Source: Dendrobates tinctorius
Taxonomy: Eukaryota
Direction of reading: 5' to 3'
DNA: 64,000 bases
Assembly: GCF_039654945.1 (NCBI RefSeq)
Contig: NW_027361810.1
Span: forward strand, 186,001-250,000
Made by a program: the position numbers and the translations under genes
The notes under the pieces: model-generated
Told to the model about the DNA's origin: nothing
Seen by the model: the letters and a program-made list of their open reading frames with translations, nothing else
Database searches by the model: none
In this document: in pieces, positions 1-64,000 of the stretch
How the letters are laid out: each line of letters starts with the position of its first letter
Numbering within the stretch: position 1 is the stretch's first letter

Positions 1-850
1 TGTGATAGGAGATTAGATTGTGAGATCTGGGGTCAGGGATGATGGGAGTAGTGATACACTGTGTGATAGATTAGATTGTGAGCTCCGGGGTCAGGGATGA
101 TGGGAGTAGTGATACACTGTGTGATAGATTAGATTGTGAGCTCCGGGGTCAGGGATGATGGGAGTAGTGATACATTGTGTGATAGGAGATTAGATTGTGA
201 GATCTGGGGTCAGGGATGATGGGAGTAGTGATACACTGTGTGATAGGAGATTAGATTGTGAGCTCCGGGGTCAGGGACGATGGGAGTAGTGATACACTGT
301 GTGATAGATTAGATTGTGAGCTCTGGGGTCAGGGATGATGGGAGTAGTGATACACTGTGTGATAGATTAGATTGTGAGCTCTGGGGTCAGGGATGATGGT
401 AGTAGTGATACACTGTGTGATAGATTAGATTGGGAGCTCTGGGGTCAGGGATGATGGGAGTAGTGATACACTGTGTGATAGATTAGATTGTGAGCTCTGG
501 GGTCGGGGATGATGGGAGTAGTGATACACTGTGTGATAGGAGATTAGATTGTGAGCTCTGGGGTCAGGGATGAAGGGAGTAGTGATACACTGTGTGATAG
601 ATTAGATTGTGAGCTCTGGGGTCGGGGATGATGGGAGTAGTGATACTCTGTGTGATAGAAGATTAGATTGTGAGCTCTGGGGTCAGGGATGATGGGAGTA
701 GTGATACACTGTGTGATGGGAGATTAGATTGTGAGCTCCGGGGTCAGGGATGATGGGAGTAGTGATGCACTGTGTGATGGGAGATTAGGTTGTGAGCTCC
801 GGGATGATGGGAGTAGTGATGCACTGTGTGATAGATTAGATTGTTTGGTC
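1..850. repeat. Minisatellite, 59/63-bp unit
   Basis: gattagattgtgagctctggggtcagggatgatgggagtagtgatacactgtgtgata(gga). Confidence 0.95.
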
Positions 851-1249
851 CTGGGGTCAGAGATGATGTGGGTGAAGGAGGAGTCATGTTCTTGTATTTC
901 TGAACAAGCCCTTTCATGAGTAACAATTGATAACCGGACCCCAATGTTACCGATCATCTTCCCATCGATGCCATGAGCTGCTTGTCACCTGGACACAGTT
1001 GAAGGGAGCAAGGACACCCTCCTGCCACTTGTAAACCAACCTGCAGCAAACAAGCGGCCCATTAGGCAGCACAAGGCCGGTAATAAACAACTAATTACTT
1101 ACAGTATGATTAGCTCTTGTAAAAAGATGCAGTCACCCTGCAAATCAGCACTTTGAACAGCGATTGTGTTCTGCTTTCCAGTAGTCTCTCTATTCTGCGC
1201 AGCCAATTACTGGTCTGGGCTAATAATGATAACAATCTAGTTATGCCTG

Positions 1250-1900
1250 GAAGAAAGAAATGGAGTGAAGACGGAGAATGGGGAAGAAACAAGGAGAGGA
1301 ATAAACGAAAAAGAAGCTGAGGTTGAATGAGAAGACAGAGACTAAGAAGGTGAAACAGAATAAGGCGAAAACAAAAAGAAGAGAGCAGAAAATAGAGATA
1401 AAGAAGAANNNNNNNNNNNNNNNNNNNNNNNNNNNNNNNNNNNNNNNNNNNNNNNNNNNNNNNNNNNNNNNNNNNNNNNNNNNNNNNNNNNNNNNNNNNN
1501 NNNNNNNNNNNNNNNNNNNNNNNNNNNNNNNNNNNNNNNNNNNNNNNNNNNNNNNNATAGAGAAATAAAAAGATGAGGTGAAAGACAGATGAATAACAAG
1601 AAAGGGGAGGAAATTGAAAGAGAAAAAGTGTTAGAAGCTGAAGAATTAAAAGATGAGGAAGGAGAAGAAGGTGACAAAAATGAGAAAGGTGAGAAAGGGA
1701 AAAATAAGAGGAAGAAAGAGAAGAACAGAAAAGGGAAATAAGGAAGGGCAAGAAGAAGAATCCGAAGAAAGGGAAGAAGAAAAAAACAGAAGTGGAAGAG
1801 GCATAGAAAAGGGAGTAAGAGAAAAAGAGAAAGAAGATATATGAAAAGAAACAGACAAAGAATGAGAAAAAAAGGGAAAGAAGAATGGGAATGAGAAGTG
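1250..1900. repeat. A/G-rich low-complexity tract containing an assembly gap (N 1409-1556)
   Basis: Direct inspection. Confidence 0.9.
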
Positions 1901-2274
1901 GGGGGATATAAAACAAGACATACCATAGGAGAGATGATTGTCCACAAGCTTCTCCGTTGCCATTTCACGACGATGAACTGTAATAATTTCTCATGAAATC
2001 TGAATAGAATAAACATATATAACAGAGTGAACGGGAGCGCCAAATATCCACCGGCTGCTCCCCGTGTTGTATCTTTGGAACGGCTGCCAGAAGTTACGCT
2101 TTTTTTTTTTTTTACTTACACTAACTTTTTTTTTTATTTACTTTTGACCAAAACTTTGCTCAAAATAAGAGGGCAAGCAATTAATAAATCAAAACCATTC
2201 CCAATTTACTAGTCAGTTTTGTAAAATGTCATAAAGCCACAAAGCTGAGGGTTTGTTACACTGTTTGTTACAAC

Positions 2275-2395
2275 AGGCAGGGTCCTCTCTCCTCCTGTAC
2301 CAGTCAGCAACTCGTTTTGTACAAGATTACAGCGCTTGTTTTTGTTATGTATCCCCCTCTTCACATTGAACAAATGGCGCTATAATAATAATGAT
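2275..2395 (+). mobile_element. L2/SINE 3'-end fragment
   Basis: ggcagggtcctctctcctcctgtaccag...tggcgctataataataat, same tail type as 19741-19873 and 50280-50370; related stubs at about 6815-6865 and 40436-40485. Confidence 0.65.
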
Positions 2396-2457
2396 AACAC
2401 TGTAGCTGACTGTTAAAAAGACTTGTATCTTCTCATATACTTTATTGGTCACATTTA

Positions 2458-2915
2458 AGCTATGTTCACATGCTGAGATTTCGCTGCGGGGTTTTTTGCA
2501 GGCAAACCTGCTGTCTAGGTAGTAAAGAAGCTGTTTACATTACATATTTTCTGCGTTTTTGTTGTCTCGTGCGCAATTTGATAAAGTTTAGTGCGCCCCA
2601 AAAAAATCATGATTTTACTGTCTTAAGGTTTTTGCACCAAAAAGTCAGCAAAACGTGATACCTGTGTGTTTTGCTGTGTTTCTGCACTTACCTCCATTAT
2701 TTTCTATGGGTGAATAAATGCTGCAAAATCACTGAAAAGAAGTGACATGCAGCAGTTTGCAAAAACACAGCAGTTTTCCAAATCAGTCAGAAAAAAAAAA
2801 ATGTGTGTGCTAGAGATTTCTGAAATCTCATGGCTTTTGCTGGTATTGTAAAACGAAGTTTAACTTTAAAATTTGCATAAAAAAAGCAGCAAAAGTGCAA
2901 CGTGTGAACACAGCC
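2458..2915. mobile_element. Harbinger-type MITE
   Basis: TIRs gctatgttcacatg...cgtgtgaacacagcc. Confidence 0.65.
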
Positions 2916-3136
2916 AAAAAGGATCATTCCCAAAATCACAATGTGGTCTTATAATAATGTACACATACATTCAGTTGTGCCAATATCTCATTTTTAAATC
3001 TGCCCCATTTTGCACCTCCACCCCAAGGCTGACCCACAGGGCAAAATTTAGTCTCATGTTTCCATTCAGGGTCAATCACGCACAATGCGGCCTCTCTTTG
3101 TTGCCCTGCCAGCATACCTCAGTGATTGTAATTAAG

Positions 3137-4705
3137 AGGAGCGATGTTCTGCAGGATAGGGCTGTACACTGGAGGCTGAGAGGTGCGATATACTGCAGGA
3201 TAAGGTTGTATACAGGTGCCTGAGAGGAGCGATGTTCTGCAGGATAGGGCTGTATACTGGAGGCTGAGAGGAGAGATGTTCTGCAGGATAGGGCTGTATA
3301 CTGGAGGCTGAGAGGAGAGATGTTCTGCAGGATAGGGCTGTATACTGGAGGCTGAGAGGAGCGATGTTCTGCAGGGTAGGGCTGTACACTGGAGGCTGAG
3401 AGGTGCGATATACTGCAGGATAGGGCTGTATACAGGTGCCTGAGAGGAGCGATGTTCTGCAGGATAGGGCTGTATACTGGAGGCTGAGAGGAGAGATGTT
3501 CTGCAGGATAGGGCTGTATACTGGAGACTGAGAGGAGCAATGTGCTGCAGGATAGGGCTGTATACTGGAGACTGAGAGGAGCAATGTGCTGCAGGATAGG
3601 GCTGTATACTAGAGGCTGAGAGCGGCGATGTTCTGCAGGATAGGGCTGTATACAGGTGCCTGAGAAGAGCGATGTTCTGCAGGATAGGGATGTACACTGG
3701 AGGCTGAGAGGTGCGATATACTGCAGGATAGGGCTGTATACAGGTGCCTGAGAGGAGCGATGTTCTGCAGGATAGGGCTGTATACTGGAGGCTGAGAGGA
3801 GAGATGTTCTGCAGGATAGGGCTGTATACTGGAGGCTGAGAGATGTACTGCAGGATAGGGCTGTATACTGGAGGCTGAGAGGATAGATGTACTGCAGGAT
3901 AGGGCTGTATACAGGTGCATGAGAGGAGCAATGTACTGCAGGATAGGGCTGTATACAGGTGGCTGAAAGGAGAAATGTAGTGCAGGATAGGGCTGTATAC
4001 AGGAGGCTGAGAGGAGCGATGTATTGCAGGATAGGGCTGTATACAGGTGGCTGAAAGGAGAGATGTAGTGCAGGATAGGGCTGTATACAGGAGGCTGAGA
4101 GCAGTGATGTACAGCAGGATACAGGAGGCTGAGAGATGTACCATAAGATGGGAAGGTATACAGGGGGCTGAGAGGAGCGATGTACCGTAAGATGAAACTG
4201 TATACAGGGACCAAGAGGAGCGATGGATTGCAAGATATGGCTGAAAGGAGCAATGTACTGCAGGATGGGGCTGTATTATATAGAGGGCCGAGAGGAGAAA
4301 TGTACTGCAGGATAGGGCTGTATGCAGGGGGGCTGAGAGGAGCGATCCACTGGAGGATAGGAATGTGTACAGGAGTCATGTACTACAGGATGGGGCTGAG
4401 AGGAGCAATGTTCTGCAGGATGGAAAAAACAGACAGAAACAGTGATTAAATACCCTGCAGTAAATAAATAAATAGCATAGTGCATGAAAATGCACGGTAT
4501 TTAGTTAACTTATTTTTAAGTACAAAAAATGTGAAAGTCATTCCGCCTTGTCAAGGCAACCGTACTGCAGGACGAAGCTGAGAGGAGTGATGTACTGCAG
4601 GATGGGACTGAGAGGAGCAATGTGCTGCAGGATGGGGGTGTATACAGTGGGTTGAGAGGAACAATGTACTGCAGGATGGGGTTGAGTATATAGGAGACTG
4701 AAAAG
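3137..4705. repeat. Minisatellite, 44-bp unit, degenerating 3', interrupted about 4422-4560
   Basis: gagaggagcgatgttctgcaggatagggctgtatactggaggct. Confidence 0.95.
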
Positions 4706-5974
4706 AATGATGAACTGGAGGTTGCGGCTGTTTGCAGCGATTGCAATTAGTAGTACTGTTTGTTGCCTGCTGCTGATAGACCAGTGATGTCAAACTTCAA
4801 ATGACACTTTATTGATGCATATGAGAGAAGATAATCACCTGCCTTATGCATCAACGGAGCAGCGTTTGCAGTTTTCTAAATAGGATCTATCAGCAGCAAG
4901 CACAGCTCTTTCACCTTGCATTATGGAGAAGCGCAGGAGAGCTGAATGCTGCTAGAACTAGATAACTGACATAATACCACAGTGCAGCTGTATTGATGTA
5001 GGTGGCAGAAGATAAAATCATCCACACAGGGGACTGTACAGGAGCAGAAAGTGCACACAAGCATATGGTGAATTGAATTCTACACAGATTAGCTTAATGA
5101 TATCTCTGAGAGGTAGAACTTTGCAGGAGCACAGGAGAGGGAGGAGGGGACTGAAGCACTCATGAGAAGCAGGTGCTTCTGGGAAATGTAGTTTTAGCAG
5201 ATAAGAATAGCACCACCCATTCAGCTCAGTGAAGCTGGATGCACAGGGGCAGAAAAGAAAGATACAAAAGGTACAAGAAGCGTTACGTTGGCTTTAGGCA
5301 TTGCATTAACAATAAGTTTGTCCTGTCATTCGTGATACAATGCTATTGTTGGAATAACAGCTTCTGTCTGAAACATTTTTTAACCATTTGGAACAGAACA
5401 GATTCATTTGCACCATGCACAAACATCTGTACACATTTTTAGAGGTGCCACAAATTCATCAACCCCCATGTGACCTTTATTTGAAAATGGAGGAGGATGA
5501 GGATGATGTCAAAGTGCAGGTTGGGGAATATTAGAGGAGGTGGATAGAGGGCGAAGGAGGATGATGGTGGATGTAGTAAGGCTCAGCTCTATACAGGGGA
5601 CGTCCTGTAGGATAGATGAATGGAGGGCAGCTGGTTGACTACACTGAGCGGGAGAAGGAAGCTCCTCGTCCTACAGCTGCTGCTCATTGATCACACATGC
5701 AGTAATGATGGCCGTCATGGCTGCATCTTCTATAATCCCTTGCAGGATACCCGCACACCGCGAATCATCTGAACACGCAGAACATTCCTCTGATCCCGCT
5801 GGACCCGGCAGATTACAAGAGGTCACATCAGATTCACCTCGTTTCAGGCTGCAAAATATATCGCAGAGTAATCTGACCGGTTTTAGATCTGGAACGTGTC
5901 AATTTATGCCACAGATTTCGGTGCGAGCTTCACTCCTTGTCATACAAAGGTTACATTTTATGATTTTTTTTTTT

Positions 5975-6472
5975 TTTTTTCAACAATGGTGTCCTCCTTG
6001 GTCGTCTCCCATGAAGTTCACTTGGCTCCTACAATGACGGATGGTGCGATCTGACAGTGATGTTCCTTGAGCTTGAACTCTTTCCTTCGCTTCCTCTGGT
6101 CCATGTTGGGTGTGATACCCACCATGTCACCACACAGCACGGTATCTGTAGCCTCTATACAGGCCACTCACTGATCCCAAGATTGTAGACACCTGGGATG
6201 CTAATTAGCGGGCACACCGCGATTTCACGTGTCCCTTTTGTCACATTATTTTCAGGGGTACCATCATTTCTGGCCAGGCCTATTTTATGAGTTTTATTTA
6301 TTTTTTTTTTAATTCTGTGGAGGCATGGTTGAAAAGCAATGTCTGACTTTCATTTGTGCATTTTCATAGATTTTTGATTTATTACTTTTGTCAGATTTAA
6401 GTTATTTCTGTCACCATTGCGGTATTTTCAGTCATTAAACGAGGTGTACCGGCAATTTCCACCACGTGTGTA
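5975..6472 (-). mobile_element. Internally deleted Tc1-like remnant
   Basis: Minus strand reads MDQRKRRKE joined to QGTSLSDRTIRH...HGRRPRRTPLL; TIR-like end (cacgtggtggaaattgccggtac) at about 6470. Confidence 0.7.
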
Positions 6473-7282
6473 CAGTATACAATGCTGTCGCAGGTATCAA
6501 TGTCGGACATCTGCTGCCGGTGGTGGCAGTAAATAGGCTCCAGGAGCAGGTTGCCGAAGACTGTGCAATCAGGGAAAAGTGATTAAGATTTATCCACTAA
6601 CACGTTTCCTTTTCTCCTCTTCTAAGAGGGCAATTATTTATCCCTACATCAGATATATGTACAAAGTCCGGTGTAAAGACATTTCCCAGAAAGCCAACCA
6701 CCAGTTTAAATTCTAGGCAGACACTGAACAAGAGGGGGATGCTGGGAGATTTCAGCGACAAGGTGCCTGAATTCTGAGCGCAGCGCTGGAGTATAATCAG
6801 GATATTGAAAAAGCGGTAAAGCACTGCGGAATATGTTGGCGCTATATAAAGAGATTATTATTATTGACAAGTGATGCAATATATTTTCTTAGCCTTGAAG
6901 GCGAGGCAGACACTGCAGCTCCATATTTCCAGTATCACAGACATTGCCCCAGGCGGGGTCTCGCAGGATTGCTGTTTGTACCTTCACGGATTAATTTGTT
7001 CTTCAGAGTTGATTATTTGCGCCTACACCATGATTGCCCGGGGGAGAGTGACAAAATCTCTGTGTAAAATCATCGTCCATAGTTCAACGCCAGGATGGAG
7101 GAACAAAACCTTCTCTGTGGAGCATATATTAGGAATAATCCTCCGCACCCCTGAGGTGACGCTGCAGCCCCCGAACACTTCCCACGGCAGTCAGCAGAGC
7201 GTTACCACAGGTCCATGTTTTTGTCTTATTATCCCCTATGGACAGACTGCAGATCGCATTTCCATTAGTACTTTACTGTGCT

Positions 7283-7632
7283 CTGGGGCCCCTCACACAC
7301 CAGGGCCCCAATGCGCGGTGCTGTGTGGCCCCTCACACACCAGGGCCCAAATGCGCGGTGCTGTGTGGCCCCTCACACACCAGGGCCCAAATGCGCGGTG
7401 CTGTGTGGCCCCTCACACACCAGGGCCCAAATGCGCGGTGCTGTGTGGCCCCTCACACACCAGGGCCCAAATGCGCGGTGCTGTGTGGCCCCTCACACAC
7501 CAGGGCCCAAATGCGCGGTGCTGTGTGGCCCCTCACACACCAGGGCCCAAATGCGCGGTGCTGTGTGGCCCCTCACACACCAGGGCCCAAATGCGCGGTG
7601 CTGTGTGGCCCCTCACACACCAGGGCCCCAAG
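7283..7632. repeat. Near-perfect minisatellite, 40-bp unit, about 8.7 copies
   Basis: gtgctgtgtggcccctcacacaccagggcccaaatgcgcg. Confidence 0.97.
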
Positions 7633-7987
7633 TGTGATGGCACTATGTTCAGCTGGAGGTGTAGCCAATCAGTGGTGACACGTCGCCCTCTGGTGTTTGC
7701 AGATAGAAGCTACACCCGCACTGCTCACCCTGATACAATCAAGGCCAAAATTGTAGGGCCATCCGACTTCCCTGGAGTCAGAAATGGCGAAGCTGCCAAC
7801 ATATAAAGCAATTCAGAAAATTAGGATTCTCAACATAAAAGAAAAAAGGTGGGAGACAAGCGCAGATAAGGTGATGAAGGTACAGATGAGAAGGGAGTGA
7901 TGGCGCTTCTCACCTGAAGGGTAGATGGTCACCATAACTGCCCATGGATGCTGCTGCATCCCATCAGCAAATTAAGGTAAAACCTCA

Positions 7988-8263
7988 ATTCGTAGAAAAA
8001 GCAGATTGACGTTTCAGTGTAGACGGCGTGGCTGTATGAAGGAAGCAGCTCCACAGTGGAACAGCCATTTTCATAGGTTTTATTTTTACGCGTTTCGTGC
8101 CCGCACCGAACACTTTTTCCAAAACAAACTACATCGCAGAATCGGTGCGAGCACGAAACACGTAAAAATAAAAACTATGAAAATGGCTGTTCCACTGTGG
8201 AGCTGCTTCCTTCATACAGCCGCGCCGTCTACACTGAAACGTCAATCTCCTTTTTCTACGAAT
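7988..8263. repeat. Long hairpin (about 120-bp inverted arms), probably Penelope-like derived
   Basis: attcgtagaaaaagcagattgacgtttcagtgtagacggcg...cgccgtctacactgaaacgtcaatctcctttttctacgaat. Confidence 0.85.
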
Positions 8264-8731
8264 CGACATAAAAGATCACATTCAGGAGTCTGGAAATCTC
8301 TGCGAGAAACAGAAGAGCTAATATCACCCGGCTTACAGATAATTCTGATTATTGGTGATGCTTCCGACATCTCATTCCTTCACATCCATCAGAACTCAAA
8401 GAAAAAGCAAGAAACATGAATGGTGACTTCAATCGGATCAGCCGAGTATCACGTCTGTCTTCTGTGACCCACTGGGGCCCGGACTCCACATCCCTTGGCA
8501 GGAGACCAGCAGGATCAAGCAGTAGATCCTGTGCGTTAGTCAGCGCAGACTCCATGCATCTCACAAATGATCGATCAGATTGAGATATGGAGTCATCACC
8601 TCGATAATCCGACTATTCCTGACCATCATCTGCTGCCACTGGGGAATGCCACACCATGATGGGGACTTGTAGACCAGTTCATCGAGACTGCCTTTCCTTA
8701 TGTCAGCCTCGAAAGTTCACAGGTGTAAGAC

Positions 8732-10662
8732 ACTCCCCGCAAGACCCGGCCCGGACTGTGAACGCCCCGCAAGACCCGGCCCGGACTGTGAACGCCCCGC
8801 AAGACCCGGCCCGGACTGTGAACTCCCCGCAAGACCCGGCCCGGACTGTGAACTCCCCACAAGACCCGGCCCGGACTGTGAACTCCCCACAAGACCCGGC
8901 CCGGACTGTGAACTCCCCACAAGACCCGGCCCGGACTGTGAACTCCCCACAAGACCCGGCCCGGACTGTGAACTCCCCACAAGACCCGCACATACCGGGA
9001 ACTCCCCACAAGACCCGGCCTGGACTGGGAACTCCCCACAAGACCCGGCCTGGACTGGGAACTCCCCACAAGACCCGGCCTGGACTGGGAACTCCCCACA
9101 AGACCCGGCCTACACTGGGAACTCCCCACAAGACCCGGCCTACACTGGGAACTCCCCACAAGACCCGGCCTACACTGGGAACTCCCCACAAGACCCGGCC
9201 TACACTGGGAACTCCCCACAAGACCCGGCACATACTGGGAACTCCCCACAAGACCCGGCACATACTGGGAACTCCCCACAAGACCCGGCACATACTGGGA
9301 ACTCCCCACAAGACCCGGCACATACTGGGAACTCCCCACAAGACCCGGCACATACTGGGAACTCCCCACAAGACCCGGCACATACTGGGAACTCCCCACA
9401 AGACCCGGCACATACTGGGAACTCCCCACAAGACCCGGCACATACTGGGAACTCCCCACAAGACCCGGCCCATACTGGGAACTCCCCACAAGACCCGGCC
9501 TGTACTGGGAACTCCCCACAAGACCCGGCCTGTACTGGGAACTCCCCACAAGACCCGGCCTGTACTGGGAACTCCCCACAAGACCCGGCACATACTGGGA
9601 ACTCCCCCACAAGACCCGGCACATACTGGGAACTCCCCACAAGACCCGGCCTGTACTGGGAACACCCCACAAGACCCGGCATATACTTGGAAAACCCCAC
9701 AAGACCTGCCGTATACTGGGAACACCCCACAAGATCTGCCGTATACTGGGAACATCCCACAGTACCTGCTGTATACTGGGATCTCCCCACAGGACCTGCT
9801 GTATACTGGGATCTCTCCACAGGACCTGCTGTATACTGGGAACAACCCACAAGATCTGCTGTATACTGGGAACAACCCACAAGATCTGCTGTATACTGGG
9901 ATCTCTCCACAGGACCTGCTGTATACTGGGATCTCTCCACACAGGACCTGCTGTATACTGGGATCTCTCCACAGGACCTGCTGTATACTGGGATCTCTCC
10001 ACAGGACCTGCTGTATACTGGGATCTCTCCACAGGACCTGCTGTATACTGGGATCTCACCACAGGACCTGCTGTATACTGGGATCTCACCACAGGACCTG
10101 CTGTATACTGGGATCTCACCACAGGACCTGCTGTATACTGGGATCTCACCACAGGACCTGCTGTATACTGGGAACAACCCACAAGATCTGCTGTATACTG
10201 GGATCACCCCACATCTGCTGCATACCGGGAACACCCCACAAGATCTGCCGTATACTGGGAACATCCCACAGTACCTGCTGTATACTGGGAACTCCTCACA
10301 GGACCTGCTGTATGATGGAAACACCCCGCAAGACCTGCTGTATACTGGGATCTCTCCACAGGACCTGCTGTATACTGGGATTTCTCCACAGGACCTGCTG
10401 TATACTGGGATCTCTCCACAGGACCTGCTGTATACTGGGATCTCTCCACAGGACCTGCTGTATACTGGGATCTCTCCACAGGACCTGCTGTATACTGGGA
10501 TCTCACCACAGGACCTGCTGTATACTGGGAACAACCCACAAGATCTGCTGTATACTGGGATCACCCCACATCTGCTGCATACCGGGAACACCCCACAAGA
10601 TCTGCTGTATACTGGGAACTCCCCACAGGACCTGCTGTATACCGGGAACACCCCACAAGATT
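8732..10662. repeat. Minisatellite, 30-bp unit with polar sequence drift
   Basis: aactccccacaagacccggcccggactgtg grading into atctctccacaggacctgctgtatactggg. Confidence 0.97.
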
Positions 10663-11814
10663 CGTCGTTTTGGAGGCATCACTATTTAGCCCTTATTACA
10701 GCCGCTCTCATCCTTAATTTGCTGAATTTTCCAGCTTCCAACACATCAACTACAAGAAAAGACTGATCACTTGCTGCCAATGTATCAGTCCCGGACAAGC
10801 GCCATTGTCACCAGTGTTATAACATCGGTCAGCAGTATTTTCTGTTTTGGCCGATTGGAGAATATATAATTAACATCAATAAACAGTTATTAACAAAACT
10901 GCACATGAATTGGCCACACAGAAGAGTCAGATGTCCCATTAAACCCTCTCCAGTGATGCAGCGGCTCAGTCTGCTGGGGTCGATATCAAGCCGTTAACCT
11001 TCAGTTGCTGCCGTCCTTTCCGCCTCTACTATTCGTGCTGCACCTCCTCTCAGGCAGTGCTGTAGTAGCAGTCTGTGACCTCTGGAGCTTTCATCTTCTT
11101 TCCTTCGCTCCGTCAGCCCCTGACCCATCTTCCCCGCTCTGCAGACGCCCCACTTGCAAGCCTCATTCTCCTTTTTTCTTCTCTTTTATCTTTTCCTTTG
11201 ACAGAACACCACTTAGCCTTTTTGGAGCTGACAAGTCTCTTGTCATCTCCTGGGTTATTGTGCTGCAGGATGCTTCTCCTGGCTGGCACCTACCGCCGCC
11301 ACAATCTACAAAGCATTTATGGGGTTGGAGCTGTGAGATTCAGGCACTTCAGATAAAGATGGGGATAAATGACTGAGATCGGGGAAGTTACTTGCATCTC
11401 ACACACCAGAAAGGAGCGGCAGCAGATCAGGAGCTCATTATCCATCCATGAAGGAGAAATCACTGAGGAGGAATCGCTGTTCACAAACGTCTGAGCCTAT
11501 TCACATTGTGCAGTCAGATTCTGACAAAAAAAAAAAATCTCTGTCCCTTAATTGTCCCCGTGTATTTCCAACAGTAAATCTTACATATTGCACGCATACT
11601 ATGCTGTGGATTTGCCGCAAATTCCCCTGTATTACAGCGAAATTAATTCTGCAACTAAGAATCGTTGAGGAGCAAATTTTAACATCTGCAACGCTTTTCA
11701 ATTTCCACCAAAAACGCGGCTGAATTCTAGCGCAAACTGAGCAAATATACTGGTAGGAGCTGTGTCCCAAAGTCACCAGGAGTCGGCACAAGGGAAACAA
11801 CGCAGAAACCATGA

Positions 11815-12756
11815 GGCTAAGTGCACACGTAACGGAACTCTCGCGGAAATTACCGCGAGAATTCCGGAATTCCAGTCCGCGGGAAAATCGCATTTTAAAT
11901 TCCCGCGATTTTCCAGCGGAAAAAATAGCATTTTGCAAGCGTAATTAGCTTGCAGAATGCTAGCGTTTTCCAAGCGATCTGTAGCATCGCTTAAAGAACT
12001 GATTGACAGGTTGGTCACAGTCGCCATACATAGTGTTTGACAAGTGTGACCAACTTTTTACTACTGAGGCCGCCTATGCGGCCTCAGTAGTAAAAGATAG
12101 AATGTAAAAAAAAAAAATAAATGGTGTTATTCTTACCTTCCGACGTCCCGCGCATCCATTCCCAGTAATCCTTTGCGAAAATGCCCGCGATGACGTCAGT
12201 TCTCGCGGGATCGTGACGTCTCGCGGTTATTCGCGATGACGTCGCGCGAATGACCGCGAGACTTCGCGATCCCGCAAGAGTGGACGTCATCGCGAGCATT
12301 TTCGCAAAGGACTACTGGGACCGGAGCGTGAAGAGAAGCGGGAAGGCTGCGCGGGACGTCGGAGGGTGAGAATAACAATATTTTTTATTTTAAATTCTAT
12401 TTTTTACAGGGATATGGTACCCAAAGCCCGGAGGACAGTCTCCTCTCCTTCGGACCATGGGTACCATCCGCAATTGTTCTGCTTACTTTCCGCATGGTGT
12501 GCACAGCCACATGCGGGAAATAAGCGGAACAATGCATTCCTATGGGTGAGGGATCACCGCGATTCCGCAAATTAATGAGCATGCTGCGGTTTTTACTGTG
12601 AAGCGATTGCGCCGCGGTAAAAACCGCAGCATTAGCACAGCATTGTGGAATCCCATAGGAATGCATGGGATGCTTATTTTTCGCGTTTTCGCGGCAAAAT
12701 CGCGCGGTTAAAACCGCCGCGGAAACGTGAAAAAAACGCCACGTGTGAACTCAGCC
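11815..12756. mobile_element. Harbinger/PIF-type MITE with internal palindrome
   Basis: TIRs GGCTAAGTGCACACGT...ACGTGTGAACTCAGCC, 3-bp flanks TGA/TAA, CpG-rich inner hairpin about 12125-12378. Confidence 0.75.
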
Positions 12757-13084
12757 TAAAACTGGAGCATGTATGGCTGAATAGTGGAGTAACATGAAGC
12801 GCGGCCGGCGTCCAGACTGTCAGGACAGCATTATCAGTGAATGGAAGATTGACATCACATCTGCTGGAGCTCGCGGCAGAGATCAATGAACGTCCCCCAT
12901 TGGAGTCACCGCGCCGACCGTTCACCAGGTGTCTGATGGAGGGAAGGTCAGGAATGACCCTTGTGAGGACGGGCACGAGGGTTAACATCTCTGGTGGCGA
13001 GGGGTTAATGATAATATCCACCATGGTCTAAAGCCCCCCCTCCCCATTACATGATTGTCCATTATGCCTGGACAGGCAGGGCCT

Positions 13085-13483
13085 CTGTGTGTGAGGAGCC
13101 TCCGGTGAGTCTGTGGAGCCAGCGCCTCCAGTGTGTGTGGGGCGAGCCTCCGGTGTGTGTGTGTGGGCAGCCTCCTTGTGTGGGGGGGGGGAGCCTCCAG
13201 CACGTGAGGGGGGGGGGGGGAAGCCTCCAGCGCGTGTGTATGTGGGTGGGGGGGGAAGCCTCTGGTATGTGGTGGGCAGCGCCTCCGGTGTGTGTGTGGA
13301 GCATGTGTGGGGGGGCAAGCCTCCAGCGTGTGTGTTGGGGGGGGAAGCGCCTCCGGTGTGTGTGTGTGGAGCATGTGTGGGGGGGGGGGTGGAAGCCTCC
13401 AGCGTGTGTGTTGGGGGGGGAAGCGCCTCCGGTGTGTGTGTGTGGAGCATGTGTGGGGGGGGGGGTGGAAGCCTCCAGCATGC

Positions 13484-13532
<49 letters not shown>

Positions 13533-13680
13533 GGGGGGAAAGCCTCCGGTGTGTGTTGGGAGCGTGTGTGTGTGCAGCCTCCTTGTGTTTGGAGCCTCTG
13601 GTGTGTGTGTGTGGGTGAGGAAGCCGTGTGTGTGTGTGTGTGTGAGAGGGAGCCTCCAGTGTGTGTGGGTGGGGGGAGCC
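13085..13680. repeat. GT/G-rich compound repeat including a (GT)n microsatellite
   Basis: gcctcc(a/g)g(tg)n(g)n units; pure GT run about 13486-13530. Confidence 0.9.
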
Positions 13681-14350
13681 GCCGCCGCCCTCCATCCTGT
13701 CCACACCACAGACCCCCGGACCGCCCGTACATGACATTACTAAGCCACATGATTCCGGACCACCCAGGTCCTCAGTCCGGTATGGGGGTCCTAATGGAGA
13801 CAGTCTGAGACCCCGTGGCCGCGAGGCTCTTCTGTGGAGACGTCGGGGGTCCGGCGAGGTCTCCTCTCCGCTGTGTCCTGGTGACTTACGGGGGTCTTGG
13901 CCGTCAGCCCTGGCAGGCGGACCCGTGATGTTCCGCGTCGATCTCTCGTCACGTCTTCTGCTGGGGCGTCACTCTCAGTAATGCCCTCACCCGCGGGGCC
14001 CTCACTATACGGACACATACAACAGGGACAGAGATAAAGAAATAGTCCTAGACTTTATCACAGCGCCTCACAAACCTCCCAGGACCGGGCCCCTGCGGAG
14101 CGGCAGTGAGTGTTGGAGCCATCGCCTTCCCGAACACTAACCTGAGGTAAAAACAACTGAAACTACAACAGAGATGACGGAACTAACACTTCCGGTCACG
14201 TGGGCGGCACAGGCTTCCCGCCTCTGAGCGCCGCTGCACGGAGCTTCCGGTTGTCGTTAGTTTCCAAGGCGACACTTCCGGCGCGGCAAGAACGAGAAAC
14301 TGAAGCTGTCACATTGTCCGAGGATGGCGAGAGCTGGAGGCCGAGCCGGG
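13680..14350. promoter_or_regulatory. CpG-rich promoter of CCDC14, probably bidirectional
   Basis: CpG-dense; three ETS/GABP-type CTTCCGG sites (about 14189, 14244, 14275), the first abutting an E-box GGTCACGTG (CACGTG 14197-14202); directly upstream of the CCDC14 ATG. Confidence 0.75.
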
Positions 14351-14353
14351 AAG
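14324..14353 (+). CDS. CCDC14: CCDC14 coding exon 1 ([10 protein letters not shown])
   Basis: AGGATGG Kozak context; donor AAG|GTGAGG; phase 0 into exon 2. Confidence 0.8.
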
Positions 14354-17300
14354 GTGAGGACCGGGGAGCGGAGGAGAGACGGGAGGAGGACCGGGGAGCG
14401 GAGAAGAGACGGGAGGGCGAGGAAAGACGGCAGGGAGCAGAGGACCGGGGAGCGGAGGAGAGACGGGAGGAGGACCGGGGAGCGGAGGAGAGACGGGAGG
14501 GCGAGGACCGGGGAGCGGAGGAGAGACGGGAGGGCGAGGACCGGGGAGCGGAGGAGAGACGGGAGGGCGAGGACCGGGGAGCGGAGGAGAGACGGGAGGG
14601 CGAGGACCGGGGAGCGGAGGAGAGACGGGAGGGCGAGGACCGGGGAGCGGAGGAGAGACGGGAGGGTGAGGACCGGGGAGCGGAGGAGAGACGGGAGGGT
14701 GAGGAGCGGAGGAGAGACGGGAGGGTGAGGACCGGGGAGCGGAGGAGAGACGGGAGGACCGGGGAGCGGAGGAGAGACGGGAGGACCGGGGAGCGGAGGA
14801 GAGACGGGAGGACCGGGGAGCGGAGGAGAGACGGGAGGACCGGGGAGCGGAGGAGAGACGGGAGGACCGGGGAGCGGAGGAGAGACGGGAGGGGGAGGAC
14901 CGGGGAGCGGAGGAGAGACGGGAGGGCGAGGACCGGGGAGCGGAGGAGAGACGGGAGGGCGAGGACCGGGGAGCGGAGGAGAGACGGGAGGACCGGGGAG
15001 CGGAGGAAAGACGGGAGGGTGAGGACCGGGGAGCGGAGGAGAGACGGGAGGGTGAGGACCGGGGATCGGAGGAGAGACGGGAGGGTGAGGACCGGGGAGC
15101 GGAGGAGAGACGGGAGGGTGGGGACCGGGGAGCGGAGGGAGCAGAGGGACCGGGGAGCGGAGGAGAGACGGGAGGGGGAGGACCGGGGAGGGGAGGACCG
15201 GGGAGCGGAGGAAAGACGGGAGGGGGAGGACCGGGGAGCGGAGGAAAGACGGGAGGGCGAGGACCGGGGAGCGGAGGAGAGACGGGAGGGGGAGGACCGG
15301 ATGAGAGACGGGAGGGCGAGGAAAGACGGGAGGGAGCAGAGGACCGGGGAGCGGAGGAGAGACGGGAGAGGGAGGACCGGGGAGCGGAGGAGAGACGGGA
15401 GGGTGAGGACCGGGGAGCGGAGGAGAGACGGGAGGACCGGGGAGCGGAGGAGAGACGGGAGGGGGAGGACCGGGGAGCGGAGGAGAGACGGGAGGGCGAG
15501 GTCCGGGGAGCGGAGGAGAGACGGGAGGACCGGGGAGCGGAGGAGAGACGGGAGGACCGGGGAGCGGAGGAAAGACGGGAGGATGAGGACCGGGGAGCGG
15601 AGGAGAGACGGGAGGGTGGGGAGCGGAGGAGAGACGGGAGGGTGAGGACCGGGGAGCGGAGGAGAGACGGGAGGGTGAGGATCGGGGAGCGGAGGAGAGA
15701 CGGGAGGGTGGGGACCGGGGAGCGGAGGAGAGACGGGAGGGAGCAGAGGAGAGACGGGAGAGGGAGGACCGGGGAGCGGAGGAGAGACGGGAGGGTGAGG
15801 ACCGGGGAGCGGAGGATAGACGGGAGGACCGGGGAGCGGAGGAGAGACGGGAGGACCGGGGAGCGGAGGAGAGACGGGAGGACCGGGGAGCAGAGGAGAG
15901 ACTGGAGGGGGAGGACCGGGGAGCGGAGGAGAGACTGGAGGGGGAGGACCGGGGAGCGGAGGAGAGACGGGAGGGGGAGGACCGGGGAGCGGAGGAGAGA
16001 CGGGAGGGGGAGGACCAGGGAGCGGAGGAGAGACGGGAGGACCGGGGAGCGGAGGAAAGACGGGAGGGTGAGGACGGGGGAGCGGAGGAGAGACGGGAGG
16101 GTGAGGACGGGGGAGCGAAGGAGAGACGGGAGGGTGAGGACCGGGGAGCGGAGGAGAGACGGGAGGGTGAGGACCGGGGAGCGGAGGAGAGACGGGAGGG
16201 TGAGGACCGGGGAGCGGAGGAGAGACGGGAGGGTGGGGACCGGGGAGCGGAGGAGAGACGGGAGGGAGCAGAGGAGAGACGGGAGAGGGAGGACCGGGGA
16301 GTGGAGGAGAGACGGGAGGGTGAGGACCGGGGAGCGGAGGATAGACGGGAGGGTGGGGAGCGGAGGAGAGACGGGAGGACCGGGGAGCGGAGGAGAGACG
16401 GGAGGACCGGGGAGCGGAGGAGAGACTGGAGGGGGAGGACCGGGGAGCGGAGGAGAGACGGGAGGGGGAGGACCGGGGAGCGGAGGAGAGACGGGAGGGG
16501 GAGGACCAGGGAGCGGAGGAGAGACGGGAGGACCGGGGAGCGGAGGAAAGACGGGAGGGGGAGGACCGGGGAGCGGAGGAGAGACGGGAGGGGGAGGACC
16601 AGGGAGCGGAGGAGAGACGGGAGGACCGGGGAGCGGAGGAAAGACGGGAGGGTGAGGACCGGGGAGCGGAGGAGAGACGGGAGGGTGAGGACGGGGGAGC
16701 GGAGGAGAGACGGGAGGGTGGCCACCGGGGAGCGGAGGAGAGACGGGAGGGAGCAGAGGAGAGACGGGAGAGGGAGGACCGGGGAGCGGAGGAGAGACGG
16801 GAGGGTGAGGACCGGGGAGCGGAGGAGAGACGGGAGGGTGGGGATCGGGGAGCGGAGGAGAGACGGGAGGACCGGGGAGCGGAGGAGAGATGGGAGGGAG
16901 CAGAGGATAGACGGGAGGGGGAGGAAAGACGGGAGGGGGAGGACCGGGGAGCGGAGGAAAGACGGGAGGGGGAGGACCGGGGAGCGGAGGAAAGACGGGA
17001 GGGCGAGGAAAGACGGGAGGGCGAGGAAAGACGGGAGGGAGCAGAGGACCGGGGAGCGGAGGAGAGACGGGAGGGTGGGGAGCGGAGGAGAGACGGGAGG
17101 GTGGGGACCGGGGAGCGGAGGAGAGACGGGAGGGTGGGGACCGGGGAGCGGAGGAGAGACGGGAGGGAGCAGAGGAGAGACGGGAGGGAGCAGAGGAGAG
17201 ACGGGAGGGAGCAGAGGAGAGACGGGAGGGGGAGGAAAGACGGGAGGGCGAGGACTGGGGAGCGGAGGAAAGACGGGAGGGGGAGGACCGGGGAGCGGAG

Positions 17301-20300
17301 GAAAGACGGGAGGGGGAGGACCGGGGAGCGGAGGAGAGACGGGAGGGAGCAGAGGAACGGGGAGCGGAGGAGAGACGGGAGGGGGAGGACCAGGGAGCGA
17401 AAGAGAGACGGGAGGACCGGGGAGCGGAGGAGAGACGGGAGGGCGAGGAAAGACGGGAGGGCGAGGACCGGGGAGCGGAGGAAAGACGGGAGGGCGAGGA
17501 CCGGGGAGCGGAGGAAAGACGGGAGGGGGAGGACCGGGGAGCGGAGGAAAGACGGGAGGGGGAGGACCGGGGAGCGGAGGAGAGACGGGAGGGGGAGGAC
17601 CAGGGAGCGAAAGAGAGACGGGAGGACCGGGGAGCGGAGGAGAGACGGGAGGGGGAGGAAAGAAGGGAGGGCGAGGACCGGGGAGCGGAGGAAAGACGGG
17701 AGGGGGAGGACCGGGGAGCGGAGGAGAGACGGGAGGGCGAGGACCGGGGAGGGGAGGCGGAGGATCGGGGAGCGGAGCGGAGGAGAGACGGGAGGGGGAG
17801 GGCCGGGGAGCGGAGGAGAGACTGGAGGGGGAGGGCCGGGGAGCGGAGGAGAGACTGGAGGGGGAGGACCAGGGAGCGGAGGAGAGACGGGAGGGAGAGG
17901 ACCAGGGAGCGGAGGAGAGACGGGAGTGGGAGCAGAGGAGAGGCAGGAGGGGGAGGACCGGGGAGGGTAAGGATTGGGGAGCGGAGGAGAGACGGGAGGG
18001 CGGGGAGCGGAGGAGAGACGGGAGGGCGGAGAGCGGAGGAGAGACGGGAGGACCATGCTCACATTTGCCATCAACGTTTTTGCTCCACTAATCTTCACTC
18101 TCCTTCGCTATCCCCAAACCCCTGCACCCTCAAACCAAATAACTATCTCCCCCTCCCTCTTACCCCCCCACCTCACTTTATCTGCAGACATACTCCTTAA
18201 CCTCAGACCTCTCCTACTGACATACACTACAAAACGATCACTCTCCTTCACCCACCTACTTTCCCTTTCTCTGCTTCTTCTCACTGCTGGTGACATATCC
18301 CCCAATCCTGGCCCCCCCCCCTGCCTCATACATTCCACTAATCCTCACCCCTATCTTTCTCACACTAAGAGAAACTACCGCAATCTCTCACACTTAAAAC
18401 CCGTGCCACTGACCCCCTCCCTCCCGCACCCTCTTTCTGGGGCACTTTGGAATGCTCACTCCATCTGCAACAAGCTCCACGTGATCCACGACCTCTTTAC
18501 CTCCCGCAACCTTTCCTTCCTGGCCCTCATTGAGACCTGGCTGACACCCCCTGACACAGCCTCCTCGGCCGCACTGAGTTATGGTGGCCTCCACTTTACC
18601 CACACTCCTCACCCTGGCAACAGACATGGCGGAGGAGTGGGCTTCCTCCTTTCTAAAAACTGCTCCTTCAACCCTATCCACCCCCCACCCTCCCTTATCC
18701 TCCCTTCTTTCGAGGTTCACTCTGTCCGTATCTACTCTCCCTCTAATCTCCAAATAGCTGTCATATACCGACCACTGGGCTCAGCCACTACCTTCATTGA
18801 CCAATTTTCCACCTGGCTCCTCCACTTTCTCTCTGCTGACATCCCCACCATCATCATGGGGGACTTCAACATCCCCATTGACACCCACCAACCTCCAAAC
18901 TCCTGTCACTTACCTCATCCTTTGGACTTACTCAGTGGTCCTCCACAGCCACCCACACAGATGGACATACATTAGACCTCATCTTCACCCGCCTCTGTTC
19001 CCTATCTAATCTCACAACCTCTCCCTTCTCCCATCTGACCACCATCTACTCACCTTCTCATCCTTGTCCTTCTCACCTGCCCCCCATGTCCAGCCACTAG
19101 CACATCCTTGCAGAAACCCTGCACACCTAGACATTCACAGACTCTCTTCTACCTCTGTCCTCCATATCTTCAGTCCACAACACGGACAGTGCCACCGCTT
19201 TCTACAACGCCACCCTCACATCAGCCATAGACTCAGTCGCTCCTCTCATGCATGGCAAAGTGCGACAAACCAATAGGCAACCCTGGCACAACAACCTTAC
19301 CAAAAAACTTCGACAAGCATCCAGGGTCGCAGAGCGGCGTTGGAAGAAAACACGCCTGCCAGACGGCTTCACTGCTTTCAAACAAGCTACACTTGCCTTT
19401 AAATCAGCCCTCATCTCTGCTAAACAGACCTATAAAACAACTGTTCAGCACATTCAACTCTCTCGTCCGCCCACCACTGCCACCTCCAACTCCCCTCATC
19501 TCTGCTGAGGACTTTGCCACCTACTTCAAAAACAAGATTGACTAAACAAGGCAAACCTTTACAGTTCCACCCCAACCGCTCCACATACCAGACCTCTGCC
19601 CTTCCCTAATAACCTCCCTCTCCAGCATCACTGAAGGAGAGCTTACTCATCTCCTTTCCAAATCACGATGCACTTGACCCCATCCCTTCCCACCTGCTCC
19701 CCAACCTCACTAACATGCTCATTTCAGCCCTAACACCTCTGTACCAGTTTGTCATTGTAAATTTGTTGTGGAAACTTGTTTACTGTTAACGATATCTATA
19801 ACTTTGTATGTAACCCCTTCTCATGTACAGCACCATGGAATTAATGGCGCTATATAAATAAATAATAATAATACGCTCTGGAGGCGGAGACTTAGGGTGA
19901 TCTATGCACCGCCCATAGTTTCTAACAGCTCATTTACCTATAACAAAAGGTGTATTTCTCCAAGACAGTGGATGCAGGTATCATGGTGTCATGTTATTCA
20001 GCTTCCTCTGACCTGCGGCCCATATAGACTGCTCAGGAGAACAATCACTGACACATTCCCTTTAACGTTTGAAATCTTGTTTCAGGCTCTCTCTTCTGGA
20101 CGTCTGCCACTGCGACCCGTAACCTGTAAGAAGGGGTGAGTGGAGTGTCCTCGGGCGCAGGCTCGGGCCTCATTCTGCTGCACGTCTCTTCCTGTCAAGG
20201 GGGTTCTGGGGTGCAGACTCGGGGTGCAACCTCGGGCCCCACTCTGCTGCACACATCTCTTCTTGTCCAGAGGGTTCTTGGGCCTCGTTCTGCTGCACAC

Positions 20301-23300
20301 CTCTTTTACTGTCCTGGTGGATCTGGGGCGCAGACTCTGACTCCACTCTGCACACTCTGACTCCACTCTGCTGCACACGTCTCTTCTTGTCCGGAGGGTT
20401 CTCGGGCCTCGTTCTGCTGCACACGTCTCTTCTTGACCGAAGGGTTCTTGGGCCTCGTTCTGCTGCACACGTCTCTTCTTGTCCGGAGGGTTCTTGGGCC
20501 TCGTTCTGCTGCACACGTAGCTTCTTGTCCGGAGGGTTCTTGGGCCTCGTTCTGCTGCACACGTATCTTCTTGTCCAGAGGGTTCTTGGGCCTCGTTCTG
20601 CTGCACACGTCTCTTCTTGTCCGGAGGGTTCTCGGGCCTCGTTCTGCTGCACACGTAGCTTCTTGTCCGGAGGGTTCTTGGGCCTCGTTCTGCTGCACAC
20701 GTATCTTCTTGTCCAGAGGGTTCTTGGGCCTCGTTCTGCTGCACACGTCTCTTCTTGTCCGGAGAGTTCTCGGGCCTCGTTCTGCTGCACACGTCTTTTC
20801 TTGTCCGGAGGGTTCTCGGGCCTCGTTCTACTGCACACGTCTCTTGTCCGAAGGGTTCTCGGGCCTCGTTCTGCTGCACAGGTCTTTTACTGTCATGGGG
20901 ATCTGGGGTGCAGGCTCACGCCTCGTTCTTCTGCACAGTCTCTTAACATCCGGGGAGTTCTGGGGCGTAGGCTCGAGCTTCGCTCTGCTGCACATTAATT
21001 TGTTAACGTTATCATTTTGTCTCTAGTTTTAAGGGTGAAGTAAGGAAATTCTCTGCTACATCTGTGGATTCTGGATACTCACTTTGTTCCACTGACTCAG
21101 AAGACCAGGTAGGGACCTTTTGTGCTGGTGAAGTGATGGCACCAGCTGCGGTGGGTGAGGCTGAGAGGGTTGGAACCAGTATCCTGTTCTGATAGAGCAG
21201 TGATGATTGCGAAGTTTCGGGGGGGGGGGACTTACTTTTCTTTACCATGCATGTCCACACCTGCTGACTCCTAGTATGGTGTCTGCCGTCTACAGGGATA
21301 CATTCTATGTGCCTGTGATACTGTAACAGTAGCCATATTGGTTGTCACACGGTGTTCCCAGAGCCAGACATATCAAAGCTGACTAGGGATCGGCTCATAT
21401 ATTCGCAGGACATTGGTGCAGCGTCGGGTCGCTCCTGCTTCTTACTTGTTGGAATCTACCACAATGAGGCCATCGCACCAGGCTGGCTACTTAATGTGGA
21501 GCTTTGGATGGTGGCAGGTAGGAGGTGGTTCTCGGGGAGTAGTGACCAGACTTCTGGACCAGGAACCTGGGAATCGTTTCACTCACCTCTAAAAATGACT
21601 GAATCCATATAGATACAGGAAAGATATATATCTTTGTACCGTGTTAGCCAGTAGATAGAAAAACATTCAGAACTGAGAGTCCTCAGTGGTTGGTACCTTT
21701 TAATGGCGAACTGAAAAGTTAGCCATTAAAAGGTATCAACCACTGAGGACTCTCAGTTGCGAATATTTTGAATCCATATATTCAGGGGACAGAGAGGACA
21801 CTCCAGGGGATTTTCAGGCCGTGGTTTTAGAACTAGATGTGAGGATTGTTGCTAATACTACCATTCTGTTTCAGGTTCTGGTCATTAATCGCGGTCTGGA
21901 CCGTTGTGCCGCTTTGCTACATGACCTGTTAGAGTGTGACGTGAAAGGTACGAGCTCTCGCCAGGCTCTGGGGGGTGACGTGAAAGGTACGAGCTCCCTG
22001 GGCTCTGAGGGGTGAAGTGAAAAATAAGAGTTCTCCCCTGGTTCTGGGGGGTGAAGTGGAATGTGCGATTTCTCCCCTGGTTCTGGGGGGTGAAGTGAAA
22101 GATACGAGTTCTCCCCTGGTTCTGGGGGGTGAAGTGGAAAGTACGGGCTCTCCCCTGGTTCTGGGGGGTGAAGTGAAAGATACGGGCTCTCCCCTGGTTC
22201 TGGGGGGTGAAGTGAAAGATGCGAGTTCTCCCCTGGTTCTGGGGGATGAAGTGAAAGATACGAGTTCTCCCCTGGTTCTGGGGGGGTGAAGTGAAAGATA
22301 CGAGTTCTCCCCTGGTTCTGGGGGGTGAAGTGAAAGGTGCAAATTCTCCCCTGGTTCTGGGAGGTGAAGTGAAAGGTACAGGTCTATCCGGGCTCTGTGA
22401 GTGATGTATCCGCAGCTCTACATTCACTACTTCTGTTTATTCCCATCACGCAGAGAGTCAGCTGAAGTCTCACAAAGGACCTGTCATCAAAGAGAATGTC
22501 AGATCTTCCACCATGAAAACGAAGAAAACTGTGGTGAGAAGGCACGCGACGGCCACACACATCCACAAGGAGAAGGGTGAGTGTCTGACATCGGCAGGGG
22601 TTTAGGGTAAGCTCTAGAGAAGCGTGAACCTAATGTGGGATCATCAGTGGATGATCCTTATGCAGCCTAATGATGAGTGTCAGCTCTGTGGCTATGCTTG
22701 TCCGAGGTATCGGGAATTCTGATACCTTTTTTCATTGTTCTCTTTTTTTAGGAAGCTTCAGAAGGACTGTGGCCCCTGGGCTATGTAGTGCTGAGGCACA
22801 GAGACCCCGTGTGACTTCTCCTCCTTTGATTGTGCCTTCCCATAATTTGGACCATGTAACTACACAGATGCAGCGCTTAAACAGTGTGTCCTCTCCGGTG
22901 ACCTGCACTGCTTCGTCTGCTCCAGGTAGTTCCCAGCTGACACATGAGGTGGATATTCTGCTTCTACTACTTCTCGGTCTCCTCTTGTACCTTTCCCAGG
23001 TCCTGAGGCTTCTGCTCGGTACAACTGTCGGCTGCCTACCTCTACACCAACCCCACAACATCCTGCAAATCTCTGGGTAGGTGACATTTCATATTCTTGC
23101 TTCCTTATTTTTTGCCACAGGATTCTGAATCACTTTATGTGATTGAACGTTGAAGTGTCTGACCATTATCCTTGTCTTATAGAGCTCCAGTGATGCCGAT
23201 TTCCACCAGACCGTGCCACCAGGGGGCATCACTCACTTTCCGTCCTCCATACCTGCATCCTCAGCTTTCGCCTTGCCCAGCAATATACAAGCACCAGCAC

Positions 23301-26300
23301 TTCATAACACCATGGTGCCCACCGGCTACCAAGCAGCCCATCATGCCAATGTATTGGATAACTACAAGAGCCTGATCCAGGACTCGGGTCTGCTGCAGTG
23401 TGTGGCCGCTCACTTAGCTCAGCTACAACAGAATGAAATCCACTTACAGAACCAGGCAGCAGCATATACAAGGGAGTCTGAATGTGAGAGAGGGGGACCC
23501 CCGACAGAGAGCGACGAGGATGATGCTACCGGTGCCGTGCCTGTGCGAGATATCAGCTGTCAAACAAGTTTTAGCAAACATAAGAAGACACCCGAGAAGA
23601 TGGAGAAGAAAATACAGACGGTGAAATATTTGCTAGGAAACATCAAGTCCTTGGTGTCAGATCGCGGTATGTGTGACTATTAGGGGGTGTTCCTCTTATT
23701 GTGACCCCTCTTAATAGCACAAAGTGGCAGGCAGGCTTCAGTGACGTGTGGGGGCTGCCAAATACAACCACCTAAACCATCCAGGTGAACCCAGACTCTG
23801 CCTGGTGCCAAGCCTGGAGTAGCAGTGGATGTGCTTTGCCAAGTGGGGTGCGCAGCCACAGAGACGAGACCGGTGCAGATAACCTTAATAAGTCAATGGG
23901 GTTGTCTAGATCTCCCAATAGGGCATCAATATCAGGACATGGCAGCGCCAGACCCTTTAACCCTTCATGACCATTCATGCTGTAAGTTCAGAGGGATCAG
24001 ACTTTTGTCTCCTCTCATCCCCATTTTCTGGTTGATCATTTACTGCAGATATTAGTCCTTTCCTGTAAAATTCTGTTGTAGATGTGTGAGATTTCCAGGT
24101 GACTGCTGCAGAGTCGTAATCTACATGTATTGGTAATTATCGATTGTTGTAAAGATTCACTTTGTGCTCTGCTCTCCGTTCCCTGCAGGTGATGAGGAGG
24201 CGAAGCGTCTGGTTACGGAGTTGGAGCACCGTGTTTCTCTGCTGCCCGCTGCTGTAAGCGACATAAGTGTTCATGCAGAGATCGCCCTGGCGCTGCAGCC
24301 TCTGCGGAGTGAGAATGCTCAGCTACGCAGGTAACATGTCGTCATCGTCCTCCAGGATCATATCCGCCCCTGTAGTTACCCGTCCAGGATGGCATCAGGA
24401 ACGGTACAGGTGTATAGTACAGAGGCAACTAACATGTGGAGGCTTCATGCTGTACAGCTCTGCGATTTGTAAATCTCGACTGCTCCTCTCGGACTGTAAG
24501 TCTCCCAATAATTGTGTGATCACACACGAGACGCAGATCTGGGGACAAGAGCTGCTCCTATAAGGTCGACATTTACTGCTCCGGCTGTAGAGCAGGAATG
24601 CAGAATAAGGCGACCTTCAGACTCCTGTTATCTGGTCACTGCTGTCCATGGCACCTGGGAAATCGTGCAGTCCATGGGGGTGCAGAAGAAAAAAATGCAG
24701 CTGGCACCCTGCAAATCATTATTGTGCGCAATATAAGGCTAGTCCTAATTGTCTGCAGATAAAGGCTCGCAGCTGCACCCCGACTCCCGCAGCTCCCGTC
24801 TGTGGATGTGATTGTCTCATCAACCACCACAGCCATCCTAATGGAGACAGATTCTTTCAGATCCATCTGGCTCAATGTTACGTTCAGAGGGATCTGTGAA
24901 TTCCTTTTTTTTCTCCCTCGTGTGGAGTGATGCAGCGGCCAGAATTAGCACATCGCTCCATACTGTCTGTACAGAGTGAGCAGGATTGCGGAGAAACGTC
25001 TAAAATGTCATTTACTGAATAATATAATGCTAGCTATCATTCAGACTAAACACTGTGGTCATAGAGATGTAATAGAGCTATTCCTGGTAATATACGGGTA
25101 GAATGATCTGATGTCAGCACTCCTTCCCTTTCCCCTTTTTCCTATAATATTTAGCTATGTTAAATTATTATTATATTTAGCCGATTAATGTTTTGAGGAA
25201 ATTTTTGTAACAATGTACAATGACTGGAGGCCAAATGATTGTTAAATATGACTATTTAAAATTAATAAAAAGTTTATGGTTAAAAAAAAAAATACTAGCT
25301 GCTCCTCTGCTGATATCCGAGCATCAAGAGTAATATCGCTGCTCTTCTCCTCCAGGGCAGAAATCATAAAGCTGCAGGTTTAGATGATCATGGTTTAACC
25401 CTTCTGTATCCAACTTCATTATTTTCAGGAGATTACGAATCCTCAACCAACAGCTCCGAGATCGGGAGCGAGGAACGAGGACTGAGGAGCAGAACTCTGA
25501 AGGTGAATCACTTAAAGGGGCTATATGGATAAAAGGGGTGTCTGGGGAGAAAAACTCTTACCAGATGTTTAGATTGGTTTAAAAGGGAACCTGTCACCTG
25601 ATTCATGCTGCCCGAATGGCATAAATCGGCGCCCTGCCCCATGATTGTCACCAGGCATGCTTTTCTCTAAAACGATGGATCTATGAATACAGGTGCACCC
25701 AGACCACAGTAATGGAGACGGGCTCTGACCCTGTCTGGGCAGCAGGTAAAATATATAAAGGACCCCCGTATTTCTTCCTGTTGCAGCAATGACGTCTGGT
25801 CGCAGGGACATGTGATAGCTGCAGCCGTGATCCACTACTGCCCGTGACTGCAGCGATCACATGTCCCTGTGATGAGATTGCATTATACAAGCAGGAAGTC
25901 TGGGCCTGCAAGGAACCAGGGGCCTCTGCCTCTTGCATCTGTCTCTAAGATGGGGTCCCACTACTGTCCCCCCTGAATGGCCTGGATTATACCACTCCGA
26001 GCTGCCAGTAATGAAAACTTTCTTTCCAGATTTTTTGTGATTGAGTAGCGGACATGATGAATCGTGTGTTTATTTGCTATGATGTCTGAGGATACGGCTC
26101 CCAGACCTGTTTATAGGTTCTTGCACATAGTTTTTGTGACCTCAACCATTTTTTCTATTGGGGAAGGGGGCAGACATGTTGCTGTTGATGGCGGCAACCT
26201 GAATCATCTGTGCTTGTTTACATACTTGAAGATATTTCACAATTTCCCGACATCTGCAGATGTCTACAGATCGCAGCTGGAGTAGACGAGATGATACGAA

Positions 26301-29300
26301 GTCCTCATAGACTTGTCCTGTCCTCTGCAGTGACCTCACTTCAGTCCATGAATGAGGCCCTACAGAAAGGGCTGGAGTCTGCGCAGAGCGAACATCGGGA
26401 TCTGCTGACAGCGATGGAGGCGCAGAGGGAAGAGAGCAGGCGGATGGCCCAGATCATCCAGGAGAAGGAACGGGAAATTGTTACTGTGAAGAAAGGCAAG
26501 TGACCACTTGTAAATGTTTTATACTCTCCCATGGTGGCGTCGCTGCACGCTCTGCACCCCTACATGGACAGAAGCGGGGACTCCTACACTGACATGGCAT
26601 GGTTGTGTTTAACTGTATGGAGGACCACAGGATAGGTGCTATCTTATTGCTGGGACCCCCATCAATCCTGATAACTGGGCTCTGATGGGCCTTGAAGCAA
26701 TGGCTGCTTCCTGGTCTTTGTCGCTCCTTTCAATGTCTATAGGACAGTCAGACTTGGCTCCACTGTCTTTGGCACTCCCATAGACAATGCATAGGCTGAT
26801 GGTCATCACATCAAAGCCTGTTCTAGTGATCAGCAAGAAATGCCCAAGGTACAATAGAAGAAGAAGTGATCCAACGATGTTGCTGCCGTGTCTCCCGGCC
26901 GCCACGTGACATTGGCTGCAGGAGTGGTGTGACCTTACAGTCTGCGGCCACTGATGGGTTGCTGTTGTGAATTCGCTTTCTGGCCTCCCTCTGGTTATTA
27001 CTGAAGGTAGTGGAGCTGGTCAGATCGACAGAGGGGTTGCGAGTTCTCTTTCTGGGCTCCCTCTGGTGGTTACTGGAGGTAATGGAGCTGATCTGATTGA
27101 CAGAGGCTTTCCACCTGGCAAGGATGATGACGATTGGAGATCTGGGGTTTCAAATTGGGATTTAAGACAGCCGACTCCCTCTATCCCTGCTGGTGATTTG
27201 CTTCCTGTTCCTCCTGAGGTCTGATGTCTCCATCTCTGTCCCTGCATGTTCAGCTAAGTTGTGTATTTGCTATTCTGTTTGCATTTGATCTGGTTTTGTC
27301 TATCTCTTCTTGGTGCGGGTAAGCTAGCTCCGGCTGGGGCTGTGCTGAATCACCGCCCATATGTTACTGCTTGTGCCATTTTGTTTTATCCCCTGTTAGA
27401 TTGGCCTCTTTTTGCTCTGCTTTCAGAATATAACAAAGTGCTGATATAGTGGGGGGCGAAGTCGTGTGACTTCAGTGTTTTTGTGCATCAGACGTGTTGG
27501 ACTTTTTGCAGGGTTTTTTGCGTGATTGCAGACAGTGTCTTTCCTTTCCTGTCGTGTCTAGTCAGTGTGGGCCCCATCATTTGCTCAGTCTATTTTCCTT
27601 CCTGTGTTTGTGTTTTCATCTTGTCTCACCGACAATATATGTTTGGGGGCTGTCTATTCCTTTGGGGTCTGCTCTGGAGCAGTTTAGATTTCCCCTTTCT
27701 TGCTTTAAGATTAGTTAGTTCTTCGGCTGTGCCGAGGCGTCTAGGATCATCGTAGGCACGCTCCACGGCTACTGCTAGTTGTGTGGATAGCATCAGGGGT
27801 CTGTAATCCGCTTAAGTACCAACCTCTCTGGTTTTCTGTGGCTTAGCCTGGACCTGCTCTCCTCCTCGGTGACCCATTCATAACAGGCTGCAGCTCTCAT
27901 AGTGCCGGAAGACACAGCGGCAACAATATGGTAATGGCGCCTGTCCAGGAGGGGATTGTGCAGGGCTGCGTAGTTGGTAAGCCAAACATCTGACTCCGAC
28001 TCCTCAGCATCAGTCACCACTGAACATGGACATAAAGTGCAGCACAGATTCATCTCCAGTAAAAGCCGAGATGATGAGATCAGGAACAGAACAACATTTA
28101 TAGGATACTTCAGAACTTTCCCAAATTCTTATGAAAACATTTACAGCACATGCTGCATTGTACTACTGCACCCAACGGATTATATATGATTGGAGTCGGA
28201 GTTGGTTCCTTTTATACCGACTTTGACTCCACAGCCCTGGGCGTGTGTACTTATGACTCATTACCTGGGGCACTTAGCATTAATAAAGGCTTGTGCAGCA
28301 GTGGACAACCCATCTAAGTTTAATATAAGAGCAAGAATGATAACGCAGCTCCTAAGTGTAACGATCCTGACACTGAGTATGCCATCGCTTTTCCAGAAGC
28401 CCTGAATATGTTTCTGTATTTTAGAAGTGGATGAGGCCACAGGGAAGATGAAGTCCGTCCAGTTTCAGTTGGAGGCTTCAGAGAAGGAGAAGCAGATTTT
28501 GGGGATTACCCTGCGACAGCGGGATGCAGAGGTCGCCCGTCTCCGAGAACTCACGCGGTAAGAAAGATGGCTTCCCCCTTCCCAGCGTCGTCCTGGTTTT
28601 TCATTTACTAGGTGTCAATGCTGTCAGCCTTGGGCCATTGTCTAGTGACCGTTGCAGCGCTCCAGGATCAATAAAGAGGTTACTCAATGTAAAGAGGTTG
28701 TCCACTACTAGGACCACCCCTTCTTGATAAAAATGTTTGGCCCTCATAAATAATAATAGTTAAACTGACCTCCCGTGCCGGCGCCCTTCCCGCTGTGTTG
28801 GCACTCGCTATTCCTGGGCCCAATCGTGACCAATCAGCGGCAGCGGCACTGTCCCCGTCTCCTGTCGAATTGAGCAGGAAGTCTGAGATCAACTGCTCCC
28901 GGACTTCCTCTTCCTGTTCAATTTGTCCAGAGGCGGAGACTGTGCCGGCAGCGCTGATTGGGTGCTGGTGTTACATGTCACAACAGCAGAATGGGAGAAC
29001 GAGTGCCAACACCGTGGGAACGGCATCGGGAGGGAGTAGAAGCTTTATTATTTTATGGGGGCCAAGCTAAGGGTATGACAAGAGGTTGTCCAAGTAGGAA
29101 GTAGGCTAGGCACACAGCCGGAAGTGGCTGAACTTACATTGTTTCCATAACCTCCATAGAAAACACTGTTTCCATAACTCCTATAGAAATAAACGGGTAA
29201 CAGAAACTGCGCAGTTCGTCTGTCTTATGGCTCTGCCTCCTGTGGTCGGTGTCTGGACAATTCGATTTCTTTGTCCGTGGTGCTGTGGCTTTTTTCCATT

Positions 29301-30420
29301 CCTGCAGCCAATCTCTGGCAGCAGCGGTGACCCGTTGCGCAAGGCACCGACCGGTGCTGGTAACGAATCAGCCGTGGTCATCTATTCAGTAGGACCTGTT
29401 GTCCCGTTACCCATGGGACCTGCATCTATTACAGAGCTGCATGGGAAGCCTGGGACTTATGGTACTCCTACACAGAGTTATTGTGCAGAATTTTGATTGG
29501 TCTCTCTAAAGTTTGTTTCTCCTTACAGGACTCTACAAGCCAGCATGGCCAAACTGCTCTGCGATCTCGGTAAAGACACACCGAAACACAAGCCTGGCAC
29601 CAGCCTGACACGGGCAGCACTGGGCAGCTATGACCAACAGCTCCAGAGTGAGGAGGGTCCTGCCAGCACCTCTATACTGAATTATCTGAAGAGGCTGGAG
29701 ACAGACCAGGTGTTCACAGGCACGGACCCCATATATTCTGATAGACCTCTGCTCCCACCCAGTGCCCAGGTAATCTGCGGGAAAGGGGCGAAAGCTGATG
29801 TTAGCGAGGATTATAGGATCAGTCAAGCACATGTCCCTAATGGTGGCCCCCAAAGCGCTCGTCCTGCGGCACCCCCTTACAGCCCCCCTAAGTCCAAACC
29901 ACAAGAACTGGGGCATGAATCGTTTTATCAAACCAGCACTGAGCCCCGGCCAGATGACACCTTGTATCTGCCTTTAGTGCGTAGCCCATGTAAGTACGAC
30001 GTGTCCCTGAGGCGGATGTGCACCCCACCCAAGGTTCACAGTGTGGACAGAGACCTGGACTCTGGCAATCAGGATGACAATAAGATCAGACTCTCGGAGA
30101 AGAATCCTGGCGTCCTCGAAGCTTCAAGCCATATGCCCCACACATCCGATCTGACCTCCAAGACCCTTCAACACGACCATAGGCTTGAAGCATCTGCACC
30201 TAGAATCCCACATCCGTCAAATCCACCCCCTGTCTTACTGCAGATCCGGGGCGATCCACCCAGCGAGCGCTCAGAGTATGAGGGAAAACCAGATTGGAGC
30301 ATATGCTCCTTTTCCACCTTCACCTCTCACGATGAGCAGGACTTCAGGAATGGCCTCGCTGCCCTGGACGCCAATATAGCTGACCTTCAGAGGACCTTAC
30401 AGAGCGGCGGCCGGAAGTAA
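14324..30420 (+). CDS. CCDC14: Coiled-coil domain-containing protein 14, complete spliced CDS (13 exons, 2499 nt, 832 aa)
   Basis: Exons 14324-14353, 20086-20135, 21027-21108, 21875-21947, 22454-22576, 22752-22925, 23000-23076, 23183-23666, 24189-24330, 25429-25502, 26331-26495, 28425-28557, 29529-30420. All phases match and the joined frame is open. Recalled CCDC14 blocks are present: [121 protein letters not shown]. Confidence 0.93.
14346..18054. repeat. 3.7-kb purine-rich minisatellite (27/33-bp units) filling the start of CCDC14 intron 1
   Basis: gggag(ggtgag)gaccggggagcggaggagagac. Confidence 0.97.
18055..19873 (+). mobile_element. L2-clade LINE: ORF2 N-terminus (2A-like peptide + APE endonuclease) joined to the 3' tail, RT deleted
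   Basis: [40 protein letters not shown]; frameshifted linker to about 19740, then directly the 3' UTR and (TAA)n tail. Confidence 0.9.
20086..20135 (+). CDS. CCDC14: CCDC14 exon 2 ([17 protein letters not shown])
   Basis: ttgtttcag acceptor, GG|GTGAGT donor; LSSGR motif. Confidence 0.85.
20160..20993. repeat. Minisatellite, 46-bp unit, CCDC14 intron 2
   Basis: gggcctcgttctgctgcacacgtctcttcttgtccggagggttct(c/t). Confidence 0.95.
21027..21108 (+). CDS. CCDC14: CCDC14 exon 3 ([27 protein letters not shown])
   Basis: tctctag acceptor, CAG|GTAGGG donor; DSGYS motif. Confidence 0.9.
21612..21768. mobile_element. Short palindromic insertion with 12-bp TSD (Penelope-like remnant)
   Basis: TGAATCCATATA at 21600-21611 and 21769-21780; inverted arms aactgagagtcctcagtggttggtaccttttaatggc / gccattaaaaggtatcaaccactgaggactctcagtt. 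Confidence 0.75.
21875..21947 (+). CDS. CCDC14: CCDC14 exon 4 ([24 protein letters not shown])
   Basis: gtttcag acceptor, AAG|GTACGA donor. Confidence 0.9.
21936..22382. repeat. Minisatellite, 39-bp unit, overlapping the CCDC14 exon 4 donor
   Basis: gtgaagtgaaagatacgagttctcccctggttctggggg. Confidence 0.95.
22454..22576 (+). CDS. CCDC14: CCDC14 exon 5
   Basis: cacgcag acceptor, G|GTGAGT donor; open frame [25 protein letters not shown]... Confidence 0.85.
22752..22925 (+). CDS. CCDC14: CCDC14 exon 6
   Basis: T-rich ttag acceptor; CAG|GTAGTT donor chosen because it gives the phase needed for exon 7. Confidence 0.75.
23000..23076 (+). CDS. CCDC14: CCDC14 exon 7 ([25 protein letters not shown])
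   Basis: tttcccag acceptor, TGG|GTAGGT donor; NCRLxTSTP motif. Confidence 0.8.
23183..23666 (+). CDS. CCDC14: CCDC14 exon 8
   Basis: cttatag acceptor, G|GTATGT donor; [11 protein letters not shown] and [17 protein letters not shown]. Confidence 0.9.
24189..24330 (+). CDS. CCDC14: CCDC14 exon 9
   Basis: ccctgcag acceptor, AG|GTAACA donor; [17 protein letters not shown]. Confidence 0.93.
25429..25502 (+). CDS. CCDC14: CCDC14 exon 10
   Basis: ttttcag acceptor, AAG|GTGAAT donor; [14 protein letters not shown]. Confidence 0.92.
25579..25900. mobile_element. T2/Kolobok-type MITE fragment
   Basis: TTAA-AAGGGAACCTGTCACC terminus; a similar terminus in the opposite orientation (tgacacattcccTTTAA) lies at about 20049-20065. 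Confidence 0.5.
26331..26495 (+). CDS. CCDC14: CCDC14 exon 11 (ends at GC donor)
   Basis: ctctgcag acceptor; coiled-coil [16 protein letters not shown]...; donor AAG|GCAAGT with an in-frame stop just after. Confidence 0.88.
26963..27885 (+). mobile_element. Solo LTR in CCDC14 intron 11
   Basis: Termini TGTTGTGAAT...ATTCATAACA (inverted, 1 mismatch); flanks ggttgc/ggctgc; internal duplicated block (ttctgg(g)ctccctctggt). Confidence 0.75.
28425..28557 (+). CDS. CCDC14: CCDC14 exon 12
   Basis: attttag acceptor, CG|GTAAGA donor; [22 protein letters not shown]. Confidence 0.93.
28690..29100. mobile_element. T2/Kolobok-type MITE remnant
   Basis: aaagaggttgtccactactaggaccacccc end; internal inverted halves (caatcagcggc/gcgctgattg; aataat/attatt). 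Confidence 0.55.
29529..30420 (+). CDS. CCDC14: CCDC14 terminal exon 13
   Basis: ccttacag acceptor; [10 protein letters not shown]...[29 protein letters not shown]; AATAAA at 30489. Confidence 0.93.
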
Positions 30421-30488
30421 AGGGGCCGAGCCCCACCCTAATTATGTCATAAATTATAATATAAATTGTGATTGCTAGAAATATTTGT

Positions 30489-30494
30489 AATAAA
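30489..30494 (+). terminator. Candidate poly(A) signal of CCDC14
   Basis: AATAAA about 70 nt after the stop codon. Confidence 0.6.
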
Positions 30495-32504
30495 ATCAAG
30501 AATTGCAATCGCCTTCGTAGTGCAGAGGGGATGGATGGTATAAATGCTGGACATCGGGGGTCTTACATGTTACTGTCATATCTGCAATGTAAAGGGAAAA
30601 GGAAGATTGCTGGGAAAAATAGGTTAATAATCAGAGTCTAGCAAAACAATTCACAGGCCCCTCAGGCAGCAGCCATGGTAGTGGTCTGTGGCTGCTGGAC
30701 CAGAGCCCTGTGGTCCTCTTACCAGCGCCATCCCTGGGCCTCTCCTGATGGCGGCCTGTCATGCACCACGCGTGCATCCCAACAATGACGCCCCACTGAG
30801 TTTAGCAATCAGAAGAGGCACAAGTCTGAGGGTCTGGGGACTCTGGTCCAGCAGCTGCAGACCACCACAATGGCTGCTGCACCCAGGGCCAGTGAATCAC
30901 AAAGAACTAGATGTAGTAGTGTGTGAACCTGGGACAAACATCTACAAGTGTCCACACTGGCGTCAAGGCTTAATAAAAAGGCAAGCAGAGTCCAAATGTA
31001 CATACACAGAAGTAAGCGCCCAGTGTCCTCCGCCACCGTCCTACATGTGTCCTACATCTCCCACCGGAGTAACCTTACATCAGCCTGCTGGGTCCCGGCC
31101 CGGAGTCTGCGCTTCCTGCCTGCAGATCCTGTGCGGTGCTTGGCGTGGCCTCCAGAGATTGTACTTGGGTTTACTGGACATCCCACAGATGACAGACAGC
31201 TGGAGAGAAGTCCTCAGCCCGATCCCTGGTCCCTTCCTGACCGCCCATTATCCGCTGCCATGACGAGTTACCCTATATAATAATCAGGGCAGAGGTGCAG
31301 CCAGGTGGCAGCAGGACGTTGCCTTCTTTCCATAACACATCCTGGTACCATCTCTTTCCCCGTATGAGGCGCACATGATGGAGGAGGTGGAGTGTGATCC
31401 ATCAGAACGAGCTGACACCTATCCATGGCTCCTTGGTCCAGATCCGATGATCACCTGCATACTGTAGGGGCTGCAGAAATGTAATTCATGCACAAGTACC
31501 GTGTTGCTCCAAAACTAGGACAGAGTCTTAGGTTTTTTGCTCCATAAGATGCGCTAGGGCTGATTTTCATGAGCTGTCTTATATTCCATGAACATTAATC
31601 ACCAAAAGAAAATGTAGTAACTAAATGTATATAATGTACAATTTATTGAAGAATGATAATTCTGATATAAAAATCCATTAGCCAGAGGACGGCACGACAT
31701 AACCAATAACTAGGGAAAGGTATGAACATACCAATTACCGTAGTGGCCCTGAGGGGAGTATTCGTCACACGATAAGACCTAGCGTGTATCTGACAAATCG
31801 ATGTGCTACCAATTCCTTCTGGAAACCAAGTCTCATCATTTGATGAATTAGTTGTGTGCCATTTATTGCCGCATTGATACATTTATATTTTCATTTTTCA
31901 CTAAATTGCGTTTTATCCACATTCTGTGTTACCCGATTATTGGCTCAGTTGCCCATTTTCTTACCTGATCTGCTGTATTCCTGGTGTGGAGCTGTATATA
32001 CCGTCCTATAGTGCTGGGTACGTACTGTATTAACGGTGGTTTAAATTACCTACTGACATTTACAATTATTATTCTCTATGTACTTGGACCGCTTGCTAAT
32101 ACTGGTTTACCCCTGAAATAATTGCACTCACCAGACCCCAAACAATTCCGGTAGAGTTGGTAAGTGGATGGGCTCCCACACACAAATCTGTGTCACTGTC
32201 AGGTCCCGTTGGCCGCAGTTGTCTCCCACTGGTGACCAGAAGCAGAAAGACTCTGAGGAGCGGAGCGATACCGGTACCCGATCTGTGTATGAGGGTTGCG
32301 GTGCTGCTGGATCCTCGAGGGTCCCCGACAGCTGCACATCTGCAATCGGCACTTCCCAACGCTAATTGCTTGGGGTCTGGTGAGTGCAACTCTTTGGGGG
32401 GGGGGGAACACTTTCTTATTGAATCACAACTAGGGTTTATTTTTTAAGCATATTCTAAAAAGTCTGAGAAATCATACTAGGGCTTATTTTTGTGAATACA
32501 CAGT

Positions 32505-34116
32505 AGTAATGCTCTGTGTCTCCTGCCACCTTTCTGTCACAGCTGCAATGCTCTGTGGGTCCTGACTCCTTTCTGTCATAGCTGCGATGCTCTGCGGACC
32601 CTGACACCTTTCTGTCATAGCTGCGATGCTCAACGTCTCCTGACACCTTTTCGTCATAGCTGCGATGCTCTGCGTCTCCTGACACCTTTTCATCATAGCT
32701 GCGATGCTCTGCGAGTCCTGACACCTTTCTGTCATAACTGCGATGCTCTGCGGACCCTGACACCTTTGTCATAGCTGCGAAGCTCTGCGTCTCCTGACAG
32801 CTTTTCGTCATAGCTGCGATGCTCTGCGTCTCCTGACACCTTTCTGTCATAGCTGCGATGCTCTGCGTCTCCTGACACCTTTCTGTCATAGCTGCGATGC
32901 TCTGCGTCTCCTGACACCTTTCTGTCATAGCTGCGATGTTCTGCGGACCCTGACACCTTTTCGTCATAGCTGCGATGCTCTGCGTCTCCTGCCACCTATC
33001 ATACCTGCGATGCACTGCGGACCCTGACACCTTTCTGTCATAGCTACGATGCTCTGCGGACCCTGACACCTTTCTGTCATAGCTGCGATGCTCAACGTCT
33101 CCTGACACCTTTTCGTCATAGCTGCGATGCTCTGCGTCTCCTGACACCTTTTCGTCATAGCTGCGATGCTCTGCGTCTCCTGACACCTTTTCATCATAGC
33201 TGCGATGCTCTGCGTCTCCTGACACCTTTTCGTCATAACTGCGATGCTCTGCGGACCCTGACACCTTTTCGTCATAGCTGCGATGCTCTGCGTCTCCTGA
33301 CAGCTTTTCGTCATAGCTGTGATGCTCTGCGTCTCCTGACACTTTTCTGTCATAGCTGCGATGCTCTGCGTCTCCTGACACCTTTGTCATAGCTGCGATG
33401 CTCTGCGTCTCCTGACACCTTTGTCATAGCTGCGATGCTCTGCGTTTCCTGACACCTTTTCGTCATAGCTGCGATGCTCTGGTCTCCTGACAACTTTCTG
33501 TCATAGCTGCGATGCTCTGCGTCTCCTGACACTTTTCGTCATAGCTGCGATGCTCTGCGTCTCCTGACACCTTTTCGTCATAGCTGCGATGCTCTGCGTC
33601 TCCTGACACTTTTGTCATAGCTGCGATGCTCTGCGTCTCCTGACACCTTTTCTGTCATAGCTGCGATGCTCTGCGTCTCCTGACACCTTTTCTGTCATAG
33701 CTGCGATGCTCTGCGTCTCCTGACACCTTTTCTGTCATAGCTGCGATGCTCTGCGTCTCCTGACACCTTTTCGTCATAGCTGCGATGCTCTGCGTCTCCT
33801 GACACCTTTTCGTCATAGCTGCGATGCTCTGCGTCTCCTGACACCTTTTCTGTCATAGCTGCGATGCTCTGCGTCTCCAGACACCTTTTCTGTCATAGCT
33901 GCGATGCTCTGCGTCTCCTGACACTTTTCTGTCATAGCTGCGATGCTTTGCTGGCCCTGACACCTTTTCATCATAGCTGCGATGCTCTGCGTCTCCTGAC
34001 ACCTTTTCTGTCATAGCTGCAATGCTCTGCGTCTCCTGACACCTTTCTGTCATAGCTGCGATGCTTTGCTGGCCCTGACACCTTTTCATCATAGCTGCGA
34101 TGCTCTGCGAGTCCTG
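32505..34116. repeat. Minisatellite, about 39-bp unit
   Basis: ctgtcatagctgcgatgctctgcgtctcctgacaccttt. Confidence 0.97.
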
Positions 34117-34879
34117 AGCGCTTTGCATCTACATTGATCAGTAATTTAGGAGCCTGATTCCCCCCTCAGGGTAGGTGACGTTCCCCATCAGTGCCCTTGC
34201 ACCCCTCTTCTCGGTGTTCGGCTCGGGCAGACATCACCGCTCCTTTTCGGCCACTGGTCTTTACAGTTACTATTTTTCCAGCTTTCTACACGTTTATGGG
34301 ATAAACCAAAAGAAATGACCTGGAGTAGAGGTTGTACGTGCCGCGGGTAGGAACCTGTTCACACTGCCACTGAATAGACAATGCTGAAGAATCTGCGCCC
34401 ATGCCGCGCAGCAAGTAACAAGCAGCAGTGCATGAGAATATCAGGGGTCTATTTCTTACAAGCCCCCTTATTCCCAGCACCGTTGTTGAAACCATTGTGA
34501 GGTCTTTGCTCTTCGCACATTTATCGAGTTTTTCAATTTTGCAGACAATTGTTTCCTTCTTAATTTCTTATTTGGAGCCAACAATAATAAAACACAAATT
34601 CTAAAATTAACACTTTTGTACAGAGGATCTCAGGAAAAGCCACAACTGGTTGGGGGGGGGGCCGCACAGGGGCCGAACGCCATGAAGCCCAAGTACATAA
34701 ACGCATTTAGACCTAAAAATGGTGTAAAAAGAAAACCCTATATGAAAGTTGTTCTAAAGGCCAACAACCCCTATAGGAGAGCGGACAGGTCAGTCACTGC
34801 TCTACATCCAACCCAGTGGGCACCACGGCCAGCACCGATAATGTTCTGGGTGATTGGGTCACAGGTCACTTTTTGAATG

Positions 34880-36157
34880 TTTAAAAAAAAAAAAATGAAT
34901 ATTTAACTTTTTCACAAAAAACTTCAGGTTTTTTTTTTTATTTTACCAAGGGTAACAGGAGAAGTTAGACTGCAAAAGTTATTGTGCAATTTGTCCTGAG
35001 TACGCTGATACCTGATATATGGGGGTAAACCACTGTTTGGGCGCATGGCAGAGCTCAGACGGGAAGGAGCGCCATTTGACTTTTATGGCTGGAATTGAGA
35101 TCAGACGCCATGTCACGTTTGGAGAGCCCCTGATGGGCCTAAACAGTAGAAACCCCCCACAAGTGACCCCATTTTGAAAACTAGACCCCCCAAGTAACTT
35201 ATCTAGATGTGTGGTGAGTTTTTGCATCACCACATATTGAGAGCTATAATTTTTCCATATTTTGACCCACCGAGTCATGTGAGGTCTTATTTTTTGCGGG
35301 ACGAGTTGACGTTTTTATTGTTACCATGTTCGGGCACGTGACATCTTTAATCACTTTTTATTCCGATTTTTAGGAGGCAAGATGAACAAAAACCAGCGAT
35401 TCATGAATTTCTTTTGGGGGAGGGGGTGCTACACCATTCCGCGTGCGGTAAAATTGATAAAGCGGTTTTATTCATCGGGTCAGTACGATTACAGTGATAC
35501 CTACTGTAACTTATATCTTTTTTGTGTTTTGGTGCTTTTACACAATTTTATATAAAAAATGATTGTTTTTGCATTGCTTTATTCTGCGAGCTATAACTTA
35601 TTTTTTTGCTGATGACGCTGTGTGGCGGCTCATTTTTTTGCATGACAAGATGACGTTTACAGCGGTACCATGGTTATTCATATCAGTCTTTTTGATCGCG
35701 TGCTATTGCACTGCTTTTTGCCTTTTTCTTTTAAGGGGTTAACTAGTGGGACGGCTTTATAGGGCGGGTTGCTACGGACATGGAGATATTAAATGTGTAC
35801 TTTTATTATTTACATAAAGAAATGAATTAGGGTTTTGTTTTTTGTTTTTTTTTACCCCCCGTGGCCATCTTGGATCCAGGGGCCTGCAGGGAGGAGGCCC
35901 TCGGAACAATGCGATCACATTGCGTTCTGAGGGTCTCAGGGAAGCACGCAGGGAGCTCCCCTCCCTGCGTGATGCTTCCCTATGCCCCCAAAGCACTGAG
36001 ATCATGTTTGATCTCAGTGTGCTGGGGGTTAATGTGCTAATTAGCTGATTCCCGGCCATGAGCGCAGCTGATCACTATGACGTACTATCCCGTCCATGGG
36101 CATTAAGGCCCAAGGCACATGGATGAGCTAGTACGTCAAATGTCGGGAAGGGGTTAA
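34880..36157. mobile_element. One end of a TTAA-specific (piggyBac-like) non-autonomous element
   Basis: Terminates in ...tcgggaagggg|TTAA; T-rich internal sequence of the kind common in frog genomes; other end absent. Confidence 0.6.
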
Positions 36158-37627
36158 TGAACACTGCACCCCGTCTTCACTGAAAAAATGGAAATGTTTA
36201 AGTTTTTGCAAATTTATTAAGAAAAACTGAAATCACATGGTCATAAGTATTCAGACCCTTTGCTCAGACTCTCATATGTAAGTCACATGTGGTCCATTTC
36301 CTTGTGATCCTCCTTGAGATGGTTCTACTTCATTGGAGTCCAGCTGTGTGTAATTACACTGATAGGACTTGATTTGTAAAGGCGCACACCTGTCTATATA
36401 AGACCTCACAGTGCATGTCAGACCAAATGAGGATCATGAGGCCAAAGGAACTGGCCAAGGAGCTCAGAGACAGAATTGTGTCAAGGCACAGATCTGGCCA
36501 AGGTTACAAAAGAATTTCTGCAGTAATCAAGGTTCCTAAGAGCACAGTGGCCTCCATAATCCTTAAATGGAAGAAGTTTGGCCATCCAGCCAAACTGAGC
36601 AATCGTGGGAGGAGAGCCTTGGTGAGAGGTAAAGAAGAACCCCAAGATCACTGCGGCTGAGCTCCACAGATGCAAATGGGAGAAAGATCCACAAAGTCAA
36701 CTATCACTGCAGCCCTCCACCAGTCGGGCCTTTATGGCCGAGTGGCCCGACTGAAGCCTCTCCTCAGTGCCAGACATATGAAAGCCCACATAGATTTTAC
36801 TAAAAACACATGAAGGACTCCCAGACTATGAGAAATAAGATTCTCTGGTCTGATGGGACGAAGATAGAACTTTTTGGTGATAATTCTAAGCGGTATGTGT
36901 GGAGAAAACCAGGCACTGCTCATCACCTGCCCAATACAATGCCAACAGTTAAACATGGTGGTGGCAGCATCATGCTATGGGGGTGTTTTTCGGCTGCAGG
37001 GACAGGACGACTGGTTGCCATTGAAGGAAACATGAATGCGGCCAAGTACAGAGATATCCTGGATGAAAACCTCTTCCAGAGTGCTCTGGACCTCAGACTT
37101 GGCTGAAGGTTCACCTTCCAGCAAAGACAATGACCCTAAGCACACACACAGCTACAATAACAAATTAGTGGCTTCAGAACAACTGTGACCATTCTTGACT
37201 GACCCAGCCAGAGCCCTGACCTAAACCCAATGGAGCATCTCTGGAGAGACCTGACAATGGCTGTCCACCAACGTTCACCATCCAACCTGACGGAACTAGA
37301 GAGGATCTGCAATGAAGAATGGCCGAGGATCCCCAAATCCAGGGGTGAGAAACTTGTGGCCTCATTCCCAAGAAGACTCATGGCTGCACTAGCTCAAAAG
37401 ATGCGTCTACTCAATAATGAGCAAAGGGGCTGAATACTTATGACCATGGGAGATTTCAGTTTTTCTTTTTTAATAAAATTTGCAAAAATTTCTACATTTG
37501 TTTTTTTCAGTCAGGATGGGGGCAGAGTGCACATTAATGAGAAAAAAAAAAATTAACTTTTCTGAATTTACCAAATGACTGCAATGAAACAAAGAAAAAT
37601 GTAAAGAGGTCTGAACACTTTCCGTAC
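36158..37627 (+). mobile_element. Tc1-like DNA transposon, decayed transposase
   Basis: MRPKELAKELRDRIVSRHRSGQGYKRIS..., [40 protein letters not shown]; long inverted repeats with inner ataagtattcagaccctttgctca; outer part of the left TIR missing. Confidence 0.92.
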
Positions 37628-37777
37628 ATCCCCCAACAAGAGACCACAGCGATTACTAGAAATGGTTTATTAAGTAAACAGCAGATGATGCGAGACCCCC
37701 GCAGAGTCCATAGACCCCCAGCTTTGCACATGAGTATTTACAGGACACCGGTGATCTTGCGGCACGGCGTCATCGGC

Positions 37778-37843
37778 TCACATGGTCACGTAGTTGTCCT
37801 GTAGGATCTTCACGAGTAAACAGGAAAAGAGAATCCCGAGAAT
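37778..37843 (-). CDS. Tetraspanin terminal exon (ILGILFSCLLVKILQDNYVTM*)
   Basis: cctccag acceptor after a 69-nt intron; TGA at 37780-37778; AATAAA (minus) at 37671-37666. Confidence 0.92.
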   Translation of the reverse strand: MLGILFSCLLVKILQDNYVTM

Positions 37844-40800
37844 CTGGAGGAAGAAGACGACACGAAGTCATAAAGAAACCCAGGAGAGCAGAGCGGCACA
37901 AGCTCGTGTTACCTGAGTGAAGCCCAGGCCGATGCCCACCGCGCCAATCACGTCAAAGTGTTCGGATATCCACGTCTTCATCTTCAGCACACAGCCCTGC
38001 GCAACAAACAGCGGCCTGTGGTGAGATGGTACACGGGCCCGCAGCGACATGGCGCTCGTACAACAGCCACCACCTCCCCAGCAGGGTGAGAAGTGTAAAC
38101 CGTGCAGGGATCACATTTGGGAGTTTTGTTTTTTTTTTTTTATTTGAAGTGTTATATGCAGCCTCCTGATTGGACAGGACCTGTTTAGGAGCTGCATCCT
38201 ACAAGTGACTGCACCATTCTCCCCCCCGCCCCCTACAAGTGACTGCACCATTCTCCCCCCCCACCCAACCATCTCCACGTCCTACAAGTGACTGCACCAC
38301 TCCCCCCCCTACAAGTGACTGCACCATTCTCCCCACCACCACCAACCATCTCCACGTCCTACAAGTGACTGCACCACTCCCCCCCCCTACAAGTGACTGC
38401 ACCACTCCCCACCACCAACCATCTCCACGTCCTACAAGTGACTGCACCACTCCCCCCCCCTACAAGTGACTGCACCACTCCCCACCACCAACCATCTCCA
38501 CGTCCTACAAGTGACTGCACCACTCCCCCCCCCTACAAGTGACTGCACCACTCCCCCCCAACCATCTCCACGTCCTACAAGTGACTGCACCACTCCCCCC
38601 CCCTACAAGTGACTGCACCACTCCCCCCCAACCATCTCCACGTCCTACAAGTGACTGCACCACTCCCCCCCTACAAGTGACTGCACCACTCCCCCCCAAC
38701 CATCTCCACGTCCTACAAGTGACTGCACCACTCCCCCCCCCTACAAGTGACTGCACCATTCTCCCCACCACCACCAACCATCTCCATGTCCTACAAGTGA
38801 CTGCACCACTCCCCCCCCTACAAGTGACTGCACCACTCCCCCCCAACCATCTCCTCGTCCTACAAGTGACTGCACCACTCCCCCCCCCTACAAGTGACTG
38901 CACCATTCTCCCCACCACCACCAACCATCTCCACGTCCTACAAGTGACTGCACCACTCCCCCCCTACAAGTGACTGCACCATTCTTCCCCCCCACCACCA
39001 ACCATCTCCACGTCCTACAAGTGTCTGCACCACTCGCCCCCTACAAGTGACCACCAGTCTCCCCCCCCCCCCCCCCAACCATCTCAACGTCCTACAAGTG
39101 ACTGCACCACTCCCCCCCCGCCCCCTACAAGTGACTGCACCACTTCCCCCCCCCCCACCATCTCGACGTCCTACAAGTGACTGCACCACTCCCCCCCCCC
39201 CCCCACCACCATCTCGACGTCCTACAAGTGACTGCACCACTCCCCCCCCGCCCCCTACAAGTGACTGCACCACTCCCCCCCCCCCCCACACACACCTTTA
39301 CTCGCCCCACACCATTCATTTCAAGGTTTGTTACAGTGTAGCATTGCAGGCAAAGTGGATCCCACAGGACTGTCTATACCAGATTACTTGGTAACAAACC
39401 TTCAGCTGTGAGAGGTCGCAGCCTGTGCTTGCTGACAGGATACAGAATCATCCTGTGAACAGTCAGAGATCTTGAGAAAGACACTGGAAACGTGCGCACT
39501 CGCGTCACGGGCGTCCAACCTCATCCCGGGTTTTATAAACTCTGGTTACTAAGGGCGAGTGCACACAGTGCGGAATCATCTGCGGATTTGCAGGTAAAGT
39601 GGCCTGCGGTTTGACACCTGGACAGTGGAGCAGGTGTCAAACCGCTGCGGAATCCACAGAAAGAATTGACATGCTGCAGATTTAAAACCGCAGCAAATCT
39701 GAGCAGAAAAATCAGCAGCGTGTGCACTGCAGTTTTGAAATCCCATTGGCTAACATGGTACTGTACATTGCTCGCGGATCCGCAGCGTGTGCACATACCC
39801 TTAGGTGGACACAAGTCCTCTGCCTCATCTAACAACTCAAAGTGGTTGTGATTCCACGAGAAGTGGCGACCCGGGGGCATAAGGCCGCATCTTACTTATA
39901 GGCTTCTGGGTTGGGGGGGACAAAGCGCAGTTTGTTGTTTAGGTCCAGAATCTTCGCGTTTCTGCAGATCGCTGCGGCTGTGTCTTACTGCAACAGCCTT
40001 ACAAGCCGCTCACTACTGACTGGCCAGATGACCACCTTCCCATACCGGGGACCCTCGGTGTCCGTCACGGCGGTCTCCATACCTCTTGGTACAGGCCCTC
40101 ACTGTGCCCCAGCGCATCCTCTCCACACTTCGGACGTGGGATCCTGCAGCAGCTGCTGGGAACGGAGCTTTCATAGATTCCAGAAGAGACGTTAAACCAG
40201 TCGGTAAAGTTCTTTGCGCCACAACACTGGAACTACGGGAAGAAGAGGGGGATATACGAGAGACCGTCAGTCTGCCACAACGGGGGCAACATGCATAAAA
40301 TAGAGTAAGCTGCGGACGAGCTCCGCACCCTCATTGGGGGGGGTCTATAACCTTCTGGCCTGGTCTCTATAGCCAGGTCCAGGCTCCACCTAAGGATGCG
40401 TTCACACAGTTTAAGTGCTTAAAATCATTTATTAAACTGTAAAGCGCTGCGGAATATGTTGGCGCTATATAGATGAAGATTATTTCAAGTACAAATGCTT
40501 CTAGTTTGGAGAAGTTTTTCTGTTCCGAAATGTTTTGGAACAGGGGTTTGTTCTTTTTTGCAGAATTCTGATTGGATTCCATCAGGATCCGCTCCCTAGG
40601 ATCTACCTGATCTCCCATCTTCCCTCTGAGCAGCACAGTGGATTTCCCATAGAAGTGGACAGGAAGAGTTTTCCTATGAAGAGCATATTGCAGCAGATCC
40701 TGTGGTGGGGGGGCTACTCGGACTCACCCTTTGCTGCACCCCGTCCACTGCGCGGGTGACCAGCTTCTCCGCCCCGTACTTGTCCATCACCTTCATAAAT

Positions 40801-43251
40801 CTGCTCAGTAGGTCACGGTGAAGCTGTAATAGAGCGGATTATTACATGGCGGCGGGCGCGGCGCACAATATGGCAGTAATAACCCTCGGGTGTCTGGAGA
40901 GGCCATGACTATAGAGGAGGCGCTGCAGTCAGTCTCCACAGACATGGCCGCTCACCTCACCTTGTCTCTGTAGGAATAGGCCGACATCCCGACTACGATT
41001 TCTGCGACAAAGACCAGAAGCATAATCCCTGTGAACTGAGAGAGGGGAGAGGAGACATGACGGCGCCAACAAACACGGAAAATGGAGGCCAAGTCCAGAG
41101 AGTGCCCCCCTCAGACCGCGCTGCACCTGTACAGGTGAATGGAGCGGCGACCTCACTGGCACTCACTATTCTGCAGCTTCAGAGCTGAGATCTCTCAGCA
41201 TCCCCTGCTGCTTCAGCATCTGCACAGACCTTTGTCCCCCATGTCCATAAGCTTGCTGACTGTTTCCAGGAAAACTAGCAGAATAAGGGTGTGTGCACAC
41301 ACTGCGGATTCTGATGCGGATTGATCCGCCCGGATTTCGCAAAATCCGCAAGTCAAGAGACCTGCGGTTTATCTGTGGATTAGGCTGCGGTTTTGCCCTG
41401 CGGCTTATCACCTCTACAATGGAGGAGATGGTAAATTGCAGCGGAATCCGCAGAAAGAGTTGACATGTCAATTCTTTCTGCAGATTAGAAGCCGAAGCAA
41501 ATCCACGCGGAAACATCTGCACCATCTGCACTGCGGTTTCCATTTCCCATAGGATATTATGGTGCTGTACAACAGCAGAAACTGCTGCAGATCCGCAGCG
41601 TGTGCACACAGCCTAATGAGTGCAGCTGTGGAGTAACGAGGACGCCGCCGTCAGGGTTACGGGGAACATACGATTTTTATCAGGATGAGGTTTTCTTTGA
41701 TTGCAGCCACAGCCCCGAAACCAGAAAGGAAGAAAATGACCATCCCCACGACAGTCAGGACCATGGGGGCGCCGGATGAAGTCTCCACCACGACTACGGA
41801 AACATCCGATAACTTCATCTGTGCCGAGGCCCCGAGACAGATCAGCACAACACCGGTCACCTGACGGAGGACAAGAGCACCGGTCACAGCAAGTAACGGC
41901 TCCGGCAGACACCGGATAAGGCCCCGTGCACACCCGCAGGAGCATACAGCAGGCTGTCTAGGCAGGAGAAGAGACGGCGAAACAGCCAGCACGTCTGCAT
42001 CCCTCACAAATACTGACCGTGTGAACGCGGCCCAAGTGTGTGATCATGGGGGGCCTGGCTCCAGAGACCCCACTGATCCCGAGAAGCCAGCAGCGGCCCG
42101 TATGTCTGCATCACAAATACTGACTGTGTGAACGCGGCCCAAGTGCGTGATTGTGGGGGGGCCTGGCTCCAGACACCCCACTGATCCCGAGAAGCCAGCA
42201 GCGGCCTGTATGTCTGCATCACAAATACTGACTGTGTGAACGCGGCCCAAGTGTGTGATCGTGGGGGGGCCTGGCTCCAGAGACCCCACTGATCCTGAGA
42301 AGCCAGCAGCGGCCTGTATGTCTGCATCACAAATACTGATCATGTGAACGCGGCCCAAGTGTGTGATCGTGGGGGGGGCCTGGCTCCAGAGACCCCACTG
42401 ATCCTGAGAAGCCAGCAGCGGCCTGTATGTCTGCATCACAAATACTGATCATGTGAACGCGGCCCAAGTGTGTGATCGTGGGGGGGGCCTGGCTCCAGAG
42501 ACCCCACTGATCCTGAGAAGCCAGCAGCGGCCTGTATGTCTACATCACAAATACTGACTGTGTGAACGCGGCCCAAGTGCGTGATTGTGGGGGGGGCCTG
42601 GCTCCAGAGACCCCACTGATCCTGAGAAGCCAGCAGCGGCCTGTATGTCTACATCACAAATACTGACTGTGTGAACGCGGCCCAAGTGCGTGATTGTGGG
42701 GGGGGCCGGGCTCCAGAGACCCCACTGATCCTGAGAAGCCAGCAGCGGCCTGTATGTCTGCATCACAAATACTGACTGTGTGAACGCGGCCCAAGTGCGT
42801 GATTGTGGGGGGGCCTGGCTCCAGAGACCCCACTGATCCTGAGAAGCCAGCAGCGGCCTGTATGTCTGCAGCCAGCGCTCACAGACGGAGGGATCCCACT
42901 CTTGGGACTCGCGGGTCTCAGCCATCAGACCCCCAGCAATCACACATTTATCCATCCACTGTAAAACAACCCATTCAACCAATGGAGAAGAAGAGTCTAG
43001 AAACCATAGGAGCATAAACTGCTCTTTACTGCAGGCAGTTTGTTACAATGTATCAGTGCAGGTGACACTTCGGATGATACAGTGCAATACACCCCTCATC
43101 ATTGCCTGTAAACCCAACCCCAGGGGTCATCACCAGGATGGGCCCCAACTTATCCAGAGGAGTGACATGGAGCGCTCACCCAGTAGAAGAGGATGACGCA
43201 GAGCAGCGCAGCCTTCACACACACCACATTGCCCTGGGGCTCCGTCTTCAT
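37778..43251 (-). CDS. CD63-like tetraspanin, complete spliced CDS (7 exons, 243 aa)
   Basis: Exons 43251-43180, 41860-41672, 41035-40961, 40823-40728, 40232-40083, 37996-37913, 37843-37778, all phase 0 with GT-AG. Four TM segments, FQCCGAKNFTDW, VPSSCC, EGC, C-terminal NYVTM*. Resembles CD63 but is too divergent to name as the orthologue. Confidence 0.93.
37913..37996 (-). CDS. Tetraspanin coding exon 6
   Basis: GCVLKMKTWISEHFDVIGAVGIGLGFTQ; 84 nt. Confidence 0.92.
38198..39290. repeat. C-rich minisatellite with alternating short/long units, tetraspanin intron
   Basis: cctacaagtgactgcaccact(c)n +/- aaccatctccacgt. Confidence 0.95.
39553..39800. mobile_element. Harbinger-type MITE
   Basis: GGGCGAGTGCACAC...GTGTGCACATACCC flanked by TAA/TTA. 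Confidence 0.75.
40083..40232 (-). CDS. Tetraspanin coding exon 5 (CCG motif)
   Basis: FQCCGAKNFTDWFNVSSGIYESSVPSSCCRIPRPKCGEDALGHSEGLYQE; 150 nt. Confidence 0.94.
40728..40823 (-). CDS. Tetraspanin coding exon 4
   Basis: LHRDLLSRFMKVMDKYGAEKLVTRAVDGVQQR; 96 nt; cag/gtgagt. Confidence 0.92.
40961..41035 (-). CDS. Tetraspanin coding exon 3 (FTGIMLLVFVAEIVVGMSAYSYRDK)
   Basis: TM3 with conserved Glu; 75 nt; cag/gtgag. Confidence 0.92.
41287..41613. mobile_element. Harbinger-type MITE
   Basis: GGGTGTGTGCACAC...GTGTGCACACAGCC with TAA TSD on both sides. Confidence 0.8.
41672..41860 (-). CDS. Tetraspanin coding exon 2
   Basis: VTGVVLICLGASAQ...GFGAVAAIKENLILIKI, 189 nt, cag/gtatg. Confidence 0.92.
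41985..42870. repeat. Tandem repeat, 108-109-bp unit, about 8 copies
   Basis: tcacaaatactga at 42004, 42111, 42219, 42327, 42436, 42545, 42654, 42763. Confidence 0.95.
43180..43251 (-). CDS. Tetraspanin coding exon 1 (MKTEPQGNVVCVKAALLCVILFYW)
   Basis: ATG at 43251, donor TGG|GTGAGC; an acceptor (ccctctag) 32 nt upstream implies a 5' UTR exon further upstream. Confidence 0.9.
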
Positions 43252-43439
43252 GTCTGCAGCCTTGTCTCAGGAGCTGACACTAACTAGAGGGAAAGATTCC
43301 TCATCAGATGCCACCATGAGCTAATGAGCCCGAGATCAGCGATCAGCTGAAAGTTAACCCCGCACATTCTGGGCAGCTTCCACCAGTGGATATTGGAAGT
43401 AGACAATTTATTCCACACAGGACAGAAAAAACTTGGAGT

Positions 43440-45397
43440 TGGTTTTGTTGCAGATTGCGCTGTGGATTTGTCACAGGTTGCGCTGTGGATTTGTCACAGA
43501 TTGCGCTGTGGATTTGTCACAGGTTGCGCTGTGCATTTGTTGCAGATTGCTCTGTTGATTTGTCGCAGGTTGCGCTGTGGATTTGTCGCAGATTGCTCTG
43601 ATGATTTGTTGCAGATTGCGCTGTGGATTTGTCACAGGTTGCGCTGTGGATTTGTCACAGATTGCGCTGTGGATTGGTCGCAAATTGCGCTGTGGATTTG
43701 TCGCAGATTGCGCTGTGCATTTGTTGCAAATTGCACTGTGGATTTGTCACAGATTGCGGTGTGGATTTGTTGCAGATTGCGCTGTGGATTTGTCACAGAT
43801 TGCGGTGTGGATTTGTCACAGATTGCGCTGTGGATTTGTCACAGATTGCGGTGTGGATTTGTCACAGATTGCGCTGTGCATTTGTTGCAGGTTGCACTGT
43901 GGATTAGTCGGAGATTGCGCTATGGATTTGTCGCAGACTGCGCTGTGGATTTGTCGCAGGTTGCGCTTGGATTTGTCGCAGGTTGCGATGTTGATTTGTC
44001 ACAGGTTGCGCTGTGGATTTGTCACAGATTGCGCTGCGGATTGGTCGCAAATTGCGCTGTGGATTTGTCACAGGTTGCGCTGTAGATTTGTCACAGATTG
44101 CGCTGTGGATTTGTCACAGGTTGCGCTGTGCATTTGTTGCAGATTGCTCTGTTGATTTGTCGCAGGTTGCGCTGTGGATTTGTCGCAGATTGCTCTGATG
44201 ATTTGTTGCAGATTGCGCTGTGGATTTGTCACAGATTGCGCTGTGGATTGGTCGCAAATTGCACTGTGGATTTGTCGCAGATTGCGCTGTGCATTTGTTG
44301 CAAATTGCACTGTGGATTTGTCACAGATTGCGGTGTGGATTTGTTGCAGATTGCGCTGTGGATTTGTCACAGATTGCGGTGTGGATTTGTCACAGATTGC
44401 GCTGTGGATTTGTCACAGATTGCGGTGTGGATTTGTCACAGATTGCGCTGTGCATTTGTTGCAGGTTGCACTGTGGATTAGTCGGAGATTGCGCTATGGA
44501 TTTGTCGCAGACTGCGCTGTGGATTTGTCGCAGGTTGCGCTTGGATTTGTCGCAGGTTGCGATGTTGATTTGTCACAGGTTGCGCTGTGGATTTGTCACA
44601 GATTGCGCTGCGGATTGGTCGCAAATTGCGCTGTGGATTTGTCGCAGATTGCGCTGTGCATTTGTTGCAAATTGCACTGTGGATTTGTCGCAGATTGCGG
44701 TGTGGATTTGTTGCAGATTGCGCTGTGGATTTGTCACAGATTGCGGTGTGGATTTGTCACAGATTGCGCTGTGCATTTGTTGCAGGTTGCACTGTGGATT
44801 AGTCAGAGACTGCGCTATGGATTTGTCGCAGACTGCGCTGTGGATTTGTCGCAGGTTGCGCTTGGATTTGTCGCAGGTTGCGATGTTGATTTGTCACAGG
44901 TTGCGCTGTGGATTTGTCACAGATTGCGCTGCGGATTTGTCACAGATTACGTTGTGGATTTGTCACAGGTTGCGCTGTGGATTTGTCGCAGATTGTGCTG
45001 TTGATTTGTCGCAGGTTGCGCTGTGGATTTGACGCAGGTTGCGCTGTTGATTTGTCGCATGTTGCGCTGTGGATTTGTCACAGATTGCGCTTTGCATTTG
45101 TTGCAGATTGCACTGTGGATTTTTCACAGGTTGCGCTGTGGATTTGTTGCAGGTTGCGCTGTGGATCTGTCACAGGTTGTGCTGTGGATTTGTTGCAGGT
45201 TGCGCTGTGGATTTGTCACAGGTTGCGCTGTGGATTTTTCACAAGTTGCGCTGTGGATTTGTTGCAGGTTGCGCTGTGGATCTGTCACAGGTTGTGCTGT
45301 GCATTTGTCGCAGATTGCGCTGTGGATTTATCACAGGTTGCGCTGTGGATTTGTCGCAGATTGTGCTGTGGATTTGTCGAAGGTTGTCCTGTGGACA
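43440..45397. repeat. Minisatellite, 23-bp unit with higher-order duplications
   Basis: gatttgtcacagattgcgctgtg. Confidence 0.97.
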
Positions 45398-45579
45398 TCA
45401 GCTCTCCTGCTCAGTACATCACTTTCTCTCTGGTCTTCTGGATCAAAGAAGAAAAATAAATCACATTGTCCGATGAATCACGCTGGAGGACGGAGTGGTG
45501 ACTACCCCGCAGGTAGAGATGTGACACGCAGTGTACAGCCCCGACAATGACACAGAAAAGGACATGGAGGTTCTAACCT

Positions 45580-45845
45580 AGGAAGACACGAAGGATCCCA
45601 ATGAGGAAGACGCGGAGGATCCCCCTGAGGAAGACGCGGAGGATCCCCCTGAGGAAGACGCAGAGGATCCCCCTGAGGAAGACGCAGAGGATCCCCCTGA
45701 GGAAGACGCAGAGGATCCCCCTGAGGATGATACGGAGGATCCCACTGAGGATGACACAGAGGATCCCACTGAGGAAGACTTGTAGGATCCCACTGAGGAT
45801 GACACGGAGGATCCCACTGAGGATGACACGGAGGATCCCACTGAG
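45580..45845. repeat. Minisatellite, 24-bp unit
   Basis: gaggaagacgcggaggatccccct. Confidence 0.93.
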
Positions 45846-45884
45846 AATTGGGAAGTCCCTGTCACGTCTGTACTGTCCCACAGC

Positions 45885-48095
45885 AGCGGTCCCTGTCCTT
45901 CCATCTATGTCCCTTCTGTCCCAGGGCAGGGGTCCCTGTCCTTCCGGCTATGTCCCTTCTCTCCCAGGGCAGGGGTCCCTGTCTTTCCGTCTATGGCCCT
46001 TCTGTCCCAGGGCAGGGGTCCCTGTCCTTCTGTCTATGTCCCTTCTGTCCCAGTGCAGGGGTCCCTGTCCTTCCGTCTGTGGCCCTTCTGCCCCAGGGCA
46101 GGGGTCCCTGTCCTTCTGTCTATGTCCCTTCTGTCCCAGTGCAGGGGTCCCTGTCCTTCCGTCTGTGGCCCTTCTGTCCCAGAGCAGGGGTCCCTGTCCT
46201 TCCGGCTATGTCCCTTCTCTCCCAGGGCAGGGGTCCCTGTCCTTCCGTCTATGGCCCTTCTGTCCCAGGGCAGGGGTCCCTGTCCTTCCCTCTATGGCCC
46301 TTCTGTCCTAGGGCAGGGGTCCCTGTCCTTCCATCTATGTCCCTCCTGTCCCAGGGCAGGGGTCCCTGTCCTTCCGTCTATGGCCCTTCTGTCCCATGGC
46401 AGGGGTCCCTGTCCTTCCGTCCATGTCCCTTCTATCCCAGGGCAGGGGTCGCTGTCCTTCTGTCTATGTCTCTTCTGTCCCAGGGCAGGGGTCCCTGTCC
46501 TTCCGTCTATGACTCTTCTCTCCCAGGGCAGGGATCCGTGTCCTTCCATCTATGTCCCTTCTGTCCCAGGTCAGGGGTCCCTATCTTTCCGTCTATGGCC
46601 CTTCTGTCCCATGGCAGGGGTCCCTGTCCTTCCGTCCATGTCCCTTCTATCCCAGGGCAGGGGTCGCTGTCCTTCTGTCTATGTCTCTTCTGTCCCAGGG
46701 CAGGGGTCCCTGTCCTTCCGTCCATGTCCCTTCTGTCCCAGGGCAGGGATCCCTGTCCTTCTGTCTATGTCTCTTCTGTCCCAGGGCAGAGGTCCGAGTC
46801 CTTCCATCTATGTCCCTTCTGTCCCAGGTCAGGGGTCCCTGTCTTTCCATCCATGTCCCTTCTGTCCCATGGCAGGGGTCCCTGTCCTTCCGTCCATGTC
46901 CCTTCTGTCCCAGGTCAGGGGTCCCTGTCTTTCCGTCTATGGCCCTTTTGTCCCATGGCAGGGGTCCCTGTACTTCCATCCATGTCCCTTCTACCCCAGG
47001 GCAGGGGTCCCTGTCCTTCCGTCCATGTCCCTTCTCTCCCAGGGCAGGGATCCCTGTCCTTCTGTCTATGACTCTTCTCTCCCAGGGCAGGGGTCCATGT
47101 CCTTCCATCTATGTCCCTCCTGTCCCAGGTCAGGGGTCCCTGTCTTTCCGTCTATCTCCCTCCTGTCCCAGGTCAGGGATCCCTGTCTTTCCGTCTATGG
47201 CCCTTTTGTCCCATGGCAGGGGTCCCTGTTCTTCCATCCATGTCCCTTCTGTCCCATGGCAGGGGTCGCTGTCCTTCTGTCTATGTCTCTTCTGTCCCAG
47301 GGCAGGGGTCCCTGTCCTTCCGTCCATGTCCCTTCTGTCCCAGGGCAGGGATCCCTGTCCTTCTGTCTATGTCTCTTCTGTCCCAGGGCAGAGGTCCGTG
47401 TCCTTCCATCTATGTCCCTTCTGTCCCAGGTCAGGGGTCCCTGTCTTTCCATCCATGTCCCTTCTGTCCCATGGCAGGGGTCCCTGTCCTTCCTTCCATG
47501 TCCCTTCTGTCCCAGGTCAGGGGTCCCTGTCTTTCCGTCTATGGCCCTTTTGTCCCATGGCAGGGGTCCCTGTACTTCCATCCATGTCCCTTCTACCCCA
47601 GGGCAGGGGTCCCTGTCCTTCTGTCCATGTCCCTTCTCTCCCAGGGCAGGGATCCCTGTCCTTCTGTCTATGACTCTTCTCTCCCAGGGCAGGGGTCCGT
47701 GTCTTTCCGTCTATCTCCCTCCTGTCCCAGGTCAGGGATCCCTGTCTTTCCGTCTATGGCCCTTTTGTCCCATGGCAGGGGTCCCTGTCCTTCCATCCAT
47801 GTCCCTTCTGTCCCAGGGCAGGGGTCCCTGTCCTTCCGTCCATGTCCCTTCTGTCCCAGGGCAGGGATCCCTGTCCTTCTGTCTATGACTCTTCTCTCCC
47901 AGGGCAGGGATCCCTGTCCTTCTGTCTATGACTCTTCTCTCCCAGGGCAGGGGTCCGTGTCCTTCCATCTATGTCCCTCCTGTCCCAGGTCAGGGGTCCC
48001 TGTCTTTCCGTCTATCTCCCTCCTGTCCCAGGGCAGGGGTCCCTGTCTTTCCATCCATGTCCCTTCAGTCACATGGCAGGGGTCCCTGTCCTTCC
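45885..48095. repeat. Minisatellite, 43-44-bp unit
   Basis: ggcaggggtccctgtccttccgtctatgtcccttctgtcccag. Confidence 0.97.
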
Positions 48096-49540
48096 CTTCC
48101 TCTCTGCAATGTCCAGACCTGGGACTTTGGGGCCCTGCGCTTCTTCTAACTGCCCAGTCCTGGGATGCGGGGGTCCCTCCCGCTTCCCTCTCATACATGG
48201 CTCTGTGGCCGCACATCCCGGGATACACGCGAGGACATGTGTGAACACGTTCTAACATTTGGAGAATTTTCCGCAGATTTCCTCCAGGGGCTGTGGTACT
48301 ATTAACCCTCGGCTGCCTGTAACACCGCAGCCAGCGGCTCATGTCTGACCGCCGCTTGCCTTGGTCTGGGCCGTATTTAGGCTGCGGCTCCTCAGGAGGG
48401 TGAAGCAATCGCCTTTATGTTTCCAAATAAGATCCCAGACACATTCATCCTGGAAATGTGTCCACATTGGGCCTTATAAGGGCCGCAGTGCCCTCCTGCC
48501 CTCCTAGCTGGCTGCTCACCAGCTCGGTTGTGTAACCTTCCTGTAATAAGGACCTGCGCCCGCTTCTCAGACGTTCTCCTCAAATGTGATGCTGGGATTT
48601 CTGCACATTCCAGGAGATGCCAGCGAGGGTGAGAGGGGAGAATTCATCAATGGAAGCCACCAGCCCATAACTGTACGGAATACGGGCTGAGCCCACCCGA
48701 CTGGAGTATAGTGGGGCAAAGAGTGGCATCCTGGGCATGCAGAGCTGACGGTGCCCACCCTCCACGGAATAAGAGAGGCCTTCATCTCTGAAAGACGTAT
48801 ACTGCTCCCAGCTGAGGGCTCGTTACTTTGTGTCAGTGCAGACAGACATCTGTGGGGTAATACCCGGACGAAATCTGCCTCCTGCCCTGATGTCACAATG
48901 TGTCACTACAGACCAGGATGTGATTCTAAGCAGTGGCCAATAGAACCAGACCCTCAGTGGGATGAGACCCCAGGTGATGATGTCCCCGGGGGGCTGCACT
49001 AATCACTGGTCATGATGGTTGTGCTGGAATCTGAACACTGTGAATTAAAGAAATCTCATCAGAACCGAGAAAGACTGAGCCCAGCAAAGTGACAAATGGG
49101 AGGGACAAAACCTTCACATCCACAGGAATTATTACTGGTTATTATAAATAATTATCCATCTGTCATGGGGTTACCGCGACAGAGGAGCCAGAAGACCGCA
49201 GCCTCTGATTTCTCCTACTCCTGCCCTGATTACAAGCACTTCACCTTCATATTAGATGGTGTAAATTTATTTTAGCAGTGCAGGGTGTGGCATGGCGACT
49301 GGCCATGTAATTGATGGGTGGTATGTATCACAGAGGTGGGTGTCCTCTGTGATGGAAGCCTGGGTGTGTGTTGCTCAGCAGATCTACTGCTGGGGTTTAC
49401 TATACATTGGGAGGCTTCCAGGTGACTTGGAGAGATGAGTGGGTCCAGTCACCTACATACCGACCCCAGGGGCTGTGTCTCAACGCCCAAGATGGCAGCA
49501 GTGCTGGCTAGTGTGAGCCAGAGTGAGGAGTCCTGTGATG

Positions 49541-50370
49541 ACCGATCCATTAAAGTAAATGGCTGCCCACTCTCTCCAGTCCCACAAGCTCACTGCCTCG
49601 GGGTTATCCTTGACACTGATCTCTCCTTCAAACCACATATCCGAGCCCTTTCCACTTCCTGCCGACTTCAACTCAAAAATATTTCACGGATCCGTACATT
49701 CCTCAACCAAGAATCTGCAAAACCCCTAGTCCATGCCCTCGCTATCTCCCGCCTTGACTACTGCAACCTACTGGTCTGTGGCCTCCCCTCTAACACTCTC
49801 GCACCCCTCCAATCTATTCTAAACTCTGCTGCCCGACTAATCCACCTGTCCCCCCTGCTATTCCCCGGCCTCTCCCCTCAGTCAATCCCGCAATGGCTCC
49901 CCATTACCCAAAGACTCCAGTACAAAACCCTAACCATGACATACAAAGCCATCCACAACCTGAGTCCTCCATACATCTGTGACCTCGTCTCCCGGTACTT
50001 ACCTGCATGTAACCTCCGATCCTCACAAGATCTCCTTCTCTACTCCCCTCTTATCTCCTCTTCCCACAATCGCATACAAAATATCTCCTGCGCATCACCC
50101 CTACTCTGAAACTCTCTACCCCAACATATCAGACTCTCGCCTACCATGGAAACCTTCAAAAGGAACCTGAAGACCGACCTCTTCCGACAAGTCTACAACC
50201 TGCAGTAACCACCGATCGACCAAACCGCCTCACGACCAGCTCTACCCTCGCCTACTGTATTCTCCCCCATCCCCTGTAGACTGTGAGCCCTCGCGGGCAG
50301 GGTCCTCGCTCCTCCGGGACCAGTAAAGCGCCATGGAATAAATGGCTCTGTAATAATAAATAATAATAAT
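49541..50370 (+). mobile_element. 5'-truncated L2-clade LINE (RT C-terminus, 3' UTR, (TAA)n tail)
   Basis: CLGVILDTDLSFKPHI...LVHALAISRLDYCNLL...WLPITQRLQYKTL; ends in gcgccatggaataaatggctctgtaataataaataataat. Confidence 0.92.
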
Positions 50371-52636
50371 AATATACCTCCGGAGAGACGCCTCTGAGGA
50401 TAAGAGGTATCCGGGAACCTGTGTGGTCGTCACAGATAGATAACAGACACTAATCTGTGTTAGGCACACCAGGCTCAGCGAGGACCGTGGGTTCTATGAA
50501 GCTGAAAGGTGGTCGGACGGCGCACGGGGTGCTGCATGTTACCAACTATCTGAGATTTGGTTTATGTTGTATATTAATAAACCGAATGGACTTGTTTTAA
50601 CTCTTAGTGTCCCAGCATATTCCTCGAAGACCAGCCAAGTGAGTACTGCCCGTCCACAGATAGTGGAGATGTGTTACAGTCATGTGGAGCCGTGCAGAGC
50701 TTGCGGAGCCTCGCTGAGCCTTGCAGAGCGGTGCGGAGCCTCGCTGTCACGTGCCCCGTCCTGTGTGACACGGCCAGCAGGCCGGTAACTAATACAACAG
50801 GACACGGCACGTGTAATTGTCCAGTGTGACGCGGCCCGCAGGCCGATAACTAATACAACAAGACAAAGGGGATAGGGAAACATTTACAACGGTGGGCCCT
50901 ACGATAGGGAACGGGGGATGTGGAGACCTTCTGCACTCCCCTGAGTCAGTGTCCCTAACGTTCCTTATGCCAGTTCCGCACCGGGCGCCGCTCAGGAACC
51001 TGTAGCCCTGGCACACCCTACACCTATCCCTTGCTAGGGAGCTGGGTGGTGCAGGCACTGGCCCCACCGCTGCACTAACACCAACATGAGGAAAAGTGAC
51101 AAACGGAAACACGTAGCTTTGCTCTGATGCACTTGCTCCTGGCAACAGAGAACAACACCTGACTGCATCTTCCTCCACCGTGTCCAACACCTGGAAGCAG
51201 CTTTACAGCAACAGCGTCCAGCACTGAGTGCCCCCTTGGAGCAACAAAGTCCAGCACCTGAGTGCAGCTCTCCAGCAACCGAGTCCGGCAAACTGAGTGC
51301 AGCTCTCAGTAACAGAGTCCAGCAAACTTAGTGCAGCTTTACACCATAGCTGCCACTCCACAAAGCTTTGCAGGAATTCTTCACTGACACCATAGCTGCC
51401 ACTCCACCATGCTTTACACGAACTCCTCACTGACACCATGGCTGCCACTCCAGGACTCTGAATGAGCCACCCTGGACTCTCCTCCAGCTCCCATCCAGCT
51501 CCTTCCTTCACCCAGGATGGTTGGAAAGCCCAACAATAATAATATCACCAACATCAGTGAGTACTACTGACACACCTTTATAGAGCAAACACACCTGTTA
51601 GTGATTCCCGTGCAATCACTCTAACCACCACCGGGGGCAAACTATCTCTAAAAACACCAGTGCAATGACCATACTGGCCACCAGGCAAAACTATCTCTAA
51701 GCACAAGTGCAATGACCATACTGGCCACCGGGGTAAAACTATCCTGAGCAAAACAGCTCACAGGAAAAAAAAGGTTACTTGTGCATTTAATCTGTCAGAT
51801 CCACCCTGGATCATGACAGTACCCTCCCCTTAATGAGGGGCCTCTGGACCCTCAAGACCACTCCTCATCAGGGAACCACCTACAGCGGGGACGCCCAGAT
51901 CCAGAGTTCACCCCACCACTAACTGACACTTCAGGTTTATGACAAAAGCACCGCTGGTATTGGCAATATGTTCTGGAGCCACCACTCATCGCGCTTACCT
52001 GGGGAACGAGTTGTGTATGTTCGGTATGAGCTGATCAGACTCCGCAACACACTTCCACAGGATGTTTTTTGGTGGCCACCCATACATGCTCGTTCACACA
52101 CAGGTCCGGACCTGAACGTTTATTGCCACACATTCGTTTGTCATAATTCGGTGAACTCATTCTGGAATCGACAACAGGCGTCCCCCTGTGTCACCACACT
52201 CACCCCCCCGCAATTCACCAAGGGACACCACCCTCCAACCCTTTACACCATGAGGTCTGCGCCTCCCAGGGTTGGCTAATGGCGAGGGTTGAGATTTGTC
52301 CTGTGATAAAACACTCCGGGATCGGCTTTGCTGGGGTCAAAGGTCACGTGCGTTCAGCATGAAACTCAGGTGTAGAGCTGGGATTCGGGTGTAACTGACC
52401 CTGGGTCAGGTTTATTAACGGTGAAAGCAATGCAAAAGGAAATAAAACATAAAACAAATCCTTGCCTGTCCGGCACTAACTAAACAAGGTACAACCTAAC
52501 TACCAACTGGTGGGCTTCTCCCGTCCAGCCAAACCACAGTTGCAGTGGGCACTGCTTCCACTCACATGTGTCTCTCACACAGACAGGCTCTCTGTGTTCC
52601 CAGGCTGAGACACTCACACAACCACCTGGCATCCTT

Positions 52637-55600
52637 TTATATCCACCTCCCATTATTCATTAGGAAGCAGGTGATATACTGACCAGACTTGGCCACATAG
52701 GAAAGGAATCTGGGCGAGATATACCTGCCCTCATCCACTATTCCCACATGATTCTCACATATCCCCCCCCCCTGCTCAGACCACTCCGGTCGAGCAATGA
52801 CACCCGCCAAACAGTGCACTCGGGACAGGGCATCTGCATTTCCCATCTGTACCCCTGGGCGGTGCTCCACCGTAAAAGTGTAGGCCTGCAGGGCAAGGAA
52901 CCACCGGGTCACCCGGCTATTCCGTTCCTTGTGCAAGTGCATCCACTTGAGAGGGGCATGGTCAGTGATCAGCCTGAACTTTCGGCCCACCAGGTAATAT
53001 TTGAGGGCCTCTAGAGCCCACTTAATGGCGAGGCACTCTTTTTCTACGACTGCATACCTTTGCTCGTGTTTATTCAGCTTCCTGCTGAGATAGAGGACTG
53101 GGTGTTCCACTCCGTCCCTCACTTGTGAGAGTACGGCCCCGATACGGTATCAGAGGCATCCGTTTGTACCACAAACTCGCTGCGGAAGTCCGGAGTCACC
53201 AGTACGGGCTGAGAGCAAAGTGCCCGTTTCAGGCTATGGAAGGCTTCTTCAGCCGCTAAACTCCATTTAATCATGACGGAGTCTTTCCCTTTTGTAAGAT
53301 CCGTCAGGGGGGTAGCGATGGCTGCAAAATTGGGTATGAACCGGCGATAATAACCGGCGATCCCCAGGAAGGCTTGCACCTGCTTCTTGTTGACAGGTTG
53401 CGGCCAGTCCTGAACCGCCTGAATCTTATCAACCTGGGGTTTAACAACACCCCTCCCAATTACATACCCCAAATACCGGGCTTCTTCTAGCCCGACGTGA
53501 CATTTCTTGGGGTTCGTGGTTAGACCTGCCTCCCACAGATCGTCAATCACAGCTTGTACTTTCTGGAGATGAGTCTCCCAGTCCAAGCTGTAAATGACAA
53601 TGTCATCCAAATAGGCTGAAGCGTACCGCCTATGTGGCCTCAGGACTCGATCCATCAGTCTCTGGAAGGTCACCGGTGCTCCGTGCAGTCCAAACGGCAT
53701 ATACACATACTGAAATAAACCTTCCGGCGTAGCAAATGCCGTCTTTTCTCTGGCAGCCTCCGCCAGAGGGATCTGCCAATACCCCTTTGTTAGGTCTAGG
53801 GTCGTAATATACCGGGCTTTTCCTAACCGATCTATTAACTCGTCGACCCGGGGCATAGGGTAGGCATCAAATTTTGAGACCGCATTCAGTTTCCTGAAGT
53901 CATTGCAGAACCGGATGGTGCCGTCCGGTTTAGGAATTAGCACAATCGGGCTGGACCAAGCACTGTGCGATTCCTCAATGACACCTAACTCTAACATTGC
54001 CTTCACTTCTCGGGAAACGGCTTCACGGCGCTTCCGGGATTCGGTAGGGCTTTACGTGAACTGTGACACCAGGTTCCGTTACGATGTCATGTTTCATTAG
54101 CGTAGTCTGCCCGGGTTTTTCTGAGAAAAACTTTTGGTTGTGAAGTAGAAACTGCCTGACCTCAGTCTTTTGCCGCTCCGAGAGAGTCTCTGCAACCCGT
54201 ACCTCCGGTACGGTATGCGAGCAGACGGGACGGGCCAGCTCCGCTGACAAGGCAGACCGATCTTTCCAGGGTTTTATCAGATTTACATGATAAATCTGTT
54301 CAGGTTTCCGTTTACCTGCCTGGTATACTTTGTAGTTTACTTCACCAACTCTTTCCTTGATCTCAAAGGGGCCCTGCCACTTTGCCAGGAACTTACTGTC
54401 CACCGTGGGGACCAGGATCAACACCCTATCTCCGGGTGCAAACGTACGGATCTTGGCGCCCCTATCATAGATTCTTTTTTGGGCTCCTTGGGCCTGTATC
54501 ATGTGTTCTTTGACGATAGGCATAACAGCCGCAATACGGTCCTGCATTTGTGTGACGTGATCTATCACTGTTTTAAACGGAGTGACCTGACCCTCCCAGG
54601 TTTCTTTTGCAACGTCTAACAGTCCGCGAGGACGTCGGGCGTACAATAACTCGAAAGGCGAGAACCCCGTGGAAGACTGGGGTACTTCCCTGATGGCAAA
54701 AAGCAAATACGGAAGTAAATAGTCCCAGTTCTTCCCATCCTTGTCTATCACCTTTCTCAGCATCTGCTTCAGAGTTTTATTGAACCGTTCGACCAACCCG
54801 TCTGTTTGAGGGTGATACACGGATGTGCGTAACGGTTCGATTTGTAACAATCGGCAGAGCTCCTTCATTACCCTGGACATAAAGGGGGTCCCCTGGTCGG
54901 TGACTATCTGTTTTGGTATACCGACCCGACTAAACACATGCACCAGTTCCTTGGCAATCGTCTTAGTGGCCGTGTTACGCAAAGGGATGGCCTCCGGGTA
55001 ACGAGTGGCATAATCCAAGATGACCAGGATATGTTGGTGTCCACGTGCAGACCGTGGAAGGGGCCCCACTAAATCCATCCCAATCCTCTCAAACGGGACT
55101 TCAATAATAGGTAGGGGTACCAAAGGGCTACAGAACCAGGGCTTAGGTGCAGAGGCTTGGCAGTCAGGACAAGACTCACAATATACACGAATATCATGAT
55201 GCATGCCTGGCCAAACAAAACAGTGTAATATCCTTTCGGTGGTTTTCTGGAATCCCAGGTGACCTCCCATCACATGTCTGTGGGCCAGGTCCAGCACCTG
55301 CCGCCGGTAGGGTTTTGGCACGACTAATAGTTGTGTCACATCGGCGGGCATGCCCGCCGATGCCCCTGCTGCTGCGGCGCGCGCCACAGCGTTACCTCTC
55401 CAGCGCGCTCCCGTCCGGTCACGCGCCCGCCGTCCACTCGGCCTCACGGCGGCTCCTGGCTCCCGCCTCCTGGTTCGCGCACGCCACCTCCCACGCTCTC
55501 TCTCCAGCGGTGGGCGGCGCTGAGGGGCGGGTCCAGGGGACGCACTTCCGGGGGTGTGCTGTATTTCAGGCGTCCTCGCTGTCAGGAGGACGCCTGATGA

Positions 55601-57725
55601 TTGTGTAGATTCTCTGCACCCTCTGGCCTCTACAGTTTTGCTGTAGTTAACCTCTCTCTGCCTGTATCGCTCTGCCGTCCTCAGTCTCGTGTCTCCCTTC
55701 CACCCAGTCTGCCTGGGCGCTGTCTTCCCTCCATCCCCTGTGCCCTCCTCTGTCTCCAGTCCGCCTTGGCCTTCCACGTGCCTTTCTCCCGTAGTATTCC
55801 ATCCCCTGTGCCACTGGTCCTTGCTCGTTTTCGCACCGTCACCTTCCCAGTCCTTTTGTCCGTGGAGCCGTCCCTCTTGGTTCCGGCTGTCGCGCCTCCG
55901 TCCTCTGTGGCCCTGCCCCTAACGATCCCTGTATAGGGGTCGGTCTTCACCTGGCGTGCTCGGCCCAGGGGCTCCGGATCCGTGACCCAGAGGGTCCACT
56001 CTCTAACGTAGAGTTCCCCTAAGTATTACAAGTTGCACCGTATCTTCCCCCTTTTTCTCTATCTGATAGAGTAAATCATTCTCCAGAACCATGTAAGGAT
56101 ATGCCAGCCTAGAGCCAGGTTTTACGGGTACCCCATTTATCACTTTTACATTTGTCCTAGCCTGAGAAAGGGTAGGATCCTTTATTTGCTCGCTTTGGAA
56201 GTCATCTTTCTGAACTTCTAAATCCGGCAAACGGGGAGGTGGACGGCTGTCGGCCTCCTCCTCTTCCCCGGTCTCCTCCGTATCACCCGCCATGACTGAA
56301 AACGGGAACTGTAGGTCATTTCCCCGCAGACCCTTCCCCCGAGTCTTCCGGGGAGACCTCTTCCAGGGGTTCGGGACCCACACGCGCCCTGGGAGAAGAA
56401 TCATGTACACTATTACCCGAGGGCATCAACTGATTCTCCCACAATTGCCAGAAGTGGGGAAAATCCCGGCCCAGGATAACATCATGCAATAACGCCGGGA
56501 CGAGTCCCACTTTATGTTGCACAGACCCATAGGAAGTAGTAATGCATATGACCGTGGTGAGGTACGAACAGGTGTCTCCATGCACACACGTTACAGAAAA
56601 TTTGTCTGATGGTCCAGTCGGGGCTGACACCAGACTGGCCTTCACCAGAGTCACCACACTTCCCGAGTCTAACAATGCCACCACATTTTTGCCATCAACA
56701 GTTAAATCACACAAGTGTTTTTCCACATCCTTTTGACCGGCATTCACACTCACTACCCGTGCAACCATAGACATGCGGTTTTTAGAGTCTGTGACGTCGC
56801 ACTGCATGGGTTCAGTAGTGACCGGACAGTTCGCAGCAATATGTCCCATCTCTTGGCAGCGGAAACACCTAACGGGCCCCTTGCTTAGACCATAGTTCGT
56901 TACTCTCGGCCTCGCAGTGCGGGCAGTCCCGTTTTCCTCCCCCACTGTCTTAGGGATTTTTCCATCTCCCCTACTCCCTGGAACAGTCTTACCGGTTCCA
57001 CGTGGAGATGATGAAGAACGAGGTGGGGTAGCGTCGTCTCGGAGTCCTTCCGCCACGGAGTAACGTTCAACCAGATCCACCAGTTGATCTGCCGTCGTAG
57101 GATTTCCATGGCTTACCCACTTCCTCAGGGCTGGCGGTAGAGCTCTCAGGTACTTGTCCATGACGACTCTCTGGATTATCTCTGGTGCTGTCAACACCTC
57201 GGGTTGTAGCCACTTCTTCATCACGTGGATCAGGTCGAACATCTGGGACCACGGTGGTTTATCCGGCTGATAAGTCCATTGTTGCACTCTCTGTGCACGG
57301 ACAGCGGTCGTCACTCCCAGCCGGGCCAAGATCTCGGCTTTCAATTTGTCAAAGTCCTGCGCAGCTTCAGGCTCTAAGTCATAATAAGCCTTTTGGGCCT
57401 CACCGGAAAGAAACGGGGCAATCAGGCCGGCCCATCGTGCCTTCGGCCATTTTTCTCACACCGCCGTCCGTTCAAACGTGGTCAGGTATGCCTCGACGTC
57501 ATCTTCGGTCGTCATCTTCTGCCAGTACCGACTCACGTGAATCACTCTCGACTCGGCTTCCAGGTTAACCTCAGGTAAGCTTGCCAAGCGCTGCGCCACC
57601 TGCTGGAGAAGCGAACGATCGGTAACTGTCATGTCCACCAACTCCTTCAGCTGGGCCATCATCACCCGATTAGCTTCTTGCTGGACGGCGGTGGACTGTA
57701 CCAGCGCTTTCACCACGTCCTCCAT
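52637..57725 (-). pseudogene. Disrupted gag-pol of the Gmr1-type element
   Basis: ORF pieces 57725-57456 and 57344-56316 share a frame, split by one TGA (likely CGA>TGA); frameshifts near 56350, 54020 and 53130; a solo LTR interrupts the frame before the integrase. Confidence 0.9.
55334..56030 (+). mobile_element. Solo LTR inserted in pol of the Gmr1-type element
   Basis: 697 bp, TGTCAC...ATTACA, flanked by exact 5-bp TSD AGTTG (55329-33, 56031-35); removing it restores EDTVQLLVVPKPYR. Orientation is inferred. Confidence 0.88.
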
Positions 57726-60700
57726 GCTTGCAACGTGATGCCCGCGTTCTCCACCACAATGTGATAAAACACTCCAGGATCGGCTTTGCTGGGGTCAAAG
57801 GTCACGTGCGTTCAGCATGAAACTCAGGCGCAGAGCCGGGGTCCGGGTATAACTGACACTGGGTCAGGTTTATTAATGGTGAAAGCAATGCAAAAGGAAA
57901 TAAAACATAAAACAAATCCTTGCCTGTCCGGCACTAACTAAACAATGGACAACCTAACTACCAACTGGCGGGCTTCTCCCGTCCAGCCAAACCACAGTTG
58001 CAGTGGGCACTGCTTCCACTCACGTGTGTCTCTCACACAGACAGGCTCTCTGTGTTCCCAGGCTGAGACACTCACACAACCACCTGGCATCCTTTTATAT
58101 CCACCTCCCATTATTCATTAGTCACCAGGTGCGATACTGACCAGACTAGGCCACATAGGAAAGGAATCTGGCCGAGATATACCTGCCCTCATCCACTATT
58201 CCCACGTGATTCTCACAGCCCCTACTCCCCCGCAGCGCACCTGCTGCTCATACCGGATAGGGAGGGGCCTGGGATATGGAGGAAAAATACACTCCCTGGT
58301 CGCCTTCCTCCACATGACCAGGAGGGGGCAGCTTCTTCGGTGGTATGGAAGATTTGGCGTGAGCCCCACGGGCTATAACATCAGTCTGCTCACTACCAGG
58401 ACGTACCCCTTCACCTCGGGGAACCGCAGACAGCACCATGGGGACACCAACTCCACCCACCTGTCTGGGTGTGTCCGTCAGCATGAGCAAATCCCGCTCC
58501 CCAGCAGCGACTCTAGGGGCCTCCATTGCCAGCCGCTATTTGATTTTCTGGTTAAGACAGAGGGAAGGCCCCAGACCCTGAATACCGCTGCTGGAACTGC
58601 TTACACACCATGCAGCTCCTCACTCACCTCAGTGTGGCCCAGCAGCAAATGCTCACAGGTCTGAACATGGCCTGAGGCTCACCAGAAAAAAAAAAAGTAT
58701 GGTTGGTGATAATGTCACGTGCCCGGTCCTGTGTGACACGGCCAGCAGGCCGGTAACTAATACAACAAGACAAAGGGGGATAGGGAAACATTTACAATGG
58801 AGGGCCCTGCAATAGGGAATGTGGAGACTCCCCTGAGTCAGTGTCCCTAACGCTCCTAACGTTCCCTATGCCGGTTCCGCACCGGACACCGCTCAGGAAC
58901 CTGTAGCCCTGGCACACCCTACACCTATCCCTTGCTAGGGAGCTGGGTGGTGCAGGCACTGGCCCCACCGCTGCACTAACACCAACCTGAGGAAAAGTGA
59001 CAAACGGAAACACTTAGCTTTGCTCTGATGCACTTGCTCCTGGCAACAAAGAACAACACCTGACTGCATCTTCCTCCACCGGGTCCAACACCTTGGTGCA
59101 GCTTTACAGCAACAGCGTCCAGCACTGAGTGCCGCCTTGGAGCAACAGAGTCCAGCACCTGAGTGCAGCTGTCCAGCAACCGAGTCCGGCAAACTGAGTG
59201 CAGCTCTCAGTAACAGAGTCCAGCAAACTGAGTGCAGCTCTACACCATAGCTGCCACTCCACCAATCTTTGCAGGAATTCTTCACTGACACCATAGCTGC
59301 CACTCCACCATACTTTACACGAATTCCTCGCTAACACCATGGCTGCCACTCCAGGACTCTGAATGAGCCGCCCTGGACTCTCCTCCAGCTCCCATCCAGC
59401 TCCTTCCTTCACCCAGGATGGTTGGAAAGCCCAACAATAATAATAATATCACCAACGTCAGTGAGCACTACTGACACACATTTATAGAGCAAACACACCT
59501 GTTAGTGATTCCCGTGCAATCACTCTAACCACCACCGGAGGCAAACTATCTTTAAAAACACCAGTGCAATGACTATACTGGCCACCGGGCAAAACTACCT
59601 CTAAGCACAAGTGCAATGACCATACTGGCCACCGGGCAAAACTACCTCTAAGCACAAGTGCAATGACCATACTGGCCACCGGGGTAAAACTATCCTGAGC
59701 AAAACAGCTCACAGGAAAAAAAAGGTTACTTGTGCATTTAATCTGTCAGATCCACCCTGGATCATGACACTCGCTGTGAGGAACTGCTGGGGCAGATAGA
59801 CTGCCGTGTACAGGCAGTGAGGGGCCTGAGAGGGCCGTGGACAGTCCACGGCGTGCACCCCAAGGAGGGATGGTTGCCTGAAAAGGGAAGTAGTCCCAAA
59901 AAGGGGTGGTGACCCAAACAGGGGTGGTTGCCCAAAAAGGGGCAGTGGCGAATGCGCCAAGGGACTGTTGCCGGGAACAGTGTTCGAACAGCGCGTGTCT
60001 GGTATCCTGTATCAGTTATCCATTTGACAAGACAGCACAGAGGTGTTCTGTGGAAGTCAATGGGGAGAGCGTGGCCGGACTTCTGGACTCAGGGTGCCCA
60101 GTGACCCTGGTGAGCACCACGCTCCCTGTCTATCTGATTCCCGGAAGGAAGATGGAAGTCCACTGCGTTCATGGGGTCCCTAGGGATTATCCGGTGTCCA
60201 GGGTAATCATTGAGACGCCCACGATTATCACCAGCCATGATGTCCCTGTAGTCCTGGACTTGCCATACCGTGTTGTAATAGGCCGGGACTTTAAATTGTT
60301 TTGGGACTTGTGGGAGACGCATTAAGAGGAGGACGTAGCGCCCCTCAGGTTGATATCCCAGAGTTAGGGGTGACCGGGAAAAAGTGTGTGTCTGGCCAAT
60401 TCAGGGACTTAGATGGGTTGACCAAATGTGTGAAAACGGGGTAGATACAGGAAAGGGATCCAACACCTGTTTTAGTGGGGACTTGTTGTTCCTGGGTGAC
60501 AGGGTGAGTAGTGGTGACTCCCATTCAGACAGACTCAAGGGGGGAAAGAGTGCGGTTAGGTGGACCCGAGCTAAAACGGCCAGTCTTCCTCTCAGCGCCA
60601 GGGACACGGCGGCCGCAGAGAGGCAGGACAGGCTACACCCTCTGAGAAGAGGGATGAAGAAGAGACAGGGTCAGGGGCCGCCAGGCTGATTTCCTGGATA

Positions 60701-60899
60701 AGGAGGTCACTTTACCACTGACAATCCCCTGCACGGAGGTCGTCAATGATGTGGCAGAAAATGACAACGGCGCCAAAATTCTGGAAAGGGAAGGCAACTG
60801 TACTGAGGCGTGTGACACCAGGACAGTAGGTGGTGAGAACTCCAGAGAACCCGAGGCTGGGGAGATGGAGTGAGGGAACGAGGACATTGAATCTTTAGA

Positions 60900-63800
60900 A
60901 AGTATTGATGATCGGATCTATTATAGGGCGGAGTATCGATGATCGGATCTATTATAGGGCAGAGTATTGATTACCAGATCTATTATAGGGCGGAGTATCG
61001 ATGATCGGATCTATTATAGGGCAGAGTATTGATTACCAGATCTATTATAGGGCGGAGTATTGATTACCGGATCTATTATAGGGCGGAGTATTGATTACCG
61101 GATCTATTATAGGGAGGAGTATTGATTACCGGATCTATTATAGGGAGGAGTATTGATGATCGGATCTATTATAGGGAGGAGTATCGATGATCGGATCTAT
61201 TATAGGGCAGAGTATTGATTACCGGATCTATTATAGGGCGGAGTATTGATTACCGGATCTATTATAGGGCGGAGTATTGATTACCGGATCTATTATAGGG
61301 AGGAGTATTGATTACCGGATCTATTATAGGGAGGAGTATCGATGATCGGATCTATTATAGGGCGGAGTATCGATTACCGGATCTATTATAGGGAGGAGTA
61401 TTGATTACCGGATCTATTATAGGGCGGAGTATTGATTACCGGATCTATTATAGGGCGGAGTATTGATTACCGGATCTATTATAGGGCGGAGTATTGATTA
61501 CCGGATCTATTATAGGGCGGAGTATCGATGATCGGATCTATTATAGGGCAGAGTATCGATTACCGGATCTATTATAGGGCGGAGTATCGATTACCGGATC
61601 TATTATAGGGCGGAGTATTGATTACCGGATCTATTATAGGGCAGAGTATTGATTACCGGATCTAATATAGGGCGGAGTATTGATTACCGGATCTATTATA
61701 GGGCGGAGTATTGATTACCGGATCTATTATAGGGAGGAGTATTGATTACCGGATCTATTATAGGGCGGAGTATTGATTACCGGATCTATTATAGGGCGGA
61801 GTATCGATTACCGGATCTATTATAGGGAGGAGTATCGATGATCGGATCTATTATAGAGCGGAGTATCGATGATCGGATCTATTATAGGGCGGCGTATCGA
61901 TATTCGGATCTATTATAGGGCGGAGTATCGATGATCGGATCTATTATAGGGCGGAATATCGATGATCGGATCTATTATAGGGCGGAGTATCAATGATCGG
62001 ATCTATTATAGGGCGGAGTATCGATGATCGGATCTATTATAGGGCGGAGTATCGATGATCGGATCTATTATAGGGCGGAGTATTGATTATCGGATCTATT
62101 ATAGGGCGGAGTATTGATGATCTGATCTATTATAGGGAGGAGTATTGATGATCGGATCTATTATAGGGCGGAGTATGGATGATCGGATCTATTATAGGGC
62201 GGAGTATCGATGATCGGATCTATTATAGGGAGGAGTATCGATGATCGGATCTATTATAGGGCGGAGTATCGATGATCGGATCTATTATAGGGCGGAGTAT
62301 CGATGATCGGATCTATTATAGGGCGGAGTATCGATGATCGGATCTATTATAGGGCGGAGTATCGATGATCGGATCTATTATAGGGCGGAGTATCGATGAT
62401 CGGATCTATTATAGGGCGGAGTATTGATTATCGGATCTATTATAGGGCGGAGTATTGATGATCGGATCTATTATAGGGCGGAGTATTGATGATCGGATCT
62501 ATTATAGGGAGGAGTATTGATGATCGGATCTATTATAGGGCGGAGTATCGATGATCGGATCTATTATAGGGCGGAGTATCGATGATCGGATCTATTATAG
62601 GGCGGAGTATCGATTACCGGATCTATTATAGGGCGGAGTATTGATTACCGGATCTATTATAGGGCGGAGTATTGATTACTGGATTTATTATAGGGCGGAG
62701 TATTGATGATCGGATCTATTATAGGGAGGAGTATGGATGATCGGATCTATTATAGGGCGGAGTATCGATGATCGGATCTATTATAGGGCGGAGTATTGAT
62801 GATCGGATCTATTATAGGGAGGAGTATTGATGATCGGATCTATTATAGGGAGGAGTATTGATGATCGGATCTATTATAGGGAGGAGTATTGATGATCGGA
62901 TCTATTATAGGGCGGAGTATTGATGATCGGATCTATTATAGGGCGGAGTATAGATGATCGGATCTATTATAGGGCGGAGTATCGATGATCGGATCTATTA
63001 TAGGGCGGAGTATCGATGATCGGATCTATTATAGGGCGGAGTATCGATGATCGTATTTATTATAGGGCGGAGTATCGATGATCGGATCTATTATAGGGAG
63101 GAGTATCGATGATCGGATCTATTATAGGGTGGAGTATCGATGATCGGATCTATTATAGGGCGGAGTATCGATGATCGGATCTATTATAGGGTGGAGTATC
63201 GATGATCGGATCTATTATAGGGAGGAGTATCGATGATCGGATCTATTATAGGGCGGAGTATCGATGATCGGATCTATTATAGGGCGGAGTATCGATGATC
63301 GGATCTATTATAGGACGGAGTATTGATGATCGGATCTATTATAGGGAGGAGTATCGATGATCGGATCTATTATAGGGCGGAGTATCGATGATCGGATCTA
63401 TTATAGGGCGGAGTATCGATGATCGGATCTATTATAGGGCGGAGTATCGATGATCGGATCTATTATAGGGTGGAGTATCGATGATCGGATCTATTATAGG
63501 GCGGAGTATCGATGATCGGATCTATTATAGGGCGGAGTATCGATGATCGTATTTATTATAGGGCGGAGTATCGATGATCGGATCTATTATAGGGAGGAGT
63601 ATCGATGATCGGATCTATTATAGGGTGGAGTATCGATGATCGGATCTATTATAGGGCGGAGTATCGATGATCGGATCTATTATAGGGTGGAGTATCGATG
63701 ATCGGATCTATTATAGGGAGGAGTATCGATGATCGGATCTATTATAGGGCGGAGTATCGATGATCGGATCTATTATAGGGCGGAGTATCGATGATCGGAT

Positions 63801-64000
63801 CTATTATAGGACGGAGTATTGATGATCGGATCTATTATAGGGAGGAGTATCGATGATCGGATCTATTATAGGGCGGAGTATCGATGATCGGATCTATTAT
63901 AGGGCGGAGTATCGATGATCGGATCTATTATAGGGCGGAGTATCGATGATCGGATCTATTATAGGGTGGAGTATCGATGATCGGATCTATTATAGGGAGG
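60900..64000. repeat. Satellite/minisatellite, 31/32-bp unit, runs off the window end
   Basis: gagtatcgatgatcggatctattatagggcg and variant gagtattgattaccggatctattatagggcg. Confidence 0.97.

What the first reader, a model, noticed from the sequence alone, without database searches (positions are those of the whole stretch)
58690..59490. Self-priming (tRNA-independent) reverse-transcription signal in a non-autonomous LTR element
Seen: on the element's (-) strand, the sequence just after the 5' LTR is not a TGG tRNA PBS. It is TATCACCAAC (58711-58702) followed by a T-run. Its exact 10-nt complement GTTGGTGATA lies inside the LTR (59456-59447) and starts 30 nt downstream of the first base of a TATAAA box (59486-59481), which is the expected transcription start. 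The other LTR has the same geometry (TATA 51582, complement from 51552). Established: S. pombe Tf1 primes cDNA synthesis by folding the first ~11 nt of its own mRNA onto the PBS, and this mechanism was proposed for vertebrate Tf1/sushi-group elements. Inference: this element keeps only about 1 kb of decayed internal sequence but retains both LTRs, the self-primer, the PPT and a clean TSD, so it may belong to a self-priming non-autonomous family mobilised in trans.
Basis: partly seen in the sequence, partly recalled or inferred. Interest (0 to 1): 0.75.

Follow-up and report, generated by a model that had tools for sequence, protein, structure and literature searches.

The report
Self-priming signature in frog LTR element
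An old, non-coding LTR retrotransposon in this frog genome has, where a tRNA primer site should be, a 10-base site that pairs with the predicted first 10 bases of its own transcript; this is the known Tf1/sushi way of starting reverse transcription, so it is a real but ordinary new example.

Summary
On the minus strand, the 5' LTR (59769-58713) is followed by one T and then TATCACCAAC (58711-58702). There is no TGG. The exact complement GTTGGTGATA (59456-59447) starts 30 nt after the first base of the LTR's only TATAAA, at a pyrimidine/purine step. The 3' LTR has the same geometry.

A complement of 10 nt or more anywhere in a shuffled LTR has p=0.018. At that position, p is about 1-2e-4. ViennaRNA closes the roughly 750-nt R-U5 with this helix (pair probability 0.7-1.0 in most settings).

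The LTR is very high copy in this frog. The leader next to the PBS is also multi-copy.

Three things could not be shown:
- the transcription start;
- covariation between copies, because no other copy could be fetched;
- that the ~1-kb interior is a family trait and not a unique deletion.

The interior is split by a nested 5.9-kb Gmr1-like element that has no matching target-site duplication. No polyadenylation signal lies downstream of the putative start.

Self-priming is already described from fungi to vertebrates. This scan has already noted it many times in this genome on other DNA, including ~3.2-kb non-autonomous elements. Verdict: a new member of a known kind, of low interest.

The parts
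58713..59769 (-). 5' LTR of the outer element (1057 nt, TGTCATG...CGTGACA). It lacks the ~61-74-nt tandem duplication near the U5 end that the 3' LTR and most genomic copies carry.
   Evidence: duplication joints 58771->58726
59559..59692 (-). 47-bp tandem repeat (2.8 copies) upstream of the TATA box. It sits where U3 enhancer repeats sit in other LTRs.
59481..59486 (-). TATAAA, the only TATAWA in the LTR
59447..59456 (-). GTTGGTGATA, the candidate self-primer and predicted first 10 nt of the transcript (C at -1, G at +1)
58702..58711 (-). TATCACCAAC, the candidate primer-binding site, one nt (T 58712) after the LTR's terminal CA
58686..58696 (-). 11-T run, 5 nt after the PBS; role unknown
58218..58701 (-). 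5' part of the non-coding interior (leader). It is multi-copy in the genome.
52302..58217 (-). Nested Gmr1-like Ty3/gypsy element in the same orientation. It is not part of the self-priming element. LTRs are 458 bp. The PBS begins with TGG (TGGTGGAGAACGCGGGCATC). Domain order is gag(SCAN, CCHC)-PR-IN-RT-RH. The reading frames are broken. There is no matching TSD (GGGGC vs GGACA).
51832..52301 (-). 3' part of the non-coding interior
51819..51831 (-). Polypurine tract AAGGGGAGGG plus TAC, directly before the 3' LTR
50745..51818 (-). 3' LTR (1074 nt), with TATAAA from 51582 and GTTGGTGATA at 51552..51543. K2P distance to the 5' LTR is 0.036, plus 7 indels.
59770..59774 (-). Target-site duplication GCGAG, upstream copy
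50740..50744 (-). Target-site duplication GCGAG, downstream copy. It lies in a short 30-bp tandem repeat of the host DNA.

Best explanation
The outer element is a dead copy of a high-copy frog LTR retrotransposon family that starts reverse transcription by Tf1/sushi-type self-priming.

Proposed mechanism (all inferred by analogy with Tf1; none shown here):
1. RNA polymerase II starts about 30 nt after the TATAAA, at or within a few nt of 59456.
2. The first 10 nt of the RNA (GUUGGUGAUA) fold back over the ~745-nt R-U5 and pair with UAUCACCAAC just after the LTR.
3. The RNase H of a reverse transcriptase supplied in trans cuts after about nt 10.
4. The freed 3' end is extended through the spacer U and U5.

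This copy has no coding capacity of its own, so a copy of this structure could only have moved with proteins from an autonomous, probably sushi-type, element.

Shown here: the anatomy, the complementarity and its position, its improbability by chance, the thermodynamic plausibility, and the multi-copy status of LTR and leader.

Inferred: the transcription start, the cleavage, the trans-mobilisation, and the clade.
For: - The anatomy is complete: LTRs, a 5-bp TSD, a PPT and TG..CA ends.
- There is no TGG in the 20 nt after the LTR, so a tRNA 3' end cannot pair there.
- The LTRs differ by only 3.6%. The PBS therefore cannot be a decayed tRNA site.
- The 10-nt exact complement begins 30 nt after the first T of the only TATAAA, at a C/G (5' LTR) or T/G (3' LTR) pyrimidine-purine step.
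- The helix ends exactly there, because position -1 is mismatched.
- Chance of 10 nt or more anywhere in the LTR is 0.018. At that place it is about 1-2e-4.
- The helix is in the MFE structure, with pair probabilities 0.83-1.0 for leaders ending at 58690 or 58650. It stays at 0.66-0.91 for starts 2-14 nt upstream, and vanishes for a start inside the primer.
- The 10-mer is identical in both LTRs, although the base at -1 differs between them.
- None of the 40 best-supported differences from other genomic copies falls in either 10-mer, although 180 more were not shown.
- The LTR termini TGTCATG / CGTGACA fit the Sushi-clade motifs TGTYANR / CNTNACA (PMC3601003).
- Self-priming is established for Tf1 and predicted from fungi to vertebrates (PMC7175516, PMC4600332, PMC6317226).
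Against: - There is no measured transcription start. The two runs guessed to be RNA gave only contigs, and these run through 59456.
- No AATAAA or ATTAAA lies between the putative start and the LTR end in either LTR. The only ATTAAA sits at LTR position 28, in U3. An R region therefore cannot be defined.
- With the leader extended to 58600, the helix probability falls to 0.27.
- R-U5 would be about 745 nt, which is long by my recollection of Tf1.
- The pairing is 10 nt, not 11.
- The LTR termini also fit the rGmr1 motif, so they do not discriminate between clades.
- No pol sequence is present to place the element in a tree.
- Covariation was not tested.
- The minus strand of the LTR is G/T-rich, and GTTGGTG-like words recur in it.
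Confidence: 0.65

Rival explanations
1. The complementarity is a coincidence of a G/T-rich LTR. The element is primed by something else: an internal or half tRNA as in copia-type elements, or another small RNA. Alternatively, it is copied only through read-through or recombination.
For: - 1.8% of shuffled LTRs give 10 nt or more somewhere.
- A second site with similar predicted duplex energy exists in this 5' LTR.
- The first-stage reader screened many elements, so some chance hits are expected.
- Half-tRNA primer sites are known in other LTR elements (PMC6317226).
- The host tRNA set was not available for a check. The window itself holds no tRNA gene.
Against: - The position at TATA+30, at a pyrimidine-purine step, in both LTRs, brings the chance figure to about 1e-4.
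- The second site is a private mutation of this copy.
- No Rfam family matches the region.
- According to unchecked notes of this scan, self-priming signatures recur in this genome.
Confidence: 0.2
2. The self-priming signal is real, but this copy is not a member of a non-autonomous family. It was a full-length autonomous element that lost gag-pol in a copy-specific deletion. One route would be recombination between two nested Gmr1-like insertions, leaving one chimeric insertion.
For: - The nested element has no matching TSD: GGGGC against GGACA.
- Its LTRs are at least as diverged (K2P 0.047) as the outer LTRs (0.036), which is odd for a simple later insertion.
- Contiguity of the two interior halves in other copies was not tested.
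Against: - The leader up to 58400 is multi-copy, at depths comparable to parts of the LTR.
- The element minus the insertion is 3109 bp, or about 3170-3183 bp with the U5 duplication. This is close to the sizes of other self-priming non-autonomous elements noted in this genome: 3183, 3193 and 3235 letters. These are unchecked notes, and it is not shown that they are the same family.
- The difference in LTR divergence is within sampling error.
- Two same-family insertions in the same orientation within one element would be needed.
Confidence: 0.3

Closest known systems
Tf1 (Schizosaccharomyces pombe) and the Tf1/sushi group of Ty3/gypsy chromoviruses, including vertebrate sushi-type elements
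   Same: - No tRNA-type PBS.
- The site next to the 5' LTR is complementary to the start of the element's own transcript.
- 5-bp TSD.
- TG..CA LTR ends that fit the Sushi-clade motifs.
   Different: - The pairing is 10 nt, against 11 nt in Tf1.
- The predicted R-U5 of about 745 nt is long by my recollection of Tf1.
- There is no gag-pol, so clade membership cannot be shown.
- There is no recognisable polyadenylation signal, whereas Sushi LTRs have a clear AATAAA near the 3' end (PMC3601003).
- Nothing was tested experimentally.
Tj1 (S. japonicus), Tcn1-clade chromoviruses and TAR Ty1/copia elements of plants, where self-priming is predicted from sequence
   Same: The evidence is of the same kind and the same level: a PBS complementary to an upstream LTR segment taken to be the 5' end of the mRNA.
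   Different: Those are autonomous elements placed by RT/IN phylogeny. This one is non-coding and comes from an amphibian.
Non-autonomous LTR retrotransposons (LARD / TRIM type)
   Same: Two LTRs, a PBS, a PPT and a TSD around a short non-coding interior, with high copy number.
   Different: The described LARD and TRIM elements that I know of carry tRNA-type or undefined primer sites. My search of the paper library found no description of a self-priming non-autonomous family. Here, the family-wide nature of the interior is not yet shown.
Gmr1-like Ty3/gypsy elements (the nested neighbour)
   Same: The outer LTR ends also fit the rGmr1 motifs TGTNANR / CGTNACA.
   Different: The nested Gmr1-like copy has a PBS that begins with TGG, not a self-complementary one. 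The LTR sequences are unrelated.

Membership tests
Tf1/sushi-type self-priming LTR retrotransposons | No PBS complementary to a tRNA 3' end (no TGG next to the 5' LTR) | tested here: met
   The 20 nt after the LTR are TTATCACCAACCATACTTTT, with no TGG. LTR divergence of 3.6% excludes decay of a former tRNA site.
Tf1/sushi-type self-priming LTR retrotransposons | The PBS is complementary to about 11 nt inside the LTR, downstream of the promoter | tested here: met
   A 10-nt exact complement lies 30 nt after the only TATAAA, in both LTRs. p is about 1-2e-4.
Tf1/sushi-type self-priming LTR retrotransposons | That complement is the actual 5' end of the element's mRNA | not testable with these tools
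   Only contigs of public runs were available. They cannot show RNA starts, and they run across 59456.
Tf1/sushi-type self-priming LTR retrotransposons | The PBS and the 5' end covary among copies or sister families | not testable with these tools
   No other copy could be fetched. The window has none. Protein-word searches of LTR ORFs were blank. The 18-mer scans gave chance hits only.
Tf1/sushi-type self-priming LTR retrotransposons | RT/IN place the element in the Tf1/sushi chromovirus clade (chromodomain integrase) | tested here: inconclusive
   The interior has no Pfam-recognisable remnant in any minus-strand piece of 33 aa or more that was scanned. Nothing is available to place in a tree.
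Tf1/sushi-type self-priming LTR retrotransposons | LTR end motifs of the Sushi clade (TGTYANR ... CNTNACA) and a 5-bp TSD | tested here: met
   TGTCATG ... CGTGACA and GCGAG/GCGAG, with motifs from PMC3601003. The ends also fit rGmr1, so this feature does not discriminate.
Non-autonomous LTR retrotransposon family (LARD-like) | Complete cis signals (2 LTRs, PBS, PPT, TSD) without coding capacity | tested here: met
   The longest minus-strand open stretch of the interior is 95 aa, with no family, Rfam or Atlas match.
Non-autonomous LTR retrotransposon family (LARD-like) | Many copies share the same non-coding interior | tested here: inconclusive
   The leader 58400-58711 is multi-copy, and contigs bridge the LTR/leader junction at 86-89% identity (records 2, 10, 11).
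Non-autonomous LTR retrotransposon family (LARD-like) | An autonomous partner with related LTR ends and the same priming signal | not testable with these tools
   No access to the rest of the genome. Only unchecked scan notes mention sushi-type chromoviruses with self-priming signatures.
Half-tRNA-primed LTR elements (copia-type) | The PBS is complementary to an internal tRNA segment | not testable with these tools
   No host tRNA set was available. The window holds no tRNA gene.

The most novel reading that the evidence does not exclude
This is one copy of a very abundant, purely non-coding LTR family of about 3.1-3.2 kb. Under this reading the family has kept only the cis signals of Tf1/sushi-type self-priming and spreads as a parasite of sushi-type chromoviruses in frogs. 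In the paper library searched here, that would be the first described non-autonomous family whose link to its helper is a self-primer and not a shared tRNA site.
Probability: 0.4. Interest if true: 0.35.

Novelty: new member of a known kind. Interest (0 to 1): 0.2.

Why it matters
It adds an amphibian example to the list of LTR elements predicted to prime reverse transcription from their own 5' end. If the non-coding structure is family-wide, it shows that parasitic LTR elements can hitch-hike on self-priming helpers. For annotating this frog genome, it explains why an abundant LTR family has no tRNA-type PBS. It does not open a new mechanism or a long-standing question.

Tried and rejected
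- Fetching other copies to test covariation failed by every route.
  - Word-based protein searches with the 55-aa ORF that spans the LTR end, PBS and leader, and with the 122-aa LTR ORF, found nothing.
  - Exact 18-mer scans of the metagenome and viral collections gave 60 loci. None resembles the element beyond the 18-mer, so they are chance hits.
  - The window has no other copy and no other LTR pair.
  - The findings look-up by sequence was blank.
- Pfam on ten interior pieces, Rfam on 50500-60000 and the ESM Atlas on the 92-aa leader ORF found nothing meaningful.
- I considered the opposite orientation and rejected it. On the plus strand there is no TATA, no PPT adjacent to an LTR, and no TGG after the LTR.
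- I considered a decayed tRNA PBS and rejected it, because the LTRs are only 3.6% diverged.
- I considered the second site at 58986 as an alternative primer and rejected it. It is a private change of this LTR and has no promoter upstream.

Full report
**What is there**

Read on the minus strand, the region 59774-50740 is one LTR retrotransposon insertion.
- The 5' LTR is 59769-58713 and the 3' LTR is 51818-50745.
- Both LTRs begin TGTCATG and end CGTGACA.
- The insertion is flanked by a 5-bp duplication, GCGAG, at 59774-59770 and 50744-50740.
- A polypurine tract, AAGGGGAGGG, lies 3 nt before the 3' LTR at 51831-51822.

In a global alignment the LTRs differ at 35 of 997 aligned positions (K2P 0.036) and by seven indels. 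The largest is a 61-nt gap. It reflects a tandem duplication near the U5 end that the 3' LTR has and the 5' LTR lacks. Joints and loose ends in public contigs show that most genomic copies carry this duplication.

The interior that belongs to this element is only 495 + 483 nt. A 5.9-kb element is nested between these two pieces at 58217-52302, in the same orientation.
- It has its own 458-bp LTRs.
- Its PBS, TGGTGGAGAACGCGGGCATC, begins with TGG. From my memory of vertebrate tRNA-Ala, it differs from that tRNA's 3' end at one position.
- Its Pfam domain order is gag(SCAN, zinc knuckle)-protease-integrase-RT-RNase H. From what I know of the literature, that order is the hallmark of Gmr1-like Ty3/gypsy elements.

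**The observation**

- After the terminal CA of the 5' LTR comes one T (58712), then TATCACCAAC (58711-58702), then CCATAC and an 11-T run.
- The 20 nt after the LTR contain no TGG.
- The exact complement GTTGGTGATA lies at 59456-59447.
- Its first base is 30 nt from the first T of TATAAA (59486-59481), which is the only TATAWA in the LTR.
- The base before it is C in the 5' LTR and T in the 3' LTR, so the complement starts at a pyrimidine/purine step. From general knowledge, that step and the 30-nt spacing are what a vertebrate TATA promoter predicts for +1.
- The pairing stops exactly there, because position -1 faces a mismatch.
- Upstream of the TATA box lies a 47-bp tandem repeat, as in many U3 regions.
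- The 3' LTR repeats the geometry (51582; 51552-51543).

**Chance**

I ran 20,000 dinucleotide-preserving shuffles of the LTR. In 1.76% of them, a complement of 10 nt or more to the sequence starting 0-4 nt after the LTR occurred somewhere. That is more often than naive counting gives, because this strand of the LTR is G/T-rich.

Requiring the match to begin 25-35 nt after the single TATA box multiplies this by about 0.01, giving 1-2e-4. A composition-based estimate gives 1.3e-4. For one element that is convincing. For a reader who screens many elements it is good but not overwhelming.

**Folding**

- With ViennaRNA, a transcript from 59456 to 58690 or to 58650 is closed in its minimum-free-energy structure by exactly this 10-bp helix. 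Pair probabilities are 0.83-1.0.
- The helix persists at 0.66-0.91 if the start is moved 2-14 nt upstream. It disappears if the start lies inside the 10-mer.
- Extending the leader to 58600 lowers the probability to 0.27.

The fold is therefore supportive but context-dependent, as expected for ~800-nt predictions.

This 5' LTR holds a second site of similar duplex energy (GGTTGGTG, 58986-58979). The first G of that site is a private change of this copy. The 3' LTR and nearly all other genomic copies have T there (place 58987).

**Copies elsewhere**

I laid contigs of four public runs of the same organism on 58400-59850, at 80% likeness or more.
- The LTR is very high copy: 6,199 pieces in one run.
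- The leader next to the PBS is also multi-copy.
- Contigs bridge the LTR/leader junction at 86-89% identity (records 2, 10, 11).
- Forty differences were listed out of 220. None falls in either 10-mer. The flanking positions 59459 and 59480 are private changes of this copy.

This is weak evidence of conservation. About 0.7 private changes would be expected in 20 nt, by my estimate from the K2P.

No contig covers both sites, and contigs cannot show RNA ends. Neither covariation nor the transcription start could be tested. All attempts to fetch other copies failed.

**What argues against**

- Neither LTR has AATAAA or ATTAAA between the putative start and its end. The only ATTAAA is at LTR position 28, in U3, and is followed by a T-rich stretch. 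If that were the poly(A) signal, the transcript would have no R region.
- The R/U5 border is therefore undefined. This is the main anatomical gap in the model, although this copy is old and the family-wide sequence at these places is not known.
- R-U5 would be about 745 nt.
- The interior has no recognisable protein or RNA family, so the element cannot be placed in a tree.
- Its LTR ends fit the published Sushi-clade motifs (TGTYANR/CNTNACA) but equally fit the rGmr1 motifs (PMC3601003).

**Non-autonomous family or unique deletion?**

- The nested Gmr1-like element lacks a matching target-site duplication: GGGGC against GGACA.
- Its LTRs are not less diverged than the outer ones (0.047 against 0.036, within sampling error).
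- That pattern is what recombination between two insertions, or a flanking deletion, would leave. Such an event could have removed a former gag-pol.
- Against this, the leader is abundant in the genome.
- The element's size without the insertion is 3109 bp, or about 3.17-3.18 kb with the U5 duplication. This is close to three other 'non-autonomous self-priming' elements noted by this scan in the same genome: 3183, 3193 and 3235 letters. Those notes are unchecked, and I could not show that they are the same family.

I put the family reading at roughly 0.6-0.7.

**Comparison with what is known**

- The first 11 nt of Tf1 RNA pair with its PBS, and RNase H cuts between nt 11 and 12 (PMC7175516).
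- The same signature has been used to predict self-priming in Tj1 (PMC4600332), in Tf1/sushi elements 'from yeast and vertebrates', in plant Tcn1 chromoviruses and in TAR copia elements, where it was predicted for 12% of the plant elements surveyed (PMC6317226).
- This scan holds 85 notes on self-priming in this frog genome. One followed-up case reports ten related elements with other letters. These are unchecked leads.

The mechanism is therefore known, and its occurrence in a vertebrate is expected. The one modestly new aspect is that this copy, and probably its family, is non-coding. My search of the paper library found no description of a non-autonomous self-priming LTR family.

**Verdict**

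It is a new member of a known kind, of low interest.

Noticed in passing
window 52302-58217 (minus strand): A nested Gmr1-like Ty3/gypsy element with copia-like domain order (PR-IN-RT-RH) and a SCAN-type capsid domain in gag. Its PBS is TGGTGGAGAACGCGGGCATC. The frames are broken between gag-PR, IN, RT and RH. There is no matching TSD (GGGGC / GGACA). Its LTR divergence (K2P 0.047) is not lower than that of the element it sits in, so it is possibly a recombinant of two insertions.
   Followed up: partly
window 50745-50818, and joints 58771->58726: A tandem duplication of the last ~60-74 nt of U5 is present in the 3' LTR and in most genomic copies but absent from this 5' LTR. The two LTRs of one insertion must have been identical, so the 5' LTR probably lost one unit by slippage.
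   Followed up: partly
window 59417-59424 and 58699-58706: The word CCAACCAT of the PBS region recurs in the predicted R region 33-40 nt after the putative start. It could pair locally with the 5' GTTGG, or with GGTTGG at 58981-58986. This might compete with the PBS helix. Its meaning is unknown.
   Followed up: no
window 59722-59747: ATTAAA followed by a T8 run and a GT-rich stretch lies at the very start of the LTR (U3). It looks like a poly(A) signal in the wrong place for a retroelement with the proposed start.
   Followed up: no
window 60901-63997, 43440-45395, 45873-48095, 42004-42870: Large satellite arrays flank the element: a 31-bp unit x ~100, a 23-bp unit x 85, a 43-bp unit x 52 and a 109-bp unit x 8. 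The region looks heterochromatic.
   Followed up: no
window 50687-50746: The element inserted into a short 30-bp host tandem repeat that itself contains GCGAG. A TSD match is therefore slightly less improbable by chance than usual.
   Followed up: no
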